NCBI GenBank assembly: GCA_965197475.1
Contig: CBDANF010000003.1
Span: 800,001-864,000, forward strand
DNA: 64,000 nt
Origin: Candidatus Poribacteria bacterium
Lineage (GTDB): Bacteria > Poribacteria > WGA-4E > WGA-3G
Reading direction: 5' to 3'
Shown here one piece after another: positions 1 to 64,000 of this stretch. The position numbers and the translations under genes were made by a program. Within the stretch, counting starts at the first letter, position 1. Every line of letters starts with the position of its first letter. The notes beneath the pieces were generated by a model that was given only the letters and a program-made list of their open reading frames with translations, was not told the origin of the DNA and ran no database searches.

Positions 1-804
1 ACGTTTGGTGTCAGCGGAAAATTGTGGCGAGATGCACTGCTGATGTACGACCACCAGACACGCTCACTGTGGTCTCACATCACTGGGGAAGCGATACAGG
101 GACCGTTGGAAGGCAAACAATTGAAACCACTCACCTCCATGCCACAAATCACATGGAAAACATGGAAGACAAATTACCCTAATACAAGTTTACTTTCAGT
201 TCCATTCAGGGGTGGTATGCGCGAAAGCCTTAGTCGTGACTCATATCAAAGGTATCATACAAGCCAAGACACAGGCGTGAGCGGAATGAAATACACCGAT
301 GACAGGTTACCCAATAAATCTCTCGTAATCGGCATTCAAGTACAGACAAAAGATGGTGCCGATGGCATTGATGGCAGGGACGGTACTGATGGACAGGATG
401 GTGCCGATGGACAGGATGGAGGTGATGGTGGACAGGGTAATCCTGCACATACCCAGACCGAGGATTCTGGTAACACGCACTATCGCGCCTATTCGCTCAC
501 ACAATTTACGAAAACCGCTATACTCAATGATACAGTTAACGATGTGCCGTTGTTAATTTTTCACGACAAAGATTCGTTTGCAACGGCAGTTTTTAAACGC
601 ACAGTAGATAATAGTACGCTAACTTTTACACACAAGGATGGCTATTTCGCACAAGACAGTTCTGGTACAGAATGGAATCTCGTTACAGGTGAAGCGACAT
701 CGGGTAAACACAAAGGGGAGCGTTTAGAACGACTACCCGCTGTCAATATCTACTGGTTCGCTTGGGCACGCTACTACCCCGAAACAACAATTTACGGTCA
801 GTAA
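1..804 (+). CDS. DUF3179-like protein, 5'-partial, with internal (G-x-D)n low-complexity insert
   Basis: Open from window edge (TFGVSGKLWRDALLMYDHQTRSLWSHITGEAIQGPL) and ends YWFAWARYYPETTIY, both typical of DUF3179. Confidence 0.75.
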   Translation, partial: TFGVSGKLWRDALLMYDHQTRSLWSHITGEAIQGPLEGKQLKPLTSMPQITWKTWKTNYPNTSLLSVPFRGGMRESLSRDSYQRYHTSQDTGVSGMKYTDDRLPNKSLVIGIQVQTKDGADGIDGRDGTDGQDGADGQDGGDGGQGNPAHTQTEDSGNTHYRAYSLTQFTKTAILNDTVNDVPLLIFHDKDSFATAVFKRTVDNSTLTFTHKDGYFAQDSSGTEWNLVTGEATSGKHKGERLERLPAVNIYWFAWARYYPETTIYGQ

Positions 805-808
805 TCTA

Positions 809-1570
809 TCAATCGTCTAATTCAACGACTTCACCTGCCATATCACGATGCATTGTCGGACGGATAACCAATTCCGGTATGTTGCTCCGTTGCGGTAAAG
901 TTGCAATGAGGAGAATCGCTGCTGAGGTTTCGGCTACGTCTACCATCATAGTGCGCGCATCAGCATCGGGTGGAATCGGACGTTTGTCCAAAATCGGTGT
1001 TGCCACTTCGCCAGGAATTATAACGCTTGCTCTGATACCTGTATTCCGCAAATCATTGTTAAGAAATTCGGTGAAGTTGATTACCCCTGCCTTTGCTGCT
1101 CCGTAAGCAAATCCACTAAAAGGACCAGGCGTAACCGCTGCAAGCGATGAAATGTTGATAATCGTTCCCGATTTCGCTTTCAGCATTGCAGGCACAACCG
1201 CCTGTGTACAGAAAAACGTGCCAATCAGGTTTGAATCAATGACCGAGCGCGTCTCCTCTGGTGTCGTATTGAGGAGTCGTCGATTGTGTGAACTATGTCC
1301 AGCATTATTCACAAGCACATCAACCCGACCAAATTTCTCAAGCACATCCTCAACCATCTGTTGAACAGCATCGTAATCAGCGACATCAAGTACACAACTC
1401 ACTACTGTGCCACCTGTTGCTTCTATTTCAGATTTAACGACAATTAACTTTGATACTGTTCTGCCAACAATTACAACGTTGGCACCCTCTTGTGCCATTT
1501 TGAGGGCAGCATCGCGACCTATTCCGCTGCCACCACCTGTGATGATACACACCTGTTCCTTTAATTTCAT
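809..1570 (-). CDS. Short-chain dehydrogenase/reductase (SDR)
   Basis: TGGGSGIG, NNAG, YGAAK motifs. Confidence 0.92.
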   Translation of the reverse strand: MKLKEQVCIITGGGSGIGRDAALKMAQEGANVVIVGRTVSKLIVVKSEIEATGGTVVSCVLDVADYDAVQQMVEDVLEKFGRVDVLVNNAGHSSHNRRLLNTTPEETRSVIDSNLIGTFFCTQAVVPAMLKAKSGTIINISSLAAVTPGPFSGFAYGAAKAGVINFTEFLNNDLRNTGIRASVIIPGEVATPILDKRPIPPDADARTMMVDVAETSAAILLIATLPQRSNIPELVIRPTMHRDMAGEVVELDD

Positions 1571-2403
1571 TCTTCACCTCCATTTGGTAAAATACGTTGG
1601 ACTGCCGCTTTCAACTCTTTTGAAAGCGATTCCAGTTCATACTGCTCTTCCGAAATCTTATCACGATGTTCATCAAACGGATACCCGCCTTTCCCCGCTT
1701 CATTGAAATAGACGCTCAGTTGATACCGTTGAAAAATGTTCATGCGGGGATAATCTTCTGTCCACGGACTTGCATCGTGGAGCAGATTCGTTGAGAAGAT
1801 AGCGACATCACCTGCTTGCATCGGCAGCGTAATTGAGGCCGGTGGATCGTGCTGGACAGGCAGATGTGCTGGTGTCTGAAATAGGGATTTATGACTTCCG
1901 GGGACAAGGCAAAATCCTGTTCCCGGTGGCACGTCTACCAATGCAACCCACGTCGCAATATGGTTACAATAGATATGCCCTGCGACAGCTTGATAATCGT
2001 TATGCGGATTGCGGAATCCTGGTGGAAACTTAAACCCGCTGTCATCACGATGAAAGTGTTGAGGGTAGTCCTGCTTTGTCATCATCGTGAAATTGTAGTG
2101 AAAGAGGCGCGGGGCATTCATTGTCAAACCCGCTACAACCCGCATAATGTCGTGGTTCATCGCAAGATCTTGAAACAGGCGATGCCCATATTGAATATAT
2201 CCTATATGTGTTTTACAAGGTTCTTGCCTGCCACGGTGTAACGGCGGCGGGATGTCAGATTCATCAATTGTGAGCCAATGCTGAAGCACCTTCAACATCT
2301 CCTCAATCTCGTCCTTTGGAATAACATTTCGCAAGACAAGGAAACCGTGTAAATCAAAATACCACTTTTCCATCTCGGTTAAAGTGGATTGAATAGTATG
2401 CAT
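1567..2403 (-). CDS. Phytanoyl-CoA dioxygenase (PhyH) family Fe(II)/2OG dioxygenase
   Basis: FDLHGFLVLRNV, FHRD, LVPGSHK, AGDVAIFSTNLLH. Confidence 0.85.
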   Translation of the reverse strand: MHTIQSTLTEMEKWYFDLHGFLVLRNVIPKDEIEEMLKVLQHWLTIDESDIPPPLHRGRQEPCKTHIGYIQYGHRLFQDLAMNHDIMRVVAGLTMNAPRLFHYNFTMMTKQDYPQHFHRDDSGFKFPPGFRNPHNDYQAVAGHIYCNHIATWVALVDVPPGTGFCLVPGSHKSLFQTPAHLPVQHDPPASITLPMQAGDVAIFSTNLLHDASPWTEDYPRMNIFQRYQLSVYFNEAGKGGYPFDEHRDKISEEQYELESLSKELKAAVQRILPNGGEE

Positions 2404-2497
2404 TAAATTTCTCCACAGTTACTGGTTGTGTTGAACAATAGATTATCAAAATTACCTAAAATTTACAAGGGATGACAGTTGGGATTTAACTATCCGC

Positions 2498-2525
2498 TTG
2501 ACAAAAATCTAAAAACACCTATAAT
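2498..2525 (+). promoter_or_regulatory. sigma70-type promoter for the 2648 gene
   Basis: TTGACA-N16-TATAAT; AAGGAG RBS before ATG 2648. Confidence 0.6.
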
Positions 2526-2647
2526 TGAAATGGAGTTCACAATCTGATTGACCCCAAGAAAACAAGGGCAGAGCATACGCTAATAACACCACGATAGAGA
2601 ATATAATTTATCTATAGCAGAATTTTACCTATTGAAGGAGCATCACA

Positions 2648-3892
2648 ATGTCAAAACGAATAAAAATCGGACTCATTGGGTGCGGCATGATATCCGGTTC
2701 ACACGTCAACGGATATCTGGCACATCCACAGCACGCCGAAATCGTTGCTGTTTGCGATACAGTTGACGCAAACGCAAAACGGAGAGCCGCGGAAGTGCTA
2801 TCTGGCGCGGAAGCACGCGCGAACGCCGCGACCGCTGACGCAGAAAAAGCGGATACAGCAGAAGCGCGCGATCGCTTGAAAGAAAACGCCGCACGTTGGA
2901 CAGAGTATAAAGATAACGGTGTTGAAATCTTCAGTGATTACAACGAAATGTTGAAAACGTGTGAGTTGGATGCTGTCAGTCTTGCCACACCCCCTTTTGC
3001 CCATGAGGCACCTACAGTGGCAGCTGCAAACGCCGGAAAACACGTTTTCTGTGAAAAACCGATGGCGCGCACAGCAACTGAGGCGAGAAACATGCGCGAT
3101 GCATGCGACAAGGCAGGTGTTAAACTTGCCTATCAGAGCGGCGGCACATGTCTTGATCCGAGAAGTTACGCTATCCGAGAGTATGTTACATCAGGAAAAA
3201 TCGGAGATGTCCACTACGGTAGGCTTACCAGTTACCGCGTGCGCGGCAGACCCAATGTAGATATGTTCGGCTACGGCAAGTGGTTCCTCAATTCAGTTTA
3301 CAGCGGTGGCGGCACATTATACGACACAGGCGTTTACCTCATCAATCGTTCTATTTATCTGCTCGGTTCACCACAGCCTGCTACTATCAGCGGTATCGCC
3401 TACCGCGGGATGCCCCCAGAATACACAGGTGAAGAGATAAACGACGTTGAGGAATTCGCATCCATGTTTGTCCGATTTACGAATGGAATGTCGTTTACGT
3501 ATGAAAACGGTTGGTCATGCAATATGGCAGGGCAACCGCAAGGCATCTTCATCTTCGGTTCTAAAGGTTCATTTAGCAACGATAAACTCTTCCTTGAAAA
3601 AGGAGAGTGGGATACCGATGATCAGGGCAACCGCCGCCGCTATCGCGAAAATCTCGTTGAAACACCTTTGGAACTGCCAGATATGCACTTCCCCGATAAG
3701 TTCCGCGACTTTCTCAACGCCTGCAACAGCGATGCGCAACCTGTCAGCAATGGTGATATTGGTCTGAAGGTTACAGAAATCATGAGCGGTGCGCTCCTAT
3801 CAGCAAAACTCCGCCGTGAAGTTAGCGTAGAAGAACTTTACGAACTTGAGGCACTCCGTACTGAACCGACACCGGGTTGGCCTATCCCATAA
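2648..3892 (+). CDS. Gfo/Idh/MocA family oxidoreductase
   Basis: GLIGCGMIS, KHVFCEKPMA, GGGTLYDTGVY. Confidence 0.9.
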   Translation: MSKRIKIGLIGCGMISGSHVNGYLAHPQHAEIVAVCDTVDANAKRRAAEVLSGAEARANAATADAEKADTAEARDRLKENAARWTEYKDNGVEIFSDYNEMLKTCELDAVSLATPPFAHEAPTVAAANAGKHVFCEKPMARTATEARNMRDACDKAGVKLAYQSGGTCLDPRSYAIREYVTSGKIGDVHYGRLTSYRVRGRPNVDMFGYGKWFLNSVYSGGGTLYDTGVYLINRSIYLLGSPQPATISGIAYRGMPPEYTGEEINDVEEFASMFVRFTNGMSFTYENGWSCNMAGQPQGIFIFGSKGSFSNDKLFLEKGEWDTDDQGNRRRYRENLVETPLELPDMHFPDKFRDFLNACNSDAQPVSNGDIGLKVTEIMSGALLSAKLRREVSVEELYELEALRTEPTPGWPIP

Positions 3893-4076
3893 AAGAACAT
3901 TCGGTTTTCCGGAGGTTACCCTTTCTCCAGTAAAATCCTTCTAATAACAAAAACAGAAAGTTGATATAATCATCTATGTCGGGATAATACATTTGGTTCT
4001 CCTTGATATTCTTGATTAATCAAAGGATACCAATTATCCTGACATTTTCAAACAATAATTATGAGCCACCTTCAGT

Positions 4077-4412
4077 TAACTGAGGGTGGGCTCATAATTA
4101 TTAATGATATATCTGGATTTAATGGCATCAGGAACGCTCCACCGTGTTGTTCGCCTACCTTCATTGGTGCGGTTTCCCGCCAAATCATGCGGAATCATGT
4201 AGAATGCCAAAAGCGCATTCTACCACGCGCATTCCACCGAGCGCATTTGGCGTTGATTCACTTTACCGAAATACCTTCAAAAGCATGTTAGCACTTTCTA
4301 AAGAGTGAATGAGTTGCTCAACTGCAAACTTCACTTACTAATAATCTCCAACAGATGAAGTCCATTATTGCTTGTGTTGCTGAAAAATATAAATATGAAC
4401 CACCCTCAGTTA
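4077..4412. mobile_element. MITE-like element, copy 1
   Basis: Inverted ends TAACTGAGGGTGG...CCACCCTCAGTTA; homologous to 4704-4924. Confidence 0.6.
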
Positions 4413-4703
4413 TCTATAAATTATACGACAAATCCCTTTATAATAAGGTTCTGTTTTAACAATTTCTAAAAATGCCGATCTATCCACTAAAAATCGGAAA
4501 AAATAAGAAAATTCATAGAATTTTGTACTTTTTCAAGCAAATTTGCCATTTTTTACAGATTTAATTTGACTTTTGGGATGAACTTAAATATAATTAACCG
4601 TATTGGGTTATATCAATACATTTAATATCAACTTAATTAAGATTGTCTTAATGTAGTTTTGAGGTTTGGTTTTTTCTACTTAGGTGGTAGCTTTAGTATA
4701 TTT

Positions 4704-4924
4704 ATCCTGAAGGTAGTTCATAATATTGATGAAGTATCTGGGCTAAAGGCAGCAGTCACGCTCACCGTGCTGTCCGCTTGCCCTGAAATACCTGCAAAAG
4801 CATGTTAGCGCGTTTTAAAGAGTGAATGAATTGTTCAACTACAAACTGCTCCTATTAATAATCACTAACAAATGAAGTCCGTTTTTGTGTGTGTTGCTAA
4901 AAAATTATGAACCACCCTCAATTA
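4704..4924. mobile_element. MITE-like element, copy 2 (internally deleted, diverged)
   Basis: CTGAAGGTAGTTCAT...ATGAACCACCCTCAATTA; shares both arms with 4077-4412 but lacks about 110 bp of the middle. Confidence 0.55.
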
Positions 4925-5304
4925 GATATCCTTAATAACAAGAATTTAATTTGTGTATGCAGAACACAACGTAAAAGAGGGGATTTTAGAATGTTACAAT
5001 CGGAAATGGTAGCATTTTCATCTGTTTCCTATTGGCGGACATTGCGGTGTTTGCAAGCATAGCGGTTGCTGCAAATCGAGACTCTTTCAAACCTCCTTTC
5101 ACCGAGGAACAGTATTAGACCAGTTGAAAGAAAACTATGATACAGGAACCTTCCTTGATCCTTGATCATAGGAACTCTATTATCCTAAAAAATACACAAA
5201 TTACAAAAATCTGCAATTTGCTATTAACTTTTTCTATTTAAGGTTTATATAAGGTTAAAAGATGTCTCAAGAGACAGATGCTTTGAAAAGGGGAGGGGTC
5301 TCTG

Positions 5305-5967
5305 ATGAAATTGAAATGTCAATTGACAGGTGCGAAATGTCCACCTTACTCACACGAGGGTGAATTTCAACCAAACAACGCAACAATTACCGGCCTTTTA
5401 TCTGATTTACATCGGTGTGCGAACTGTATTGCGTATGATCCACCATCGTTCCCTGCGTTCCGAGACGATTTGATACAAATCGCTTCCATAACACTCATAG
5501 AAAAAGGACCCGCGTTCAATCCTGCACATGAAAGTGGTGCCAGTTTCGGAACTTTCATCCGCCCACGGATTTGCGGAAGTTTGATATACGCGAAGCATAA
5601 AGAACTCAAACACCATGCTCGTGAATGCCCCGAATCCTATATAGATGTAGATATCAACAGGTTACTAAATGTTGAAGACGAGAAAGATATAGACTTTATT
5701 CAAAATGTCCCTCATCCCGATGCCGAATATTTTGTGAATAGACTTGTTTGGGAGATATCACTTGCAAATTTTGAGAAAGTTCTGCCTCAACTCCTTGAAG
5801 CATTGACTCGCCGTGAACAACAGGTTTTCGCCTGCATTCGCGAGGATATGCCGAATTGTGATATTGCTAAGATATTGGAACTTAGCTCACCGCGAATCAG
5901 TCAGTTGGTCCGAACCATAGAACAGAAGTTGCGGAGAGAATGCCAAAAGTTCGGATTAATTGAATAA
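5305..5967 (+). CDS. Alternative sigma-70 family RNA polymerase sigma factor
   Basis: Region 2-like DDLIQIA...SFGTFIRPRICGSL; region 4 HTH LTRREQQVF...DIAKILELSSPRISQL. Confidence 0.8.
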   Translation: MKLKCQLTGAKCPPYSHEGEFQPNNATITGLLSDLHRCANCIAYDPPSFPAFRDDLIQIASITLIEKGPAFNPAHESGASFGTFIRPRICGSLIYAKHKELKHHARECPESYIDVDINRLLNVEDEKDIDFIQNVPHPDAEYFVNRLVWEISLANFEKVLPQLLEALTRREQQVFACIREDMPNCDIAKILELSSPRISQLVRTIEQKLRRECQKFGLIE

Positions 5968-6056
5968 AACTTTGCGCTATACCAGCAACCCTGAATATAC
6001 GTTTCAACGGTTTTTGATTAGTGACACACTATCTATTGGAGAATAGGAGAAAGTTC

Positions 6057-6404
6057 ATGACAACAATAATTCGTCAAAAAAACGGAATCACAATTTTGGA
6101 ACTGACTGGGAAAATCATTGGTGAGGCCATACCAGAGTTACGGGCGATCATGATAAGACAAATAGACATTTCTGAAACACCGCGTTTCTTTATCAATTTC
6201 AAGGGCGTTCATAAGATGGACAGTTCGGGACTCGGCACACTCATCAGTGTGCATAATATGGCACGGATAAAACAGGGGCGGATCGGTATCATCAATGTTG
6301 AGAAAAATATCAAGAACTTGATTGTGCAAAGTCGGCTTATCAACATTTTTGAACATTTTGAGACAGAAGCTGCTGCGTTATCAGAACTTTCAAGGAGGTA
6401 CTGA
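6057..6404 (+). CDS. STAS-domain anti-sigma factor antagonist
   Basis: NFKGVHKMDSSGLGTL (DSSG phospho-Ser motif); AGGAG RBS favours ATG 6057 over 6021. Confidence 0.88.
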   Translation: MTTIIRQKNGITILELTGKIIGEAIPELRAIMIRQIDISETPRFFINFKGVHKMDSSGLGTLISVHNMARIKQGRIGIINVEKNIKNLIVQSRLINIFEHFETEAAALSELSRRY

Positions 6405-6587
6405 CACGATTCAACTGGACATTACCCCCTGATACATCTGAGCATCATGGCAGTGATTGATACTCTAAAGGGATAAGCGTCAACTTACTCTTTTTCTCGC
6501 AATAGGCAGGTAACCGATCCCGTTGTTACCTGTCTTTACTTTTTAAGAAGTGCCATAGCAATACATGAATACCTCATAGATTTAAGG

Positions 6588-6616
6588 TTGACAATTACGC
6601 TTAAATTAGGTATCCT
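6588..6616 (+). promoter_or_regulatory. sigma70-type promoter
   Basis: TTGACA-N17-TATCCT upstream of the 6664 ATG. Confidence 0.5.
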
Positions 6617-6663
6617 TATAATAACGCAAGAATCATTCATAATAACATCAATTGAGGTGTACA

Positions 6664-9324
6664 ATGAAAAAATGGATCGTTCTAATCGCTGGATTATTGA
6701 TTGTTAACTTCGCTTATGGGCAGAATAATGTTGCCCAAAACGCATATCTAATTTTTGAAAATAATTGTCTCGGTTGCCACGGTGAATCCGGCATCTTTAA
6801 AGAGACACTCTATATTGAATACAACAACTTGATAGAAGTAGGTAGTGTTATACCTAATAATCCTGACGAATCAGAATTGTATAAACGATTGCTTCCATCG
6901 ACAGATCCAACTAAACGAATGCCTCTCGGTCAACCGCCACTTTCGGACGAGGCAATAGCAATGATCCATCAATGGATAGAGATGGGCGCGCCTGATTGGG
7001 CAGTAACCATCGGGGATCGCGCATTCATTACGCAAGGGACAATGATGGATACTATCAAAACGCATCTTGATACGCTTAACGCATTTGACCGTCCTTATGC
7101 GCGCTATTTTTCTATGACACACTTATATAATGCCGGTGAGACACCCGAAGTGCTTGCCGATTATCAATTGGCTCTTAACAAACTTGTGAATAGTCTATCG
7201 TGGGAAGGACAAATAGTCAATCCGCAGCCGATAGACACTGAACAGATGATCTACTACATAGATGTACGAGATTATGATTGGGATAAAAGTGAGGCATGGA
7301 CAGAACTTGAACAGGAATATCCGTATCACATCGCTTTCAACGCACCAGAACAGACAAGTCTAAATCAGAAACTCACAGACCTTCAAACAGAAATGAATTG
7401 TGAAGTGCCTGCTATCCATATAGACTGGTTTATAGCCAACGCCTCGCTTCCGCCGCTCTATTACGATATTCTGGACCTGCCTGAAACTGATTTTGAATTA
7501 GAACAACGACTAAATGTAGATGTCGTTGACAATCTTTTGAACGCGCCCGGACATAGCGTGTGGCGCGCAGGGTTTAGTGAATCTAAAGTGTCCAGCAATA
7601 ATCGCGTCGTAGAACGGCATACATCAAGCTATGGTGCTTACTGGAAAAGCTACGATTTTGCCGGTAGTGTTGGCAGACAAAACATTTTTGTGCATCCGAT
7701 ATCATTTATACACGATGGTGGTGAGGTGGTGTTCAACCTGCCAAATGGCTTACAAGCATACTATCTATCTAATGCGAAAAGCAATCGCCTGGATGTAGCA
7801 CCTATTGACATTGTATCTAATCCAGCAGCCAGCGATCAACGCGTGCGAAATGGGTTATCCTGTATCGGCTGCCACACCGAGGGTATGAAAACCTTTGAGG
7901 ACACTGTCCGACAAGCAATTGAACAGGCACCTGTCACACTCTATAACAAAGAACACGCATTACAACTTTATGTTGAACAATCGGAGATGGACGCGTTTGT
8001 GGAAGGTGATGCTATGCGTTACAAGGATGCGCTTGAACAAACGGGTGGCACAATCGGTGGCATTGAGCCGATACACCGCTTTTATGAAGCATTTCAGAAA
8101 CCCGTTACAACTGCACACGCGGCGGCTTCCCTCGGCTTAGGAACTGAAACGTTTATTCAAAAAATCAGTGGGAATATCAACTTACAAAGTTTAGGTTTGC
8201 ACGTATTCAGTAATCAGGGTACAATAAAACGGGACATTTGGACAGCCAGATTTCAAGAAATTGTTTACATATTAGATTTCCCAGATGGAAGCATAGAAAA
8301 GCCGGATGATTTTGTGGGGCAGGTTGTTCCTATTGGTTATGTTTACATACCGGATCTAAACCTACGCGCAATTATTGAAGATTATCTTGGTAAAACACAA
8401 GGTGCTCCAATTACCAAAGCCGAAATGGCAACGTTGGAGAGAATAGAAGCAGAAGATAAAGACATAAGTAATATTATTGGATTAGAGTGTGCTGTCAATA
8501 TAGTTAATGTGAAATTAAACGGAAATTCTATTTCTGACATAAGTCCTGTTGCGAATCTGAAAAACCTTGGAGCATTACAGATGTCCAATAATCCGGTGTT
8601 TGACTTATCACCACTTGCAAGACTTACGCAGCTGAAATATATAGCATTTAGTGGTTGGCAATTATCTGATATTTCTCCAATAAAGGATTTAATAAATCTT
8701 GAGAGGTTAGGGATTTCTTGGTCAAATGTAACGGATATATCAGTAGTTGCTAATATGAAAGCATTAAGACGCTTAAATCTCTATCATTGTGAGAAACTCA
8801 GTGATATATCACCACTTGCTAATTTACCTGAGTTGTGGGAGTTAGAACTTGGTGGTATAAAAAGTTTGTCAGATATTTCAGTTGTGACAACATTACCAAA
8901 TTTAAGAGTGTTAGATTTCCACGGTAGTCCCATACCCGATTCGTCACCATTATCGAGTCTAACAAATTTGAAAGAGTTGGATCTTAGAGGAACAAACATA
9001 TCTGATTTGTCTCCACTTGTGAATTTATGCAATTTAGAATATCTCAACTTAAGCGGTAATTCGATAGATCATATATCTATACTATTCCATCTGCTACCAC
9101 ACACGGAAATTATATGGAATGGAGGTATAGTCCCAACAGCAGATGTAAATGATGACGGTATCGTAAATATTTTAGATCTTGTTTCTGTTGCGAATGCTTT
9201 TGGTAAACCACTATCTGAGGAAATTTCTGCGCTTGATGTCAACTTTGATGATGTAATCAATATACTTGATTTGGTAACTGTTGCACAGCAAATGGGAGAA
9301 CGTTGTAGGATTAATCAACCATGA
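6664..9324 (+). CDS. Secreted c-type cytochrome domain + internalin-like LRR + dockerin/EF-hand-like protein
   Basis: Signal peptide; CLGCH with RMPLGQPPLS (Planctomycete cytochrome c type); second CIGCH; LxLxxNxISDISPL repeats; duplicated DVNxDxxxNILDLV. GAGG RBS favours ATG 6664 (track start 6652). Confidence 0.82.
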   Translation: MKKWIVLIAGLLIVNFAYGQNNVAQNAYLIFENNCLGCHGESGIFKETLYIEYNNLIEVGSVIPNNPDESELYKRLLPSTDPTKRMPLGQPPLSDEAIAMIHQWIEMGAPDWAVTIGDRAFITQGTMMDTIKTHLDTLNAFDRPYARYFSMTHLYNAGETPEVLADYQLALNKLVNSLSWEGQIVNPQPIDTEQMIYYIDVRDYDWDKSEAWTELEQEYPYHIAFNAPEQTSLNQKLTDLQTEMNCEVPAIHIDWFIANASLPPLYYDILDLPETDFELEQRLNVDVVDNLLNAPGHSVWRAGFSESKVSSNNRVVERHTSSYGAYWKSYDFAGSVGRQNIFVHPISFIHDGGEVVFNLPNGLQAYYLSNAKSNRLDVAPIDIVSNPAASDQRVRNGLSCIGCHTEGMKTFEDTVRQAIEQAPVTLYNKEHALQLYVEQSEMDAFVEGDAMRYKDALEQTGGTIGGIEPIHRFYEAFQKPVTTAHAAASLGLGTETFIQKISGNINLQSLGLHVFSNQGTIKRDIWTARFQEIVYILDFPDGSIEKPDDFVGQVVPIGYVYIPDLNLRAIIEDYLGKTQGAPITKAEMATLERIEAEDKDISNIIGLECAVNIVNVKLNGNSISDISPVANLKNLGALQMSNNPVFDLSPLARLTQLKYIAFSGWQLSDISPIKDLINLERLGISWSNVTDISVVANMKALRRLNLYHCEKLSDISPLANLPELWELELGGIKSLSDISVVTTLPNLRVLDFHGSPIPDSSPLSSLTNLKELDLRGTNISDLSPLVNLCNLEYLNLSGNSIDHISILFHLLPHTEIIWNGGIVPTADVNDDGIVNILDLVSVANAFGKPLSEEISALDVNFDDVINILDLVTVAQQMGERCRINQP

Positions 9325-9575
9325 AAGAGATCGTTGCACGTATATCAGATAAGACCTACGATAAGTTACAAGAGGTATCTGATATACAGAATCTATTAGC
9401 ACTCAAACAAGCTATAAGTTTGAATCCGTGGCTCGGTGACCTTTTAGAAAGTTGTAAGGAAGCCGTGAAACGCAACGAAATTCTGAAGCACAATAAAAGT
9501 ACTTCTTTATTGTTTGAGAAAAAATGGTTGGAAAAAGATTGTAAAAAATATAATGATATGGAGGAACAAATGTGA
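9321..9575 (+). CDS. Small hypothetical protein
   Basis: 84 aa with 4-nt overlaps to both neighbours (translational coupling). Confidence 0.45.
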   Translation: MKEIVARISDKTYDKLQEVSDIQNLLALKQAISLNPWLGDLLESCKEAVKRNEILKHNKSTSLLFEKKWLEKDCKKYNDMEEQM

Positions 9576-10426
9576 AAAATTTTGAGTTTTTTGAACCGAC
9601 CACCCTTGCGGAAGCGTCCCACCTGTTTTCAAAAGAGCACGCGCAGCTCCTTGCAGGCGGGACAGACCTTGTTATCGGAATGAAGGCATATACCGAAACG
9701 CCGCAATCCGTGATTAGCCTACAAAAAATTTCGGGATTGGCTGGCATCACCACTGATACTGATAACAGCATCACTATCGGGGCAATGACGAAGGTCCGGG
9801 AAGTTGAATTGTCCGAGGATGTCCAAAAACACCATACAGCATTAGCGGAAGGTGCGGCAGAAATCGGGTCTATCCAAATTCGTAACCTCGCAACTATCGG
9901 TGGAAACATTGCGCACGCTTCCCCTGCAGCAGATACGGTTGCCGGTTTGCTCGTTGCTGATGCTCAGGTTAACATTGCAAGTGCTGATGGCGAACGAACA
10001 GTGCCGATTGATGAACTCTTCACAGGACCGGGACAGACCGTCTTAAAATCGGGTGAGATTATAACGCAATTTCGCCTACCGAATCCCCCATCTGGTTCCC
10101 ACTATATCAAGCATAAAATCCGTGAAGTAATGGATCTGGCGTTTATCGGTGTAGCTTCCGCTGTCAATTTGGATAACGGCACAATTACAGATGCCCGAAT
10201 CGGACTCGCCGCTGTTGCCCCCACACCGATTCGCGCGACCGAAGCAGAAAATTTACTAAAAGGGAAAGAAATCACACCAGAACTACTGCAACAAGCTGGC
10301 GAAGCAGCGGCAGCCGCAGCCAGTCCGATATCCGATCTACGATGCTCCGCTGAACATCGTAGAGAGATGGTTGATGTCCTTACAAGGCAAACCCTTCAAC
10401 ACGCTTTGGGCAGAGCAAGAGGGTAA
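9572..10426 (+). CDS. Xanthine dehydrogenase/CoxM-family FAD-binding subunit
   Basis: LAGGTDL, QIRNLATIGGNIAHASPAAD. Confidence 0.92.
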   Translation: MKNFEFFEPTTLAEASHLFSKEHAQLLAGGTDLVIGMKAYTETPQSVISLQKISGLAGITTDTDNSITIGAMTKVREVELSEDVQKHHTALAEGAAEIGSIQIRNLATIGGNIAHASPAADTVAGLLVADAQVNIASADGERTVPIDELFTGPGQTVLKSGEIITQFRLPNPPSGSHYIKHKIREVMDLAFIGVASAVNLDNGTITDARIGLAAVAPTPIRATEAENLLKGKEITPELLQQAGEAAAAAASPISDLRCSAEHRREMVDVLTRQTLQHALGRARG

Positions 10427-10497
10427 AAAAGCATTCATATTTAAGCGAGGACTGACGTTCACGCCTCGCATCGTATTTGAAGGTCAAGGAGGAAAAT

Positions 10498-10977
10498 ATG
10501 GCAAAACACCCTGTCAGTCTAACAGTCAACGGTGATGAACACGATTTACTTATTGAACCGCGCAAAACCTTACTCGCGGTGCTGCGCGATACAATTGGTT
10601 TGACAGGTACCAAAGAAGGATGTAGCACAGGGGACTGCGGTGCATGCACCGTCATCGTTGATGGCAAAGCCGTCACGTCCTGTATGGTGCTCGGCGTTAC
10701 CGTCTCTGGAAAAGAAATTACCACTATTGAAGGTTTAGCCAGTGAAGGTGAACTTCATCCTATTCAACAAGCGTTTATTGATACCGGCGGTTATCAGTGC
10801 GGTTTTTGTACCCCCGGTTTCATCATGGCATCAAAGGTACTTGTAGATGAGAATCCAAACCGGACCGAAGAGGAATTCAGACACGCGCTTGGCGGGAACA
10901 TCTGCCGCTGTACCGGATATACAAAAATTCTTGAAGCAGTGCTACAAGCCGCAGAAGAGATACGTACAACTTCATAG
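10498..10977 (+). CDS. CoxS-family 2x[2Fe-2S] subunit
   Basis: GCSTGDCGACT, QCGFCTPG, GNICRCTGY; GGAGG RBS before ATG 10498. Confidence 0.93.
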   Translation: MAKHPVSLTVNGDEHDLLIEPRKTLLAVLRDTIGLTGTKEGCSTGDCGACTVIVDGKAVTSCMVLGVTVSGKEITTIEGLASEGELHPIQQAFIDTGGYQCGFCTPGFIMASKVLVDENPNRTEEEFRHALGGNICRCTGYTKILEAVLQAAEEIRTTS

Positions 10978-11023
10978 AGAACGTGCAGATTAGATCTGCA
11001 CTAAAGTTAAAAAGGAGAAAAAC

Positions 11024-11272
11024 ATGGCAAAAACACATCGTGGAGTAGGTATAAGACACCTATATGTTGATCCAAACGGAAATGTTCATGAAGGCGAATA
11101 CAACAACGGTCGCGGCACCTGTCCTGCTTGTGGACGTACCGGTGTGAAAGTGTTACCCGATTATAGTGTAGAGGTTGGTGAGGATTCCGTAAACGTTTGT
11201 AAAAGATGCTATACTGCTATTGGGCGTGGGAAAATAGAACTTCCAGCTGCAAGCCAAGCCGCAGAGGAGTAG
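11024..11272 (+). CDS. Small Zn-ribbon-like protein
   Basis: CPAC...CKRC, AAGGAG RBS, inside the cox cluster. Confidence 0.6.
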   Translation: MAKTHRGVGIRHLYVDPNGNVHEGEYNNGRGTCPACGRTGVKVLPDYSVEVGEDSVNVCKRCYTAIGRGKIELPAASQAAEE

Positions 11273-11305
11273 ACATACAAATTATCGAAATAAAAGGAGA
11301 ATTGC

Positions 11306-13603
11306 ATGTCAGAATATAGTGTTGTCGGTAAAAAACTACCGCGGGTTGATGCTGTCGAAAAAGTGACTGGTGCCGCACAATACGGCGCGGATGTTCACCC
11401 CGCTGGAATGCTCTACGGCAAAATCGTTCGAAGCAAGCATGTGCACGCCAATATCCTAAGTATTGATACAAGCGAAGCAGAAAAACTGCCAGGGGTCAGG
11501 GCAATTATTACGCAAGACGACGTTCCAAGTGGACGAAGAGTCTTCGCTACTGATAAAGTGCTTTATTTGGGCGAACCGCTTGCCGCTGTTGCTGCTACCG
11601 ACCCAGACATCGTTGAGGAAGCCGCTGAACTCATCAAAATTGAATACAAAGTTCTGCCTGTTGTGCAGGACGTGATGGAAGCGATTAAGCCATCAGCACC
11701 CCGCTTGCACGGGGATGCAACAAAAGAAGGCCCAAGCCGACGAGATATTAGTGCCAAAATTAAGGAACTCTCTCACGACGAGGCGGATAGTAATAGCGAT
11801 GAAATTCGTAGACTTGAGGCTGAATTAGAGAAATATCCCGATGAAGTTTACTATAATATCTCCGCCGAAAGCCACACTGCTGCAGGCGATGTTGAAAAAG
11901 GATTTGCCGAGTCTGATGTTGTCGTTGAGGACACTTATGTGATTCCGCGTGTCCATCAAACCTACATGGAACCTCACGTTTCCGTTGCCAGTGCGGATTC
12001 ATCAGGTAAGGTCACCGTCTGGGCATCCACGCAAGGTCCGTTCGCAATCCGTTCAGGTATCGCAGCTACACTCGGCATTCCATTGACACAAATTAACGTC
12101 ATCGGAACAACTATGGGTGGTGGTTTTGGTGGGCGTTTTGGCGTGATTATTACGCATGTTCCTGCTGTGTTACTCTCACAAAAAACCGGACGTGCTGTTC
12201 GTGTGCAAATGACGCGTGAAGAGGAATTCCTTGATGGTAGACCCGCCCCTGGATGCGTTATCAAACTGAAAACAGGAGCCACCAAAGATGGACGTATCCT
12301 CGCGCGGCAAGCACTTGCATTTTGGGATTCAGGATCAGTCTCAGGAGCATCTATCGGCAGTACAATTCGCGTTCGTGGTGTCTACAAAATTCCAAATATC
12401 AAAGTAGACGCTTATGGCGTGCATACCAACAAATCCGGCACTGCTGCTTATAGGGCACCAGGCGCACCACAAGCCATTTTCGCAGGCGAATCGCAGCTTG
12501 ACGATATTGCTGAACAAATAGGCATGGACCCAGTCAAATTCCGTCTGATGAATATGCGCGAAGAGGGAGATGCTGTCCCCGCAGGAGGAAGCGAACCGAA
12601 AGTCGGTTACAAGGAAACCTTGGAGGCTGTTGCAGATGCCGCCGGATGGTGGGATCGGGAAGCTGATAATAATCAAGGCTGGGGCGTTGCTGTTGGTGAT
12701 TGGACAAACGGTTGTGGTCCTGGTGGTGTTTATGTTTCTGTCCACGAAGATGGAAGTGCGCGAATATTCCACGGTTCTATGGACATCACAGGAACAGATA
12801 CAGCTATCACGCAAATTATTGCTGAAATCTTGACTATTCCGTATGAAAACGTCACAATCCGCCGTGGCGACACAGATTCAGCCCCGTACTCTACCGGATC
12901 AGGCGGTAGCGTTGTCACTTTCACTATGGGGAATACTGCTAAACTTGCGGCTGAAGACGCACGCAAACGTATTCTTGAACTCGCCTCTGAAAGACTCAAT
13001 ACGAATGAGGATAACCTTGAACTTAGAGACGGTGGTGTCCATATTATTACTGCAGATCCACCCAAATCCATTTCATTAGGGGAACTCGCAGCGTATAGTC
13101 TCTCAACAACAGGGGGTCCTATTGTTGGGAAAGGTTCTTTCGCACGTCAACCGAGTACACCTGCTCTCGCAGCACAGATTGCTAAAGTTGAGGTAGACCC
13201 TGACACCGGCAGAACCAGAGTCCTAAAGCTTGTTGCCTCGCAAGATGTTGGTTTCGCTATTAATCCGATGGCAGTGGAAGGGCAAATTGAAGGTGGTACG
13301 GTGCAAGGCTATGCATGGGCTATGATGGAAGAGATGCAATACGGTGAAAATGGAAACGTCAATCCGGGATTCGTCGATTACCGTGTGCCGACTTCTGCCG
13401 ACCTTCCGACAGTTGAATCTGTTATCGTTGAAGTGCCCGCGCCTAATGGTCCTTACGGTGCTAAAGGTGTTGGAGAGCCTCCTATCACCCCGACATTGGC
13501 AACGATGGCAAATGCTGTTAGAGATGCCGTCGGTGTCCGTATCACCGAACTGCCGATCAAACCCGAAAAGGTTATTGAGGCATTAAAGAATAACGGACAT
13601 TAG
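11306..13603 (+). CDS. Xanthine dehydrogenase/CoxL-family molybdopterin-binding subunit
   Basis: HQTYMEPH, MGGGFGGR, AYRAPG, EGQIEGG, GAKGVGEPP. Confidence 0.93.
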   Translation: MSEYSVVGKKLPRVDAVEKVTGAAQYGADVHPAGMLYGKIVRSKHVHANILSIDTSEAEKLPGVRAIITQDDVPSGRRVFATDKVLYLGEPLAAVAATDPDIVEEAAELIKIEYKVLPVVQDVMEAIKPSAPRLHGDATKEGPSRRDISAKIKELSHDEADSNSDEIRRLEAELEKYPDEVYYNISAESHTAAGDVEKGFAESDVVVEDTYVIPRVHQTYMEPHVSVASADSSGKVTVWASTQGPFAIRSGIAATLGIPLTQINVIGTTMGGGFGGRFGVIITHVPAVLLSQKTGRAVRVQMTREEEFLDGRPAPGCVIKLKTGATKDGRILARQALAFWDSGSVSGASIGSTIRVRGVYKIPNIKVDAYGVHTNKSGTAAYRAPGAPQAIFAGESQLDDIAEQIGMDPVKFRLMNMREEGDAVPAGGSEPKVGYKETLEAVADAAGWWDREADNNQGWGVAVGDWTNGCGPGGVYVSVHEDGSARIFHGSMDITGTDTAITQIIAEILTIPYENVTIRRGDTDSAPYSTGSGGSVVTFTMGNTAKLAAEDARKRILELASERLNTNEDNLELRDGGVHIITADPPKSISLGELAAYSLSTTGGPIVGKGSFARQPSTPALAAQIAKVEVDPDTGRTRVLKLVASQDVGFAINPMAVEGQIEGGTVQGYAWAMMEEMQYGENGNVNPGFVDYRVPTSADLPTVESVIVEVPAPNGPYGAKGVGEPPITPTLATMANAVRDAVGVRITELPIKPEKVIEALKNNGH

Positions 13604-13671
13604 TTCTCTGTAAGGTTCAGCGGATAGTAAGCGATTACTTTGTAATTACCCCTTTACGTTAGAAAGGAAAT

Positions 13672-13695
13672 TTGGGCGGAATCTGTTCCGCCCAA
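13672..13695 (+). terminator. Hairpin after the cox cluster
   Basis: TTGGGCGGAA-tctg-TTCCGCCCAA perfect 10-bp stem; weak U-tract. Confidence 0.4.
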
Positions 13696-13702
13696 CAATT
13701 TT

Positions 13703-14419
13703 ATGTTTGGTGAAATTAGAAACGAGCACGGTGAACGTCTTGATTATACATATCATGAAGGCAAAGGTAACAAGATTGTAGTAATAGGGCATGGTGTCAC
13801 CGGCAATAAAGATAGACCTGCCCTCATCGCTTTGGCAGAAGGGCTTGCCGATGCTGGCATTTCTGCCTTGCGCTTCTCATTCTCCGGTAATGGTGAATCA
13901 GAAGGTAAATTTACAAACTCCACTATCACAAAAGAGGTAGCAGACCTCGGTAGCATTATTGATGTGCTAAGCGAATATAAAGTTTGCTACGTTGGGCATA
14001 GTATGGGCGGTGCAGTCGGTGTGCTGCGTGCCGCTGCTGATGAACGCATTGAAGTACTTGCATCGCTTGCGGGAATGGTACATACAAAAGCATTTGCTGA
14101 CCGTGAATTTGGTGATGTAACACCCGACGAAGGTTTTATGTGGGATGAACCTGACTGCCCTCTCTCACAAACCTATATGAATGACATGGCAACGATTGAT
14201 AGTGTTGCAAAACATGCAAGTAAATTTGCTGTCCCTTGGCTCTTGGTTCACGGTTCAGAGGATGACATCGTTCCAATTCAAGATAGTATTGATGTCCTTC
14301 AGCACGCGAATGAACCGACAGAACTCCTTGATCTACCTGGCGCAGACCATGTATTTTCTGGCGATTCTACTGCTGTCATGGTTGAGAAAGTCGTCGCATG
14401 GATTAATGCAAAATTGTAG
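13703..14419 (+). CDS. Alpha/beta hydrolase
   Basis: GHSMGG nucleophile elbow, HGSEDD, ADH triad residues. Confidence 0.9.
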   Translation: MFGEIRNEHGERLDYTYHEGKGNKIVVIGHGVTGNKDRPALIALAEGLADAGISALRFSFSGNGESEGKFTNSTITKEVADLGSIIDVLSEYKVCYVGHSMGGAVGVLRAAADERIEVLASLAGMVHTKAFADREFGDVTPDEGFMWDEPDCPLSQTYMNDMATIDSVAKHASKFAVPWLLVHGSEDDIVPIQDSIDVLQHANEPTELLDLPGADHVFSGDSTAVMVEKVVAWINAKL

Positions 14420-14456
14420 ATACTACCCCCGAAATTGAACTTTGGAGAAAATAAAT

Positions 14457-16190
14457 ATGCCATTACCTCGTCTTTCTGTCTCAACGTGGAGTCTGCATCG
14501 GCAACTTGGAAGACCCGGATTTACCGGACCTGCACACGACATGCAAATCCCTACTGAAACCCACAACAAAGGTCCCATTTCACTTTTGGATTTGCCCACG
14601 CACATCGCTGAATTCGGCATAAATACCGTGGAAATTTGCCATTTCCATCTCCCATCTGTTGAGAAAAGTTATCTATATGAACTCCGCGCTGCACTCCAAG
14701 GTGCCGACGTTGAACTGTTCTCTTTATTATAGTAAAACCTGTAATTACTTATACACTTTTATAATATCATCAATAGAGGTCTCAGCGTTGTATTGACGTA
14801 TCCGCTTGATGTTAGCGAAATCTTTCTCAATCGGATTCAACTCCGGTGAATACGGTGGTAAAAACAACAAACTCGCACCGCATTCCCGGATCAATGCTTC
14901 TGTTTGTGAACCTTTGTGGAAAGAGGCATTATCCATAATCACAACGTGGCTGTCGTCAAGCAAAGGACATAACATCTCCGAAAGCCATGCGTTGAAGGCA
15001 ACCGCATCGCAACTACCTTCGAAAAGCACAGGCACTGTGAAACATCCATCAAGACGTGCCGCAATCAAGGTTGTGGTGGTATACCGATGACTTGGCACTT
15101 TATCTTCAACACGGACACCTTTCGGGCATAAGCATACCGACGGAAATCGGTTTCGGTGAAACCACTTTCGTCAAGATAAACCGGTTTTTTGCCATGCTCG
15201 TGTGTCTCTTGTTGAAGTGCCGAGAGATACTCTTGGCGTTTTACCGGACACTGTTCTTTGTAGGTCGTGGTCTTTTTTTTCGCGTGATATTGAGTTTTGC
15301 CAAGGCATAAAAGATGCCGTTTGTTGAAACACCGAAGTGTTTGGCACGTTCGGCGAGTGTGCTATCGGGAAAATCGGCAACATGTTGTTGAAGCGCATCA
15401 TAATCAATGTGTCGGGGCCCTTTGGGACCCGGCTTCTCATAGGCAAAGGGGTCTTCTGCTTCTAACCAGTTATAGATCGTCCTTCTTGAGACACCGAAGG
15501 TGCGTTCTGCGGCGGCTTTACTGCCACCATTATTGATGAAATCAAGCACGCGTTTGCGTCCATCTGTTGAATATGCCATAATCATAAAGGCTAACATAAA
15601 TCACAGAAAATGTAAACTTATTTTCAGGATCTACTATAATAGACGATGGTGACATCACGCACCCATCTGAAGCAGAACGCGACATCGCATGGATTGAAAA
15701 ATGGATTGACATTGCTGGTGAACTTGGCGCACAGTGTACACGCGTTATCGGAGGAAAAGCAGCACCCTCTGAAGATACCTTAGCGCAAAGTCAACATGCC
15801 CTCTCCCGACTCACCGAACACGCTGAGACTGCTGGCATCCGTTTGATGACCGAAAACTGGTTCTCCATCTTTTCTACACCAGAAAATGTCAACACGATTT
15901 TAGGCAAATTAGATGGCAAAGTTGGACTCTGTTTAGATTTTGGCAACTGGCGTGGTGATACAAAATACGTTGACCTCGCAGCGATTGCACCAATGGCAGA
16001 ATCGTGTCATACCAAAGCACATTTTGATGCCCCGCGCGAAATGGATAAAGAAGATTACGTCCATTGCCTTGAACTTACACAAGAAGCTGGTTTTGCTGGA
16101 CCGCATACCCTCATCTACGATGGACCTGGTGATGACGAATGGGAAGGCTTGGCGATTGAACGCGAAGTTGTGAACCCCTACCTCAACTAA
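14457..16190 (+). pseudogene. Sugar phosphate isomerase/epimerase (TIM barrel) split by IS630
   Basis: Removing 14730-15638 restores ...ELFSLL-IDDGDITHPSEAERD...RLMTENWF...LDFGNW...CHTKA. Confidence 0.85.
14730..15636 (-). mobile_element. IS630-family IS, complete; orfA 15241-15597 and DDE orfB to 14745 joined by a frameshift
   Basis: TIRs TAGTAAAACCTG / CAGGATCTACTA, TA duplication, A8G slippery run, MDNASFH and LPPYSPELNPIE motifs. Confidence 0.93.
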
Positions 16191-16203
16191 AGTTAGGTTA
16201 AAT

Positions 16204-17094
16204 ATGTTTTCACTATCACAAATACAACATAGTCTAAACGTCGCTTGGAACAAACAACAAGTCTTGGGCTACCATTTTCCTGAAGATGGCAACCGTCCCT
16301 TTTGCCATCCGTTGAACCTACCCAATGCGCCGTCGCTTACAATGAACGAACCCGGCGACCACGTACATCATCAAGGGTTATGGGTTGCGTGGAAAAAGGT
16401 CAACGAGGTTAATTTTTGGGAACAACCCGCACAAGGGGCAGACCCAACCGGCTTCGGAAAGATCGTCCATCAACGGATTATTTCGCAGAGAGCGAATGCC
16501 GACAGCGCGAGTTTCGCAACAGAAAACGCTTGGATAGATTGGCGTGGCATAACACATCTAACAGAGCAGCGAGAGATAACCGTTCACTCTCCAACTGTTA
16601 ATGTGATGAAGATTTCCGTGTCGTTAACCTTTCACCCTAACGAGCGTGAGGTTGTGCTTGACCTCCGGCGCGGAGAACCCGGTGCAGATGGCAGATACTA
16701 CAGCGGCATGGCAATCCGATTTGACAATATCATAACGCCGGGCAATCTATTGGACGCAGATGGACGTACTGAACCGATGGACATCTTCGGTAAACAGAGT
16801 CGGTGGTGCAGTTTCACTTCGCAACACCCGACTGACAATGAAACCTACGGTGTCGCTATCATCGATCATCCCGATAATCCCCGTTATCCGACAACGTGGT
16901 GGGTACGCAATCGAAAAAACTACTGCTTAATCCATCCCTCACCTGTCTATTATGAACCGTTCCATCTCGCCTCCGATGAAACCTTGACCTTGCAGTATAG
17001 TGTTGTTCTTTATCGCGGTCAACCTGACGTGTGTACTGCCATCGGAAATTTAGGCCACTACCTAAAACAAGATTGTGATATAATTACAATCTAA
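16204..17094 (+). CDS. PmoA-like/DUF6807 family protein; last ~20 codons contributed by the IS3 end
   Basis: RPFCHPL, DHVHHQGLW, DHPDNPRYPTTWWVR; IS3 end starts at 17032 inside the ORF. Confidence 0.65.
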   Translation: MFSLSQIQHSLNVAWNKQQVLGYHFPEDGNRPFCHPLNLPNAPSLTMNEPGDHVHHQGLWVAWKKVNEVNFWEQPAQGADPTGFGKIVHQRIISQRANADSASFATENAWIDWRGITHLTEQREITVHSPTVNVMKISVSLTFHPNEREVVLDLRRGEPGADGRYYSGMAIRFDNIITPGNLLDADGRTEPMDIFGKQSRWCSFTSQHPTDNETYGVAIIDHPDNPRYPTTWWVRNRKNYCLIHPSPVYYEPFHLASDETLTLQYSVVLYRGQPDVCTAIGNLGHYLKQDCDIITI

Positions 17095-18261
17095 TTAGAA
17101 GGAGAATCCGATGCCAAAACGAAGAAGTTTCACTTCAGAATTTAAAGCTGAAGTTGTTATTGAGGCACTGAGCGGTCAAAGTTCACAAGCGGAACTGTGT
17201 CGCAAACATAACCTCAGCGATGTTCAACTCTCAAAGTGGAAACGCCAACTTCTTGAAAATGCGGCAACCCTCTTTGAACCTATTGATAAACAAACTCATG
17301 CGTCTCAACAGCGGATTGCTCAACTTAAACAACTCCTTGGCAGGTTGACCCTGTCATTGGACATCCAAAAAAAAGTCTCAACCTTGCTGGGTTGACCCCA
17401 GCTGAAAAACGAGGATTTGTAGAAACTTTGCGAACCGATTACTCTGTGCGACAGATTTGCGATACACTTGGTTTCAATAGAAGCAGTCTCTATTATCAAC
17501 CGAAAAAGGACCCTTGTGAAGAGGTGCTCCGACAGGAGATAGAAAAGTTAGCCGCATGTTATCCAAGATATGGTTATAGGCGTATCACAGAGTTGCTGCT
17601 GCGTATGGGATACACCGTCGGATATCGACGTGTCGCACGAGTAATGAAATCAGCTAATCTGTTGGTCGCTGTCAAACTACTAAATCCCTTGACTGTCCGT
17701 GTCAATGGGGCAACCAACTTGATAACCTTGACATTTGTCGGCGGAATCAGGTCTGGGTTGCGGATGTTACATATATCCGGCTCAAAGGACACTTCGTCTA
17801 TGTTTCAGTTCTAATGGATGTATTTACTCGAATGATAAGAGGTTGGCAACTGACTGAGCCGACATTTGACACAACCTCTGACATTGATACCATTGCAGCA
17901 GGCAGGACAGCAAAGTGTTCCAGAGATCCATCATAGTGATCAGGGAGTTCAGTATCTTTCAAGAAACTATATTTCCACTCTCACCGACTATGGGATTGAG
18001 ATTTCGTTAGCTCATAGAGGGTGTCCTTGGGAAAACGGTTATGCGGAACGGCTTATCCGAACTCTCAAGGAGGAAGAGGTCCACCTTAATGACTATGATG
18101 ATATAGCGGATGCTAATACTCGCATTGGGCATTTTATTGAACAAGTGTCCAACCAGAAACGACCTCACTCGGCATTAGGTTATTTGACACCTGTTGAATT
18201 TGAGCAAAAAAACTTGTCTTAACTTTACGAAATTCTGGTCTAAAAAATCGATGGCACTTCA
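17032..18261 (+). mobile_element. IS3-family IS, degenerate (orfA 17111-17395, fragmented orfB)
   Basis: TGTACTGCC...GGCACTTCA ends; YGYRRI, HHSDQGVQY, WENGYAER; homologous to 39095-40339. Confidence 0.88.
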
Positions 18262-18429
18262 AATTTTTTGGTTCTACTATTTCTGACATAAAGGAGACTT
18301 GTTTGGATTTATTGGAAAAGCACGACTCAGATTTTGTTGAAGAACAACGTGCGGAGGAAACGACCACTAACACAGAAAGCGAGGAGTCTCCATAAATCAA
18401 ATACAGAAATCTTTAGTATGAGGCAAAAC

Positions 18430-19446
18430 ATGAAATTAGCAGTCCTTTCCTATAGCCATCACGGACGAAGCATGGCACGCACAGCGCAAGCACTCGGACA
18501 CGAAATCGTAGGTGTCATGGATGCAGAGCATTCACCACGCGAACAGTTGGCAAATGACTTTCAATCTCCAGCATTTGATTCTGCAGGCAACTGTCTGGAT
18601 GCAACCAAACCGGACGCAGCACTTGTCGCAGGAAAACATACTGAGATACCATCTCACGTTCAGGCATGTGTAGACAGACGCATCCCTTATCTTTTGGATA
18701 AACCTTTTGCTGATTGTGCTGACCGTCTGCGTCCCGCTGCAGAGGCATCCGAAAAGCATGGCGTATTCAGCGCGCTTGTGCTGCCAAACCGAGCAAGCAA
18801 AATTGTGAGTGTCGTTAAAACAATGGTTGAAGATGGTAGCTTGGGTGACCTTGTGTTATACAACAGCAGATTAAACAACGGGCCGCCATCTCGCTACGAT
18901 CCCACACCATCCTATTGGCACAACGATCCGAGTATATCTGGCGGTGGAAGTTGGGCAGTTGAGGCTGCGCACGGTATTGATACATTCCTTCAATTTGTCG
19001 GAGATCAGGAGATTACAGTTGTTGGCGCGGTGATGTCCAATGCAATGTATAGTCGGAGTGTGGAGGATAGCGGCATCGGTGTGCTAAGGACAGAAAACGG
19101 TATCACAGGAATTATTGAGTCGGGTTATACCTATCCATCAGGCAAACGTGGTGGCGATCACTTCTTCCGATTTATTGGCACAAAAGCATCGGTATTTGAG
19201 CAGTATGGCACGAATGACGAACCGCTAATTGAAGTTCACACAACTGAAGGCGTGCAGTTCAATGAGGACATTCCGCACGGTGCGAGAATACGAGGTATTA
19301 TGGGCAAAGCGTTTGATGCAATTCGTGAGGGTGGTACTTTTGAGCCATCGGTAGTTGATGCGGTGCGGATACTTGAAGTTCAGGATGCGGTTTATGCACA
19401 TGCGCGTCAAAGCGTGACGACCCACGGTCCGCATCCAATGGGGTAA
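18430..19446 (+). CDS. Gfo/Idh/MocA family oxidoreductase
   Basis: LLDKPFA, GGGSWAVEAAHGID; start chosen at MKLAVL. Confidence 0.8.
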   Translation: MKLAVLSYSHHGRSMARTAQALGHEIVGVMDAEHSPREQLANDFQSPAFDSAGNCLDATKPDAALVAGKHTEIPSHVQACVDRRIPYLLDKPFADCADRLRPAAEASEKHGVFSALVLPNRASKIVSVVKTMVEDGSLGDLVLYNSRLNNGPPSRYDPTPSYWHNDPSISGGGSWAVEAAHGIDTFLQFVGDQEITVVGAVMSNAMYSRSVEDSGIGVLRTENGITGIIESGYTYPSGKRGGDHFFRFIGTKASVFEQYGTNDEPLIEVHTTEGVQFNEDIPHGARIRGIMGKAFDAIREGGTFEPSVVDAVRILEVQDAVYAHARQSVTTHGPHPMG

Positions 19447-19486
19447 AACGATATAATTTTCATTCAACAGACAAAAGGAGTAAAAT

Positions 19487-20449
19487 ATGCCGAATTCCCA
19501 TGATACAGATTTGGAAGAAATCCTCCCACCAGATTCCGAACTTGAGGAAGTGTTCAGTGACGCACATTTCACGGAAGGGCCAACCGTCGCGCCAGATGGC
19601 ACAGTCTATTTCAGTGATATTACCTTCACACATCAAACCGATATGCAAGCCGGGCATATTATGCGATATGATCCAGAGACAGGGGACACCTCTGTTTTTC
19701 GATCTCCAAGTGGAATGTCAAACGGCATGAAGTTTGATGCACAAGGACGTTTGGTTATCGCTGAAGGTGCAGATTTTGGTGGTCGCAGGATTACCCGAAC
19801 TGACATGGAAACAGGTAAAAGCGACATCATCGCCGGACTATATGAAGGAAAGCCGTTCAATTCACCTAACGACCTCACGATTGATGAAAAGGGAAGAATC
19901 TATTTTACCGATCCGCGCTATGTTGGACATGAGCCGGTTGAACAACCTGTCATGGGTGTTTATAAGATTGATACGGATGGCTCTGTCCATCTCGTCATCG
20001 CAGATTCCGGCAAACCGAACGGGATAGCAGTCTCACCGGACCAGAAAACGCTATATGTTGGTAGCAACGACAGCGGGGCATTTAGGGATATGCCTGATGA
20101 ATTGCCAACCTACATGGGGCGGATGGTACTCCTTGCTTACGATCTGGCATCTGATGGCACAGCAACTTTCCGTGAAACACTTGTTGACTATGCCCCAGAA
20201 CACGGTCCCGACGGGTTTGAAGTTGATGTTGAAGGTAATCTCTACGTTGCAGTTCGCGATAAAACTCGATTCGGTGTGTGCGTTTATGCTCCCGATGGAA
20301 AGGAATTGGTGTATATCAGGACACCCGAACTACCGACTAACGTGGCTTTTGGACGTGGTGCTCAGAGTAAGATACTCTATATCACTGCAGGAGGAGAACT
20401 CTATAGAATTCGGGTTGGGAAAGATGGGTATCACCTTCCGCAGAAGTAG
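19487..20449 (+). CDS. SMP-30/gluconolactonase family beta-propeller
   Basis: FTEGP, SNGM, FNSPND, PNGIAVSPD, PDG motifs. Confidence 0.9.
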   Translation: MPNSHDTDLEEILPPDSELEEVFSDAHFTEGPTVAPDGTVYFSDITFTHQTDMQAGHIMRYDPETGDTSVFRSPSGMSNGMKFDAQGRLVIAEGADFGGRRITRTDMETGKSDIIAGLYEGKPFNSPNDLTIDEKGRIYFTDPRYVGHEPVEQPVMGVYKIDTDGSVHLVIADSGKPNGIAVSPDQKTLYVGSNDSGAFRDMPDELPTYMGRMVLLAYDLASDGTATFRETLVDYAPEHGPDGFEVDVEGNLYVAVRDKTRFGVCVYAPDGKELVYIRTPELPTNVAFGRGAQSKILYITAGGELYRIRVGKDGYHLPQK

Positions 20450-20462
20450 CATCTTCCTTTGG

Positions 20463-21863
20463 TCAAATGTCGGGATGAAGATTATGCCATGACGTTGCAC
20501 TTTTATAAGCGTGACCGACTTGACATAACAACTGCTCACTCAAATGTTTGCCAACAAACTGAATGCTCAACGGTAATCCTTCACTGTTCATGCCGCATGG
20601 TACAGATAGCGTTGGGGCACCGTTGAAGTCAAACGGGGCAGTGAATCGTTGAAACCTTGCAGGTCTGGTCTCTTTCGGTCCGTATAACAACTCTGGCGTG
20701 ACAACGTGCGGCGGTGCAGACATTGATGGACATACTAACACATCAATATCTTGGAACACCCACCTGAGATGTCCTGTGCAGGCGGCTCTCAAGTTGTTCG
20801 CTTCGGCATATTTAGTACCTGTCACCTCTGCTCCCATATCAAGCCACCCTTGGAACCAAGGACCGTAGGCATCCCGTTGAGAAGGATAGGTAGCTGCATG
20901 CGCTGCCACCGCTTCTGCTGAACAGATCGTTGGCCATACCAAGACATACGGATCCATGTCCGGCAATTGCACATCAACGATTTCAGCACCCAATTCCGCT
21001 AATAATTCTACGCCTGAACACACCGCTTCCGCAAGTTCAGTGTCAACGTCTTTCGTAGCATAATTTTCGTCAAATCCGACTCGGATACCTTTGATACCCC
21101 GATCAATTCCTTTGAGCATAGCAGGCTCAGGATCAGGCAGAGAAGTCGGGTCATTCGGGTCAAAGCCAGCGATTGCTTCAAGCATAATCCCCGCATCCGC
21201 AACACTTCGGGTCATAGGTCCAACATGATCCATAGATTCAGCAAGCGCAAGCACACCGTAACGACTAACTCTACCCCATGTCGGTTTTATTCCAACGATA
21301 CCGCACGCAGCGGAGGGAAAACGAATTGAACCGCCTGTGTCACTACCAATTGAGCCTGAACATAATCCTGCAGCTGTTGCAACACCAGAACCGCTTGAAG
21401 ATGAACCTGTCCATTGGTCAGGGTTCCACGGGTTTATCGGAATGTCGAATTCTGGATGGTAGCCGCCCATTGCCCCTTCTGTCAAGTTTAGTTTACCAAG
21501 TAGCACTGCGCCCGCAGATTCAAGTCTTTGCACAACTGTGCTGTCGAACTCAGGGACGTGATTCCCTAGTACCTTTGCCCCGCCCATCGTGCGGACACCT
21601 TCAGTAAAACAGAGATCCTTTACTGCAATCGGAACGCCGTGAAGAGGCCCGCGATAGTTGCCTGCTGAAATTTCCTGTTCAGCTTTGTGTGCCGCTGCCA
21701 TTGCGTGGTCTGCCATTACTGTAGCATAACTCTTCAATCGGTCATCAAGCTGTTCAATCCGCTGCAACATAACGGTTGTCAGTTCAACTGGCGACAACTG
21801 TTTAGAAGCTAATAACTCGCCAATTTCTGTAATTGTCTTGAAGTGGAGTAGGGTTTCTGACAT
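20463..21863 (-). CDS. Amidase signature family enzyme
   Basis: GVPIAVKD, GSSSSGS, GSDTGGSIRFP. Confidence 0.92.
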   Translation of the reverse strand: MSETLLHFKTITEIGELLASKQLSPVELTTVMLQRIEQLDDRLKSYATVMADHAMAAAHKAEQEISAGNYRGPLHGVPIAVKDLCFTEGVRTMGGAKVLGNHVPEFDSTVVQRLESAGAVLLGKLNLTEGAMGGYHPEFDIPINPWNPDQWTGSSSSGSGVATAAGLCSGSIGSDTGGSIRFPSAACGIVGIKPTWGRVSRYGVLALAESMDHVGPMTRSVADAGIMLEAIAGFDPNDPTSLPDPEPAMLKGIDRGIKGIRVGFDENYATKDVDTELAEAVCSGVELLAELGAEIVDVQLPDMDPYVLVWPTICSAEAVAAHAATYPSQRDAYGPWFQGWLDMGAEVTGTKYAEANNLRAACTGHLRWVFQDIDVLVCPSMSAPPHVVTPELLYGPKETRPARFQRFTAPFDFNGAPTLSVPCGMNSEGLPLSIQFVGKHLSEQLLCQVGHAYKSATSWHNLHPDI

Positions 21864-21885
21864 GTCCAGTATCCTCTATTCTCAA

Positions 21886-22743
21886 TTAAGCGTTTGGTCG
21901 GCTGCGCCCTAAGAGACTCAACAACCGATCACTTGAATCTTGGAGCGCATCTTCTGGTACAGGCACTCCATTACACAAACTAAACCGCCAGTATGCCCAA
22001 TATGCCGCATACTGAGATTGTAAAATATAACGTGTTTTGTCCGACCAGTTCGGTGCACCGCGATGCCAACACTGTGGATCTTGTAAGTAAATATCACCCG
22101 CTTTGCAAAAAATAGAGACCGGTTTATTACCTTCAAATTCGGGATTTTCCTGATCATTCGGATGTCTACCAGAATAGTGGCTGCCGGGGACATATTGTGT
22201 TGGTCCTTCCTCAATTGTATCAATATCGTTCAGTGCCATCTGAACAGTAAACCACATTACAGGCATCCGCAAGCGGGGATCGTGGCGCGGCATCTCATCG
22301 GTAACCGGGAAGTGCACCGAACCGTCTACATGCCAACTGCTAATAGAAAGTCCAGGTAGATTTCGGAGTGCATTCTGACCACAAAACTTGCAATCCTTAC
22401 CGACTATTGCCTCAGCCAAACTCAGAATAGGTTCGCGAAGCAGCATATCCCGAAAGATGGAATCCAATTCAATTGTGTTTCGTAAAATGAAAGGTAACGT
22501 CACCCCGGATTCTGCGTGTGCACCCATCTGGATATATCGGACATCTGCAAGATTCGGATTTGTTTTCTCAGCAAGTTCTGAGTCCGCGAAAAGCGCATCC
22601 GTTTTGTCTCGTAGCGCAGTAACCTCCTCTTCAGTCAGCACACCCGGAATATGAACGAACCCATCTCTGAAAAACTGTTGGACAATCTGCGTTGTTTTCT
22701 CTTCACTAAAAGGTTCACCACCAAGGATTGGACTGTTTGTCAT
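21886..22743 (-). CDS. PhyH-family dioxygenase
   Basis: FFRDGFV, WHVD, YVPGSH, WHRGAPN. Confidence 0.85.
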   Translation of the reverse strand: MTNSPILGGEPFSEEKTTQIVQQFFRDGFVHIPGVLTEEEVTALRDKTDALFADSELAEKTNPNLADVRYIQMGAHAESGVTLPFILRNTIELDSIFRDMLLREPILSLAEAIVGKDCKFCGQNALRNLPGLSISSWHVDGSVHFPVTDEMPRHDPRLRMPVMWFTVQMALNDIDTIEEGPTQYVPGSHYSGRHPNDQENPEFEGNKPVSIFCKAGDIYLQDPQCWHRGAPNWSDKTRYILQSQYAAYWAYWRFSLCNGVPVPEDALQDSSDRLLSLLGRSRPNA

Positions 22744-22806
22744 TTCTTATCTCCTACTAAATTGAATGAAGTTTGTCATTTAAGTTTCGTTACGCCAAAC
22801 AAGACT

Positions 22807-24264
22807 TCAATCCAAATAATCCATTTCTGGTAACAGATTCCATCGGTATTGGTCATCAGGTTGCGTGCTGCGTGCCCACCTACCGAGAACTTGAGTATCG
22901 GCACGTTTAGCTTTCATCTGGGCAGCAATCTGATCAGGGTCCCATCTGTCCAAAACCTTTTCGGTTAACTCCATCAAGATGTCCTTGCATACCGGGTCAT
23001 TTGATCGGTCATATAATTCATTTGGGTCTTCCTTCAAGTTAAACAGCTGGGTCGGCTGCCCGTGATAATAATTCAACTTCCAATCTCCATAACGAATCAT
23101 CCGATGATAACAGCCCTCGTCGGTACAATATTCAGAGAATGCTATTTCTTCCCACTCTACATCTTCGTCGTGGAAAAGCGGCAGGACATTTCTCCCGCGA
23201 GAATTCGGTAAAGGCGGAGCACCAAGGGCATCAAGCATAGTCGCATTCAAATCAAGTGAACTGATAACACGATCACATCGGACACCTGCGGGCAAACTGT
23301 CACCCCAAGATAAAATCGCCGGAACTTTCACAGAGTGTTCATAAAATGTCTGTTTCCACCAAAGCCCATGCTCACCAACCTGTTCGCCGTGATCAGAACT
23401 ATAAAGTATAATCGTGTTCTGATCCAATTCGTTTTCTCTGAGTGCTGTCAGGATTTGTCCTATCATTATATCCATGCGTGTAACCAACGCCCAATATGCC
23501 GTCCGTGCGCGAAGAATCTCATCGTCCGACACCTCAATTATGCCGCACTTTTCGCGCCACCAGCGAAAGTAGGGATGCAATTTCTCTGAAAAGGGTTCGG
23601 GGTTTTGAGGCATCGTCATCCGTCCTTCATAAAGTTGATAATCCTCCTGACGAGCGACAAAAGGCTGGTGCGGCAACATAAACCCAACCGAAATTGAAAA
23701 TGGTGCATCAAGCAGCCCTGCTCTCTTCTGAACACCAAGCCGATTGAGGTAATCAACGGTTGCAGCTGTTACATCTTCGTCGTGAACCTGATACGCACTC
23801 TGTCCTGCTCCTGATTTTTGTAGACTTACACGTGCCGGTCCCGCTGTCCCAGATAGTTCACCGTGGTTGACACCGCGTCCACCTGGATGGTTCGGTCCGT
23901 GGTCACCAACGAGACGTTCGGTATACCCGTGCATCTGATCCGGTCCCAAAGCATGCATTCGTCCGATGAGAACAGGTTCATACCCAGCAGCACCCATCGC
24001 ATGCGCAAAAGTCGGAATCCCAGAATCAAGAATATGACTGTTTGTCCACACTTTATTTTCGTATGGAAATCGTCCGCTCAACATTGGCATACGGGAAGGA
24101 ACACAGATCGGTGACGGACAGTAGGTATTTTCAAATACAATCCCTTCTGCAGCGAGTTTGTCAAGGTTAGGGGTTTGCACCAATTCGTCGCCATAACACC
24201 CAGTAACATAAGGATTATGTTGATCAGAGTGTATATATAGCAAATTGGGACGCTGAGTGTGCAT
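22807..24264 (-). CDS. Sulfatase (choline-sulfatase-like)
   Basis: SDQH, CVPSR formylglycine motif, GRMH, SDHGE. Confidence 0.92.
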   Translation of the reverse strand: MHTQRPNLLYIHSDQHNPYVTGCYGDELVQTPNLDKLAAEGIVFENTYCPSPICVPSRMPMLSGRFPYENKVWTNSHILDSGIPTFAHAMGAAGYEPVLIGRMHALGPDQMHGYTERLVGDHGPNHPGGRGVNHGELSGTAGPARVSLQKSGAGQSAYQVHDEDVTAATVDYLNRLGVQKRAGLLDAPFSISVGFMLPHQPFVARQEDYQLYEGRMTMPQNPEPFSEKLHPYFRWWREKCGIIEVSDDEILRARTAYWALVTRMDIMIGQILTALRENELDQNTIILYSSDHGEQVGEHGLWWKQTFYEHSVKVPAILSWGDSLPAGVRCDRVISSLDLNATMLDALGAPPLPNSRGRNVLPLFHDEDVEWEEIAFSEYCTDEGCYHRMIRYGDWKLNYYHGQPTQLFNLKEDPNELYDRSNDPVCKDILMELTEKVLDRWDPDQIAAQMKAKRADTQVLGRWARSTQPDDQYRWNLLPEMDYLD

Positions 24265-24292
24265 TCTTTCTCCTCGTAAACGATGTTGGTTT

Positions 24293-24380
24293 CATTATAC
24301 ATAGCATTAGATTATCGTCAAGGAAAATCTATCGTTTATACCTTTTCTGTTTGACACGGTAATGCTGGGTGTAGTACAAT
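24293..24380. promoter_or_regulatory. Divergent sigma70-type promoters
   Basis: Minus strand TTGACG-N16-TATAAT for the sulfatase operon; plus strand TTGACA-N18-TACAAT (24351-24380). Confidence 0.45.
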
Positions 24381-24485
24381 AATGAAAAATCCTACAATTT
24401 CTCCTTAGCTTACGGATATCACGATTTAGGTCTCTGACTGCATGCCGTACCTGATAAATTTCTTATGAACTTTAGGTGAAAAAAA

Positions 24486-24952
24486 ATGGTCCAAAAGATT
24501 GAGGAACGGGATGGGTATATGTTGCTCTACTTTGATGATCCGCCCAAAAATGTAGGTCAATTCAAGTTCGTCAATTGTCTTGCCTATCAACAAAATCAGA
24601 TCCTCTTTTGCAAATGGCGTGATGAGGACATTTGGGTCTTACCCGGTGGACGCATTGAATCCGAAGAAACGACTGAAGAAGCGTTACACCGTGAACTCAT
24701 GGAAGAGACAGGTGCAACGTTGAAAAATTTCGAAGTATTGTCCATCTACACTGCTTTATGTTCAATCTCGAATATTGGGGAATTGCTTTTTTAGGAGAGA
24801 TCGAAAAGTTAGGTAGTCCTTTGGATCTTAACGAAGTCAGCGATGCAAAACTGTTCTCACACTTCCCAGAAAACCGATCCAAACCTGGACCTTTTGAGAA
24901 TCAAAGCAAAGCATTATACCTTGTTGCAATGCGTAAGTTATCAATCAATTGA
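24486..24952 (+). pseudogene. NUDIX hydrolase, frameshifted near 24740
   Basis: Nudix box GGRIESEETTEEALHRELMEETG; C-terminus continues in another frame (MFNLEYWG...). Confidence 0.75.
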
Positions 24953-25012
24953 CGATAACAAAGTGTGAAGAATGACTCGAAAACTTACGACTAACACATA
25001 TTTGGAAATAAA

Positions 25013-25840
25013 ATGGCATTTCAATTTCAAGACTATATGGTCAACGAATATCTCTCGCAAGGTTACCTGATTTTTCGAGAGATTGTGCCTGCATCGCTAC
25101 TTACCGATTTACGCCGGGAAGCAGAAAAAGCACGTCTCTTGGCACACAAGCTCAATGGTCCGCAGACACAGCGGATTCAGCCATTGTCTAACTATGGCGA
25201 TGATTTAGATTTGAAACCGTTTTATGAATACACAGAGCTACCAGAACTTCAAGATGCTATTCAGAAATTGCTTGGCGATGACTACACGCATGGACATGTT
25301 GACATTATGGGATTGCTCGTTGAACCGATTGAGCATCCTTGGCATATCGGTTGGCATCGTGATGGTGTAGTTGAAGTACCACCTGAAGCACGTGATGAAA
25401 TTGTCAATGCAAAGTTAGCAGAAGTGTGGCACGATCTTCGCCATTTCAATCAGGTGAACTGTGCGATATATGCAGATTCCCGCACATGGTTTGTTCCCGG
25501 TAGCCATCTTCGGCAGTGGGATATGCCCGGTGAAGAACAGTCAACTGGCAATCCGGCATTGCGCAAACCTTCAGATGGACAATCCAATGTTGAAGCAGAA
25601 CGTTTTAACTTAGAACATTGCCGACAGTTTCCTGGCGCGATTCAAGTGCATTTAGGACCAGGTGATTTTATGATTTATCGAAATCTCGCATGGCACACCG
25701 GCAACTATATTCCCTATCAACCGCGCGCTACAATCCACGACGTTGTTCGGTATGAAGGCAAAAAAGATTGGACGAATTGGCAGCAGACGAAATTAGATGC
25801 TGTTAAACGTTGGAAAGAGGATGAACAGAACCATAATTAA
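25013..25840 (+). CDS. PhyH-family dioxygenase
   Basis: YLSQGYLI, GWHRD, FVPGSH, GDFMIYRNLAWH. Confidence 0.85.
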   Translation: MAFQFQDYMVNEYLSQGYLIFREIVPASLLTDLRREAEKARLLAHKLNGPQTQRIQPLSNYGDDLDLKPFYEYTELPELQDAIQKLLGDDYTHGHVDIMGLLVEPIEHPWHIGWHRDGVVEVPPEARDEIVNAKLAEVWHDLRHFNQVNCAIYADSRTWFVPGSHLRQWDMPGEEQSTGNPALRKPSDGQSNVEAERFNLEHCRQFPGAIQVHLGPGDFMIYRNLAWHTGNYIPYQPRATIHDVVRYEGKKDWTNWQQTKLDAVKRWKEDEQNHN

Positions 25841-26064
25841 GTTTACACAGAAACAATCAACAAAGGAGACTGAATGTAATGGCTATCGGCATTTTGAACT
25901 CGGTATCATATTATTTGTTGGATTATTTTTTGTTGGTGCGATACTTGCAGTAATAGTACTTACCAGATCAAAACAGTAACTGAGGATTTACATAAAATTG
26001 CGTTAGTTTGTTTTGAAATCATTAAAAATATAAATGAGTGATACGTTCTCAGGAGAATAGAAAG

Positions 26065-26898
26065 ATGGAGCAGAAATTTACAATAGAACCACCTGGTGAA
26101 GTAATAGATCACCCTTTTCCACCGACCCGTCCCGATATCAAGATAGTTGAAAGTTCAGAACGCATAACAGAAGTAGATTGTCAAGAACTACAGTGGTGGC
26201 TTGCTATCCCCAAGATGGGTGAACGTTATATGTGGGCAGAATACGATGGCGAAACACAGAAGTTAGATGCTGTAACAGAGATGATTCCCACTGCGCCCGC
26301 TATTATTCGGGACACGGAGTGTGTTGAAATCCAATTCAATGAATGGCTCGCGAACGACTGGCCTGCCTCTCCAAATTTGATGTACGCAACCATTGATGAA
26401 ACACACACAAGGTGGCTATCGGTTGTAATGACCATTGATGGCAAACGGATTTTCAATACTATCGGGGACGAATGGTTTGAAGACCAATGGGGACCAGATG
26501 CCAAACGCCGCATTGTTGATGATGGACGTTACGAACTACAACCCGACGGCTCCTACAAACTTACTGATGGGCAAGGGTTTGGCGCAGGCACGTATGATGT
26601 AACGATAGGCGAAAACACCTTCCACTGTCTCCGTGTTTTAGATGTTGATATTACCAAAGAGCATGGTGGAGAACTTGCTGAGGCTTATATTGAAGAAGGC
26701 GGACGCACAGTCTTCTTTAGGCGTTATGATGGCCGATATCTCCGTGGTGATTTGGTTAAAAAGTTTCCTAACAATCGTCGTATTGTAATAAATGATGTCA
26801 TTTATGTCCATAGCAATTGCACCGGTTGGTTTCACGATACATTTACATTGGCATCTCTTGGTCAAACTGCAAACTCAGCAGATGAAGACATGAAGTGA
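26065..26898 (+). CDS. Conserved hypothetical protein
   Basis: Long ORF with AGGAG RBS; Trp-rich, beta-strand-like composition. Confidence 0.7.
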   Translation: MEQKFTIEPPGEVIDHPFPPTRPDIKIVESSERITEVDCQELQWWLAIPKMGERYMWAEYDGETQKLDAVTEMIPTAPAIIRDTECVEIQFNEWLANDWPASPNLMYATIDETHTRWLSVVMTIDGKRIFNTIGDEWFEDQWGPDAKRRIVDDGRYELQPDGSYKLTDGQGFGAGTYDVTIGENTFHCLRVLDVDITKEHGGELAEAYIEEGGRTVFFRRYDGRYLRGDLVKKFPNNRRIVINDVIYVHSNCTGWFHDTFTLASLGQTANSADEDMK

Positions 26899-27212
26899 CA
26901 ACCAAAAACGCCATTTACTATCTTTTTTCAATGAGATGTCTCTATTCTAAAACGTATAGATAATCTTTGTAGGCAAGAAATGCCATAAACGCATTCTTCA
27001 TTGATTTGCAATTTGTTGGGGTGCTTTGTATGAATGCTTTCAATCGTGTTTAAGAATTACAAGCCTTATACCATTTCTAATAAATTATCTTTCATTAGGG
27101 ATTTGTCCGTGGAAGAAACCCCCTTATCAGGGGGACTTTTAAAGAATAGTCGTTATGTAAGTTTTTCAAATAGAAATGGTATTACTATGCCAATTCTCAA
27201 GGAGGTCTTCCG

Positions 27213-30200
27213 ATGTCTGGACGTAAAAAATACGTAATTGCCTTATGTGTGTTAATTCTTATGATTTCCACTTTATCTCTTTCTACAATTATTTTTGCAC
27301 AAGATGAAACAGATGATGCTAAAATAATTGAACGTTACAAATTGATGCTGAGTCGTAAGCCGAGAGAGGGTAGTACTTTCGATCGACTGTATCAGTTTTA
27401 TCTTGAGGGAAACGGCTTAGAGGCGATGGTTACCGATTATCAGGCGGAAGCACAAGCCAAACCGAATGACCCAAACATTCAACTTATTTTGGGACATATC
27501 TATAAAAGACTTGGGAAGGACAAGGAAGCTCTCACTGCATATCAACGCGCAGTCACACTAACACCAAACGATTACTACGGCTATTTTGCATTGGGGCAGT
27601 TATATGTGACACTCCATCAACATGAAGACGCAATTCGAGAGCTAAGCAAAGCTGCAACCTTATCCGAGCAGGCACAATCAGTGTCTCCTGAGGAGTTGAC
27701 CACGATTTTCAAAACTCTCGGAAATGCTTATTTCAGTCGTGACAAGTTGGATGATGCGATTCAGGCATGGGAAAAAATCTCTGAACTTGATCCACAGAAC
27801 ATATTTGCACGCATTGAACTTGCTGACCTTTTTCGTGAGAAGGAACTCTATTCTCAAGCAATTGCACAACACCAAGCAATCATTGATATTAAAAAAGACG
27901 ACTCGTATCGTATGTGTCTTAGTCTGCGAGAAATTGGTAAAATTCATGAGGATAAAGGTGCGTATCAAGAGGCACGGAAACATTACGACAAGGCGTTAGA
28001 CTTGACTGCCCCCGGCAATTGGCTCAGGAAAGACCTGCAACATCGAATTATTGCGATTTATTCGGCGGATGCAAATTGGAAAGACCTAATTACTTATTAC
28101 CAAGGAAAACTTGAAACGACCCCAAATGACACAGAATTACTCGGTTTACTTGCTGCAGCGTATATTGAAAATCAGCAGCTTGAAGAAGGGATCGACACAT
28201 ATAAGAATGGATTAAAACTTGCCCCAACAGATACCGGTCTTCGTCTGAACCTTATCGCTGCGCTTCGCAATGCTGAAAAGTTTGAGGATGCAGCAACCGA
28301 GTACGAGTCTCTCAGTGAACAACAACCCGACAACTTCGGTATCTATCGTGAACTTGGCAAATTGTATCTGCAGCTTGAAAACGAAGACAAGGCAAGAGCA
28401 GTATATCAACGAATGATTGATCGCGACTCGGAAAATGCTAGCACGTATCTGACGCTTGCTGAGATTTACATTGGACACGAATGGGTAGAAGATGCTGTTG
28501 CTGCATATCAAAAGGCGATCTCGCTTGCTCCTGAAAATCTTGATTACATTGAATATTTCGGTGAGTTCTATTTCCGTCAAGGCAATCGTGACAAGGCAGT
28601 AGAGACATGGAAAAGGATAGTTGCCGATGACAATAGCACTGCTGAGAATTATGACCGTTTGGCGCGGTTGTTGGAAACCAAAAAGTTCCCCGCCGAAGCA
28701 ATTGAAGCGAGTAGAAAAGCAGTAGAATTGATGCCTGACGCGTATCGTTTTCGGGAAGCTTTAGCAAAACGACTTATGAACCATAAGCAGTACGATGATG
28801 CACTGGTAGAATATACTGAAGCATTGAAACTTGCTCCGAATGCGTTTTTTGCGGAACAGATGGATGATCAGCGAATAGAACTTTATCGGCAGCAAGGAAC
28901 ACTTGTTGTGAAAATAGAAGATTTAGAAACCCAACTTGACAAAACAGGGCTGGCTGAAACCGATAGATTTACGCATCTGAAGCGACTCGCCAAAATGTAT
29001 ATCAAGTTGGGAAACGCCACTTATGCACTTGAAATTCTTTTGAAGGCAAAAGAACTTCAACCGAATGATGTGAATGTTAATCGTTGGACAGCAAATGTTT
29101 ATGTCAAGCAAGGCATTCGTGACGAAGCGGTTGCAATTTTCAAGCACTTAACTGAAATTGACAACGCGAATGCGCGTGAATACTATGCGAATATTGCGAA
29201 CGCATATCTGAAAGGTATGGATTTTGAGGCTGCCACAGATGCCGCGAAACAGGTTATTGCACACAGCCCACGTAATCCTGAGGGACATCAGCTACTGGCT
29301 AATATCGCCAAACAGTCAACGAATTACGAAGCTGCAATTGACAGTTATAAGCAGGCAATTCGATTAAGACCTGAAGCAATTGACATTCGGATGGAGCTTG
29401 CTGCCATTTACAATCTTTCAGGTAACTTTCGAGAAGCAATTGCACAGTACTGGAGATGTTGGGAGTTAAGCAATAATGTAAACGACAAGCTCAGTTTCAT
29501 CAAGCCTCTCACGGAAGCATATTACGACTTAGGTAGGCGAACGGAACTTGAAGAAAAACTGAAGCAGATGGCAAAATCCAGTACATCTGGTGTCGGACCG
29601 GTTTTAGCACTTGCACAGGTCTATCGGGCTGAAGGCGATCTTTCAAGTGCACGTTTCCAACTCGCGCGCGTATTAGACCGGCAACGCGAAAATGCAGCAC
29701 TTTTATCCCAACTTGTTGAAATAAGTATGGACCTGGGCGATATGCAGGAAGCACTTACTTACCAAGAGCAGCTTGTCAAGGCAAATCCTGATCCTATACA
29801 TCAGCAAAAACTTGGCGAACTGTTGTTTGATGTCGGGCGTGAGCAGGAAGCTGTCCAGGCATGGTCTAAAGTCCTGCATGCCAAAAATAAGACGTTTGAA
29901 GCTGATGTGAAACTCGCAAAATTGTTGATTCGACAAGGTTTATTAGAAGAAGCACTTTTTGCCTTGGACAGTGCAGCTGAAAAGATTTCCGGCAAAGATG
30001 CACATCTTGCCCTATACCAAATCGGCGTTACATTAATCGAAATGAACGAATCGGATAGCGCAATTCCTCACTTTCAGCGAATTATTGCGATGTCCAAACC
30101 TACTTCTGATTCTACTTCAGTAGCTACGTCCAATCAGACTACAACAAGTGTTTCAACTGCCAACTACGCTCCCCCAGGAATCAGCGGAAATAAACTTAAT

Positions 30201-33200
30201 CTTGCACATAGTCTTCTTAATCGTATCCAAAGGCAACCATACGGATATGCCCGCAGACAACAGTGGAGTCCGAGTAGTTTTGAAGAAGCGCAGGCAGGTG
30301 CGCTTGTGCAGTTGAAAATTATTATGGAAGCAGATGGAAAACTAAATGAACTTGTTGCGCAATTTGAGGAAAATGCAACAGAGAATCCGAAAGATATCCA
30401 GACGCTTGAACTTTTAGCCCAGGTTTACGTCTTGACTGGCAACCGTCAGAAATCTGAACAAATTACTGAAAGGTTGATTGCGGTTTCACCTAATAATCCA
30501 GAATATCAAGGGATGCGGTTAAATCTATTCGAAATGCAGCGAGAACTTAACTATGAAAAGTTAATGAAACTCCTTGAAAAAATGACGTGGCTGACACCAG
30601 AAGCACGGCAATCGTATCTTGTGAATTTCGCCAGAAGGTTTTATTATCAGGGACAGAAAGAAGATACGGGAAAACTATTGGATGACCTTGAAAAAGCAAA
30701 AGTGATATATCCCAATAATCTTCCGATGTTAGCTGAAACTCTTGGACTGATGGAAAGGACTGACGCAGCTGGGAAAGTTCTTGCCCAATTTTTACCTACA
30801 GCAACACCACAATTATCCCAACAATATTCCCGCGTCTTTCGAACACTCGCTGCCAAATATCTCCGTGATGGAAAAACTGACAAAGCGGTTGCACTCTATT
30901 GGCAATATTTTGAGCGTACAAAACCGAAGGTTGTTAATCCGCGCCGGACTATGCCGCTCGGAACAGCCTCTTACTCCTATGCGGGATACTCCCCTATTCA
31001 ATCAAGTTTTCCAGTGCCCACAACCTACTACAGCCAGGATCGGTTGCAATATCTGCAGCAAATTTTCAATCAGTTGTGGATAAATGATCAACAGCAAGCA
31101 CTATATACTGTTTTACAAGCGAAGTTAGATGCTGCTGAAGGTAGAGATCGTATCTATCCAGCGTTAGCGATGTGCTACTGCTATTGGTGGGAAAATAAAC
31201 GCGAAACAGCATTGGAAATACTAACCGGTTTACAGAAGGAATTTTCCGATGATCTTACGCTAAAATTAAATACTGTTTTGGTTTCAATTCAGACAGGTGA
31301 ACATAAGGCAGCGTTAGCACTCCTTGACAATCTTGCTCATGTGGATCCGAGAAACCGTCGTCAATATTACGACCTAACGTTACAGATAGCTGTCCATATA
31401 GGTGATGTTGCCGCAGTACGCGAGTTAATGACAAAGGTTCTGAATTCACCAAGCAGTGTGCGAGAACTATACCAGTTTTCGCAAAAACTTCAACAGACAG
31501 GGCTCACGCAGTATGCTATTGCTGTGGCAAAGAAAACAATGACCTTAGCCATGCGGGAACGTGACCCGAACTTCTTGGCGCAATTAAGCGAACATTTGGA
31601 TCAACTTGGTCGTGGACAAGATGCTGCGCGTATAGCAGCGCGAGCGATTCAATTTGCGAACCAACAAGACCGACACGGACAGATGTTGTACTCAGGGAAT
31701 TTTCAACGGGCAGCCCGTTTAGCCAGTCGTTCACAACCTGCCACAAACCGGGCAGCCAAGTTAATTGAAGCTGCCAAAAAAAATCCAAATTCGTTCCAAT
31801 CTCAACTAAAGTTGGCATCATACTACGAAAGTAGAAATCAGATTAATCAGGCTTCGGATGCGTATGAGGCAGCACTTAAATTGCGACCTAAAGACTATAG
31901 TACTCGGATGCGGTACGTGCAAATGCTTCAGCGGAATAGGCTATCAAAAAAGGCTGTAACCCAATATAGCATTCTACTGAAAGAAAACAATTCTAACGCA
32001 ATGTCCTCGAACTATTGGGAAATAGTACGAACATTTACTGAGGCGGGAGAAATCGATAAATTGGTTTCAGTTGTTAAGGAAATAATAGAACAAGATAAGC
32101 AAACAGGTTTTGGTTACGACTTCGCAAATAGAGCTGCACAGGAATGCATAAGGAACAAAAAACCAAATGCGGCAGTTGAAATCTACGAAAAAATGATGGA
32201 AACGGGTAGGACAAACGTATACCATCAATTAGCTGATGCTTATGTTGCCACGGGGAACCGTGAAAAGGGAATTGAACTCTTACGCGAGAAGCTGCAAACT
32301 GAGCCAACAGAATCAAAGGTCAGTATTATATTAGAACTCTCAGAATTCGATGAAACATTAGATGAACTTAAAGCCTTAGCAGCGAAACATGATGAAGTAA
32401 TCGTTGATGACAAAGTTGACCCATCCTTACTTTATCTCGCGGCTGTGACGAAAATTGTGACGAAAGACATAGAAGGTTCAGACCCAATTGTAAATAAACT
32501 TCTTGAACGCATCTCGCCACAATTTAGACTTCAATGGCTAAATACCTTAGCTGATACATATAGGGATAAAGCAGAGCAGGATCGCGAAATCCGCATGCTT
32601 GAAGCTGCGACTGAGAAAGTTGACCCACAGAATCACTGGCAACTTTCGGATACTTATAGGAAACTTGGAACAGCATACTCACAAAAAGGTGAGAAAGAGA
32701 AGGCACAGTACTTTTTCCGAAAAATGGGGACACTTCAACTCTTGCGGCGTACTGCACCAACATTTTGGGATAAAGAGAACGTTGCGCGAACATATATTCA
32801 ACACGAAATGTGGGACGAAGCAGAACTTTTATTAACTGAAGTAATCAACGATCTATCGGCAGATCAACATTATAGAGAACGTGCTCAAAGACAATTGACG
32901 ACAATCAAAAGGAACCGAGATGGCATTTCAGATACTGAACAGTCAACCCCTGAAACAGAGGGAATTAACATCGTGTTGCAGCGATCAATGGCACAACAAC
33001 ACATGCGCCGCAATCAAATCTCTGAAGCCATAGAAATCTACGAGCAGATTGCGAAAGTGATGCCAGAAGACCTTGAATCCCGATCACAACTTGCCGCACT
33101 TTATTCACGCCAAAAACAGCACAAAAAGGCTCTGGAAACTTGGGAAGCGTTACTTGAAGTTGATCCAGAAAACACAAAATACCAAGATGGGATTATAAAT

Positions 33201-36200
33201 GCATATCAAAGTGCAGGAAAGCTCAATGATGCAATTAAACTAGCAGAAAAATATATCCAGAACGATGCTGAAACTGGTGTTCATTACGCTCGTCTTGCAA
33301 AACTCTACGGCAGCAAAGGCGAGTTTGAAGATGCTATCACAACGTGTAAAAAAGCAATTGAACTTTCCCCGGGGAACGCACAAGTTTATCAGGAATTAGC
33401 GAATCTCTATCTGCGTAACAATAAGCTTGATGATGCAGAAAAAGCTTTCAACGAAGCCCTTCAATATTCTACACAGAGGTATGAACAACAAAACATTGAA
33501 CGACAATTAATGGATATCTACCGTCGGAGAGGAAAACTTGATGAATTTTTAAAAGAGGCAGAAAAGAAGGGTACACTTACCTATGATATGCAGAAGGAAC
33601 TCGCGCGCAATTATAGTAATCAAGGCAAGTTAGATGAAGCGACAAAGGCTTATGAGAAAGCACTTCAAATGACAACCCAGGAATGGGAACAGCGGGACAT
33701 TGAACGGTTGATATTATCACTTTACCGTCGTCAAGGAAATTTAGAAGAAAAGTTAAAGGAAGCGGAAAAGAACAATACCCTTACGTTCAATATGCAAGTA
33801 GAACTTGCCCGACAATATCGTACTAAAGGTGAATCGGACAAAGCTATCAGTGCCTATAAGAAGGCACTTGACATGACATCCAGAAGCTATGATCAGGAAA
33901 ACGTTTATAAAGAGTTGATGCAGGAATACGTCCGTCTTGGTAAGAATGATTTAGCCATAGAACTTCATGATTCGATGGCTCAGTCGAATTCAAGCGGCAC
34001 CTCTTCTTCATATAGTCAGTCGGCTGGTTTCGTTATTACCTTCGGTGGCGATGAGGCTCGGCAAACTTTAATTAACGTCTATAGAAGCCAAGGAAAACTT
34101 GATCAATTGAAAACAATCTTTGAAGGTAAACTTGCAAAGAATACGAATGATCCTATTGCTCTTGAAATAGTTGCGGAGATACATAGGAATTCCAAAAACC
34201 ATGAGAAAGCTGCTGAAACTTACCGGGAACTCAGCAAAGCTGACCCTCAGAATATACATGCTTTTTACAATGCAGCCGCTGAATTCAACAAAAGTGATAA
34301 ATCAGAACTTGCTGAAGAGATGTTAAATCAAGGTGCTGCGGCACTTTCATCCAGCAACCGTAAGGGAGAGGTGTGGTTCCTCTGTTCACTTGGTTCTATC
34401 TGTTATAGAGCAAAAATGTACACCCCTGCAATAAAGCTGTTTAAAGACGCGATCGCTGCCAATCAAACTCGTAGCCGCAGTAGTAGTAGATGGGAAGAGG
34501 AGGGATTATATGAACTCATCGGAAAAAGTGCTATCGCTACAGAACAGTATGAAGAAGCCGTTGAAGCATATCAGCAGCTGAAAAAGATTGCCCGCGATGG
34601 TAGAAAGAGAGAGAACGCAGAAAAAGCTATTAAACAGGCATTTAAAGATGGCAAACTTTACGAAAAACGGATTCCTGAACAGATTAAGAAAGTTGAAGCG
34701 GATCCGAATGATGTAAATGCGCGCCTCGCGCTTGCACAAAACTACGAATTAAGTGACAAACCTGAAGAGGCACTTGCACAATATGAAAAGATTAGCGAAC
34801 TTCAACCTGACAAATCTGAATGGCACAAAAAAATTGGTGACCTATACAATAGCTCTACCCAAACTAACAAGCAAGACAATTTAGAGAAGGCGGCTGCGGC
34901 TTATGAAAAAGCGATCACACTTGAGCCTACTTCGTATGAATTTTACGACTTGTTGGCAAAAATTCATAAAAAACAAGACAACCCATCAAAAGCTGAAGCC
35001 GTATATCGTCAAGCATTACAAGTTACTTTCGAACCCGCTGAATATGATTCAGATGTCAAAGATTCAACTGTCAATGCGATCCTGAAACTTTACGATGGTA
35101 AAGAACATGCAGATAAGCGGCTTGCCATTCTTGTAGAACTTGGTTCAAAAACAACTAACATTCCTATTTTGCACAAAATGTTAGGTGATACCTACGTAGA
35201 ATCAGGTGATACAGAAAAAGCCACGCTTGCATACAAGAAATGGTTAGAAATACTTAAAAATGATTCTAATCAGCGAAATCAGGCATCGAAATATTTTCAA
35301 CTGGCTGAAAGTCTTCTTAGCCAGGATATCATGCTGGATTTTGCGTTAGAACTTGCCAAACAAGCAGCTGAAAGCCGCTCTGATCCAATTTACTTTTCAA
35401 CATTGGGACATGCATACCTTGCTAACGAACAGTATGACCAAGCTTTAGAACAGTTCCAAGTTAGCCTAAACCTTATAACTCAGTCTGGAAGTTTCAGAGG
35501 CAACACAGTAGAACATCTATTGACACGCATCTCTCAAGCAGGAAAGAATGTGAAAGACAAATCACGTTACATTGAGATAATGGGAAAAGTGATTAATGCC
35601 ATTCCTGAGAAACTTGACATTCAGTTAACTGCGAACCTAAAATTAGCAGAATTCTGCCGTGAACTCGGAATGATTGACAAAGCAAAATTGTATATTCAGG
35701 AAACCGGCTTTTTCCCTGAAACCGCATGGTTAACCCTCGGCCCATTTGACAATACAGAGGGTGTCGGTTACAACACTGCCTACATCTCTGAAGAAATGGC
35801 AAAGATTGACATAAACGCGAAATACGAAGGCGTTACTGGACAAATGGCTTGGAAGCAAGGGACTGATGAAATCTTTGATGGATTCTTTGAGTTTGGCAAA
35901 GATGAAAAATGGTACGCTGCGTATGCTTGGATAACCTTTACCTCACCTGAGGAACGGAAAGCACAATTCCGATTCGACAGTGACGACCAAGGTAAAGTGT
36001 GGTTAAATGGGAAAAAGATGTATGCACACAGAAGAACTCGTGGTGCACAAATTGACCGCCGAACTATTCCGGTAACTCTCATCGCTGGTCAAAACTCTAT
36101 CCTCGTTAAGGTCTGTAATGAATCGCTTCCTTGGGGATTCTATCTGCGGATTACTGATACTGAAGGAAACCCTTTTAAAGATTTGAAACTTGGTGGACAA

Positions 36201-36212
36201 GGTGAGAATTAG
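27213..36212 (+). CDS. Giant secreted or membrane-anchored TPR protein (2999 aa) with C-terminal beta-sandwich domain
   Basis: N-terminal hydrophobic helix, dozens of TPR motifs, C-terminal WLTLGPFDN...DSDDQGKVWLNG...GFYLRITD; AAGGAGG RBS. Confidence 0.9.
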   Translation: MSGRKKYVIALCVLILMISTLSLSTIIFAQDETDDAKIIERYKLMLSRKPREGSTFDRLYQFYLEGNGLEAMVTDYQAEAQAKPNDPNIQLILGHIYKRLGKDKEALTAYQRAVTLTPNDYYGYFALGQLYVTLHQHEDAIRELSKAATLSEQAQSVSPEELTTIFKTLGNAYFSRDKLDDAIQAWEKISELDPQNIFARIELADLFREKELYSQAIAQHQAIIDIKKDDSYRMCLSLREIGKIHEDKGAYQEARKHYDKALDLTAPGNWLRKDLQHRIIAIYSADANWKDLITYYQGKLETTPNDTELLGLLAAAYIENQQLEEGIDTYKNGLKLAPTDTGLRLNLIAALRNAEKFEDAATEYESLSEQQPDNFGIYRELGKLYLQLENEDKARAVYQRMIDRDSENASTYLTLAEIYIGHEWVEDAVAAYQKAISLAPENLDYIEYFGEFYFRQGNRDKAVETWKRIVADDNSTAENYDRLARLLETKKFPAEAIEASRKAVELMPDAYRFREALAKRLMNHKQYDDALVEYTEALKLAPNAFFAEQMDDQRIELYRQQGTLVVKIEDLETQLDKTGLAETDRFTHLKRLAKMYIKLGNATYALEILLKAKELQPNDVNVNRWTANVYVKQGIRDEAVAIFKHLTEIDNANAREYYANIANAYLKGMDFEAATDAAKQVIAHSPRNPEGHQLLANIAKQSTNYEAAIDSYKQAIRLRPEAIDIRMELAAIYNLSGNFREAIAQYWRCWELSNNVNDKLSFIKPLTEAYYDLGRRTELEEKLKQMAKSSTSGVGPVLALAQVYRAEGDLSSARFQLARVLDRQRENAALLSQLVEISMDLGDMQEALTYQEQLVKANPDPIHQQKLGELLFDVGREQEAVQAWSKVLHAKNKTFEADVKLAKLLIRQGLLEEALFALDSAAEKISGKDAHLALYQIGVTLIEMNESDSAIPHFQRIIAMSKPTSDSTSVATSNQTTTSVSTANYAPPGISGNKLNLAHSLLNRIQRQPYGYARRQQWSPSSFEEAQAGALVQLKIIMEADGKLNELVAQFEENATENPKDIQTLELLAQVYVLTGNRQKSEQITERLIAVSPNNPEYQGMRLNLFEMQRELNYEKLMKLLEKMTWLTPEARQSYLVNFARRFYYQGQKEDTGKLLDDLEKAKVIYPNNLPMLAETLGLMERTDAAGKVLAQFLPTATPQLSQQYSRVFRTLAAKYLRDGKTDKAVALYWQYFERTKPKVVNPRRTMPLGTASYSYAGYSPIQSSFPVPTTYYSQDRLQYLQQIFNQLWINDQQQALYTVLQAKLDAAEGRDRIYPALAMCYCYWWENKRETALEILTGLQKEFSDDLTLKLNTVLVSIQTGEHKAALALLDNLAHVDPRNRRQYYDLTLQIAVHIGDVAAVRELMTKVLNSPSSVRELYQFSQKLQQTGLTQYAIAVAKKTMTLAMRERDPNFLAQLSEHLDQLGRGQDAARIAARAIQFANQQDRHGQMLYSGNFQRAARLASRSQPATNRAAKLIEAAKKNPNSFQSQLKLASYYESRNQINQASDAYEAALKLRPKDYSTRMRYVQMLQRNRLSKKAVTQYSILLKENNSNAMSSNYWEIVRTFTEAGEIDKLVSVVKEIIEQDKQTGFGYDFANRAAQECIRNKKPNAAVEIYEKMMETGRTNVYHQLADAYVATGNREKGIELLREKLQTEPTESKVSIILELSEFDETLDELKALAAKHDEVIVDDKVDPSLLYLAAVTKIVTKDIEGSDPIVNKLLERISPQFRLQWLNTLADTYRDKAEQDREIRMLEAATEKVDPQNHWQLSDTYRKLGTAYSQKGEKEKAQYFFRKMGTLQLLRRTAPTFWDKENVARTYIQHEMWDEAELLLTEVINDLSADQHYRERAQRQLTTIKRNRDGISDTEQSTPETEGINIVLQRSMAQQHMRRNQISEAIEIYEQIAKVMPEDLESRSQLAALYSRQKQHKKALETWEALLEVDPENTKYQDGIINAYQSAGKLNDAIKLAEKYIQNDAETGVHYARLAKLYGSKGEFEDAITTCKKAIELSPGNAQVYQELANLYLRNNKLDDAEKAFNEALQYSTQRYEQQNIERQLMDIYRRRGKLDEFLKEAEKKGTLTYDMQKELARNYSNQGKLDEATKAYEKALQMTTQEWEQRDIERLILSLYRRQGNLEEKLKEAEKNNTLTFNMQVELARQYRTKGESDKAISAYKKALDMTSRSYDQENVYKELMQEYVRLGKNDLAIELHDSMAQSNSSGTSSSYSQSAGFVITFGGDEARQTLINVYRSQGKLDQLKTIFEGKLAKNTNDPIALEIVAEIHRNSKNHEKAAETYRELSKADPQNIHAFYNAAAEFNKSDKSELAEEMLNQGAAALSSSNRKGEVWFLCSLGSICYRAKMYTPAIKLFKDAIAANQTRSRSSSRWEEEGLYELIGKSAIATEQYEEAVEAYQQLKKIARDGRKRENAEKAIKQAFKDGKLYEKRIPEQIKKVEADPNDVNARLALAQNYELSDKPEEALAQYEKISELQPDKSEWHKKIGDLYNSSTQTNKQDNLEKAAAAYEKAITLEPTSYEFYDLLAKIHKKQDNPSKAEAVYRQALQVTFEPAEYDSDVKDSTVNAILKLYDGKEHADKRLAILVELGSKTTNIPILHKMLGDTYVESGDTEKATLAYKKWLEILKNDSNQRNQASKYFQLAESLLSQDIMLDFALELAKQAAESRSDPIYFSTLGHAYLANEQYDQALEQFQVSLNLITQSGSFRGNTVEHLLTRISQAGKNVKDKSRYIEIMGKVINAIPEKLDIQLTANLKLAEFCRELGMIDKAKLYIQETGFFPETAWLTLGPFDNTEGVGYNTAYISEEMAKIDINAKYEGVTGQMAWKQGTDEIFDGFFEFGKDEKWYAAYAWITFTSPEERKAQFRFDSDDQGKVWLNGKKMYAHRRTRGAQIDRRTIPVTLIAGQNSILVKVCNESLPWGFYLRITDTEGNPFKDLKLGGQGEN

Positions 36213-36285
36213 CGCAAATTAATTTTCCGAAGATTTAAAATTTATATTTCAATGTGCCTAATTCCAATGCAAGTTCGGCTAAAGT

Positions 36286-36560
36286 TATAGGTTGGGTTTC
36301 GCATGTGCTCTATTGATATGCGTCAATTTAAGGAAGTTCTACATGTTCCACAAGACCGTAGGCGTGCTTTGGAAGCAATCATTGAGAAAAACAAAAACGC
36401 GTTTGTAGTCGCGCAATTCACGCGCTTCTTTTAGAATTTGTTGGGTTTTGCAAGTTCTACCCACCCTACGGTCCGGAAACTACAGTTAACTCATCTTGTA
36501 TAAGTTCGGTGCGGTTAGGAAACCGCACCTACATAAGGTAGAACCGAACCCTAACCTACA
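36286..36560. repeat. Cluster of GTAG-family REP-like palindromes
   Basis: GGTGCGGTTAGGAAACCGCACCTAC, TTGGGTTTTGCAAGTTCTACCCACCCTAC, TAGGTTGGGTTTCGC; related units at 47220, 53528, 55981. Confidence 0.6.
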
Positions 36561-36605
36561 TTTAAATTCTTATTGAACTCACTAATTCTATTGCGAGGAT
36601 ATTAC

Positions 36606-36950
36606 ATGTTAAGAAAAAATGGCTATTTAATGTTTGTTTGTGTACTAACGCTTCTCGTCTTTAACTTCACTGCCATTTACGCCAATGATTTGGGAAGTAG
36701 TGAGAAAACTGCCCAACAGGATGTGTCTGTTATGGGTACTGCGCTTGATCTTGCAGGAAATTCGAGTTATGTAGAAATTGGTGACAGTGAGACTTTAAAC
36801 AACATTTCGGAACAGGTTACGGTGTCTGTATGGATCAGACCAACAGATTATCCAAAAAGATATACCAATATTCTTTTCAAAGGCAACAAGCGAATGCCGG
36901 GTATCACGCATCGCCAATTTGCATTCTGGCTGCGGCCTGATGGGAGCGTT
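36606..36950 (+). pseudogene. Secreted LamG-like domain protein, truncated
   Basis: Signal peptide, ALDLAGNSSYVEI...VTVSVWIRP; breaks at the 124-bp repeat junction. Confidence 0.7.
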
Positions 36951-37073
36951 CAATATCAATTTTTGTATAGGCGGTAGTATACAGTGATGGTAAACCTGTT
37001 GTGTCTGAATCGTTACCCTGCAGGTTTATGTATTTTGGCTTTATGGTTCGCTTATGCACATCCCGGTTATAAT
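36950..37073. repeat. 124-bp exact direct repeat, copy 1
   Basis: Identical to 38971-39094. Confidence 0.95.
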
Positions 37074-37158
37074 ATCTGCCATTATCCGGGCCCCGCAGCG
37101 CATAAAGGGAAGTGCAGACAAAAAGTGTTAAAAGAAAATAGGATAATATACGTTTCAT
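36950..37158 (-). pseudogene. N-terminal fragment of a secreted protein
   Basis: GGAGG RBS, signal peptide MKRILSYFLLTLFVCTSLYA; its continuation lies at 39094-38680. Confidence 0.7.
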
Positions 37159-37170
37159 CGTTTTACCTCC

Positions 37171-37980
37171 TTATGGTAAATCTAAAAATTTGTAGGGGTC
37201 AATACCCTCATCAAAACTTAAAATCTCTAAGTGTGAAGGAATTTCACTTCCTTTTCTTGGCTTATTTCCTGTAATAGAACTCCTAATCAATGCCTTTATG
37301 TCTTTAGCTGGAAAATCATCAGGGTGACCGAGATATCGAAGTGCCGAATTTACCTTCGTCCCATCTGGACTAACAACTTCTTCCCATTCTACATACACTT
37401 TTCCTGGAATAATCGGGTAAACCAATCCGTTGTCGCCAAAAGTGGCACCTTCAACGCGTTCACCCTGTTTCCACAATTTAATCCAAACACGCATGAGTAA
37501 TTCATGGCCTTCTGAGAAACCTTTAAAAGAGAATTTTCCAGCGGGAAAATCTTCAGGAATCTCAGGATAAGGACCAAACCCGTAAGGAGAAACACGTACC
37601 TTGCGCGTCTTTGTTTTAGACGAGGCAGCATTATTCACTGCACCACTGGTTTTAGTCTTTTCAGAACCAGTGTTTGACTCTTCAGTGGTATCTTCGTTGA
37701 CGAATGCCGTTTCTACATTTTCATTCCACTCGTCCTGCACGATTTCTCCTGTAGGGGTAGTTCGTTTCATTACTGCTTCTGTACCGTTTTTTTCATCTTC
37801 CAGTTGAGCAATGAATGCCTCATGTGCTTCTGTCTCCTTTTGGATCTTTGCCATTTCATTTTGATACCAGAGCAAACATCCGATGGAGCAGATAACACAC
37901 AAGATGAAAGCCCCGAGGAACCACCTGTTAACTAAGACATCCCAGTACATTTTCGTTTCCTTTATCAAATTTGCTAACAA
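37171..37980 (-). CDS. Membrane-anchored hypothetical protein
   Basis: One TM helix, polar linker, C-terminal domain VSPYGFGPYPEIPEDFP...; start may be ATG 37950. Confidence 0.7.
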   Translation of the reverse strand: MLANLIKETKMYWDVLVNRWFLGAFILCVICSIGCLLWYQNEMAKIQKETEAHEAFIAQLEDEKNGTEAVMKRTTPTGEIVQDEWNENVETAFVNEDTTEESNTGSEKTKTSGAVNNAASSKTKTRKVRVSPYGFGPYPEIPEDFPAGKFSFKGFSEGHELLMRVWIKLWKQGERVEGATFGDNGLVYPIIPGKVYVEWEEVVSPDGTKVNSALRYLGHPDDFPAKDIKALIRSSITGNKPRKGSEIPSHLEILSFDEGIDPYKFLDLP

Positions 37981-38308
37981 AATTTATCTTCTATCGTCGC
38001 GCATAGTCTGCGGATTGAATAATAGAAGGAACACGCATCAAAATCAATCTTAAATGCTTTACGGCATTCAACGAGAACGATCCGATGCAACAACAAAAGC
38101 CTGCGACAATATGCCTCGTTTGAGACGAAGTACGTGCGGGCGCGAAAATATCGCAGCATATAATTCCTGCAATAAGACCTTAGGTATTATAATCCAAGTT
38201 TCGGTGAATGTCAAATTTATTTTACGAAATTTATCGGTTTTTACGTCATTTTTGCCAAATTATACACGCGAATTTTGTTTTTGTCAAATTAAATTCCGAA
38301 AATCTCAC

Positions 38309-38680
38309 CTATTCATCTTCCTTGAAGTCTTGACTTTGTAATCCGTAACTCTGCATTCGGTGCTGCAGCTGACGGCGAGAAATACCCAACAATTCTGCCG
38401 CTTTAGTTTGTGTGCCGTTCGTTTTTGTCAAAGCTGCATACACATATTCCTTGATAATATCATCCAAGGCAATGCCACCTTCAGGGATGTCAATCTCAAA
38501 ATCCGTGGGTGGCAGTGAGGTGTCCAAAATTTCGGGAGGCAATTGATCTAAGTCAATGGATGCGTTTTCGGACAAAACATAGATACGATGGAGATAGTTT
38601 TCCAATTGGCGCACGTTCCCGGGCCAATGAAAACGGCACAGGGCAGACATTGCGCGCTGTGTAATTCGCATCGGTACTAG
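38309..38680 (-). pseudogene. C-terminal fragment of a sigma54-dependent (NtrC-type) activator
   Basis: WPGNVRQLEN motif and Fis HTH (TQTKAAELLGISRRQL); no AAA core or receiver domain upstream. Confidence 0.82.
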
Positions 38681-39094
38681 ATAAAAGAGCATAGATTGCA
38701 GCTTTCTGCTTTTCCTCTTTATCTCTTTTCCTTTCTTCTTTAGTATCTCCCTCTCCCTCTATATCTCCAATGCCTCCATCATCCCACCAGTCAAAATCAG
38801 ACCTTTCTGCTTTCCTAATTATAGATCCTTCCCATGTGCCGATTTTTAAGTCAGGAGTCTGATTGATGACCCACGCATCAACTATGTAGTCACCTCCACA
38901 GGTTTCCTCTTCTCCTAATGGAGATGAACCGTTACAAGTGGATTTCGCATAAAAATCTATACCGTTCCACTCAATATCAATTTTTGTATAGGCGGTAGTA
39001 TACAGTGATGGTAAACCTGTTGTGTCTGAATCGTTACCCTGCAGGTTTATGTATTTTGGCTTTATGGTTCGCTTATGCACATCCCGGTTATAAT
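38680..39094 (-). pseudogene. Middle/C-terminal fragment of the secreted protein whose N-terminus is at 37158
   Basis: Starts with the shared 124-bp sequence, continues IEWNGIDFYAKSTC...; cut by IS3 on one side and the NtrC fragment on the other. Confidence 0.65.
38971..39094. repeat. 124-bp exact direct repeat, copy 2
   Basis: Identical to 36950-37073; abuts the IS3 left end. Confidence 0.95.
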
Positions 39095-40339
39095 TGTACT
39101 GCCACCGGAAATTCGGGCCGCTCTCTAAGACAAGATTATGGTATAATATTCATCTACTTGAAAGGAGTATCCGATGGCGAAACGAAAACGAAGAAACTTC
39201 ACCTCCGAGTTTAAAGCCGAAGTTGTTCTTGAGGCTCTCAGCGTTGAAAGTTCCCAAGCAGAAGTGTGTCGGCGACATAACCTCATCGATGAACAACTTT
39301 CAAAGTGGAAGCGACAGCTTCTTGAAAAAGCGGCGACCCTCTTTGAACCCGCTGATAAACAGTCTGATGCCTCTGCGGAGCGGATCGCCCAACTTGAGCA
39401 ACTCGTTGGGCGGTTGACCTTGGCACTTGACATCCAAAAAAAAGCCTCAACTTACTTGAGTTAGCCTCGATGGAGCAGCGAGAAATGGTTACGGCATTAC
39501 GGACAGACTTTTCGGTTCGGCAGATATGTGAGACACTCGGTTTCAACCGAAGCAACCTCTATTATCACTCCAAGCAGGCCCCGTGTGAAGCGGGCCTCCA
39601 GGATGAAATAGAGACGTTATCTTTGCTATATCCAACATACGGATATAGGCGTCCCACACAGTTGTTGGTGCGTAGCGGATACACCATCGGGTATAAACGT
39701 GTTGCCCGATTGATGAAGTCCGCCAACCTCTCGGTTTCTGTCAAGCGTGTCTGTCAAACCACGACATCCGTTGCGGGTGTGCGTCCCTGGAGCAATCGCC
39801 TTGAAAACCTTGATGTCTCCCGATGTAATCAGGTCTGGGTGGGCGATATTACCTACGTCCGCCTCAAAGGACACTTTATCTATGTTTGTCTGCTCATGGA
39901 TGTCTTCACTCGCATGATCAGAGGGTGGCATATCAGTCAACACTTGACGCAATCTCTGACGTTGAAACCCTTGGAGACAGCATTATGTCAAAGTGTCCCA
40001 GAGATCCATCATTCTGATCAAGGCGTTCAATATCTTTCAAATGCGTCCATCTCACTGCTTAGGCATCATGGGATTGAGATTTCAGTCGCCCGGAGAGGGT
40101 GTCCTTGGGAGAACGGATATGCTGAAAGACTTATCCGCACGCTCAAGGAAGAAGAAGTTCATCTCAATGACTATGAGGACATCCACGAAGCAAGAACCCG
40201 CATTGGGCATTTTATTACACAAGTGTATAATCACAAACGCCCTCACTCTGCGTTAGGGTATTTGACACCTGTGGAATTTGAGCAAAAAAACTTGTCTTAA
40301 CTTTGCTAAATTTTGGTCTGAATAAACGGTAGCACTTCA
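39095..40339 (+). mobile_element. IS3-family IS (orfA 39174-39464, orfB 39470-40300)
   Basis: TG...CA ends (TGTACTGCCACCG / CGGTAGCACTTCA), A7G slippery site, WVGDITY, HSDQG, WENGYAER. Confidence 0.93.
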
Positions 40340-40400
40340 AAAGGACAAATTTTTTCTATAAACATATCGCTCCGCTGGAGCGAAAGATTACGTGCTTTAA

Positions 40401-40834
40401 CTATACTTTGGACAATTTTTAGAGTTCTTGAGTGATAGTCAAGGTCAATAGAAACATCTAAGACATTATAGTAAAATCTGTAATTATCTGGACACTGCTG
40501 TAGCGTCCACTTTCAGTTTGCGCAAGGACGACACAAACTAAAAGTTTGTGCTACAAAATATGCGGTAGGAACTGTTTCCCAACTGGACCGATAACAATGT
40601 CCAAGTAATTCTAAAATCTACTATAATATAAGATTTAATTGATACACATTTCGCCCCGCGGGCTAATAGGGGTTGTTCACCAGCGTTTCTATAAACATTT
40701 CGCCCCGTTGGGTCTGCCTTTGCTGCACCTATAATAGTTTTTCTGTGGGTTACAACTTTGCACAAAACTCGTAGAAAAATAGAAAGGACTTGAGAACACA
40801 ACATGAAACAGACAGAAATTGTCCAAACTTTAGT
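40401..40834. mobile_element. MITE (CTATACTTTGGACAATTT ends) containing a nested MITE and REP units
   Basis: Ends CTATACTTTGGACAATTT / AAATTGTCCAAACTTTAG; copy without the nested insert at 61913-62137. Confidence 0.8.
40469..40623. mobile_element. IS630-type MITE nested in the above
   Basis: TA[TAGTAAAATCTG...AAAATCTACTA]TA, ends like the IS630 at 14730; absent from the 61913 copy. Confidence 0.78.
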
Positions 40835-41037
40835 AACTATAAGGGAATTGATCGATTTTCAATAGGTAGCAAATTGAGTTATAATTCTAAAGTGCTCTGC
40901 CTTGCTACAGTAGATTCGTCAATTCACGCTGAAATCTATCCTTACGGATATCCGTTCCCTCCTATTATCCTGTTGTTAACCTTCTGTATAGTTATAGTAT
41001 AATATTGAAAACTGCTAATTGTTCTGAGGTGGACACT

Positions 41038-42209
41038 ATGCAAAAATTATTTCTCAAAATTATTAAACCGCAGGCCTTTATTGGGTGCTTTATATTACTC
41101 ATATTAACCGGTATTTCACTTGTTTCTGCTGACGAGGAACACGGTGAATCAACCCGCCCCGACAGCTACGGACCAATCGGTGTAATGGGGGAGCAGGTGA
41201 GTTGATGCTTTCATATTGTTTTATGGGTATGGGTATGAATGGACTCCGAGATGGGGCTGATCCTATTTCAACCGAAGAAGCCCTCAAAACTTATGCTATG
41301 GTTCCGACCGTAATGCAGATGCAAATGCGCATGTTCGGTGCGATGTTTGCGCCTCACGATATTGTCACGTTCATGGCGATGACAAGTTATCGGAGTAATT
41401 TCATGGAAATGAAAGGCGCACATGCTCACGCTACTGGAGGACATGACCATGCTGTAGGAAATCACGAGATCGAGAGCGGCGGACTTGGCGACCTCAGGCT
41501 TTCTGCACTGATTCCTTTACTCAATAGATCAAATTTAGTCCTACTTCTTAAAGCGGGTGTCTCTATCCCGGTAGGTTCTATTCCTGTAGAAGGCACACAC
41601 GGTGGAACGGAGGAGGTAGTTCTTCCGTATCCGATGCAATTGGGTTCCGGTTCTTTTGAACTGATGCCTGGTGCAACCGCTGCGACAACACAGGGCAATT
41701 GGTCGTTTGGTTTGCAGGCGAATGCTGCAATTCCTCTCAATGAAAACAATCGAGGTTATAAATTGGGAACTTCTATTGGCACTACGGTTTGGGGCACACG
41801 CAAGCTCAATGACTGGCTCAGTGTTTCTATCCGTGGATCGTTTAAAAATTGGGGCAATATTTCTGGTCAAGATGCGGCATTCGCCCCAAAAGACGAGATG
41901 GAATCGACAGAAGATCATCATGATACTGAGGAGCATGGAACCCAGGATGCTCATCATGCAGCACCGATGGAGACAACCGATGTTTATTATATCGCGCCAA
42001 CGATGGACCCAAATCTTCGCGGCGGCACGCGCGGCAGTTTGTCAGCAGGTGTGAACTTCATCGTTCCTGACAGAGTCGGTGGTGTTTTGGCGGGGCAGCG
42101 GCTTGCTGTTGAGTTACAGATGCCGGTCTATGAGAATCTTGACGGACCACAGATGGGATTGGATTGGACTATTGTTGCTGGTTGGCAATACGCTTTTGCG
42201 TTATGGTAG
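41038..42209 (+). pseudogene. His-rich outer-membrane transporter-like beta-barrel, frameshifted near 41200
   Basis: Signal peptide, PIGVMG then MLSY in another frame, GLGDL, LPYPMQLGSGS, NLDGPQM, terminal WQYAF; two His-rich loops. Confidence 0.7.
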
Positions 42210-42465
42210 AGCGGTTGTTGACTTTCGGCAGCTGGCTATTGGCTGTTGGTTATAACGTGCTGCTTACCAATTTTTTGGATGATCGGACTACTGCTTGGGT
42301 CTTAGGTTATTTCCAAGAGGATGCCGCAGCGTTCGGTGCTTAAATCTGTGCAGGTTAGACCGGGCGGTGGTTCTCGAATCGGTTGCGGTGTGATTGGATT
42401 GGTAGAGTAAAAGTTAACTCTTTTATAGAAGTGAACTCCTTAGTGGCGATTTCTAACTGCAGCTA

Positions 42466-42963
42466 TTACTGTGCCTCGCCTGCCTCCCGTAACACAAAAT
42501 CAATCAGCGAGTCGCTCATACGCATTCCGTTATTTCGCAATGCCATTAAAAGAGGCTTAATTGCATCAATCAAGCCTTCTTCCTTTGCCTCCAGCAAAAT
42601 ACCCGCCGTTCCCTTCACAATGAGTCCGACTCTTTTAGCCTCCTGCCGTGCCTTCTTCTCATCTATAATCACAAAAGAAGCCTTGTGCTCATTAGCAAGA
42701 GCCAAGACCTCGGCTTCACCGTCATCAAGCCCTTCATAAACCGCTGCGTTTTGCGGATCCGTTAAATCAACAGTTTTAATCCACGGAGCATCATTGAGTG
42801 CTTGTTGACGAACTTCTTTTTTCGTTCGGAGAAATTCCCTTTCAACTTCTCGTGGTATCCATACTTCTGTATAGAGATCCCGAAACAGAGAAAGAAGGTT
42901 TAGTCCCCAGAGCGAAACGAGGGGACTATTATTACTGATGATTGGCTTTACGGGCATTCTCAA
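42466..42963 (-). CDS. DUF3368 PIN-like protein
   Basis: ISNNSPLV, LDDGEAEVLALA, IIDEKKARQEA, GTAGILLEAK. Confidence 0.85.
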   Translation of the reverse strand: MRMPVKPIISNNSPLVSLWGLNLLSLFRDLYTEVWIPREVEREFLRTKKEVRQQALNDAPWIKTVDLTDPQNAAVYEGLDDGEAEVLALANEHKASFVIIDEKKARQEAKRVGLIVKGTAGILLEAKEEGLIDAIKPLLMALRNNGMRMSDSLIDFVLREAGEAQ

Positions 42964-43591
42964 GCTCCTCTTTCAGATCTTCAGCTGTACCAAAAAGAGA
43001 AAGCTCATAATCCCCCATCAGATACCAAAATTTTTCGCGCGACACACCGGCAAGTCGTGCAGCGAGTCCACTGCTCAGTTCTTCATTTTCATAATATTTC
43101 ATCGCCAACGCTATACGCGCATCTTTATCAATTTCAAAAGACTCTGGATTCGAAGCCAGCAGATGTAAGATGTCTTCCGGCAACTTAACCCCTATTTCCT
43201 TCTCAAATGCGGCGATACTTCCGTGTGTGTTATGAAATGCATCGGCAATATCCACACCTTGGAGTATAGCAACAGTGAGGTCTCTTTTCGCTTCTTCCCA
43301 CTGTTTTGCGCGCAAGTATGCCTCACCCCGTGTATAATAGGATTCGGCAAACTTTGGCTTCAGGACAAGCATTTGGGTGTAGTCTGCAATAGCCTTGTTC
43401 AACTCGCCTTTGTCACGATACACATTACCGCGATAGTGGTGTGCATCGGCATAATCGGGGTTGAGTTTTATGGCTTTGGTATAATCAGCGATAGCAAGTT
43501 CCAACTCACCTTTTTTGCTGTGAGTTAACCCGCGATTGAAATACGTCTTGGCGAGTTTTTGATTGTGTTCTCTTGTCATTTTCTTCTCCAC
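42932..43591 (-). CDS. TPR + UPF0175 fusion protein
   Basis: Three TPRs then ALAMKYYENEELSSGLAARLAGVSREKF...EDLKEEL; overlaps the DUF3368 start. Confidence 0.8.
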   Translation of the reverse strand: MEKKMTREHNQKLAKTYFNRGLTHSKKGELELAIADYTKAIKLNPDYADAHHYRGNVYRDKGELNKAIADYTQMLVLKPKFAESYYTRGEAYLRAKQWEEAKRDLTVAILQGVDIADAFHNTHGSIAAFEKEIGVKLPEDILHLLASNPESFEIDKDARIALAMKYYENEELSSGLAARLAGVSREKFWYLMGDYELSLFGTAEDLKEELENARKANHQ

Positions 43592-43613
43592 GATGTGGAT
43601 GACTTAAGGGTAA

Positions 43614-43838
43614 TCATAGCATGTCCGGTGAACAGATTTCAACCGATTTATTGGTATGAAGGGCGAGATACTCGCTTACTTCAAAATTCATTCGATCAAT
43701 CTCAGCAAAAAAGCCGCCCGCGGATAACTCATAATTCTTAGGATTGGTTTCGACTTGCGTAAGTTTTTCGACTTGTTTTTCAAAGCGTTTAATGCGATCC
43801 AGCGTTGCCTCAAACTCTTGATTGTTCCGAATCATTGT
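43614..43838 (-). CDS. Small helical hypothetical protein
   Basis: GAGG RBS, MIRNNQEFEATLDRI...AEIDRMNFEVSEYL; exact start uncertain. Confidence 0.55.
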   Translation of the reverse strand, partial: TMIRNNQEFEATLDRIKRFEKQVEKLTQVETNPKNYELSAGGFFAEIDRMNFEVSEYLALHTNKSVEICSPDML

Positions 43839-43891
43839 GACCCACCTCAATTCTACCGTATTTGATGCTTGCATTGTGTATTGCTTGGAAT

Positions 43892-44159
43892 TTATATAGT
43901 TTCCGGATCCTCTACTTGATCAAGTGTTTCAGAAAGTGGGCCAACACGCATTTTGAGTTTCTTCGCTAATCCTTTATCACCCCGGATTAAGTTAATAACT
44001 ATGCTTTCATAATCTGTTTTGTTTTGACATTTGAGAGATTTAGCGATTGTTTCAAGAGCACAACTATCATCCACTGGATAACGAGCTACCAGCTTGTCAA
44101 GGTTCCCATCTTCAATAAGTTTATTGAAACGATTAAGTTCATCAGTGAAAGGTGAATTA
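43892..44159 (-). pseudogene. 3' remnant of a gene cut by IS630
   Basis: Frame open from the IS end (NSPFTDELNRFNKLIEDGNLDKLVARYP...) to the stop at 43892. Confidence 0.5.
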
Positions 44160-44895
44160 TAGTAAAACCTGTAATTACTTATACACTTTTATAATATCAT
44201 CAATAGAGGTCTCAGCGTTGTATTGACGTATTCGCTTGATGTTAGCGAAATCTTTCTCAATCGGATTCAACTCCGGTGAATACGGCGGTAAAAACAACAA
44301 ACTCGCACCGCATTCCCGGATCAATGCTTCTGTTTGTGAACCTTTGTGGAAAGAGGCATTATCCATAATCACAACGTGGCTGTCGTCAAGCAAAGGACAT
44401 AACATCTCCGAAAGCCATGCGTTGAAGGCAACCGCATCGCAACTACCTTCGAAAAGCACAGGCACTGTGAAACATCCATCAAGACGTGCCGCAATCAAGG
44501 TTGTGGTGGTATACCGATGACTTGGCACTTTATCTTCAACACGGACACCTTTCGGGCATAAGCATACCGACGGAAATCGGTTTCGGTGAAACCACTTTCG
44601 TCAAGATAAACCGGTTTTTTGCCATGCTCGTGTGTCTCTTGTTGAAGTGCCGAGAGATACTCTTGGCGTTTTACCGGACACTGTTCTTTGTAGGTCGTGG
44701 TCTTTTTTTTCGCGTGATATTGAGTTTTGCCAAGGCATAAAAGATGCCGTTTGTTGAAACACCGAAGTGTTTGGCACGTTCGGCGAGTGTGCTATCGGGA
44801 AAATCGGCAACATGTTGTTGAAGCGCATCATAATCAATGTGTCGGGGCCCTTTGGGACCCGGCTTCTCATAGGCAAAGGGGTCTTCTGCTTCTAA
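44160..44895 (-). mobile_element. IS630 copy 2, truncated
   Basis: Matches 14730-15465 with two substitutions noticed; 5' end missing. Confidence 0.92.
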
Positions 44896-45189
44896 TACCA
44901 TATCTAATTGACAATATAACATAAAGCGTATATATTCTATTGCAACCTTTTGAAATAAAGTGAGGAAGCAATGAATAAAAAAGTTCCCAAAATTACCGAG
45001 AGTGTTGAAGAAATCAAATCCCTTATGAAGTGCTCTGCCCAAAGCTATCAAAAGCAAAGGCTCTTCATGTTGTATCATTTACAAAGTGGTCAAGCAAAAA
45101 ATCGTAAGCAAGTTGCCGATTTGTTAGGTGTGCATCGCACGACGATTGGAAACTGGTTGTCGTCATACGAAACAGGTGGTCTTGAAATA
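44896..45189 (+). mobile_element. 5' fragment of a second IS630-like transposase (HTH)
   Basis: Begins TACCATATC after TAA; KQRLFMLYHLQSG...VADLLGVHRTTIGNWLSSYETGGLE. Confidence 0.7.
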
Positions 45190-45321
45190 GTATCAAATGA
45201 CCATAGGATAGCTGGAAGGCTGATGTTCATTGGCTTCCCAGCGATCGTTGATGAGTGGGTTGCGTTGGGATCGCGAGCATCCTCTTTGAGAAATGATGCG
45301 TTTAGCGATAAACGTGTCTAA

Positions 45322-45350
45322 AGTATAGCAAAACCGGTAGCGGTTGTCAA
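45322..45350 (-). promoter_or_regulatory. Near-consensus outward-facing sigma70 promoter in the DUF1670 element
   Basis: Minus strand TTGACA-N17-TATACT. Confidence 0.6.
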
Positions 45351-45417
45351 CCATATTTTCAAGGCACCTGCCCCGGTTTTGCGAAGTAAAGTTCGTCGGG
45401 AACATAGGATTAGGGTC

Positions 45418-46302
45418 TCATTGGGCTTCTCCTTGGTGAGTGGCTTCATCGTTTGAGTCTGAATTGGCAAGGTTTGCATCTATGGCTTGGAGTTGGGGCT
45501 GCGGAATCAGGTCCAGATATTGAGTGATAACGCGTTTAGAAAGTCGGGTGATCTGTGAGATTTTATCAATATCTGTGGTAGCGGTGCGAACGACTTTGAC
45601 GCTCTCATAATCGCGAATGTATCTATCAACTGCCTCCTTAGAGTGTTTGGTCTTTGCGGCAATCCTGGGGGTGAGATGTCCTTGAAGATAGAGGGTTATG
45701 ATCTCTTTCTTATGGGTAATAGCCCCCGATAAGTCATGGATATTGCCACGGGTGGGCAAGAGTTCTCCAGTGGTTTTTTGCCATTCATTAACATAATCAC
45801 AGACAACGGCATCGCAGACATTGAGCAAAACTGCCAAGTCGAGTTGTGTCAATAATGCCCCTTGGTCATAAGCTTGATGACACCAGCGGACCAAGCGATT
45901 GATCCGCAATTGCCGGGAGGTGAAACCGTTTCTAAAAGATTCAATATCCTCTGCGGCGAGGTAGGTCAGGATGATGGGTTTCATCCGAGTTTTGACGATG
46001 GACTTTCCTCTTTCTGGATGTTCATCAATAGGGACGGCCATCCAAACGAGTTGTCCATAACTTAGGAAACGCTCATCTGGGAGTTGATCACCGGTGGCGA
46101 GTTTTTCCAAGGGGAGGGTAATTACGAAATAGTCTTCAACGGTCTTGAGAATATCATCAACAATGGCGGTGGCAGTGACTTCGCCTTTGTCATACCCGTA
46201 GTCATTGAGAAAGCGATGGATAAGCAACTGTCGTAGGGATTTATCGTTGATGCGTCTGAATTTCTTCTCGTTGATTTGCGTGCGTGTTAGAGGTTTGCTC
46301 AT
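45418..46302 (-). CDS. DUF1670-like HTH protein B
   Basis: RLVRWCHQAYDQGALLTQLDLAVLL, LPTRGNIHDLSGAITHKKEII, HSKEAVDRYIRDY. Confidence 0.8.
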   Translation of the reverse strand: MSKPLTRTQINEKKFRRINDKSLRQLLIHRFLNDYGYDKGEVTATAIVDDILKTVEDYFVITLPLEKLATGDQLPDERFLSYGQLVWMAVPIDEHPERGKSIVKTRMKPIILTYLAAEDIESFRNGFTSRQLRINRLVRWCHQAYDQGALLTQLDLAVLLNVCDAVVCDYVNEWQKTTGELLPTRGNIHDLSGAITHKKEIITLYLQGHLTPRIAAKTKHSKEAVDRYIRDYESVKVVRTATTDIDKISQITRLSKRVITQYLDLIPQPQLQAIDANLANSDSNDEATHQGEAQ

Positions 46303-47099
46303 GAGAGATCCTCCTTTTTTGTGTCCTCTGGTTCTGGGTGAAGGAGTTGGGTCATGCGATCGGTGTGTTGATATTCCTTGAACAGCGAGAGATACTCGCG
46401 TATCAACCGGTCAGAGAGATGAGAAATCAGGCGTATCTGAGCGTTAGGGAACCCTTGATGATGGAGCGTGGCAACTTGTGTGAAGTCCCTCAAGTAGCGG
46501 TAGACAGCCCGTTCGGAGTGGTTCGTCTTTTGCTCAATCTCGGTGAAGGTGTATGCTTTGAAGTACAGCTCGAGAATCTGCGTCTTATGAGACAGTCCCG
46601 GGCCCATGTCGTGTTTCGCCCCGCGCGTCATCACGAAATAGCCGGACTGCTTCAACGCTCGGATGTCGCGTTTGACGGTGGCAGGACTGGTGGTTAATAA
46701 CACCGCCAAATCCTCATAACTCAGCAAGGCTTCTTGGTCATAAGCTTCTTGGGTCAATCGGAGGATCCGATGCCGTCTGAGTCCTGCGAGCCCATAAGTC
46801 GCTAAAACTTCAAGGTCGGCTTCAACATCGTTGAGTTTGAGTCGACAGGAGACTTTTTTCGCTAAAGCGATGTGTTTGCCTGCGGGTTCCTCAGCGGCGA
46901 CTGCCTCGTAGCAGATTTGCCCTGATGTGAGTTGCACATCGGCATGTTGTTCAAAGTAGGTAGAAATCTGTTTATAGTAGGCTTCAGCAACGAGAGGCAT
47001 GAGATTAAAGTCTGCTGAAATCTTCTGAATAATCGCGGCTCTGGCATTCTTGGATTCGAGCCGAGTGATACCGTAAGCGGTATCCTTCTTGCGGTTCAT
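46299..47099 (-). CDS. DUF1670-like HTH protein A
   Basis: RILRLTQEAYDQEALLSYEDLAVLL, TRGAKHDMGPGLSHK, HSERAVYRYLRDF; GGAGG RBS favours ATG 47099. Confidence 0.8.
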   Translation of the reverse strand: MNRKKDTAYGITRLESKNARAAIIQKISADFNLMPLVAEAYYKQISTYFEQHADVQLTSGQICYEAVAAEEPAGKHIALAKKVSCRLKLNDVEADLEVLATYGLAGLRRHRILRLTQEAYDQEALLSYEDLAVLLTTSPATVKRDIRALKQSGYFVMTRGAKHDMGPGLSHKTQILELYFKAYTFTEIEQKTNHSERAVYRYLRDFTQVATLHHQGFPNAQIRLISHLSDRLIREYLSLFKEYQHTDRMTQLLHPEPEDTKKEDLS

Positions 47100-47349
47100 A
47101 TTGACCTCCATGAATAGATTATCGGGGATCCGAGGACATCTACTCGTTAGTTTAACGAATACTAATAGTATAACTCATGGGGTCATTTGATACAAACTAT
47201 AAGTAAAGAAATAAGTTGAGTTGGGTTTCGCTGTGCTCTACCCCGCCAAATGCCATAGGCGTATTTGGCGTTGATTCCCTACACTTGATTTCTTATTTCG
47301 AACTCACGTTTACTATAGTTTGGACAATTTCATCCTATCAGGACTTCGG

Positions 47350-48331
47350 ACCAGGTGTTAAATATGGTTTGTAAGCACACTTGAGACAGCTGCTGGTGTC
47401 TATCAAAAAATCATGGCAACACTTTATGATGTCTATTTCCCATGCGTAGAAGCACTGCGTCCGGGGCCAAAAAGTCGTTGTCCTGATAGTGAAATTCTCA
47501 CATTTGTTTGGGCTTCTTGAACTGACAGGAAGATAACGAACTCACAGGATACAACCTTATCAAGCACAACTCGGACATCTTTTCCCATATTTACCGGAAC
47601 GCTCTCGCTTCAATCGAAGTATGCGAAACCTGTGCCACGCAAGCGAAAACTCCGGAGGATTTTGACACAGTTCTTACCAGATGATAGGGTTTTCATTGTA
47701 GATAGTTTTCCTATCCCGGTTTGCGATTTCAAGCGTGCTGCGACTTCTACATCGTCTCTAAAATGTGCTGATGGCACCGGCACCTCGGCAACTTATGGAA
47801 AGTGTGCCACAAAAAGGCTTGACACTTTCTTAAGGTTTCGTGGTAGTCTGATAACCACCGTTTACGAACTATCTGTTGATTTGTGGTCGCCACTGCGGAT
47901 ACAGATGATCAAGAAATGCTCAGCTTACTATGTGAACGCGGCACTTGTCCTATTATCCTTGGAGATAAAGGATATTTCCGAGTAACTTGAGACTGATTTA
48001 CTTGAAACAGACAATGTGCGTCTTTTACCGACGCGGTGTCCAAATCAGAAAACACAATACCCAAAGCCGTTTCGGAAGTTGCACGGTAAAACGGTGGCGG
48101 ATTGAGACGACTATCAGTCAACTCACAAATCAGTTTAATGTTTCACAAATACGCGCCCGCGCTCATTGAAGTTTTCAAACACGGTTGAGCAATAAGTTGA
48201 TGGTTGGACATTAGGTGTTTTTTGAATCAATATTTAGGATGCCCGTTAATGGCACTCAAAGATGTCGTTTATACATAAACAATTTCAAAAAAGATAGAAA
48301 CATATTACAAAAAGTTAACTAACACAAGGCG
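47350..48331 (+). mobile_element. IS982-family remnant (multiply frameshifted)
   Basis: Fragments PGPKSRCPDSEILT, PERSRFNR, IVDSFPIPVC, GDKGY, RWRIETTISQL. Confidence 0.7.
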
Positions 48332-48351
48332 TTATTTCTCAGGAGGTATTC

Positions 48352-50099
48352 ATGAATAATCCAAAATCTGGCTCAAAAAACCCTAAAAGCAAAACAAACA
48401 CAAAAGAAAACGGCAATAACATATCTGATACAAACTTTATCCGACAAGCAATTGAAGAAGATATAGCATCAAATAGATTTGATGGGAGGGTGCATACCCG
48501 ATTTCCTCCCGAACCGAGTGGATACCTCCATATCGGTCACGCCAAAGCCATCTGTATTAGTTTCGGCATCGCCGAAGACTATGGCGGACTTTACAACCTC
48601 CGATTCGACGACAGTAATCCGATCACAGAAGAGAGTGAATACGTAGAAGCGATTAAACGGGATGTCCGTTGGCTCGGATTTAATTGGGAGGAACGCGAAT
48701 TCCATGCCTCTGACTATTTCGAAACACTTTATGAATATGCTGTCAAACTGATAGAGAAAGGGAAAGCTTACGTCTGTGATCTGACACCAGAGGAAACGCG
48801 CACTTATCGTGGCACTTTAGTGACAGCCGGCAAAGATAGTCCCTACCGAAACCGTTCTATTGAAGAAAATCTAACGTTGTTCCGTGGGATGTGCGATGGT
48901 AAATTTTCCGACGGTTCTCGTACTCTCCGCGCCAAAATTGATATGGCAAGTCCGAATTTAAATATGCGCGACCCTGTGATGTATCGTGTTCTCCACACCC
49001 CACACTATCGACATGGGACCAATTGGTGCATCTATCCTACCTACGATTTCACACATGGACAATCCGATTCGATCGAAGGCGTTACACATTCCTTATGTGA
49101 CGTTCAGTTTGAAGATCATCGTCCGTTATATGACTGGTTTTTGGAATCGTTGGAAATTTACTCACCTCGACAGATTGAATTTGCTCGACTGAACCTTACC
49201 TACACTATACTATACTTGGTAAGCGGAAACTCAAAATCCTCGTTGAACAAGGACACGTCAAAGGGTGGGACGATCCGAGACTACCCACACTTGCGGGTAT
49301 GCGTCGTCGCGGTTATACTCCAGAATCTATCCGGGATTTCTGCAATCGCATCGGTGTGTCAAAAGCCGACAATCTTATTGAGATAGGACAATTGGAATAC
49401 TCTATCCGAAATGATCTGAACCGTCGCGCGTCTCGTGTGATGGGTGTCCTTAATCCGATTAAGGTTATTATTGATAACTATCCGGAAGGACAAGTTGAAA
49501 TGCTTGATGCCGATAATAATCCGGAAGATGAAAATGCAGGTACAAGAGAAATTCCATTTTCTCGAGAAATCTACATTGAACGTGAAGATTTTATGGAAGA
49601 CCCGCCGCGAAAATTTTATAGATTTGCTCCCGGACGAGAGGTTCGGCTTAAACATGCATACTATATCACCTGCGACCACGTTGTTAAAGATGAAAACACT
49701 GGTGAAATCGTTGATATCCACTGCACTTATGATCCAAAAACTCGTGGTGGTTGGTCTGATGATGAACGGAGGGTACAAGGCACACTGCACTGGGTTTCTG
49801 CTGAACATGCTGTTGATGCTGAGGTGCGCCTATACGGTTCGCTCTTTACAGAGCGCGAACCGGAAAACGTAGCGGATGGCACCGATTGGATACAATTCCT
49901 CAATCCGAATTCTTTAGAGATTCTAAATAATTGCAAGGTTGAACCGAGTCTTGTTGAGGCAATGCCTGAAAGTCGATATCAGTTCCTACGGATGGGATAT
50001 TTTTGCGTTGATCCAGACACAACACCAGAAAAATCGGTATTCAATCGTACAGTACCGCTGCGGGATAGCTGGGCAAAAATTCAGAAAGGACAGAAATGA
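48352..50099 (+). pseudogene. glnS: Glutamine--tRNA ligase, frameshifted at about 49210
   Basis: [46 protein letters not shown]; 5-bp duplication CTATA. Confidence 0.9.
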
Positions 50100-51592
50100 A
50101 CAAAATACCTATTCCAAATGATCAAGTCAGGGTTCGTATGGCACCCTCTCCAACCGGTTTCTTACATATCGGTGGTGCGAGGACAGCACTATTCAATTGG
50201 GTGTTCGCCAAACACCACAACGGCAAATTCATCTTACGGATTGATGATACAGATAAGGCGCGTTCCACAGACGAATCTATGCATGAAATCTATACGGCAA
50301 TGAAGTGGTTAGGTCTTGAGTGGGACGAAGGCGGTGATAAAGGTGGAACCTACGGACCTTACGTGCAATCCGAACGGAAAGCCATCTACGAAAAATACGT
50401 TACGCAGCTGCTTGAAAACAGCAATGCATACCACTGCTATTGTACCCCCGAAGAATTAGAAGACATCCGCACAGAAGCGCGCACCGCGAAATCTACACGA
50501 TCCTACGACGGACGGTGCAAACACCTTACATCAGAAAACATTGAACGTTATATGGCAGAAGGCAGAAAACCGACCGTCCGTATAAAAATGCCTGACGCAC
50601 CAATCCGTGTTGACGACCTTATTCTCGGTTCACGCGACATTGATCCCGCCACCTTAGAGGATGAAGTGATTGTCCGTTCAAACGGCATGCCGAATTACAA
50701 TCTCACCTCTATTATAGACGATGTAGAAATGCAAATTACGCATGTAATCAGAGGAACAGAACACCTCAACAACACACCGAAACAGATTGCAATTGCGAAT
50801 GCACTCGGTTTGAATCTGCCACAATTCGCACATATTCCGCTGGTGCTTGATGATACCGGTAGAAAACTGAGTAAACGTCATCACGGTGACCTTGTCGCTG
50901 TCAACCGATACCGTGAGCAAGGGTATCTACCCGAAGCGATGCTGAACTTCGTTGCAAGACTCGGTTGGTCTTACGACGATAAACAGGAAATCTTCTCTGT
51001 TGATGAACTTATAGATAAATTTGACCTCGCACGGGTTGGCAAAAGCGGTAGTGTGTTTGATATTAAGAAGTTGGAGTGGCTCAACTCCCACTATATTAAC
51101 CAACTTGATGTGGCAGCACGGACAGACGCGGTGATACCTTTCTGGGAACAAGAAGGTTTAGTGGATTCCACGTCAAAGCGAGACTGGCTTGAGAAGATTG
51201 TGGAAGCCGTGGGTGAACGTCTTACAACGTTTCAAGACATCGTTCCACAAACTCGTTATTTCTTTACCGATGATTTTGAGTATGAGTCGAAAGCGGTCAA
51301 GAAATGGTGGGGAGGTTCAGACGAAAAGAAGCAAAAAACTTGTGAGATTCTGACAAATCTCGGACAGATTTTGGAAGAAGTTTCTGCGTTTGATCTCGAA
51401 ACGGTAGAAACTGCTATTTGGAAATACACAGATGAAAACGACATCAAACGCGTCGCTGCAATGCAGGCAATGCGGATTGCGCTGACGGGAACATCGTTCG
51501 GTCCAAGCCTTTTTGATATTGTTATCCTGCTCGGCAAAGACGAGGTTTTGAAGCGAATTCAAAAGGCGATAGCGGATTTAACACAAAAATAA
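50096..51592 (+). CDS. gltX: Glutamate--tRNA ligase
   Basis: [20 protein letters not shown] zinc motif. Confidence 0.95.
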
Positions 51593-51612
51593 ACAGCGGA
51601 GAAAGAGGATTC

Positions 51613-52140
51613 ATGCCAACTCTCAATTGGATAGGAAAAGAAGCTGTCATCAATCACCACGATGAGGTGCCAATACACACTCTCACACTTGACCGTGACC
51701 GATCCTTCGGATACGATAATGAACCGCTTGGCACTGGCAATCTCCTCATTGAAGGTGACAATCTTACCGCGCTCAAGGCACTCCTACCCTACTACGCTGG
51801 CAAAGTCAAATGCATTTTCATTGATCCTCCCTATAATACTGGCAACGAAAGTTGGGTTTACAACGATAACGTTAACAACCCAACCATCCAGAAATGGCTT
51901 GGAAAAACTGTCGGCTCGCTGGCAGCAGATCTTTCTCGCCACGACAAATGGCTCTGCATGATGTATCCACGCCTCTGCTTACTTCATCAATTCCTCCGAA
52001 AAGATGGTGTGATCTTCATCACGCTTGACGATAACGAACAACCGAACCTACGTTTACTAATGAACGAAATTTTTGGTGAAACCAACTTTGTAGCCAATCT
52101 GATCTGGAGAAAAAAAATCGGGAGGCGGTCAAGACTCCGA
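51613..52140 (+). pseudogene. Type III R-M Mod DNA methyltransferase, N-terminal fragment
   Basis: MPTLNWIGK, LIEGDNL, IDPPYNTG, HDKWLCMMYPRL; cut by IS at 52141. Confidence 0.85.
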
Positions 52141-53496
52141 CTGATATTTATCAAAATTCTTCATATGTCAATGTTTATCAATGTTTTCTTGGTATTTGTT
52201 CATGAGAATGCTCGCTGAGATCAGACAGCATCTGCCTCTGTCCTGAAAGTTCAAGTTGTCCTTGATGAAAGGTTTTTCGCACGGAGCGACTGACCTGCTG
52301 TATCAAAAGGTAGCTCATCACTTTCACACCTAAGTTCACATACGCGCCATTCCGTCCTTTTAGGCTCATGGATGCAAGGTTTAGGTCTGTTTTTAGATGC
52401 CGCCAATACTGTTCTATACCGTGGTGTTGAGACCATATCCGCAGGATTTCACAAGCACGGAGTGGTTTCCCGAATACGAGCATTGTTCGGACTTTGCCAC
52501 GGTCTGCAAAGAACAACACCACTACTTTTCCAAAAGTTGGACTTGTGGCTTTAGTCCGATAGACCGGTTTATCGCACCCCCATTGATTGGAGAGGAGTTT
52601 GATCGACTTTTTATGTTCCGAGAGTTTCGCCCTTTTTTCATCAATCGTCATCACATAGTTGCTTTTTCCGTGCACAAGGATCGTTTCAAATCCCATTTCT
52701 CGCAAGGTGTCAATCAAGTGGCGGCTACCATACCACGAATCAAAGGTGACCGGATAGTTTCGGATATCTATTCCGGTCCCTTCAAAGAAAGACAAGATTT
52801 CCTTGAACATAGTGATGACACAGGAGGGTTTATCCGTATTCCCGCGTCCTTGTTTGCTGATCAGTCGCATATTCAGGGGAATGATCCGTTTTCCAATCTT
52901 TAGGACGATCCCCAATATATTTTGCCCCTTCATCGGCTGTTTTGCTTGAGAAGACCACCAATTGGATGTGTAGGCGAGACCCTCTCCATAGCGGAAAACA
53001 AAGGTATCATCCACACTGATGACGATACACAGACGCGATAGAGAAGCAGCACTTTTTGATACTGCCTCCTGTAGCACCTCTAACGCAATAGAACACCCGA
53101 TACGCACAAAAAGATGCTGCCAGAGATAAAGACTCATCGTGTTCAGTTCCCGATATAGCCTCGTTTTCGGAATAGACAACGCATCCGCCACTTGATTCGG
53201 GTTAGTGAGCCCAAACAGATGGCAGGTTGACAAAAACACTAAGGTATTAACAAAATGCTGTTTCAAGGTCTGAAACTGTGAAGATAGAAGTTCTTGAAAA
53301 AAAGTGGTAGATTTGATAAGCTGAGTTAGCATGAGATATCCTCCTAATGTTTGTTTATATTCAAATCTGTAATTAGGATGCTATCTCATGCTATAAAAGT
53401 CAAGGAAAATGGACACAGCAAAAACGCATTTTCATGGTGCTATACCTTGTTTCTATTGATTATTATTAGGTTCAAGACCATTCTGAGAAATATCAG
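52141..53496 (-). mobile_element. IS701/IS4-superfamily IS (transposase 52178-53332)
   Basis: VDDT, FDSWY, IEQYWRHLK; IRs CTGATATTTATCAAAAT / ATTCTGAGAAATATCAG. Confidence 0.82.
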
Positions 53497-53566
53497 AAGG
53501 GTTAATTTCCTTAAGTTGACACATAATGGGTTTCGCAAACTCTACCCAACGGACGAATTAATGCAA

Positions 53567-55757
53567 TAGACATTATAATGATTTAAATAACAGGAGTTTC
53601 ATAACGCCAGGGTCTAAAGTTTAGTCGGAAGTTGTGTAAACCACAACAAGTTTCCATAACTAAATCACAAAACCCTTTCTTCCAATTCCTGAGTTTATCT
53701 TTGACAATGCGGCATCTTTTGACACCACTAATCGCATGTTCAACGCGTATGCGTATAGACGCTATCTTTCTATTGTTTTCTTTTTCTTCATTCGTCCGTT
53801 CTCTACCTCTCGGTTTTTTCTTCGGTTGAATGATGTTTATATCCGGGAGGGTGAAACCCTGAAAACCGGTATCTTGGGACAATGTGCTACCCTGTGGCAC
53901 ACAATAGCCCACCATATCGGCTATGTGTTTGTCATGGTGTCTTCCTTCAAAAGAGGGTGTCAATAGGACGACTTTGCAGGTCTCATTGATAATCAGATTA
54001 TTTTTCACTGTATGGCATTTCTTTTCGCAATAAGTCGTTTTGGACTTGGAAGTTTTTATTTTTCAGATTTCTCACGTTATACTTTCGGTGAGAAACTTCT
54101 CAAAGATGTTGGTTTCTCGGTAGTTATATTTATAGCCTGCCTCTGCGAGATACAGGGGCGTGTATCTTGTTGAGTAGTGGTGGTGTTGTCCATACCATGC
54201 CCTCTTGACGAAAGGCCAAAAAGCCTTCCATCGTATTGGTATGGATGTCGCCAGCCTCCCATTTCTCACTACGGTTAAGTGTCTCATGTTTCATTTCCTT
54301 ACCGATTTCGTTGTAGCTTCTATACTGATCGGTAATGAGTTCAGAATCTTCGGTATTGACGAATCTGTTGATGAAGTCGGAGATCGTCTCACCAGTGGCG
54401 TTGGATACGAGTTGTGCGATGGCGTGTCCACCACGTGCGACTGCGCCCAGCACGGCATCTTTAGCGGTGCCGCGTCCGCGTTTACGGGGTTCACCATCCT
54501 CCCGGTCATAGTCTTTGCGACGCTTACCACCGATATAGGTTTCATCTGCTTCAATGACCCCTTGTAGTAGGACATTATCCTTTCCCATCTCTGTGCGTAT
54601 AGCCATCATTAGACACCAAGCAGCTTTCTGTTTCATCCCTAAATCGCGCGCAAGTTGATGGGAGGACAAACTTTTCTTTGCGTTTGCCATGAGAGCGATA
54701 GCGAGAAACCACTTTTGGAGCGGTATCTTCGTGCCGTGAAATATTGTGCCGTGTGTCACCTTGAATGTAGCACGGCAATCGTGGCAGTTCCAGCGTCCGA
54801 CACGCCCAACCTCGTGTTCGTTCCGCCTTCGGACGTTTAGACTTGGACAATGCGGGCATTCTGGCGATTCTTTCCATCGGAGCCGCTCCAGATATTCGAT
54901 GCAATCCTCTTGCGTTGAGAACGTCTTCATCACCTTGATTAAATCCATCAGAAAACACTCCTGTTTTTTGGAGTTGCATTTTTCTGATAGTTTCTGATAC
55001 AATATCAGATAAGTGTGAACCAGAAAAGCAACTCGCTTTTTTGAGTTTCAAATAGGGGGTTGATACCCCCTATTTTCTTACTGATATTATACTATGAAAA
55101 CCCTTTATTTACAAGGGTTTAGCGCACTTTTCCAACTTTTGTCAAGTCCAAAACGACTTATTCCGTTTCTTTTTACCACTATAATACGCCTTTTGAGTTG
55201 ACGGGTCTTTTGGGCGTCGTATCGGGCGTTCGGTGCTATCATGAAAAAAATGTTCTCCTTCTTGATTTTGAGTTGATACTTTTGATGGAGCACATATAGG
55301 GGCGGGGTCTGTTTCCCGAGATGGCAACTCTCCAAGTTCTGCTAATGCTTTGTTCAATATCGATAAAAGCAAGTGAATCCATCTATTAGCAAGAGGTTGA
55401 GACATGCCAAAGAGCGCACCGAATAGCACTTGTTTCGGTGCTTCACGAAGGTAAATCAGTATAAATAGCAACATATCTTCAGGTGTATCAAAACGACTAT
55501 TTTTATACGGTTTATATCTCCGTTTTTTGCGCGGTTTTCCTGCAAGGGTATGTGTTTGAACATACTCTAAAAAACATTTAGTAAAATAAGGTGATAGTTC
55601 AGTCCAATCTTCTAAGGTATATCCGGTGAGGGACAGGAGCGTATCAGGTTTGTCCTTTAGTTCTTGAAAACTTATCATGAGTTAGCCTCCTATTGTCCGA
55701 TTGTAATAAGTATAATAGAGACTAACCAAACGGACAACTAATTAGTTATAATGTCTA
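53567..55757 (-). mobile_element. IS5-like element (HTH + DDE_Tnp_4-type transposase) split by IS1595
   Basis: IRs TAGACATTATAA / TTATAATGTCTA; removing the insert restores YSGKKKCHTVKNN; QDTGFQG, RIRVEHAI. Confidence 0.85.
54026..55165 (-). mobile_element. IS1595-family IS (frameshift near the 3' end)
   Basis: 23-bp IRs CG(C/G)AATAAGTCGTTTTGGACTTG, 8-bp TSD TTTCTTTT, CPHC/CHDC, EADETY, TDQY, HTNTME. Confidence 0.93.
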
Positions 55758-55791
55758 ATATAATCACTTAGAAATGGTATAAGAATTTAAT

Positions 55792-55902
55792 CTGATATTT
55801 CTTACAAAGGTGCAGAACCTAATAACAATCAACACAAATCAGGTATTACGCCATGAATATGCGTTTTCTTTTTGAAATCAGAAGGATTTTGAGAAATATC
55901 AG
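55792..55902. mobile_element. MITE with ends like the IS at 52141
   Basis: CTGATATTT...AAATATCAG. Confidence 0.5.
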
Positions 55903-55955
55903 TAAAGTATAATCACTCGGACACCATTATGAAATAACAGCGCGCCTACAAGTAA

Positions 55956-56045
55956 TACCAAATTAACTTGATCCCACTCGGTAGGCGCGCTTTGTAAGCG
56001 CGCTGCTTGCCCAGAAAAAATAAGACTAATCCCGTTAATTTGGTA
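55956..56045. mobile_element. MITE with TAA target duplication, containing a REP-like hairpin
   Basis: TAA[TACCAAATTAAC...GTTAATTTGGTA]TAA; internal GTAGGCGCGCTTTGTAAGCGCGC. Confidence 0.65.
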
Positions 56046-56111
56046 TAATACCTACGTATTTTAGTTTATTAGTGACGTATTGACGGGCTTAACAAAACCG
56101 TTCTCTCTTCT

Positions 56112-56624
56112 TCATTTTGCATGCCCTATGAGAAGCACTGCAGCAGGCAAAGAGGTTTCCGCAGACTTACCATAAGCCCAATCAATACTTCCAATATCAG
56201 CATCCGTTTCCAACTTATGATATGGCAAATTCCACGCTTTGAGCGTCGGTTCAAGGCAGGTAGCAACGGAGTCAACCCACTTTCCATCAGTGTCACGGTT
56301 GTGATACCCCCGATATCCGATAAACACAACGACAGGCACTTGCATGTTTATAACAGTGCCACGGATCGCATCACCAGATTCCAAGAAGCCTGTATTTTGG
56401 ATGATGATTATAGGCTTTTTACCACCAACATACAATCCTGCTGCGATCGCGAATGCCTCACCTTCGCGGGTTACTGTAATAACCTCAATTTCCTGATCTG
56501 CCCGCAATAGTTCATAAATCCGCGCGCTGCCGTTGTCTGGCACACCAACGGCATGGGTGATATTCTGTTTTTTCAACGCATCTACAATTATTTGTGCTGA
56601 TGCCACAAAACGTTCCTCATTCAT
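56112..56624 (-). CDS. TPP-enzyme N-terminal subunit (sulfopyruvate/phosphonopyruvate decarboxylase alpha-like)
   Basis: GVPD, TREGEAFAIAAG, QNTGF, GYRG. Confidence 0.78.
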   Translation of the reverse strand: MNEERFVASAQIIVDALKKQNITHAVGVPDNGSARIYELLRADQEIEVITVTREGEAFAIAAGLYVGGKKPIIIIQNTGFLESGDAIRGTVINMQVPVVVFIGYRGYHNRDTDGKWVDSVATCLEPTLKAWNLPYHKLETDADIGSIDWAYGKSAETSLPAAVLLIGHAK

Positions 56625-56692
56625 GCAGTTGGGCAGGCACAGTGACCTACCCTTATGAAAATTACTGATAATCCGCTTCTATTTTTCGAAGT

Positions 56693-58636
56693 TTACTGTC
56701 TACCTTCAACCAATGCGTCAACCACTGTCGGATCGGCAAGGGTAGAGGTATCGCCAAGATCAGAAATGTCGCCTTCCGCTATTTTACGCAAAATGCGCCG
56801 CATAATCTTACCTGATCGCGTCTTCGGCAAAGCGGGTGTAAACTGAATCTTATCCGGCGTAGCGATAGGTCCAATGTGTTGCCGCACTGCCTGTTTGATA
56901 CCTGCCGCCACTTCTTCGGAGGCAGATTCACCCGTCATGAGTGTGACATACGCATAGATACCTTGTCCCTTGATGTCATGCGGGTATCCAACAACCGCAG
57001 CTTCCGCAACAGCATCATGCTGCCCGATCGCGCCTTCAACCTCAGCCGTTCCCAACCTATGTCCAGAGACATTCAGCACGTCGTCCACACGACCAGTAAT
57101 CCAGTAATATCCATCTTCATCACGCAGCACACCATCGCCTGTCATGTAATAGCCGGGGAATCGCCGAAAATAGACATCTATAAAGCGTTCATGGTCGCCA
57201 TACACTGTGCGCATGATCCCGGGCCAAGCAGTTTTAATGCAGAGATAGCCGGTCGCAGGATTCCCTTCCACTTCGTTTCCTTCTTCATCTAATATCACAG
57301 GTTCAATACCGAAGAATGGGAACGTTGCGGAGCCGGGCTTCAGCGGAGTCGCCGCGGGTAATGGCGTAATCAGAATTCCGCCTGTTTCGGTCTGCCACCA
57401 TGTATCAACAATCGGACACCGTTTCTCGCCAACTATGTTATAATACCATAACCATTCCGGTTCTTTAATCGGTTCCCCAACTGTTCCAAGCAATCGGAGC
57501 GTAGACCTGTCGTATTTTTCTACCCATGTATCGCCCTCCTTCATCAAGGCACGTAGTGCTGTAGGTGCGGTATAGAAAAGATTAATTTTATGTTTTTCTA
57601 CGACTTGCCAAAATCGTCCAAAATCTGGGTAATTCGGGACACCTTCAAACATAACGCTAATTGCACGATTAGCAAGCGGTCCGTAGATAATGTAAGAATG
57701 CCCGGTAATCCAACCTATATCAGCAGTGCACCAATAGACATCACCTTCATGATAGTCAAAAATCTGTTGATGGGTATAAGAGGTGTATACCATATAACCG
57801 CCCGTAGTATGCAAAACACCTTTCGGTTTTCCTGTTGAACCGGATGTATAAAGAATGAAAAGCGGGTCTTCAGCATTCATTACTACCGGTTCACATTCGG
57901 CATCCGCTGCTGCCATTGCTTCGTGCCACCAAACATCACGTGTAGCGTCAAAATCAACCTCATCACTAGTGCGTTTCACTACGACAACCTTTTCAATAGA
58001 CGGACAATCCGCTACTGCAGCATCGGCGTTTGCCTTCATCGGAATATCGCTTCGGGTGCCACGCATCGCTGTATCTTGTGTTATCAACAGTTTGCATGTC
58101 GAATCGTTAATGCGATCTCGCAGCGATTCTGCTGAAAACGCACCAAAAACGATGGAATGAACGGCACCGATCCTTGCACATGCCAACATCGCAATAGCCA
58201 ATTCTGGCACCATTTGCAAGTAGATACAGACACGGTCACCTTTTTTAACACCTTGTGATTTCAGGACATTGGAAAATTTTTTGACCTCTGCAAGCAGTTC
58301 ACTAAAACTAAATGTCTTATCTTCGGAAGGGTCATTTCCTTCCCAAATAATAGCTGTCTCATCGCCGTGTCCTGCTTCCACGTGCCGATCAAGGCAGTTA
58401 TAACAGGCGTTTAATGTGCCGCCTTCAAACCATTTTATCTGTGCATTTACAAAATCATAATCCCGAACCGTATCCCATTTTTGATACCACGTCAACCTGT
58501 CAGCAATTGTTGCCCAAAAACTTTCTGGGTCTTGAATTGATTCAGCGTATCGTGCCTGATACGCTTCTAAACTGTTGACGTGAGCGTCACCGATTGGATA
58601 GGCAGTCTCCTTCGGTGGAAATATATTGTTAGCCAT
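56693..58636 (-). CDS. acs: Acetyl-CoA synthetase
   Basis: [33 protein letters not shown]. Confidence 0.96.
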
Positions 58637-58747
58637 CTATTCTCTCCTGTATGAACTTATCTGTGCGTCATTCGGTTGTCTTGAGTTTGATTCCATTTTA
58701 TAGCATAACGGGGAATGTGTCAACACATATAGCTGCAACCCTGTAAC

Positions 58748-59752
58748 TTAAGTTAGATTTTCTTTTAGTTCCGCTAGAGTACTAATAGGTGTCTCGCTTA
58801 TGTTGTCAAACAATAGTGATCGAACTATCTCTGGTGTAGACGACTCATTTGCGATAAATCTGTCGCAAAAATTCAAATATTCTAAGTACTCAAAGTCACG
58901 TGCGGCTGATTGGTCTAAATGTTTCGTATTGTGGATAGTAGCACAGAGTATAAAGTACTCTAGATAACAGATGTACATTGGATATGCTAAATCTGGGTAA
59001 TTTTTCGAGGTGAATCTTTTTTCTTCAATTATTCGATCGCGAAGTTTTTTGACATCCCTTGGAGTAAGATGGAGAAATCCTGTGAAATATTCAATAATTT
59101 GGCCTACCGATCCATTTTCAATTTCTTTCAGTGCTTCTTTAGCAATGTAATCCAGTTCCTGTGTCACATAACCGAGTCCATCTTCCTCTAACATGTGTTT
59201 AAGTTCTTCCTTAGATGGAATTCTGTTATTCGGTCCTTGACGGAATCTTTGAGCTTCTGCGATCTTGCTAATAGTAAGTTTCGCTTTGTTGGAATCTAAT
59301 ACATCAGATTTCATCTGCATTTCGCGCTTGAAATCACTTATTCGGGATTCATAATGTGATATAAGTTCTTCCGGTGAGACTCGCTCCATTGATATAGAAA
59401 TAGATGATATGCAATTCCTTGCAATTTCTCTTGAGGTTAGAATAGTATGAAACTTTACGTCATAAAATGAATTGGGTTGTATCCGTATAGTAGGCGGTAT
59501 ATTGGTATTGCCTTTAATAACTATGGGATTTTTTATTAGTCTTAATCTTTCGCAAAGTATCTTCCTTTGTTTAGGTTCCCTGTTTGGCACAAGACATTCC
59601 ATTACAAATATCCGAGGGCAAAAGACATTATACTTTTCGTTTAGTTTGAGAAGTTCGTCGTTGCTAATAGCTTGGAAAGCACATCTGTCAAACAAGAGAA
59701 GTTTTCTGTCATGTGGGTAATTGTTGCTTTTTATACACTCAACGTGAATCAT
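58748..59752 (-). CDS. Hypothetical AT-rich protein, possibly PIN-like
   Basis: 334-aa ORF; LLLFD near the N-terminus and RDFEYLEYLNFCDRFIANE near the C-terminus. Confidence 0.6.
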   Translation of the reverse strand: MIHVECIKSNNYPHDRKLLLFDRCAFQAISNDELLKLNEKYNVFCPRIFVMECLVPNREPKQRKILCERLRLIKNPIVIKGNTNIPPTIRIQPNSFYDVKFHTILTSREIARNCISSISISMERVSPEELISHYESRISDFKREMQMKSDVLDSNKAKLTISKIAEAQRFRQGPNNRIPSKEELKHMLEEDGLGYVTQELDYIAKEALKEIENGSVGQIIEYFTGFLHLTPRDVKKLRDRIIEEKRFTSKNYPDLAYPMYICYLEYFILCATIHNTKHLDQSAARDFEYLEYLNFCDRFIANESSTPEIVRSLLFDNISETPISTLAELKENLT

Positions 59753-59942
59753 GTTACTTGCCTTTTTTACAATAACTTTGACACACTAATACGTTGGTGA
59801 GAAAATTTTTAACATACAGTTTCGTTTTGGTGTATCTTGAAAATGGAAACATGATTTGAGATAGACCTTAGAAAAGACTTGGTTTAGTGGTTCACTCGCT
59901 AAACATTTATCATATAGAGAACGGACGGAATAGATCCAAAAG

Positions 59943-59975
59943 TCCCTCCCCCTTGATAAGGGGGGTAGGGGGGTT
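59943..59975. repeat. C/G-run REP-like hairpin
   Basis: CCCTCCCCTTGATAAGGGGGGTAGGGGGG; related CCCCCTTATCAGGGGG near 27118. Confidence 0.45.
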
Positions 59976-60015
59976 GGAAATTTAGGGATTTCAAAACATA
60001 GAATACTGAAATTAC

Positions 60016-60531
60016 TTAGCGAGTCAACCATTTAGTGACAAGAATCCCATATTCTGTACATTTTTCGATGACCACCTTTTCATTTTTGCAGTTTTCCAAA
60101 ATGAAGTAATTTTCTTTCAAATCCGCTATTTTGTTAATTGAAATACTCTGTTGATTAAGGTGTTCTATGAGAATGGTAGGAACAAAATAAAGTTCGTAGG
60201 TGTTATCGTCTACGGGATGAATTCCAATGACAACGTCTGAGGTTGCAGTGGATTGTCTGTATGTTTTAACACCCGACTTATACTCCCTATCAACTCCACC
60301 TCTTGCACCACCAGTAAAAGAAACGGAATTTTTGGCAGTTTTAACTTGGGCACGGATAATGTCTTCAGTATCATCATCTTCCTTACGCACGATGATAATG
60401 TCGTAAGGTGATAAAGGCAAATCAACCAAAGAAACGTTTTGATATTTTTTCATCAGAATTCCGGCCACAATGTGCTCATGAGCAAATCCGTCTACTGAAG
60501 CCTGTCTACCTCTTTCTTCTGAGTTAGCCAT
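60016..60531 (-). CDS. PD-(D/E)XK restriction endonuclease-like protein
   Basis: GFAHEH, PYDII, RAQVKTA; co-oriented directly after a methyltransferase. Confidence 0.72.
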   Translation of the reverse strand: MANSEERGRQASVDGFAHEHIVAGILMKKYQNVSLVDLPLSPYDIIIVRKEDDDTEDIIRAQVKTAKNSVSFTGGARGGVDREYKSGVKTYRQSTATSDVVIGIHPVDDNTYELYFVPTILIEHLNQQSISINKIADLKENYFILENCKNEKVVIEKCTEYGILVTKWLTR

Positions 60532-60548
60532 GTCCTACCTCTGTCCGT

Positions 60549-61841
60549 TTATTTTTTGAGAACTAAAATCCAATCGGTGTTGATACGTTCTTCTCTTGGA
60601 ACCTTGATGAAATGTTTGATAATCTCCGAACCGAAATAGGTTTCAATTTCAAATCCAATTTCTTCTGCAATCGGCATCAGGTACTTCCAATTCTCAAATA
60701 ACTGCCCGCGAATTCGATTATTGCCAACGACAACGATGTACCTACCATCTTTGCGCAATACCTTGTAAACTTCGGCAAGGTTTTTTCGCATATCGTCAAG
60801 ATATTTGAAGGCGATGTATGCACGCCTCGGATCCGCTTCAAAAATGTTAGCCATCACTTTGTCCGCCTCTGGCACTCCTATTTCGTGTCGGTTTTTGTAA
60901 TTGCTGGCAGATACACTCTCCGTACCGACGTTCTGTTTCTTCAAAGCAGTTAATGAGTCCTGTGCGAAACCGAGCCAATACATCTCCAATTGATGGGTCC
61001 TCGGATAGTCAACGGCATTGACATACGGCGGAGAGGTTACCGCGAGATCGAAAAAATTATCCTCATACCTGATATTCCGGGCATCCATATCTTCTGGAAA
61101 ATCAACGGTAATGTCAGTCGGATAGTTTTGGGAAAACGCAATCATTTTCGGCACTTTGGTGAGAACTGTTTTTGCGAATCGGTTCAACGCATCGGAAGGC
61201 TTTACCAATTTGTTCAATTTCTTTCGAATCACTGTCCGTGTGCAATTATCATCGGCGTTGGAAACAGAACGGATAATAGACGAAAGGCAGACTTTGTAAA
61301 AATCTTTTATCTCACCGTTGGTGTCAAGTTGTTGGATCTGTTTCCTTAAATAGGATAACTCATAGAGGATTTCTGTGTTAAACCAGTTGTCTCTATAAGG
61401 AAAATTCGGTAAGTCGGATTCGGTAACCTGTGAGGAGTCGTAATTGAGGATAGCCTCCATAAGCGATTTTTGCGCAGACTTAAGTTCTCTTTCTGGCAAA
61501 GGGGTTACCTTCACTTTTGAAATAAAACGAGAAAATGGGTCAACATCTATTCCAACAGAGTTACGCTTAGAGAGAAGTGCCTCAACATTTGTTGTGCCGC
61601 TCCCAGCAAACGGATCCAAGATTAGTGCGTGTTCATGAGAATACCGTTTGATGAGCCAACGCGGTAATTCTGGAAAAAATTTGGCGGGGTACTTATGTAA
61701 GCCGTGCGTTAGCAGACTTTGGTCGTGACTGATAAATAGAAACCTATCTCCTTCTTTTGCAGGCAAGTCAACAGGAATATCCCCATCTACCCGAACAATA
61801 TTTTCGCCAAAGCCGTTTATAATTTCAGTTACGTTGTTCAT
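60549..61841 (-). CDS. DNA amino-methyltransferase, probably N4-cytosine
   Basis: HKYPAKF, DPFAGSGTT preceding TSPPY. Confidence 0.9.
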   Translation of the reverse strand: MNNVTEIINGFGENIVRVDGDIPVDLPAKEGDRFLFISHDQSLLTHGLHKYPAKFFPELPRWLIKRYSHEHALILDPFAGSGTTNVEALLSKRNSVGIDVDPFSRFISKVKVTPLPERELKSAQKSLMEAILNYDSSQVTESDLPNFPYRDNWFNTEILYELSYLRKQIQQLDTNGEIKDFYKVCLSSIIRSVSNADDNCTRTVIRKKLNKLVKPSDALNRFAKTVLTKVPKMIAFSQNYPTDITVDFPEDMDARNIRYEDNFFDLAVTSPPYVNAVDYPRTHQLEMYWLGFAQDSLTALKKQNVGTESVSASNYKNRHEIGVPEADKVMANIFEADPRRAYIAFKYLDDMRKNLAEVYKVLRKDGRYIVVVGNNRIRGQLFENWKYLMPIAEEIGFEIETYFGSEIIKHFIKVPREERINTDWILVLKK

Positions 61842-61912
61842 CGTTTCTTTCTTGAATCTGTCAACAAAAAGGTTGTGCCTTTGGGCATCTGTTCCATTTT
61901 TCTAATATTTTA

Positions 61913-62137
61913 CTATACTTTGGACAATTTATAGAGTTCTTGAGTGATAGTCAAGGTCAATAGAAACACCTTAGACATCAATATAAGATTTATTGATACA
62001 CATATCGCCCCGCTGGGGCTGCCTTTGCTGAACCTATAATAGTTTTCTGTGGGTTACAACTTTGCACAAAACTCGTAGAAAAATAGAAAGGACTTGAGAA
62101 CACAACATGAAACAGACAGAAATTGTCCAAACTTTAG
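61913..62137. mobile_element. MITE, shorter form of 40401-40834
   Basis: Same ends and interior; one REP unit ATCGCCCCGCTGGGGCT. Confidence 0.8.
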
Positions 62138-62199
62138 AATATTTCAATTGTAGCACAATTACTACATAGATGCAAGAACTCGTCAAAGCGTCACGAAAT

Positions 62200-62264
62200 A
62201 AATACGACCTATTTAGTAAGGTATACCATAATTATTTGACTTTTTTCGTAAGATATATTATAAT
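62200..62264 (+). promoter_or_regulatory. Rrf2-type operator and sigma70 promoter
   Basis: AAATACGACCTATTTAGTAAGGTAT (62200-62224) resembles IscR type-1 sites; TTGACT-N17-TATAAT (62236-62264). Confidence 0.55.
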
Positions 62265-62309
62265 TGTAGTAACCTGAATAGGTTGATATAAAAAAGGAGG
62301 GGGGGTCAG

Positions 62310-62747
62310 ATGCAGTTGTCCGCTAAGTTGAAATATGCAGTTTGTGCGATGTTAGAACTCGGTCTGCAATATCGTAAAGAATTCGTTTCGGTCACAGTGT
62401 TGGCGGAAAAACGTTGTATTCCAGGTCCGTTTTTGGAAAAACTTCTGTTACAACTAAAACATGCTGGGTTGACGACGAGTCGGCGTGGTCCTGAGGGTGG
62501 ATATAGTTTAGCACTGGCACCGGAAAAAATCCGGATAGGGGATATTTTTACTGCTTTAGAAGGCCCCGTCAATTTTACTGAGGGGTTTGAAGCACAGGAA
62601 TCGTATGAATTAGTTCCGTTTTTTGCGGAAATTGAGGAAAATGTCCGTGATGCATTAAACACAAAAACCCTGCATGAGCTCTGTTGCCATGCACGAAAAT
62701 ATAAAAAGTTATCGCAACCGACACATTCGCATCCATTCTTTATATGA
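62310..62747 (+). CDS. Rrf2-family regulator (CymR/IscR-like)
   Basis: FLEKLLLQLKHAGL..SRRGPEGGYSLA, ALEGP. Confidence 0.92.
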   Translation: MQLSAKLKYAVCAMLELGLQYRKEFVSVTVLAEKRCIPGPFLEKLLLQLKHAGLTTSRRGPEGGYSLALAPEKIRIGDIFTALEGPVNFTEGFEAQESYELVPFFAEIEENVRDALNTKTLHELCCHARKYKKLSQPTHSHPFFI

Positions 62748-62748
62748 A

Positions 62749-63699
62749 ATGAAAATCGCGAAAAACCTGACAAAACTTATCGGGAATACGCCGATGGTCC
62801 GGCTGAACGCACTGCCAGGTAAAGAGGATGCGACGATCTTTGCAAAGTTGGAATCCTACAATCCTGGCGGTAGCATCAAAGATCGCATTAGTTACGGAAT
62901 GGTAGTTGATGCAGAGGATCGCGGCATACTAAAACCGGGGGATACCATCGTTGAACCGACAGCAGGCAACACAGGGATCGGTCTCTCTATTGTTGGGGTT
63001 GCACGCGGTTATCGTGTAATTTTGACAATGCCGGAGTACGTTAGCAGCGAAAAATATGCACTCCTTTCTGCTTTTGGCGCGGAAATTGTGCTTACGCCGG
63101 AACACGGCGGTATGGCAAGCGCAATTTGGGAAGCAGAGGAAATTCTTCGACGAAATTCGCGACACTATATGCCGAACCAATTTACGAATCCCACAAACCC
63201 ACAGATTCACCGAGAGACAACTGCTGTTGAAATTCTGGAGTCCGTAGGAAGTAAAATAGATTTTTTGGTTATTGGGGTAGGAACAGGTGGAACGTTAACG
63301 GGCGTTGGTGAAGTGCTTAAGGCGCAGAATCCAAAAACCAAGGTTGTCGCTGTAGAACCCCTTGTTTCATCAGTACTTTCGGGCGGAGTGCCCGGACCTA
63401 CGCGAATAGATGGACTCGGGGCAGGAATGGTGCCAGAGGTGTTGAATGTGGACATCATTGATGATGTGATTGCGGTTTCTGAAGAGGTGGCGTATCAAAC
63501 CATGAAAGATATCTCAAAAAATGAAGGTTTGTTGGTCGGAATGTCGTCCGGTGCAAATGTGCATGCAGCATTGCAGGTCGCTAAAGCACAGGGACCAGAT
63601 AAAACTGTCGTCACAATTCTTCCAGATACAGGTGAACGTTACTTCAGTTTGAGTCGTTATTTTGAAATTGAATCCGATATTATGGAAACACTACCTTAA
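62749..63699 (+). CDS. cysK: Cysteine synthase A
   Basis: IGNTPMVRL, NPGGSIKDR, EPTAGNTG, GVGTGGT, PDTGERY. Confidence 0.93.
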   Translation: MKIAKNLTKLIGNTPMVRLNALPGKEDATIFAKLESYNPGGSIKDRISYGMVVDAEDRGILKPGDTIVEPTAGNTGIGLSIVGVARGYRVILTMPEYVSSEKYALLSAFGAEIVLTPEHGGMASAIWEAEEILRRNSRHYMPNQFTNPTNPQIHRETTAVEILESVGSKIDFLVIGVGTGGTLTGVGEVLKAQNPKTKVVAVEPLVSSVLSGGVPGPTRIDGLGAGMVPEVLNVDIIDDVIAVSEEVAYQTMKDISKNEGLLVGMSSGANVHAALQVAKAQGPDKTVVTILPDTGERYFSLSRYFEIESDIMETLP

Positions 63700-63727
63700 A
63701 GGGAGTCTAAGTAGGAAAATAAGCGGA

Positions 63728-64000
63728 ATGACATTTCGAATTCAAAATGCTTCAATGATGAAATTGAAGCAGCAGATCAGTTTAACAGAGAATCCACAAG
63801 AAATCCTTTTCTCTCTTTTCAAACAGTTCAAAGATCGGGCAGCAATTGTCACAAGTGGTCAGTTGTCGGGCATGGTTCAGATCCATCTTGCCGCTGAAAA
63901 CAAACTACCATTTCGGGTATGTACGATTGACACGTTCCGCCTCTTTCCAGAAACATACACGTTTTTTGAACAAGTTGAAAAACGCTACGGTATTCAGATT
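63728..64000 (+). CDS. cysH: PAPS/APS reductase, 3'-partial
   Basis: Own translation ...IVTSGQLSGMVQIHLA...TIDTFRLFPETYTFFEQVEKRYGIQI; follows cysK. Confidence 0.75.
   Translation, partial: MTFRIQNASMMKLKQQISLTENPQEILFSLFKQFKDRAAIVTSGQLSGMVQIHLAAENKLPFRVCTIDTFRLFPETYTFFEQVEKRYGIQI

Follow-up and report, generated by a model that had tools for sequence, protein, structure and literature searches.

A site-specific mobile element of Poribacteria whose only genes are two DUF1670 paralogues

An element of 2016 bp, whose sole genes are two paralogues of the DUF1670 family (A and B), was delimited in a 64,000-nt stretch of DNA (the window) from a Candidatus Poribacteria bacterium (GenBank assembly GCA_965197475.1, contig CBDANF010000003.1, positions 800,001-864,000); the 5.7-Mb genome is referred to below as G000. 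It is almost certainly a real, site-specific, ORF-preserving mobile element. The preferred reading, to which a probability of roughly 0.5 is given, is that of an autonomous, site- and orientation-specific element of an undescribed family, for which we infer that A and B carry out the cutting and rejoining.

The original prediction had placed the element at 45190-47193, between perfect 13-bp inverted repeats. Both repeats are present (Table 1), and in the genome the exact 13-mer occurs 38 times, in each case at an end of one of the 20 copies found there, but the true tips lie at 45185 and 47200, which makes the element 12 bp longer. The tips are placed there because the ends AAATAG… and …AAACTAT are common to the 20 copies of G000 and to 67 loci in other Poribacteria, and because the ends are confirmed by one orthologous locus, filled in genome G010 and empty in genome G024. 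Contigs from sponge metagenomes also break at the element ends (45187/45188 and 47200-47202). The left tip is the same in 20/20 copies of G000 and the codon before it is variable; the bases 3' of the right tip differ among loci in the manner of natural gene ends. Considered by itself, the 13-bp pair is only marginally beyond chance, with about 0.15 such pairs expected over the 4.5 kb scanned by our own estimate.

Table 1. Features of the element and its surroundings (positions in the window)
Feature	Position	Strand	Remarks
Truncated 5' part of IS630-family element	44893..45187	+	abuts left tip
Segmental duplication, 6.4 kb	45182..51580	+	shared with C2:1160540-1166933; starts at left tip
Whole element, 2016 bp	45185..47200	- (gene strand)	AAATAGTATCAAATGACC … GGTCATTTGATACAAACTAT
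Left tip AAATAG	45185..45190	+	Lys-stop on target-gene strand, replaces displaced host ORF end
Constrained non-coding segment, 233 nt	45185..45417	-	downstream of B; conservation among copies of G000
Left subterminal inverted repeat	45190..45202		GTATCAAATGACC; 5 nt inside tip
Hairpin-capable segment	45207..45247	-	GATCGCTGGGA…TTCCAGCTATC; adjoins left repeat
Outward sigma-70-like promoter (predicted)	45322..45350	-	TTGACA-17-TATACT, upstream TG; consensus scan
Gene B, DUF1670, 294 aa	45418..46302	-	PF07900, 208.1 bits
Gene A, DUF1670, 270 aa	46299..47111	-	PF07900, 205.1 bits, and HTH_11
Weak promoter for A of the original prediction	47167..47195	-	TTGTAT-N17-TATACT; overlaps right repeat
Right subterminal inverted repeat	47181..47193		GGTCATTTGATAC; 7 nt inside tip
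Right tip AAACTAT	47194..47200	+	invariant in 20/20 copies of G000 and 66/67 loci elsewhere
Displaced Lys-stop AAG TAA of target gene	47201..47206	+	here copied with flank from the C2 copy

The element is multi-copy and has recently been active. G000 holds 18 full and two deleted copies with the same ends and 93-100% identity. Four of them (L008-L011) differ at no position and sit at four loci with unrelated flanks, and five others (L012-L016) differ at 1-12 positions. For a further three (L001-L003), the 100% identity is owed at least in part to recombination or duplication and not to transposition. The right flanks of the copies are mutually unrelated; the left flanks resemble one another because they encode the same protein domain. 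Presence is patchy, with the element found in 11 of 41 relatives' genomes, that of the window included. The other Poribacteria MAGs yielded 76 loci, and both ends were found at 67 of these. In metagenome contigs, a jump in depth across the element and MITE-like internal deletions were seen. The proposal of a mobile element was borne out by these same-ended copies at different loci, identical ones included, and by the empty sites described below.

Insertion is directed at a precise point. Eighteen of the 20 copies in G000 lie at the 3' end of genes terminating in a T9SS type-A sorting domain (CTD; TIGR04183, 42 and 30.4 bits against a cut-off of 23). The genome has 48 ORFs that end in a CTD, and 18 of them carry the element directly after …AAA. 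A target-gene end may read …AAGATGTTGATTCTG AAG TAA…, and the insertion point is immediately 5' of the last Lys codon, so that the element's own AAA-TAG is used and the original AAR-stop is moved to the right junction. All 18 element-carrying ORFs that terminate in a CTD end in …AAA TAG; since the left tip rebuilds Lys-stop, the host protein is unchanged. The triplet at the right junction is AAG in 14 and AAA in five copies of G000, and AAG in 34 and AAA in 20 cases in other genomes, where it is followed by TAA (28), TAG (22) or TGA (3); the last Lys codon of uninserted genes is AAG in 17 and AAA in 12. In the other genomes, 57 of 67 loci are likewise at CTD gene ends. Within this genus, nearly all insertions precede the final Lys codon of a gene with a T9SS type-A CTD. 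Sites of other kinds are L008, the position beside the IS630 fragment (the window copy), a palindromic repeat and four others; the palindromic repeat is the target of a sublineage that has the same tips.

Empty sites, a check that the original prediction had named, do exist. The filled orthologous locus in G010 reads …gattttg[AAATAG…AAACTAT]aaataaacacag… and the empty one in G024 …gattttgaaataaacacag…. Outside this genus, an uninterrupted target repeat resembling CCGAGTTTTGAAGAAAAAACTCGG occurs 59 + 26 times (85), and filled sites have the form GAAG[element]AAAAAACTCGG. Neither the orthologous pair nor the 85 uninterrupted repeats reveal a target duplication; the junction is ambiguous by 2-5 nt because tip and target both start with AA. 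Insertion thus occurs immediately 5' of an AAR triplet, without target duplication. A search for empty sites through the right flanks of L015 and L009 returned none, the gene order having changed or the flank being a repeat in its own right. The exact target, the self-supplied Lys-stop, the lack of target duplication and the outward promoter had been overlooked in the original prediction.

The window copy itself has a more complex history. It had been thought that the left repeat cut an IS630-like ORF exactly at its edge. This could not be upheld: the IS630 fragment, which has HTH_23/HTH_29 matches and a weak NF033545 match, is 100% identical to two intact copies until 45187, where the intact copies go on AACTCTTAGAG…. 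The right flank of the window copy is not IS630; it is the same as the one beside a copy on contig C2, so the window copy is not a simple IS630 insertion. The duplicated segment shared with C2 is 99.1% identical over 6400 bp, and its first 3761 bp are identical. One-ended transposition into IS630 was considered as the origin of this copy and rejected, as no IS630 remainder follows the right end of the 6.4-kb segment.

Genes A and B are clear members of PF07900 (cut-off 25 bits; Table 1), a family with no assigned function, and the HMM search that had been recommended leaves their assignment in no doubt. They fill most of the interval as coupled paralogues, as had been described: the start of B overlaps the stop of A by 4 nt (ATGA), and the two proteins are 34% identical over 191 aa (E 1e-26). 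Pooled pN/pS ratios of 0.157 for A (among nine distinct copies) and 0.055 for B demonstrate, at the level of substitution patterns, purifying selection on both. In B, A144, H197, K198, H220 and Y228 are invariant across 45 distant sequences; in A, H175, K176 and Y206 never vary, and H198 is kept in at least 90% (alignment A4). No additional catalytic domain occurs in five natural A-B fusions (529-559 aa) or in proteins with two or three DUF1670 repeats; in G000, a frameshift fuses A and B in copy L006. The triple-repeat protein P0136 had no locus in the genome contigs searched. At E ≤ 0.001 the family comprises 1004 cluster representatives (50% identity). A full-text name search found no paper on DUF1670 or PF07900; the archaeal insertion sequence ISA1214 may carry such proteins.

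The gene pair extends beyond the Poribacteria. Tandem A-B pairs were found in contigs that bear the labels Thermoanaerobaculia, Actinomycetota and Pseudomonadota. Inverted repeats flank these pairs, with the core TCAAATGA(C/G)C at two of the three distant loci and the diverged form TCGTATGAGCC at the remaining one (L226). Distant locus L230 ends …CTG ATG AAA TAG TATCAAATGACC, at a CTD-like gene end. Sequence comparison establishes that A/B and the repeat core are conserved as a set in MAGs carrying the labels of other phyla.

No recombinase could be recognized in either protein. DDE, DEDD, HUH, serine and tyrosine recombinase domains were not recognised in A or B by Pfam and NCBIfam searches at E ≤ 1 or by profile and fold searches, in agreement with the original prediction that no DDE, HUH, serine- or tyrosine-recombinase motif is present; apart from DUF1670, these searches gave only HTH and winged-helix matches. 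The NF0335xx transposase models (ISfinder families as modelled in NCBIfam) gave no match to A or B at E ≤ 1. PF01548 and PF02371 were not found in A or B, nor PF01548 in G000 (92.7% complete), and resolvase PF00239 was found neither in A/B nor in G000. HTH_23, HTH_28 and HTH_29 matched B and A weakly, under the Pfam cut-offs. PHROGs gave 'transcriptional regulator' for A only, PADLOC had no match for A or B, and a sequence profile search of the PDB found nothing relevant, just a designed HTH repeat. PF00589 had no match in A or B, which contain no HxxR; the H-K…H…Y spacing of A and B may resemble box II of tyrosine recombinases. Homology of DUF1670 to tyrosine recombinases found no backing in hhalign, which gave a probability of 0.56% against the genome's sole PF00589 protein.

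The AF2 model of B (pLDDT 88) has an N-domain, a winged helix and two further HTH modules. Foldseek against the PDB with full-length B found nothing at E ≤ 0.001, with the Pax5 paired domain among the weak matches, and a VIA fold search gave winged-helix and HTH matches only (Z ≤ 6.2, all tied), with no recombinase among the 50 matches listed. No RNase-H-like fold occurred among the fold matches of B, the searches best covering residues 126-273. The winged-helix domain of Topo VI-A/Spo11 had the top Z of 6.2; nothing is drawn from this match because it is tied with many ordinary winged helices. Folded alone, the N-terminal domain of B gave a poor model (pLDDT 59.7; best VIA Z 3.0). ESM Atlas returned just small archaeal HTH clusters (scores ≤ 0.81), and prediction of an A+B complex scored 0.26 and 0.11, the mark being 0.32, which bears in neither direction on whether the two bind.

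The 233-nt segment downstream of B is constrained: the mean pairwise difference among copies of G000 is 1.9% there, against 7.3% at third codon positions of B and 13.7% at those of A. It contains a predicted outward promoter with 11/12 consensus matches, which shares the best score of the region with a site within IS630. From this candidate, transcription would cross the left repeat and enter the flank in antisense direction to the target gene; each of the 17 Poribacteria sequences displayed retains its position and hexamers, which the distant L230 does not. The promoter formerly proposed for gene A is present as letters (TTGTAT-N17-TATACT), but its -35 hexamer matches at only 3/6 positions and it was not called by the consensus scan; as a predicted promoter, the outward site (45350-45322) appears much better. 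The hairpin-capable segment beside the left repeat pairs in 89.5% of cells (40 sequences), with changes on both sides in 0/10 pairs and shuffles as good, and its structure is thus without covariation support.

It is about an even matter whether A and B themselves are the recombinase. The basis for this role is indirect: selection, translational coupling, A-B fusions, the H/K/H/Y set and co-conservation of genes and repeats. A and B would assemble into a hetero-oligomer; its HTH and winged-helix modules, of which there are several, would bind the subterminal repeats and the target, and the complex would perform a conservative cut-and-rejoin. The active site may be the His-Lys…His…Tyr set together with conserved Arg and Asp, Tyr being the likely nucleophile. 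An excised circle would be the probable intermediate, in the manner of IS110/IS1111 or of tyrosine- and serine-recombinase elements, with an expected junction at which …GATACAAACTAT is joined to AAATAGTATC…; no circle junction was seen in assembled contigs of sponge metagenomes, which drop rare forms. The outward promoter would read over that junction into A-B and turn the genes on after excision, and in the integrated element it would yield an RNA antisense to the host gene end. On a broader and more tentative view, held at somewhat below even odds, DUF1670 would be an unrecognised class of recombinase or transposase built of winged-helix/HTH modules, acting as an A/B oligomer through His-Lys…His…Tyr without target duplication; its members would be selfish elements across bacteria and archaea that insert selectively at conserved gene ends and restore the stop codon.

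A rather unlikely alternative is that A and B provide recognition and synapsis only, and that an unlinked enzyme (Y1 HUH/RAYT-like, the single tyrosine recombinase, a topoisomerase or a repair enzyme) does the chemistry, much as IMEX elements rely on XerCD. Every fold recognised in B is DNA-binding, as this reading would have it, and the lack of duplication, the fixed orientation and the short motif alongside fit HUH or tyrosine chemistry; a hairpin-capable segment adjoins the left repeat. G000 has two unlinked PF01797 (Y1 HUH) genes and one PF00589 tyrosine recombinase that could act in trans. Y1_Tnp is frequent, being found in 34 of 41 relatives, so its co-occurrence cannot separate the hypotheses. 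That H, K, H and Y are invariant in the two paralogues over more than 40 distant sequences is, however, unusual for pure DNA-binding modules, and the gene pair and repeat core travel together across phylum labels, which is harder to reconcile with one host enzyme. G010 has a full copy and no Y1_Tnp match, a weak argument because the insertion is old and the genome 94% complete. The repeat junction of the element seems unlike a dif site. Compatible with either this or the A/B recombinase is an RNA component in targeting, in which a ~130-nt RNA from the outward promoter would guide or license insertion like a bridge or omega RNA. A strong predicted promoter kept in all Poribacteria sublineages while its surroundings diverge, a non-coding segment ~4-7x more conserved than third codon positions, and the only 41-64% identity of this segment in the palindrome-target sublineage speak for such an RNA. 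It is nevertheless improbable: between element and target consensus there is no match of at least 8 nt except one 8-mer (in another sublineage), RNAalifold gave no consensus structure (-0.08 kcal/mol), the named hairpin had no covarying pair among the 10, a candidate match to the target (AUCAAC) is lost in a sublineage with the same target, and Rfam had no match.

The finding of no catalytic domain could also mean that two regulators form a passenger cassette with borrowed ends and a foreign transposase, or that spread is by homologous recombination at CTD ends only, as the alike left flanks, encoding the same domain, and the shuffling of L001-L003 through recombination would suggest. This is very improbable. 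No larger same-ended partner element was found in G000 with the 13-mer, exact or with ≤2 mismatches, and the 110 mismatched occurrences outside the copies compare with ~126 expected by chance on our estimate. The right flanks are unrelated, insertions occur at non-CTD sites too, purifying selection acts on A as well as B within a single genome, and DDE transposases, the abundant kind here, duplicate their targets, whereas no duplication was seen. The earlier option of a non-autonomous derivative of a larger element is not supported either, given the lack of a partner in G000 and the lengths, 65 of the 67 two-ended loci elsewhere being 1.9-2.1 kb. In one of the two longer loci (3140 bp), the DDE_Tnp_1 insertion sequence between the repeats is nested, unrelated and truncates gene A.

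The element can be compared with known systems. Members of IS110/IS1111, especially the IS1111 group (IS4321/IS5075-like), have subterminal inverted repeats and insert at one position and in one orientation, often into a repeated palindrome, without duplication. The element resembles them in having subterminal repeats and in its insertion, which is specific for site and orientation and leaves no duplication; it behaves like this family without belonging to it. A promoter acting over the circle junction is plausible for it too. IS110/IS1111 elements encode a DEDD transposase and use a bridge RNA, whereas the present element has two HTH-only paralogous genes and no such RNA structure is supported. 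IS200/IS605 and REP/RAYT systems are similar in the absence of duplication, short adjacent motif, fixed orientation, hairpin-capable subterminal segment and miniature derivatives. Unlike them, the element has no HUH/Y1 gene, its ends are mutually inverted and its proteins are two large HTH proteins; IS200/IS605 have conserved subterminal hairpins at both ends, and the left-end candidate of the element is 89.5% paired and without covariation. IMEX, which exploit host XerCD, likewise have no recognisable recombinase of their own, and Tn7 at attTn7 (downstream of glmS) and islands that rebuild tRNA 3' ends also spare the host product at a gene end. In contrast to IMEX and Tn7, the element is multi-copy, targets dozens of paralogous gene ends rather than dif or a single chromosomal site, has no TnsABCD-like genes and puts a copy of its own in place of the last codon and stop. 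With the paired-like HTH of IS630/Tc1-mariner, A and B share the weak HTH_23, HTH_28 and HTH_29 matches that also characterise the DNA-binding region of the adjacent IS630 ORF, but the element has no DDE_3 domain and no TA duplication; DDE transposons in general duplicate their target site, and here no bases are duplicated.

Insertion sequences are classed by transposase chemistry as DDE, DEDD, HUH, serine, tyrosine or Cas1. An active and widespread element whose two proteins both lie outside these classes points to new chemistry or to a new borrowing of host enzymes, and DUF1670 gains a concrete, testable function. Landing at the last codon of T9SS-sorted genes with a self-supplied Lys-stop shows a harmless landing in unusually clear form, and the coding sequence of a conserved protein domain can act as a dispersed attachment site. 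In the Poribacteria, which are sponge symbionts, the element drives rearrangements such as the 6.4-kb duplication and flank exchanges, and a predicted outward promoter is placed antisense to many secreted-protein genes. If target choice is set by the HTH modules or by the outward transcript, A/B and the element ends would make up a compact system for site-specific DNA insertion; if it can be reconstituted, this small, duplication-free system would be of interest to genome engineers.

The original prediction of a mobile element with two DUF1670 paralogues as its only genes was confirmed and extended. The perfect 13-bp inverted repeat and the two coupled ORFs with an ATGA overlap were found at the predicted positions, and the 2004-bp interval between the repeats recurs in the 5.7-Mb, three-contig genome of this Candidatus Poribacteria bacterium (G000) as 18 full-length copies of 93–100% identity and two with internal deletions. 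The 13-mer occurs exactly 38 times in G000, always as an end of one of these 20 copies. The predicted boundaries proved too narrow: since every copy starts with AAATAG-TATCAAATGACC and ends with GGTCATTTGATAC-AAACTAT, the element is the longer, 2016-bp unit, and its tips extend 5 and 7 nt beyond the repeats. Same-ended copies at different loci, which the original prediction had proposed to seek, include four (L008–L011) that are identical throughout the element and have unrelated flanks; five further copies differ from these at 1–12 positions, which indicates a recent burst. Contigs from sponge metagenomes show a sharp increase in depth over the element, break at 45187/45188 and 47200–47202, and include MITE-like forms with internal deletions (joints 45216>47166 and 45338>47166).

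Features of the element, its surroundings and its distant relatives (window coordinates unless stated otherwise)
Feature	Coordinates	Strand	Description
Whole element	45185–47200		2016 bp; conserved flank ends of all copies
Perfect inverted repeat	45190–45202 and 47181–47193		13-bp arms
Gene A	46299–47111	minus	270 aa
Gene B	45418–46302	minus	294 aa; start overlaps A stop in ATGA
Promoter-like site	45350–45322	minus	TTGACA-17-TATACT, upstream TG; one of the two best in the region (promoter scan)
Segmental duplication	45182–51580 and G000 C2:1160540–1166933		6.4 kb; left breakpoint at the left tip of the element
Distant inverted repeats, L230			TCAAATGACCATAGGA / TCCTCTGGTCATTTGA
Distant inverted repeats, L228			TCAAATGAGCCG / CGGTTCATTTGA
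Distant inverted repeats, L226			TCGTATGAGCCCTAC / GTAGGGCTCAAACGA

The left flanks are alike over more than 100 bp in 18 of the 20 copies and vary in a pattern typical of coding sequence. The peptide that they encode, …NYPNPFNPETWIPY…WDG.N..GE.VASGVYFYTL.AG.F.ATRKM.I.K, ends exactly at the element and is a T9SS type-A sorting domain (CTD; TIGR04183, 42 and 30.4 bits with a cut-off of 23; FlgD_ig, 32.6 with a cut-off of 27). An HMM built from these gene ends and run over all stop-to-stop ORFs of G000 identified 48 CTD-terminated ORFs, in 18 of which the element lies directly after the codon preceding TAG. The left junction always reads …nnn AAA TAG. At the right junction of the G000 copies, the codon after AAACTAT is AAG (14) or AAA (5), with TAA, TAG or TGA coming next, in agreement with how the 30 uninserted CTD genes end naturally (AAG 17, AAA 12, other 1). 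In the simplest reading, the element would insert after the penultimate codon of a CTD gene, just ahead of the final lysine codon, bringing its own AAA-TAG and leaving the original Lys-stop beyond its other end; because the element supplies AAA-TAG, the host protein sequence would be unchanged. In other Poribacteria genomes, both ends are present at 67 of the 76 loci, and 57 of these 67 are located at CTD gene ends (55 recognized by a regular expression, L179 and L189 read by eye), with right junctions of AAG (34) or AAA (20) followed by TAA (28), TAG (22) or TGA (3).

Solitary left-end remnants of about 75–170 nt were also observed directly behind CTD genes (L111–L117, in G013, G018, G023, G007, G017 and G014). 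These genomes are without DUF1670 genes, and the ORFs still end in the AAA-TAG that the remnants supply. Selection may preserve this stop-bearing tip once the remaining element decays.

The empty sites that the original prediction suggested looking for exist both as an orthologous site in the related genome G024 and as uninterrupted repeats in G035 and G026. One old insertion is common to G010 and G003 and persists in G000 as a decayed remnant; the filled site in G010 reads …gatgttgattttg[AAATAG…AAACTAT]aaataaacacagtattatgctaaatcctg… and the empty site in G024 …gatgttgattttgaaataaacacagaaccatgctaaatcctg…. In two genomes of another genus in the same order, a sublineage of 76% identity, whose tips are the same, targets a palindromic repeat. 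The sequence …CCGAGTTTTGAAG[element]AAAAAACTCGGTTT… is found in all four copies of G035 and in one of the two copies of G026; without an insertion, the repeat (mostly CCGAGTTTTGAAGAAAAAACTCGG) is present 59 times in G035 and 26 times in G026. No duplicated target bases were found at the G010/G024 locus or in the palindromic repeat sites; junction ambiguity is only 2–5 bases, common to tip (AAATAG) and target (AAR…). AA, mostly AAR, stands immediately 3' of the insertion point in all reconstructed targets. The palindromic repeat is often found in arrays with a spacing of about 159–194 bp, in G026 and in G035 (e.g. C1 1894822–1895424 and 3456492–3457152). Further element-free orthologous sites were seen in G041 (L235, …TTTTG AAATAGTATCATGC…), G019 (L232, …AAATAGTACCATGC…) and G046 (L233, …AAATAATATCATGC…); these have as many as 11 nt in common with the left tip (AAATAGTATCA), which may be due to chance or reflect a footprint or an attB-like core.

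At the window copy, the left repeat had been thought to cut an IS630 ORF; the joint at the element's tip is instead that of a rearrangement. Two intact IS630-family copies read GGTCTTGAAA|AACTCTTAGAG, and the window follows them up to 45187 before the element begins; the right flank does not belong to IS630. Starting at 45182, the window matches contig C2 with 99.1% identity over 6.4 kb, the first 3761 bp being identical, and in this C2 segment (1160540–1166933) copy L003 sits behind a CTD gene. Because of this segment shared with C2, the lack of any IS630 remainder beyond it and the exchange of flanks among copies L001–L003 revealed by comparison with G020, the window joint is regarded as a rearrangement rather than a clean insertion. 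Break-induced copying from another copy is a possible origin of the duplication, the right end of which lies near the 3' end of a coding region. Inside the duplicated segment, glnS (glutaminyl-tRNA synthetase; 48352–50099) carries a 5-nt insertion that breaks it, while its C2 counterpart has an open frame of 580 aa; the window gene therefore seems to be a duplicate in decay. IS630-family fragments comprise a DDE_3 piece at 44175–44528 (minus strand) and a 5' HTH piece at 44893–45187 (plus strand), and the surrounding region is a patchwork of mobile-element debris. In the right flank, 47240–47320 contains a short dispersed repeat of about 36–38 nt with 85–97% matches at over 25 further loci in G000.

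The proposed HMM check for PF07900 identified A and B as clear DUF1670 members (205 and 208 bits respectively; cut-off 25). They are paralogues with 34% identity over 191 aa (E 1e-26), both ORFs are full length in most G000 copies, and pooled pN/pS was 0.157 for A (nine distinct sequences) and 0.055 for B (eight). The family is large, with 1004 representatives of 50%-identity clusters matching B at E <= 0.001. When B was aligned with 44 distant full-length relatives, A144, H197, K198, H220 and Y228 proved invariant, and conservation was at least 90% at R139, Q147, D155, P183, G186, D190, G192 and Y262; the H-K…H…Y set is also kept in A. Longer relatives are A-B fusions of 529–559 aa or contain two or three DUF1670 repeats, and one carries a DnaG-type zinc ribbon; none of them carries a known nuclease or recombinase domain. 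In copy L006 (G000 C3:685919–687923), a frameshift joins A and B into one 564-aa ORF, mirroring the natural fusions.

The AF2 model of B (pLDDT 88) consists of an N-terminal helical domain with a beta-hairpin (1–125), a winged helix (126–192) and two more HTH-like modules (193–290), and places the invariant polar residues in the linker and second HTH. Foldseek gave nothing at E <= 0.001 with this model, and a VIA search returned winged-helix and HTH matches only, all tied at Z <= 6.2; the N-terminal domain folded alone gave a model too uncertain for searching. Beyond DUF1670, Pfam matched only HTH families in A and B, NCBIfam, which models the ISfinder transposase families, matched neither, and profile comparison of DUF1670 with the only PF00589 protein of the genome was negative. 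These searches agree with the earlier claim that DDE, HUH, serine- and tyrosine-recombinase motifs are absent, and no known catalytic fold is apparent in the modelled B. The H-K…H…Y spacing is reminiscent of box II of tyrosine recombinases, a likeness that none of the tools supported.

Copies diverge by 1.9% in the 233 nt downstream of B, compared with 7.3% (B) and 13.7% (A) at third codon positions. The promoter-like site within this segment faces outward across the left repeat and is directed into the host gene in antisense orientation. Its hexamers and position are kept in 17 of 17 Poribacteria sequences displayed while the surroundings diverge, and the pattern was fitted by 50 distinct sequences from 94 loci, a count covering fitting loci only. 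An RNA contribution is possible but improbable and unsupported. The transcribed stretch has no supported structure (RNAalifold, -0.08 kcal/mol; 0 of 10 pairs covarying in the hairpin adjoining the left repeat), no Rfam match and no obvious complementarity to the target.

The most likely reading, with a probability of about one half, is that A and B are themselves the recombinase. The DDE elements abundant in G000 are excluded as the mover because insertion is precise and without target duplication, and neither an IS110 DEDD domain nor a Resolvase match was found in this genome. Derivation from a larger, autonomous element was not borne out, as no G000 element has similar ends but other genes. 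The one 3.1-kb relative with a conventional transposase between the same ends proved to contain a nested DDE_Tnp_1 (IS4-like) IS truncating gene A (L215 2886–3896; composite 3140 bp). The main rival, recruitment of an unlinked enzyme, is a more tentative proposal. G000 has two Y1 HUH genes and one tyrosine recombinase, and Y1_Tnp is found in 34 of 41 relatives; since its presence is independent of the element, Y1 is possible as a helper. The tyrosine recombinase, the only PF00589 protein found in G000 (203 aa; L231 1462–2073, C3:2069627–2070238), begins at the catalytic domain and is without an N-terminal DNA-binding domain. Full-text literature searches returned no paper on DUF1670 or PF07900, none on insertion sequence, type IX secretion, C-terminal domain and target site combined, and only an unrelated paper for 'ISA1214'.

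The gene family extends beyond Poribacteria. Relatives of P0143, a distant DUF1670 protein 42% identical to B, occur on short contigs labelled Thermoanaerobaculia, Acidimicrobiales, Actinomycetota, Gemmatimonadales and Pseudomonadota, and an overlapping A-B pair is present on three of these five contigs, which are all those long enough. The survey of DUF1670 pairs for inverted repeats proposed earlier gave repeats with the same core around each of these three distant pairs. At L230, whose B protein is 56% identical to that of the window, one end reads …CTG ATG AAA TAG TATCAAATGACC, behind an ORF ending GIYLLRV…K.LVLMK, and the other TTATTT|ATAGTTT…TCAAATGACC; L230 therefore agrees with the Poribacteria element in both architecture and type of target. 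The Poribacteria element is a real, active, site-specific and ORF-preserving insertion element that encodes two DUF1670 paralogues and nothing else.
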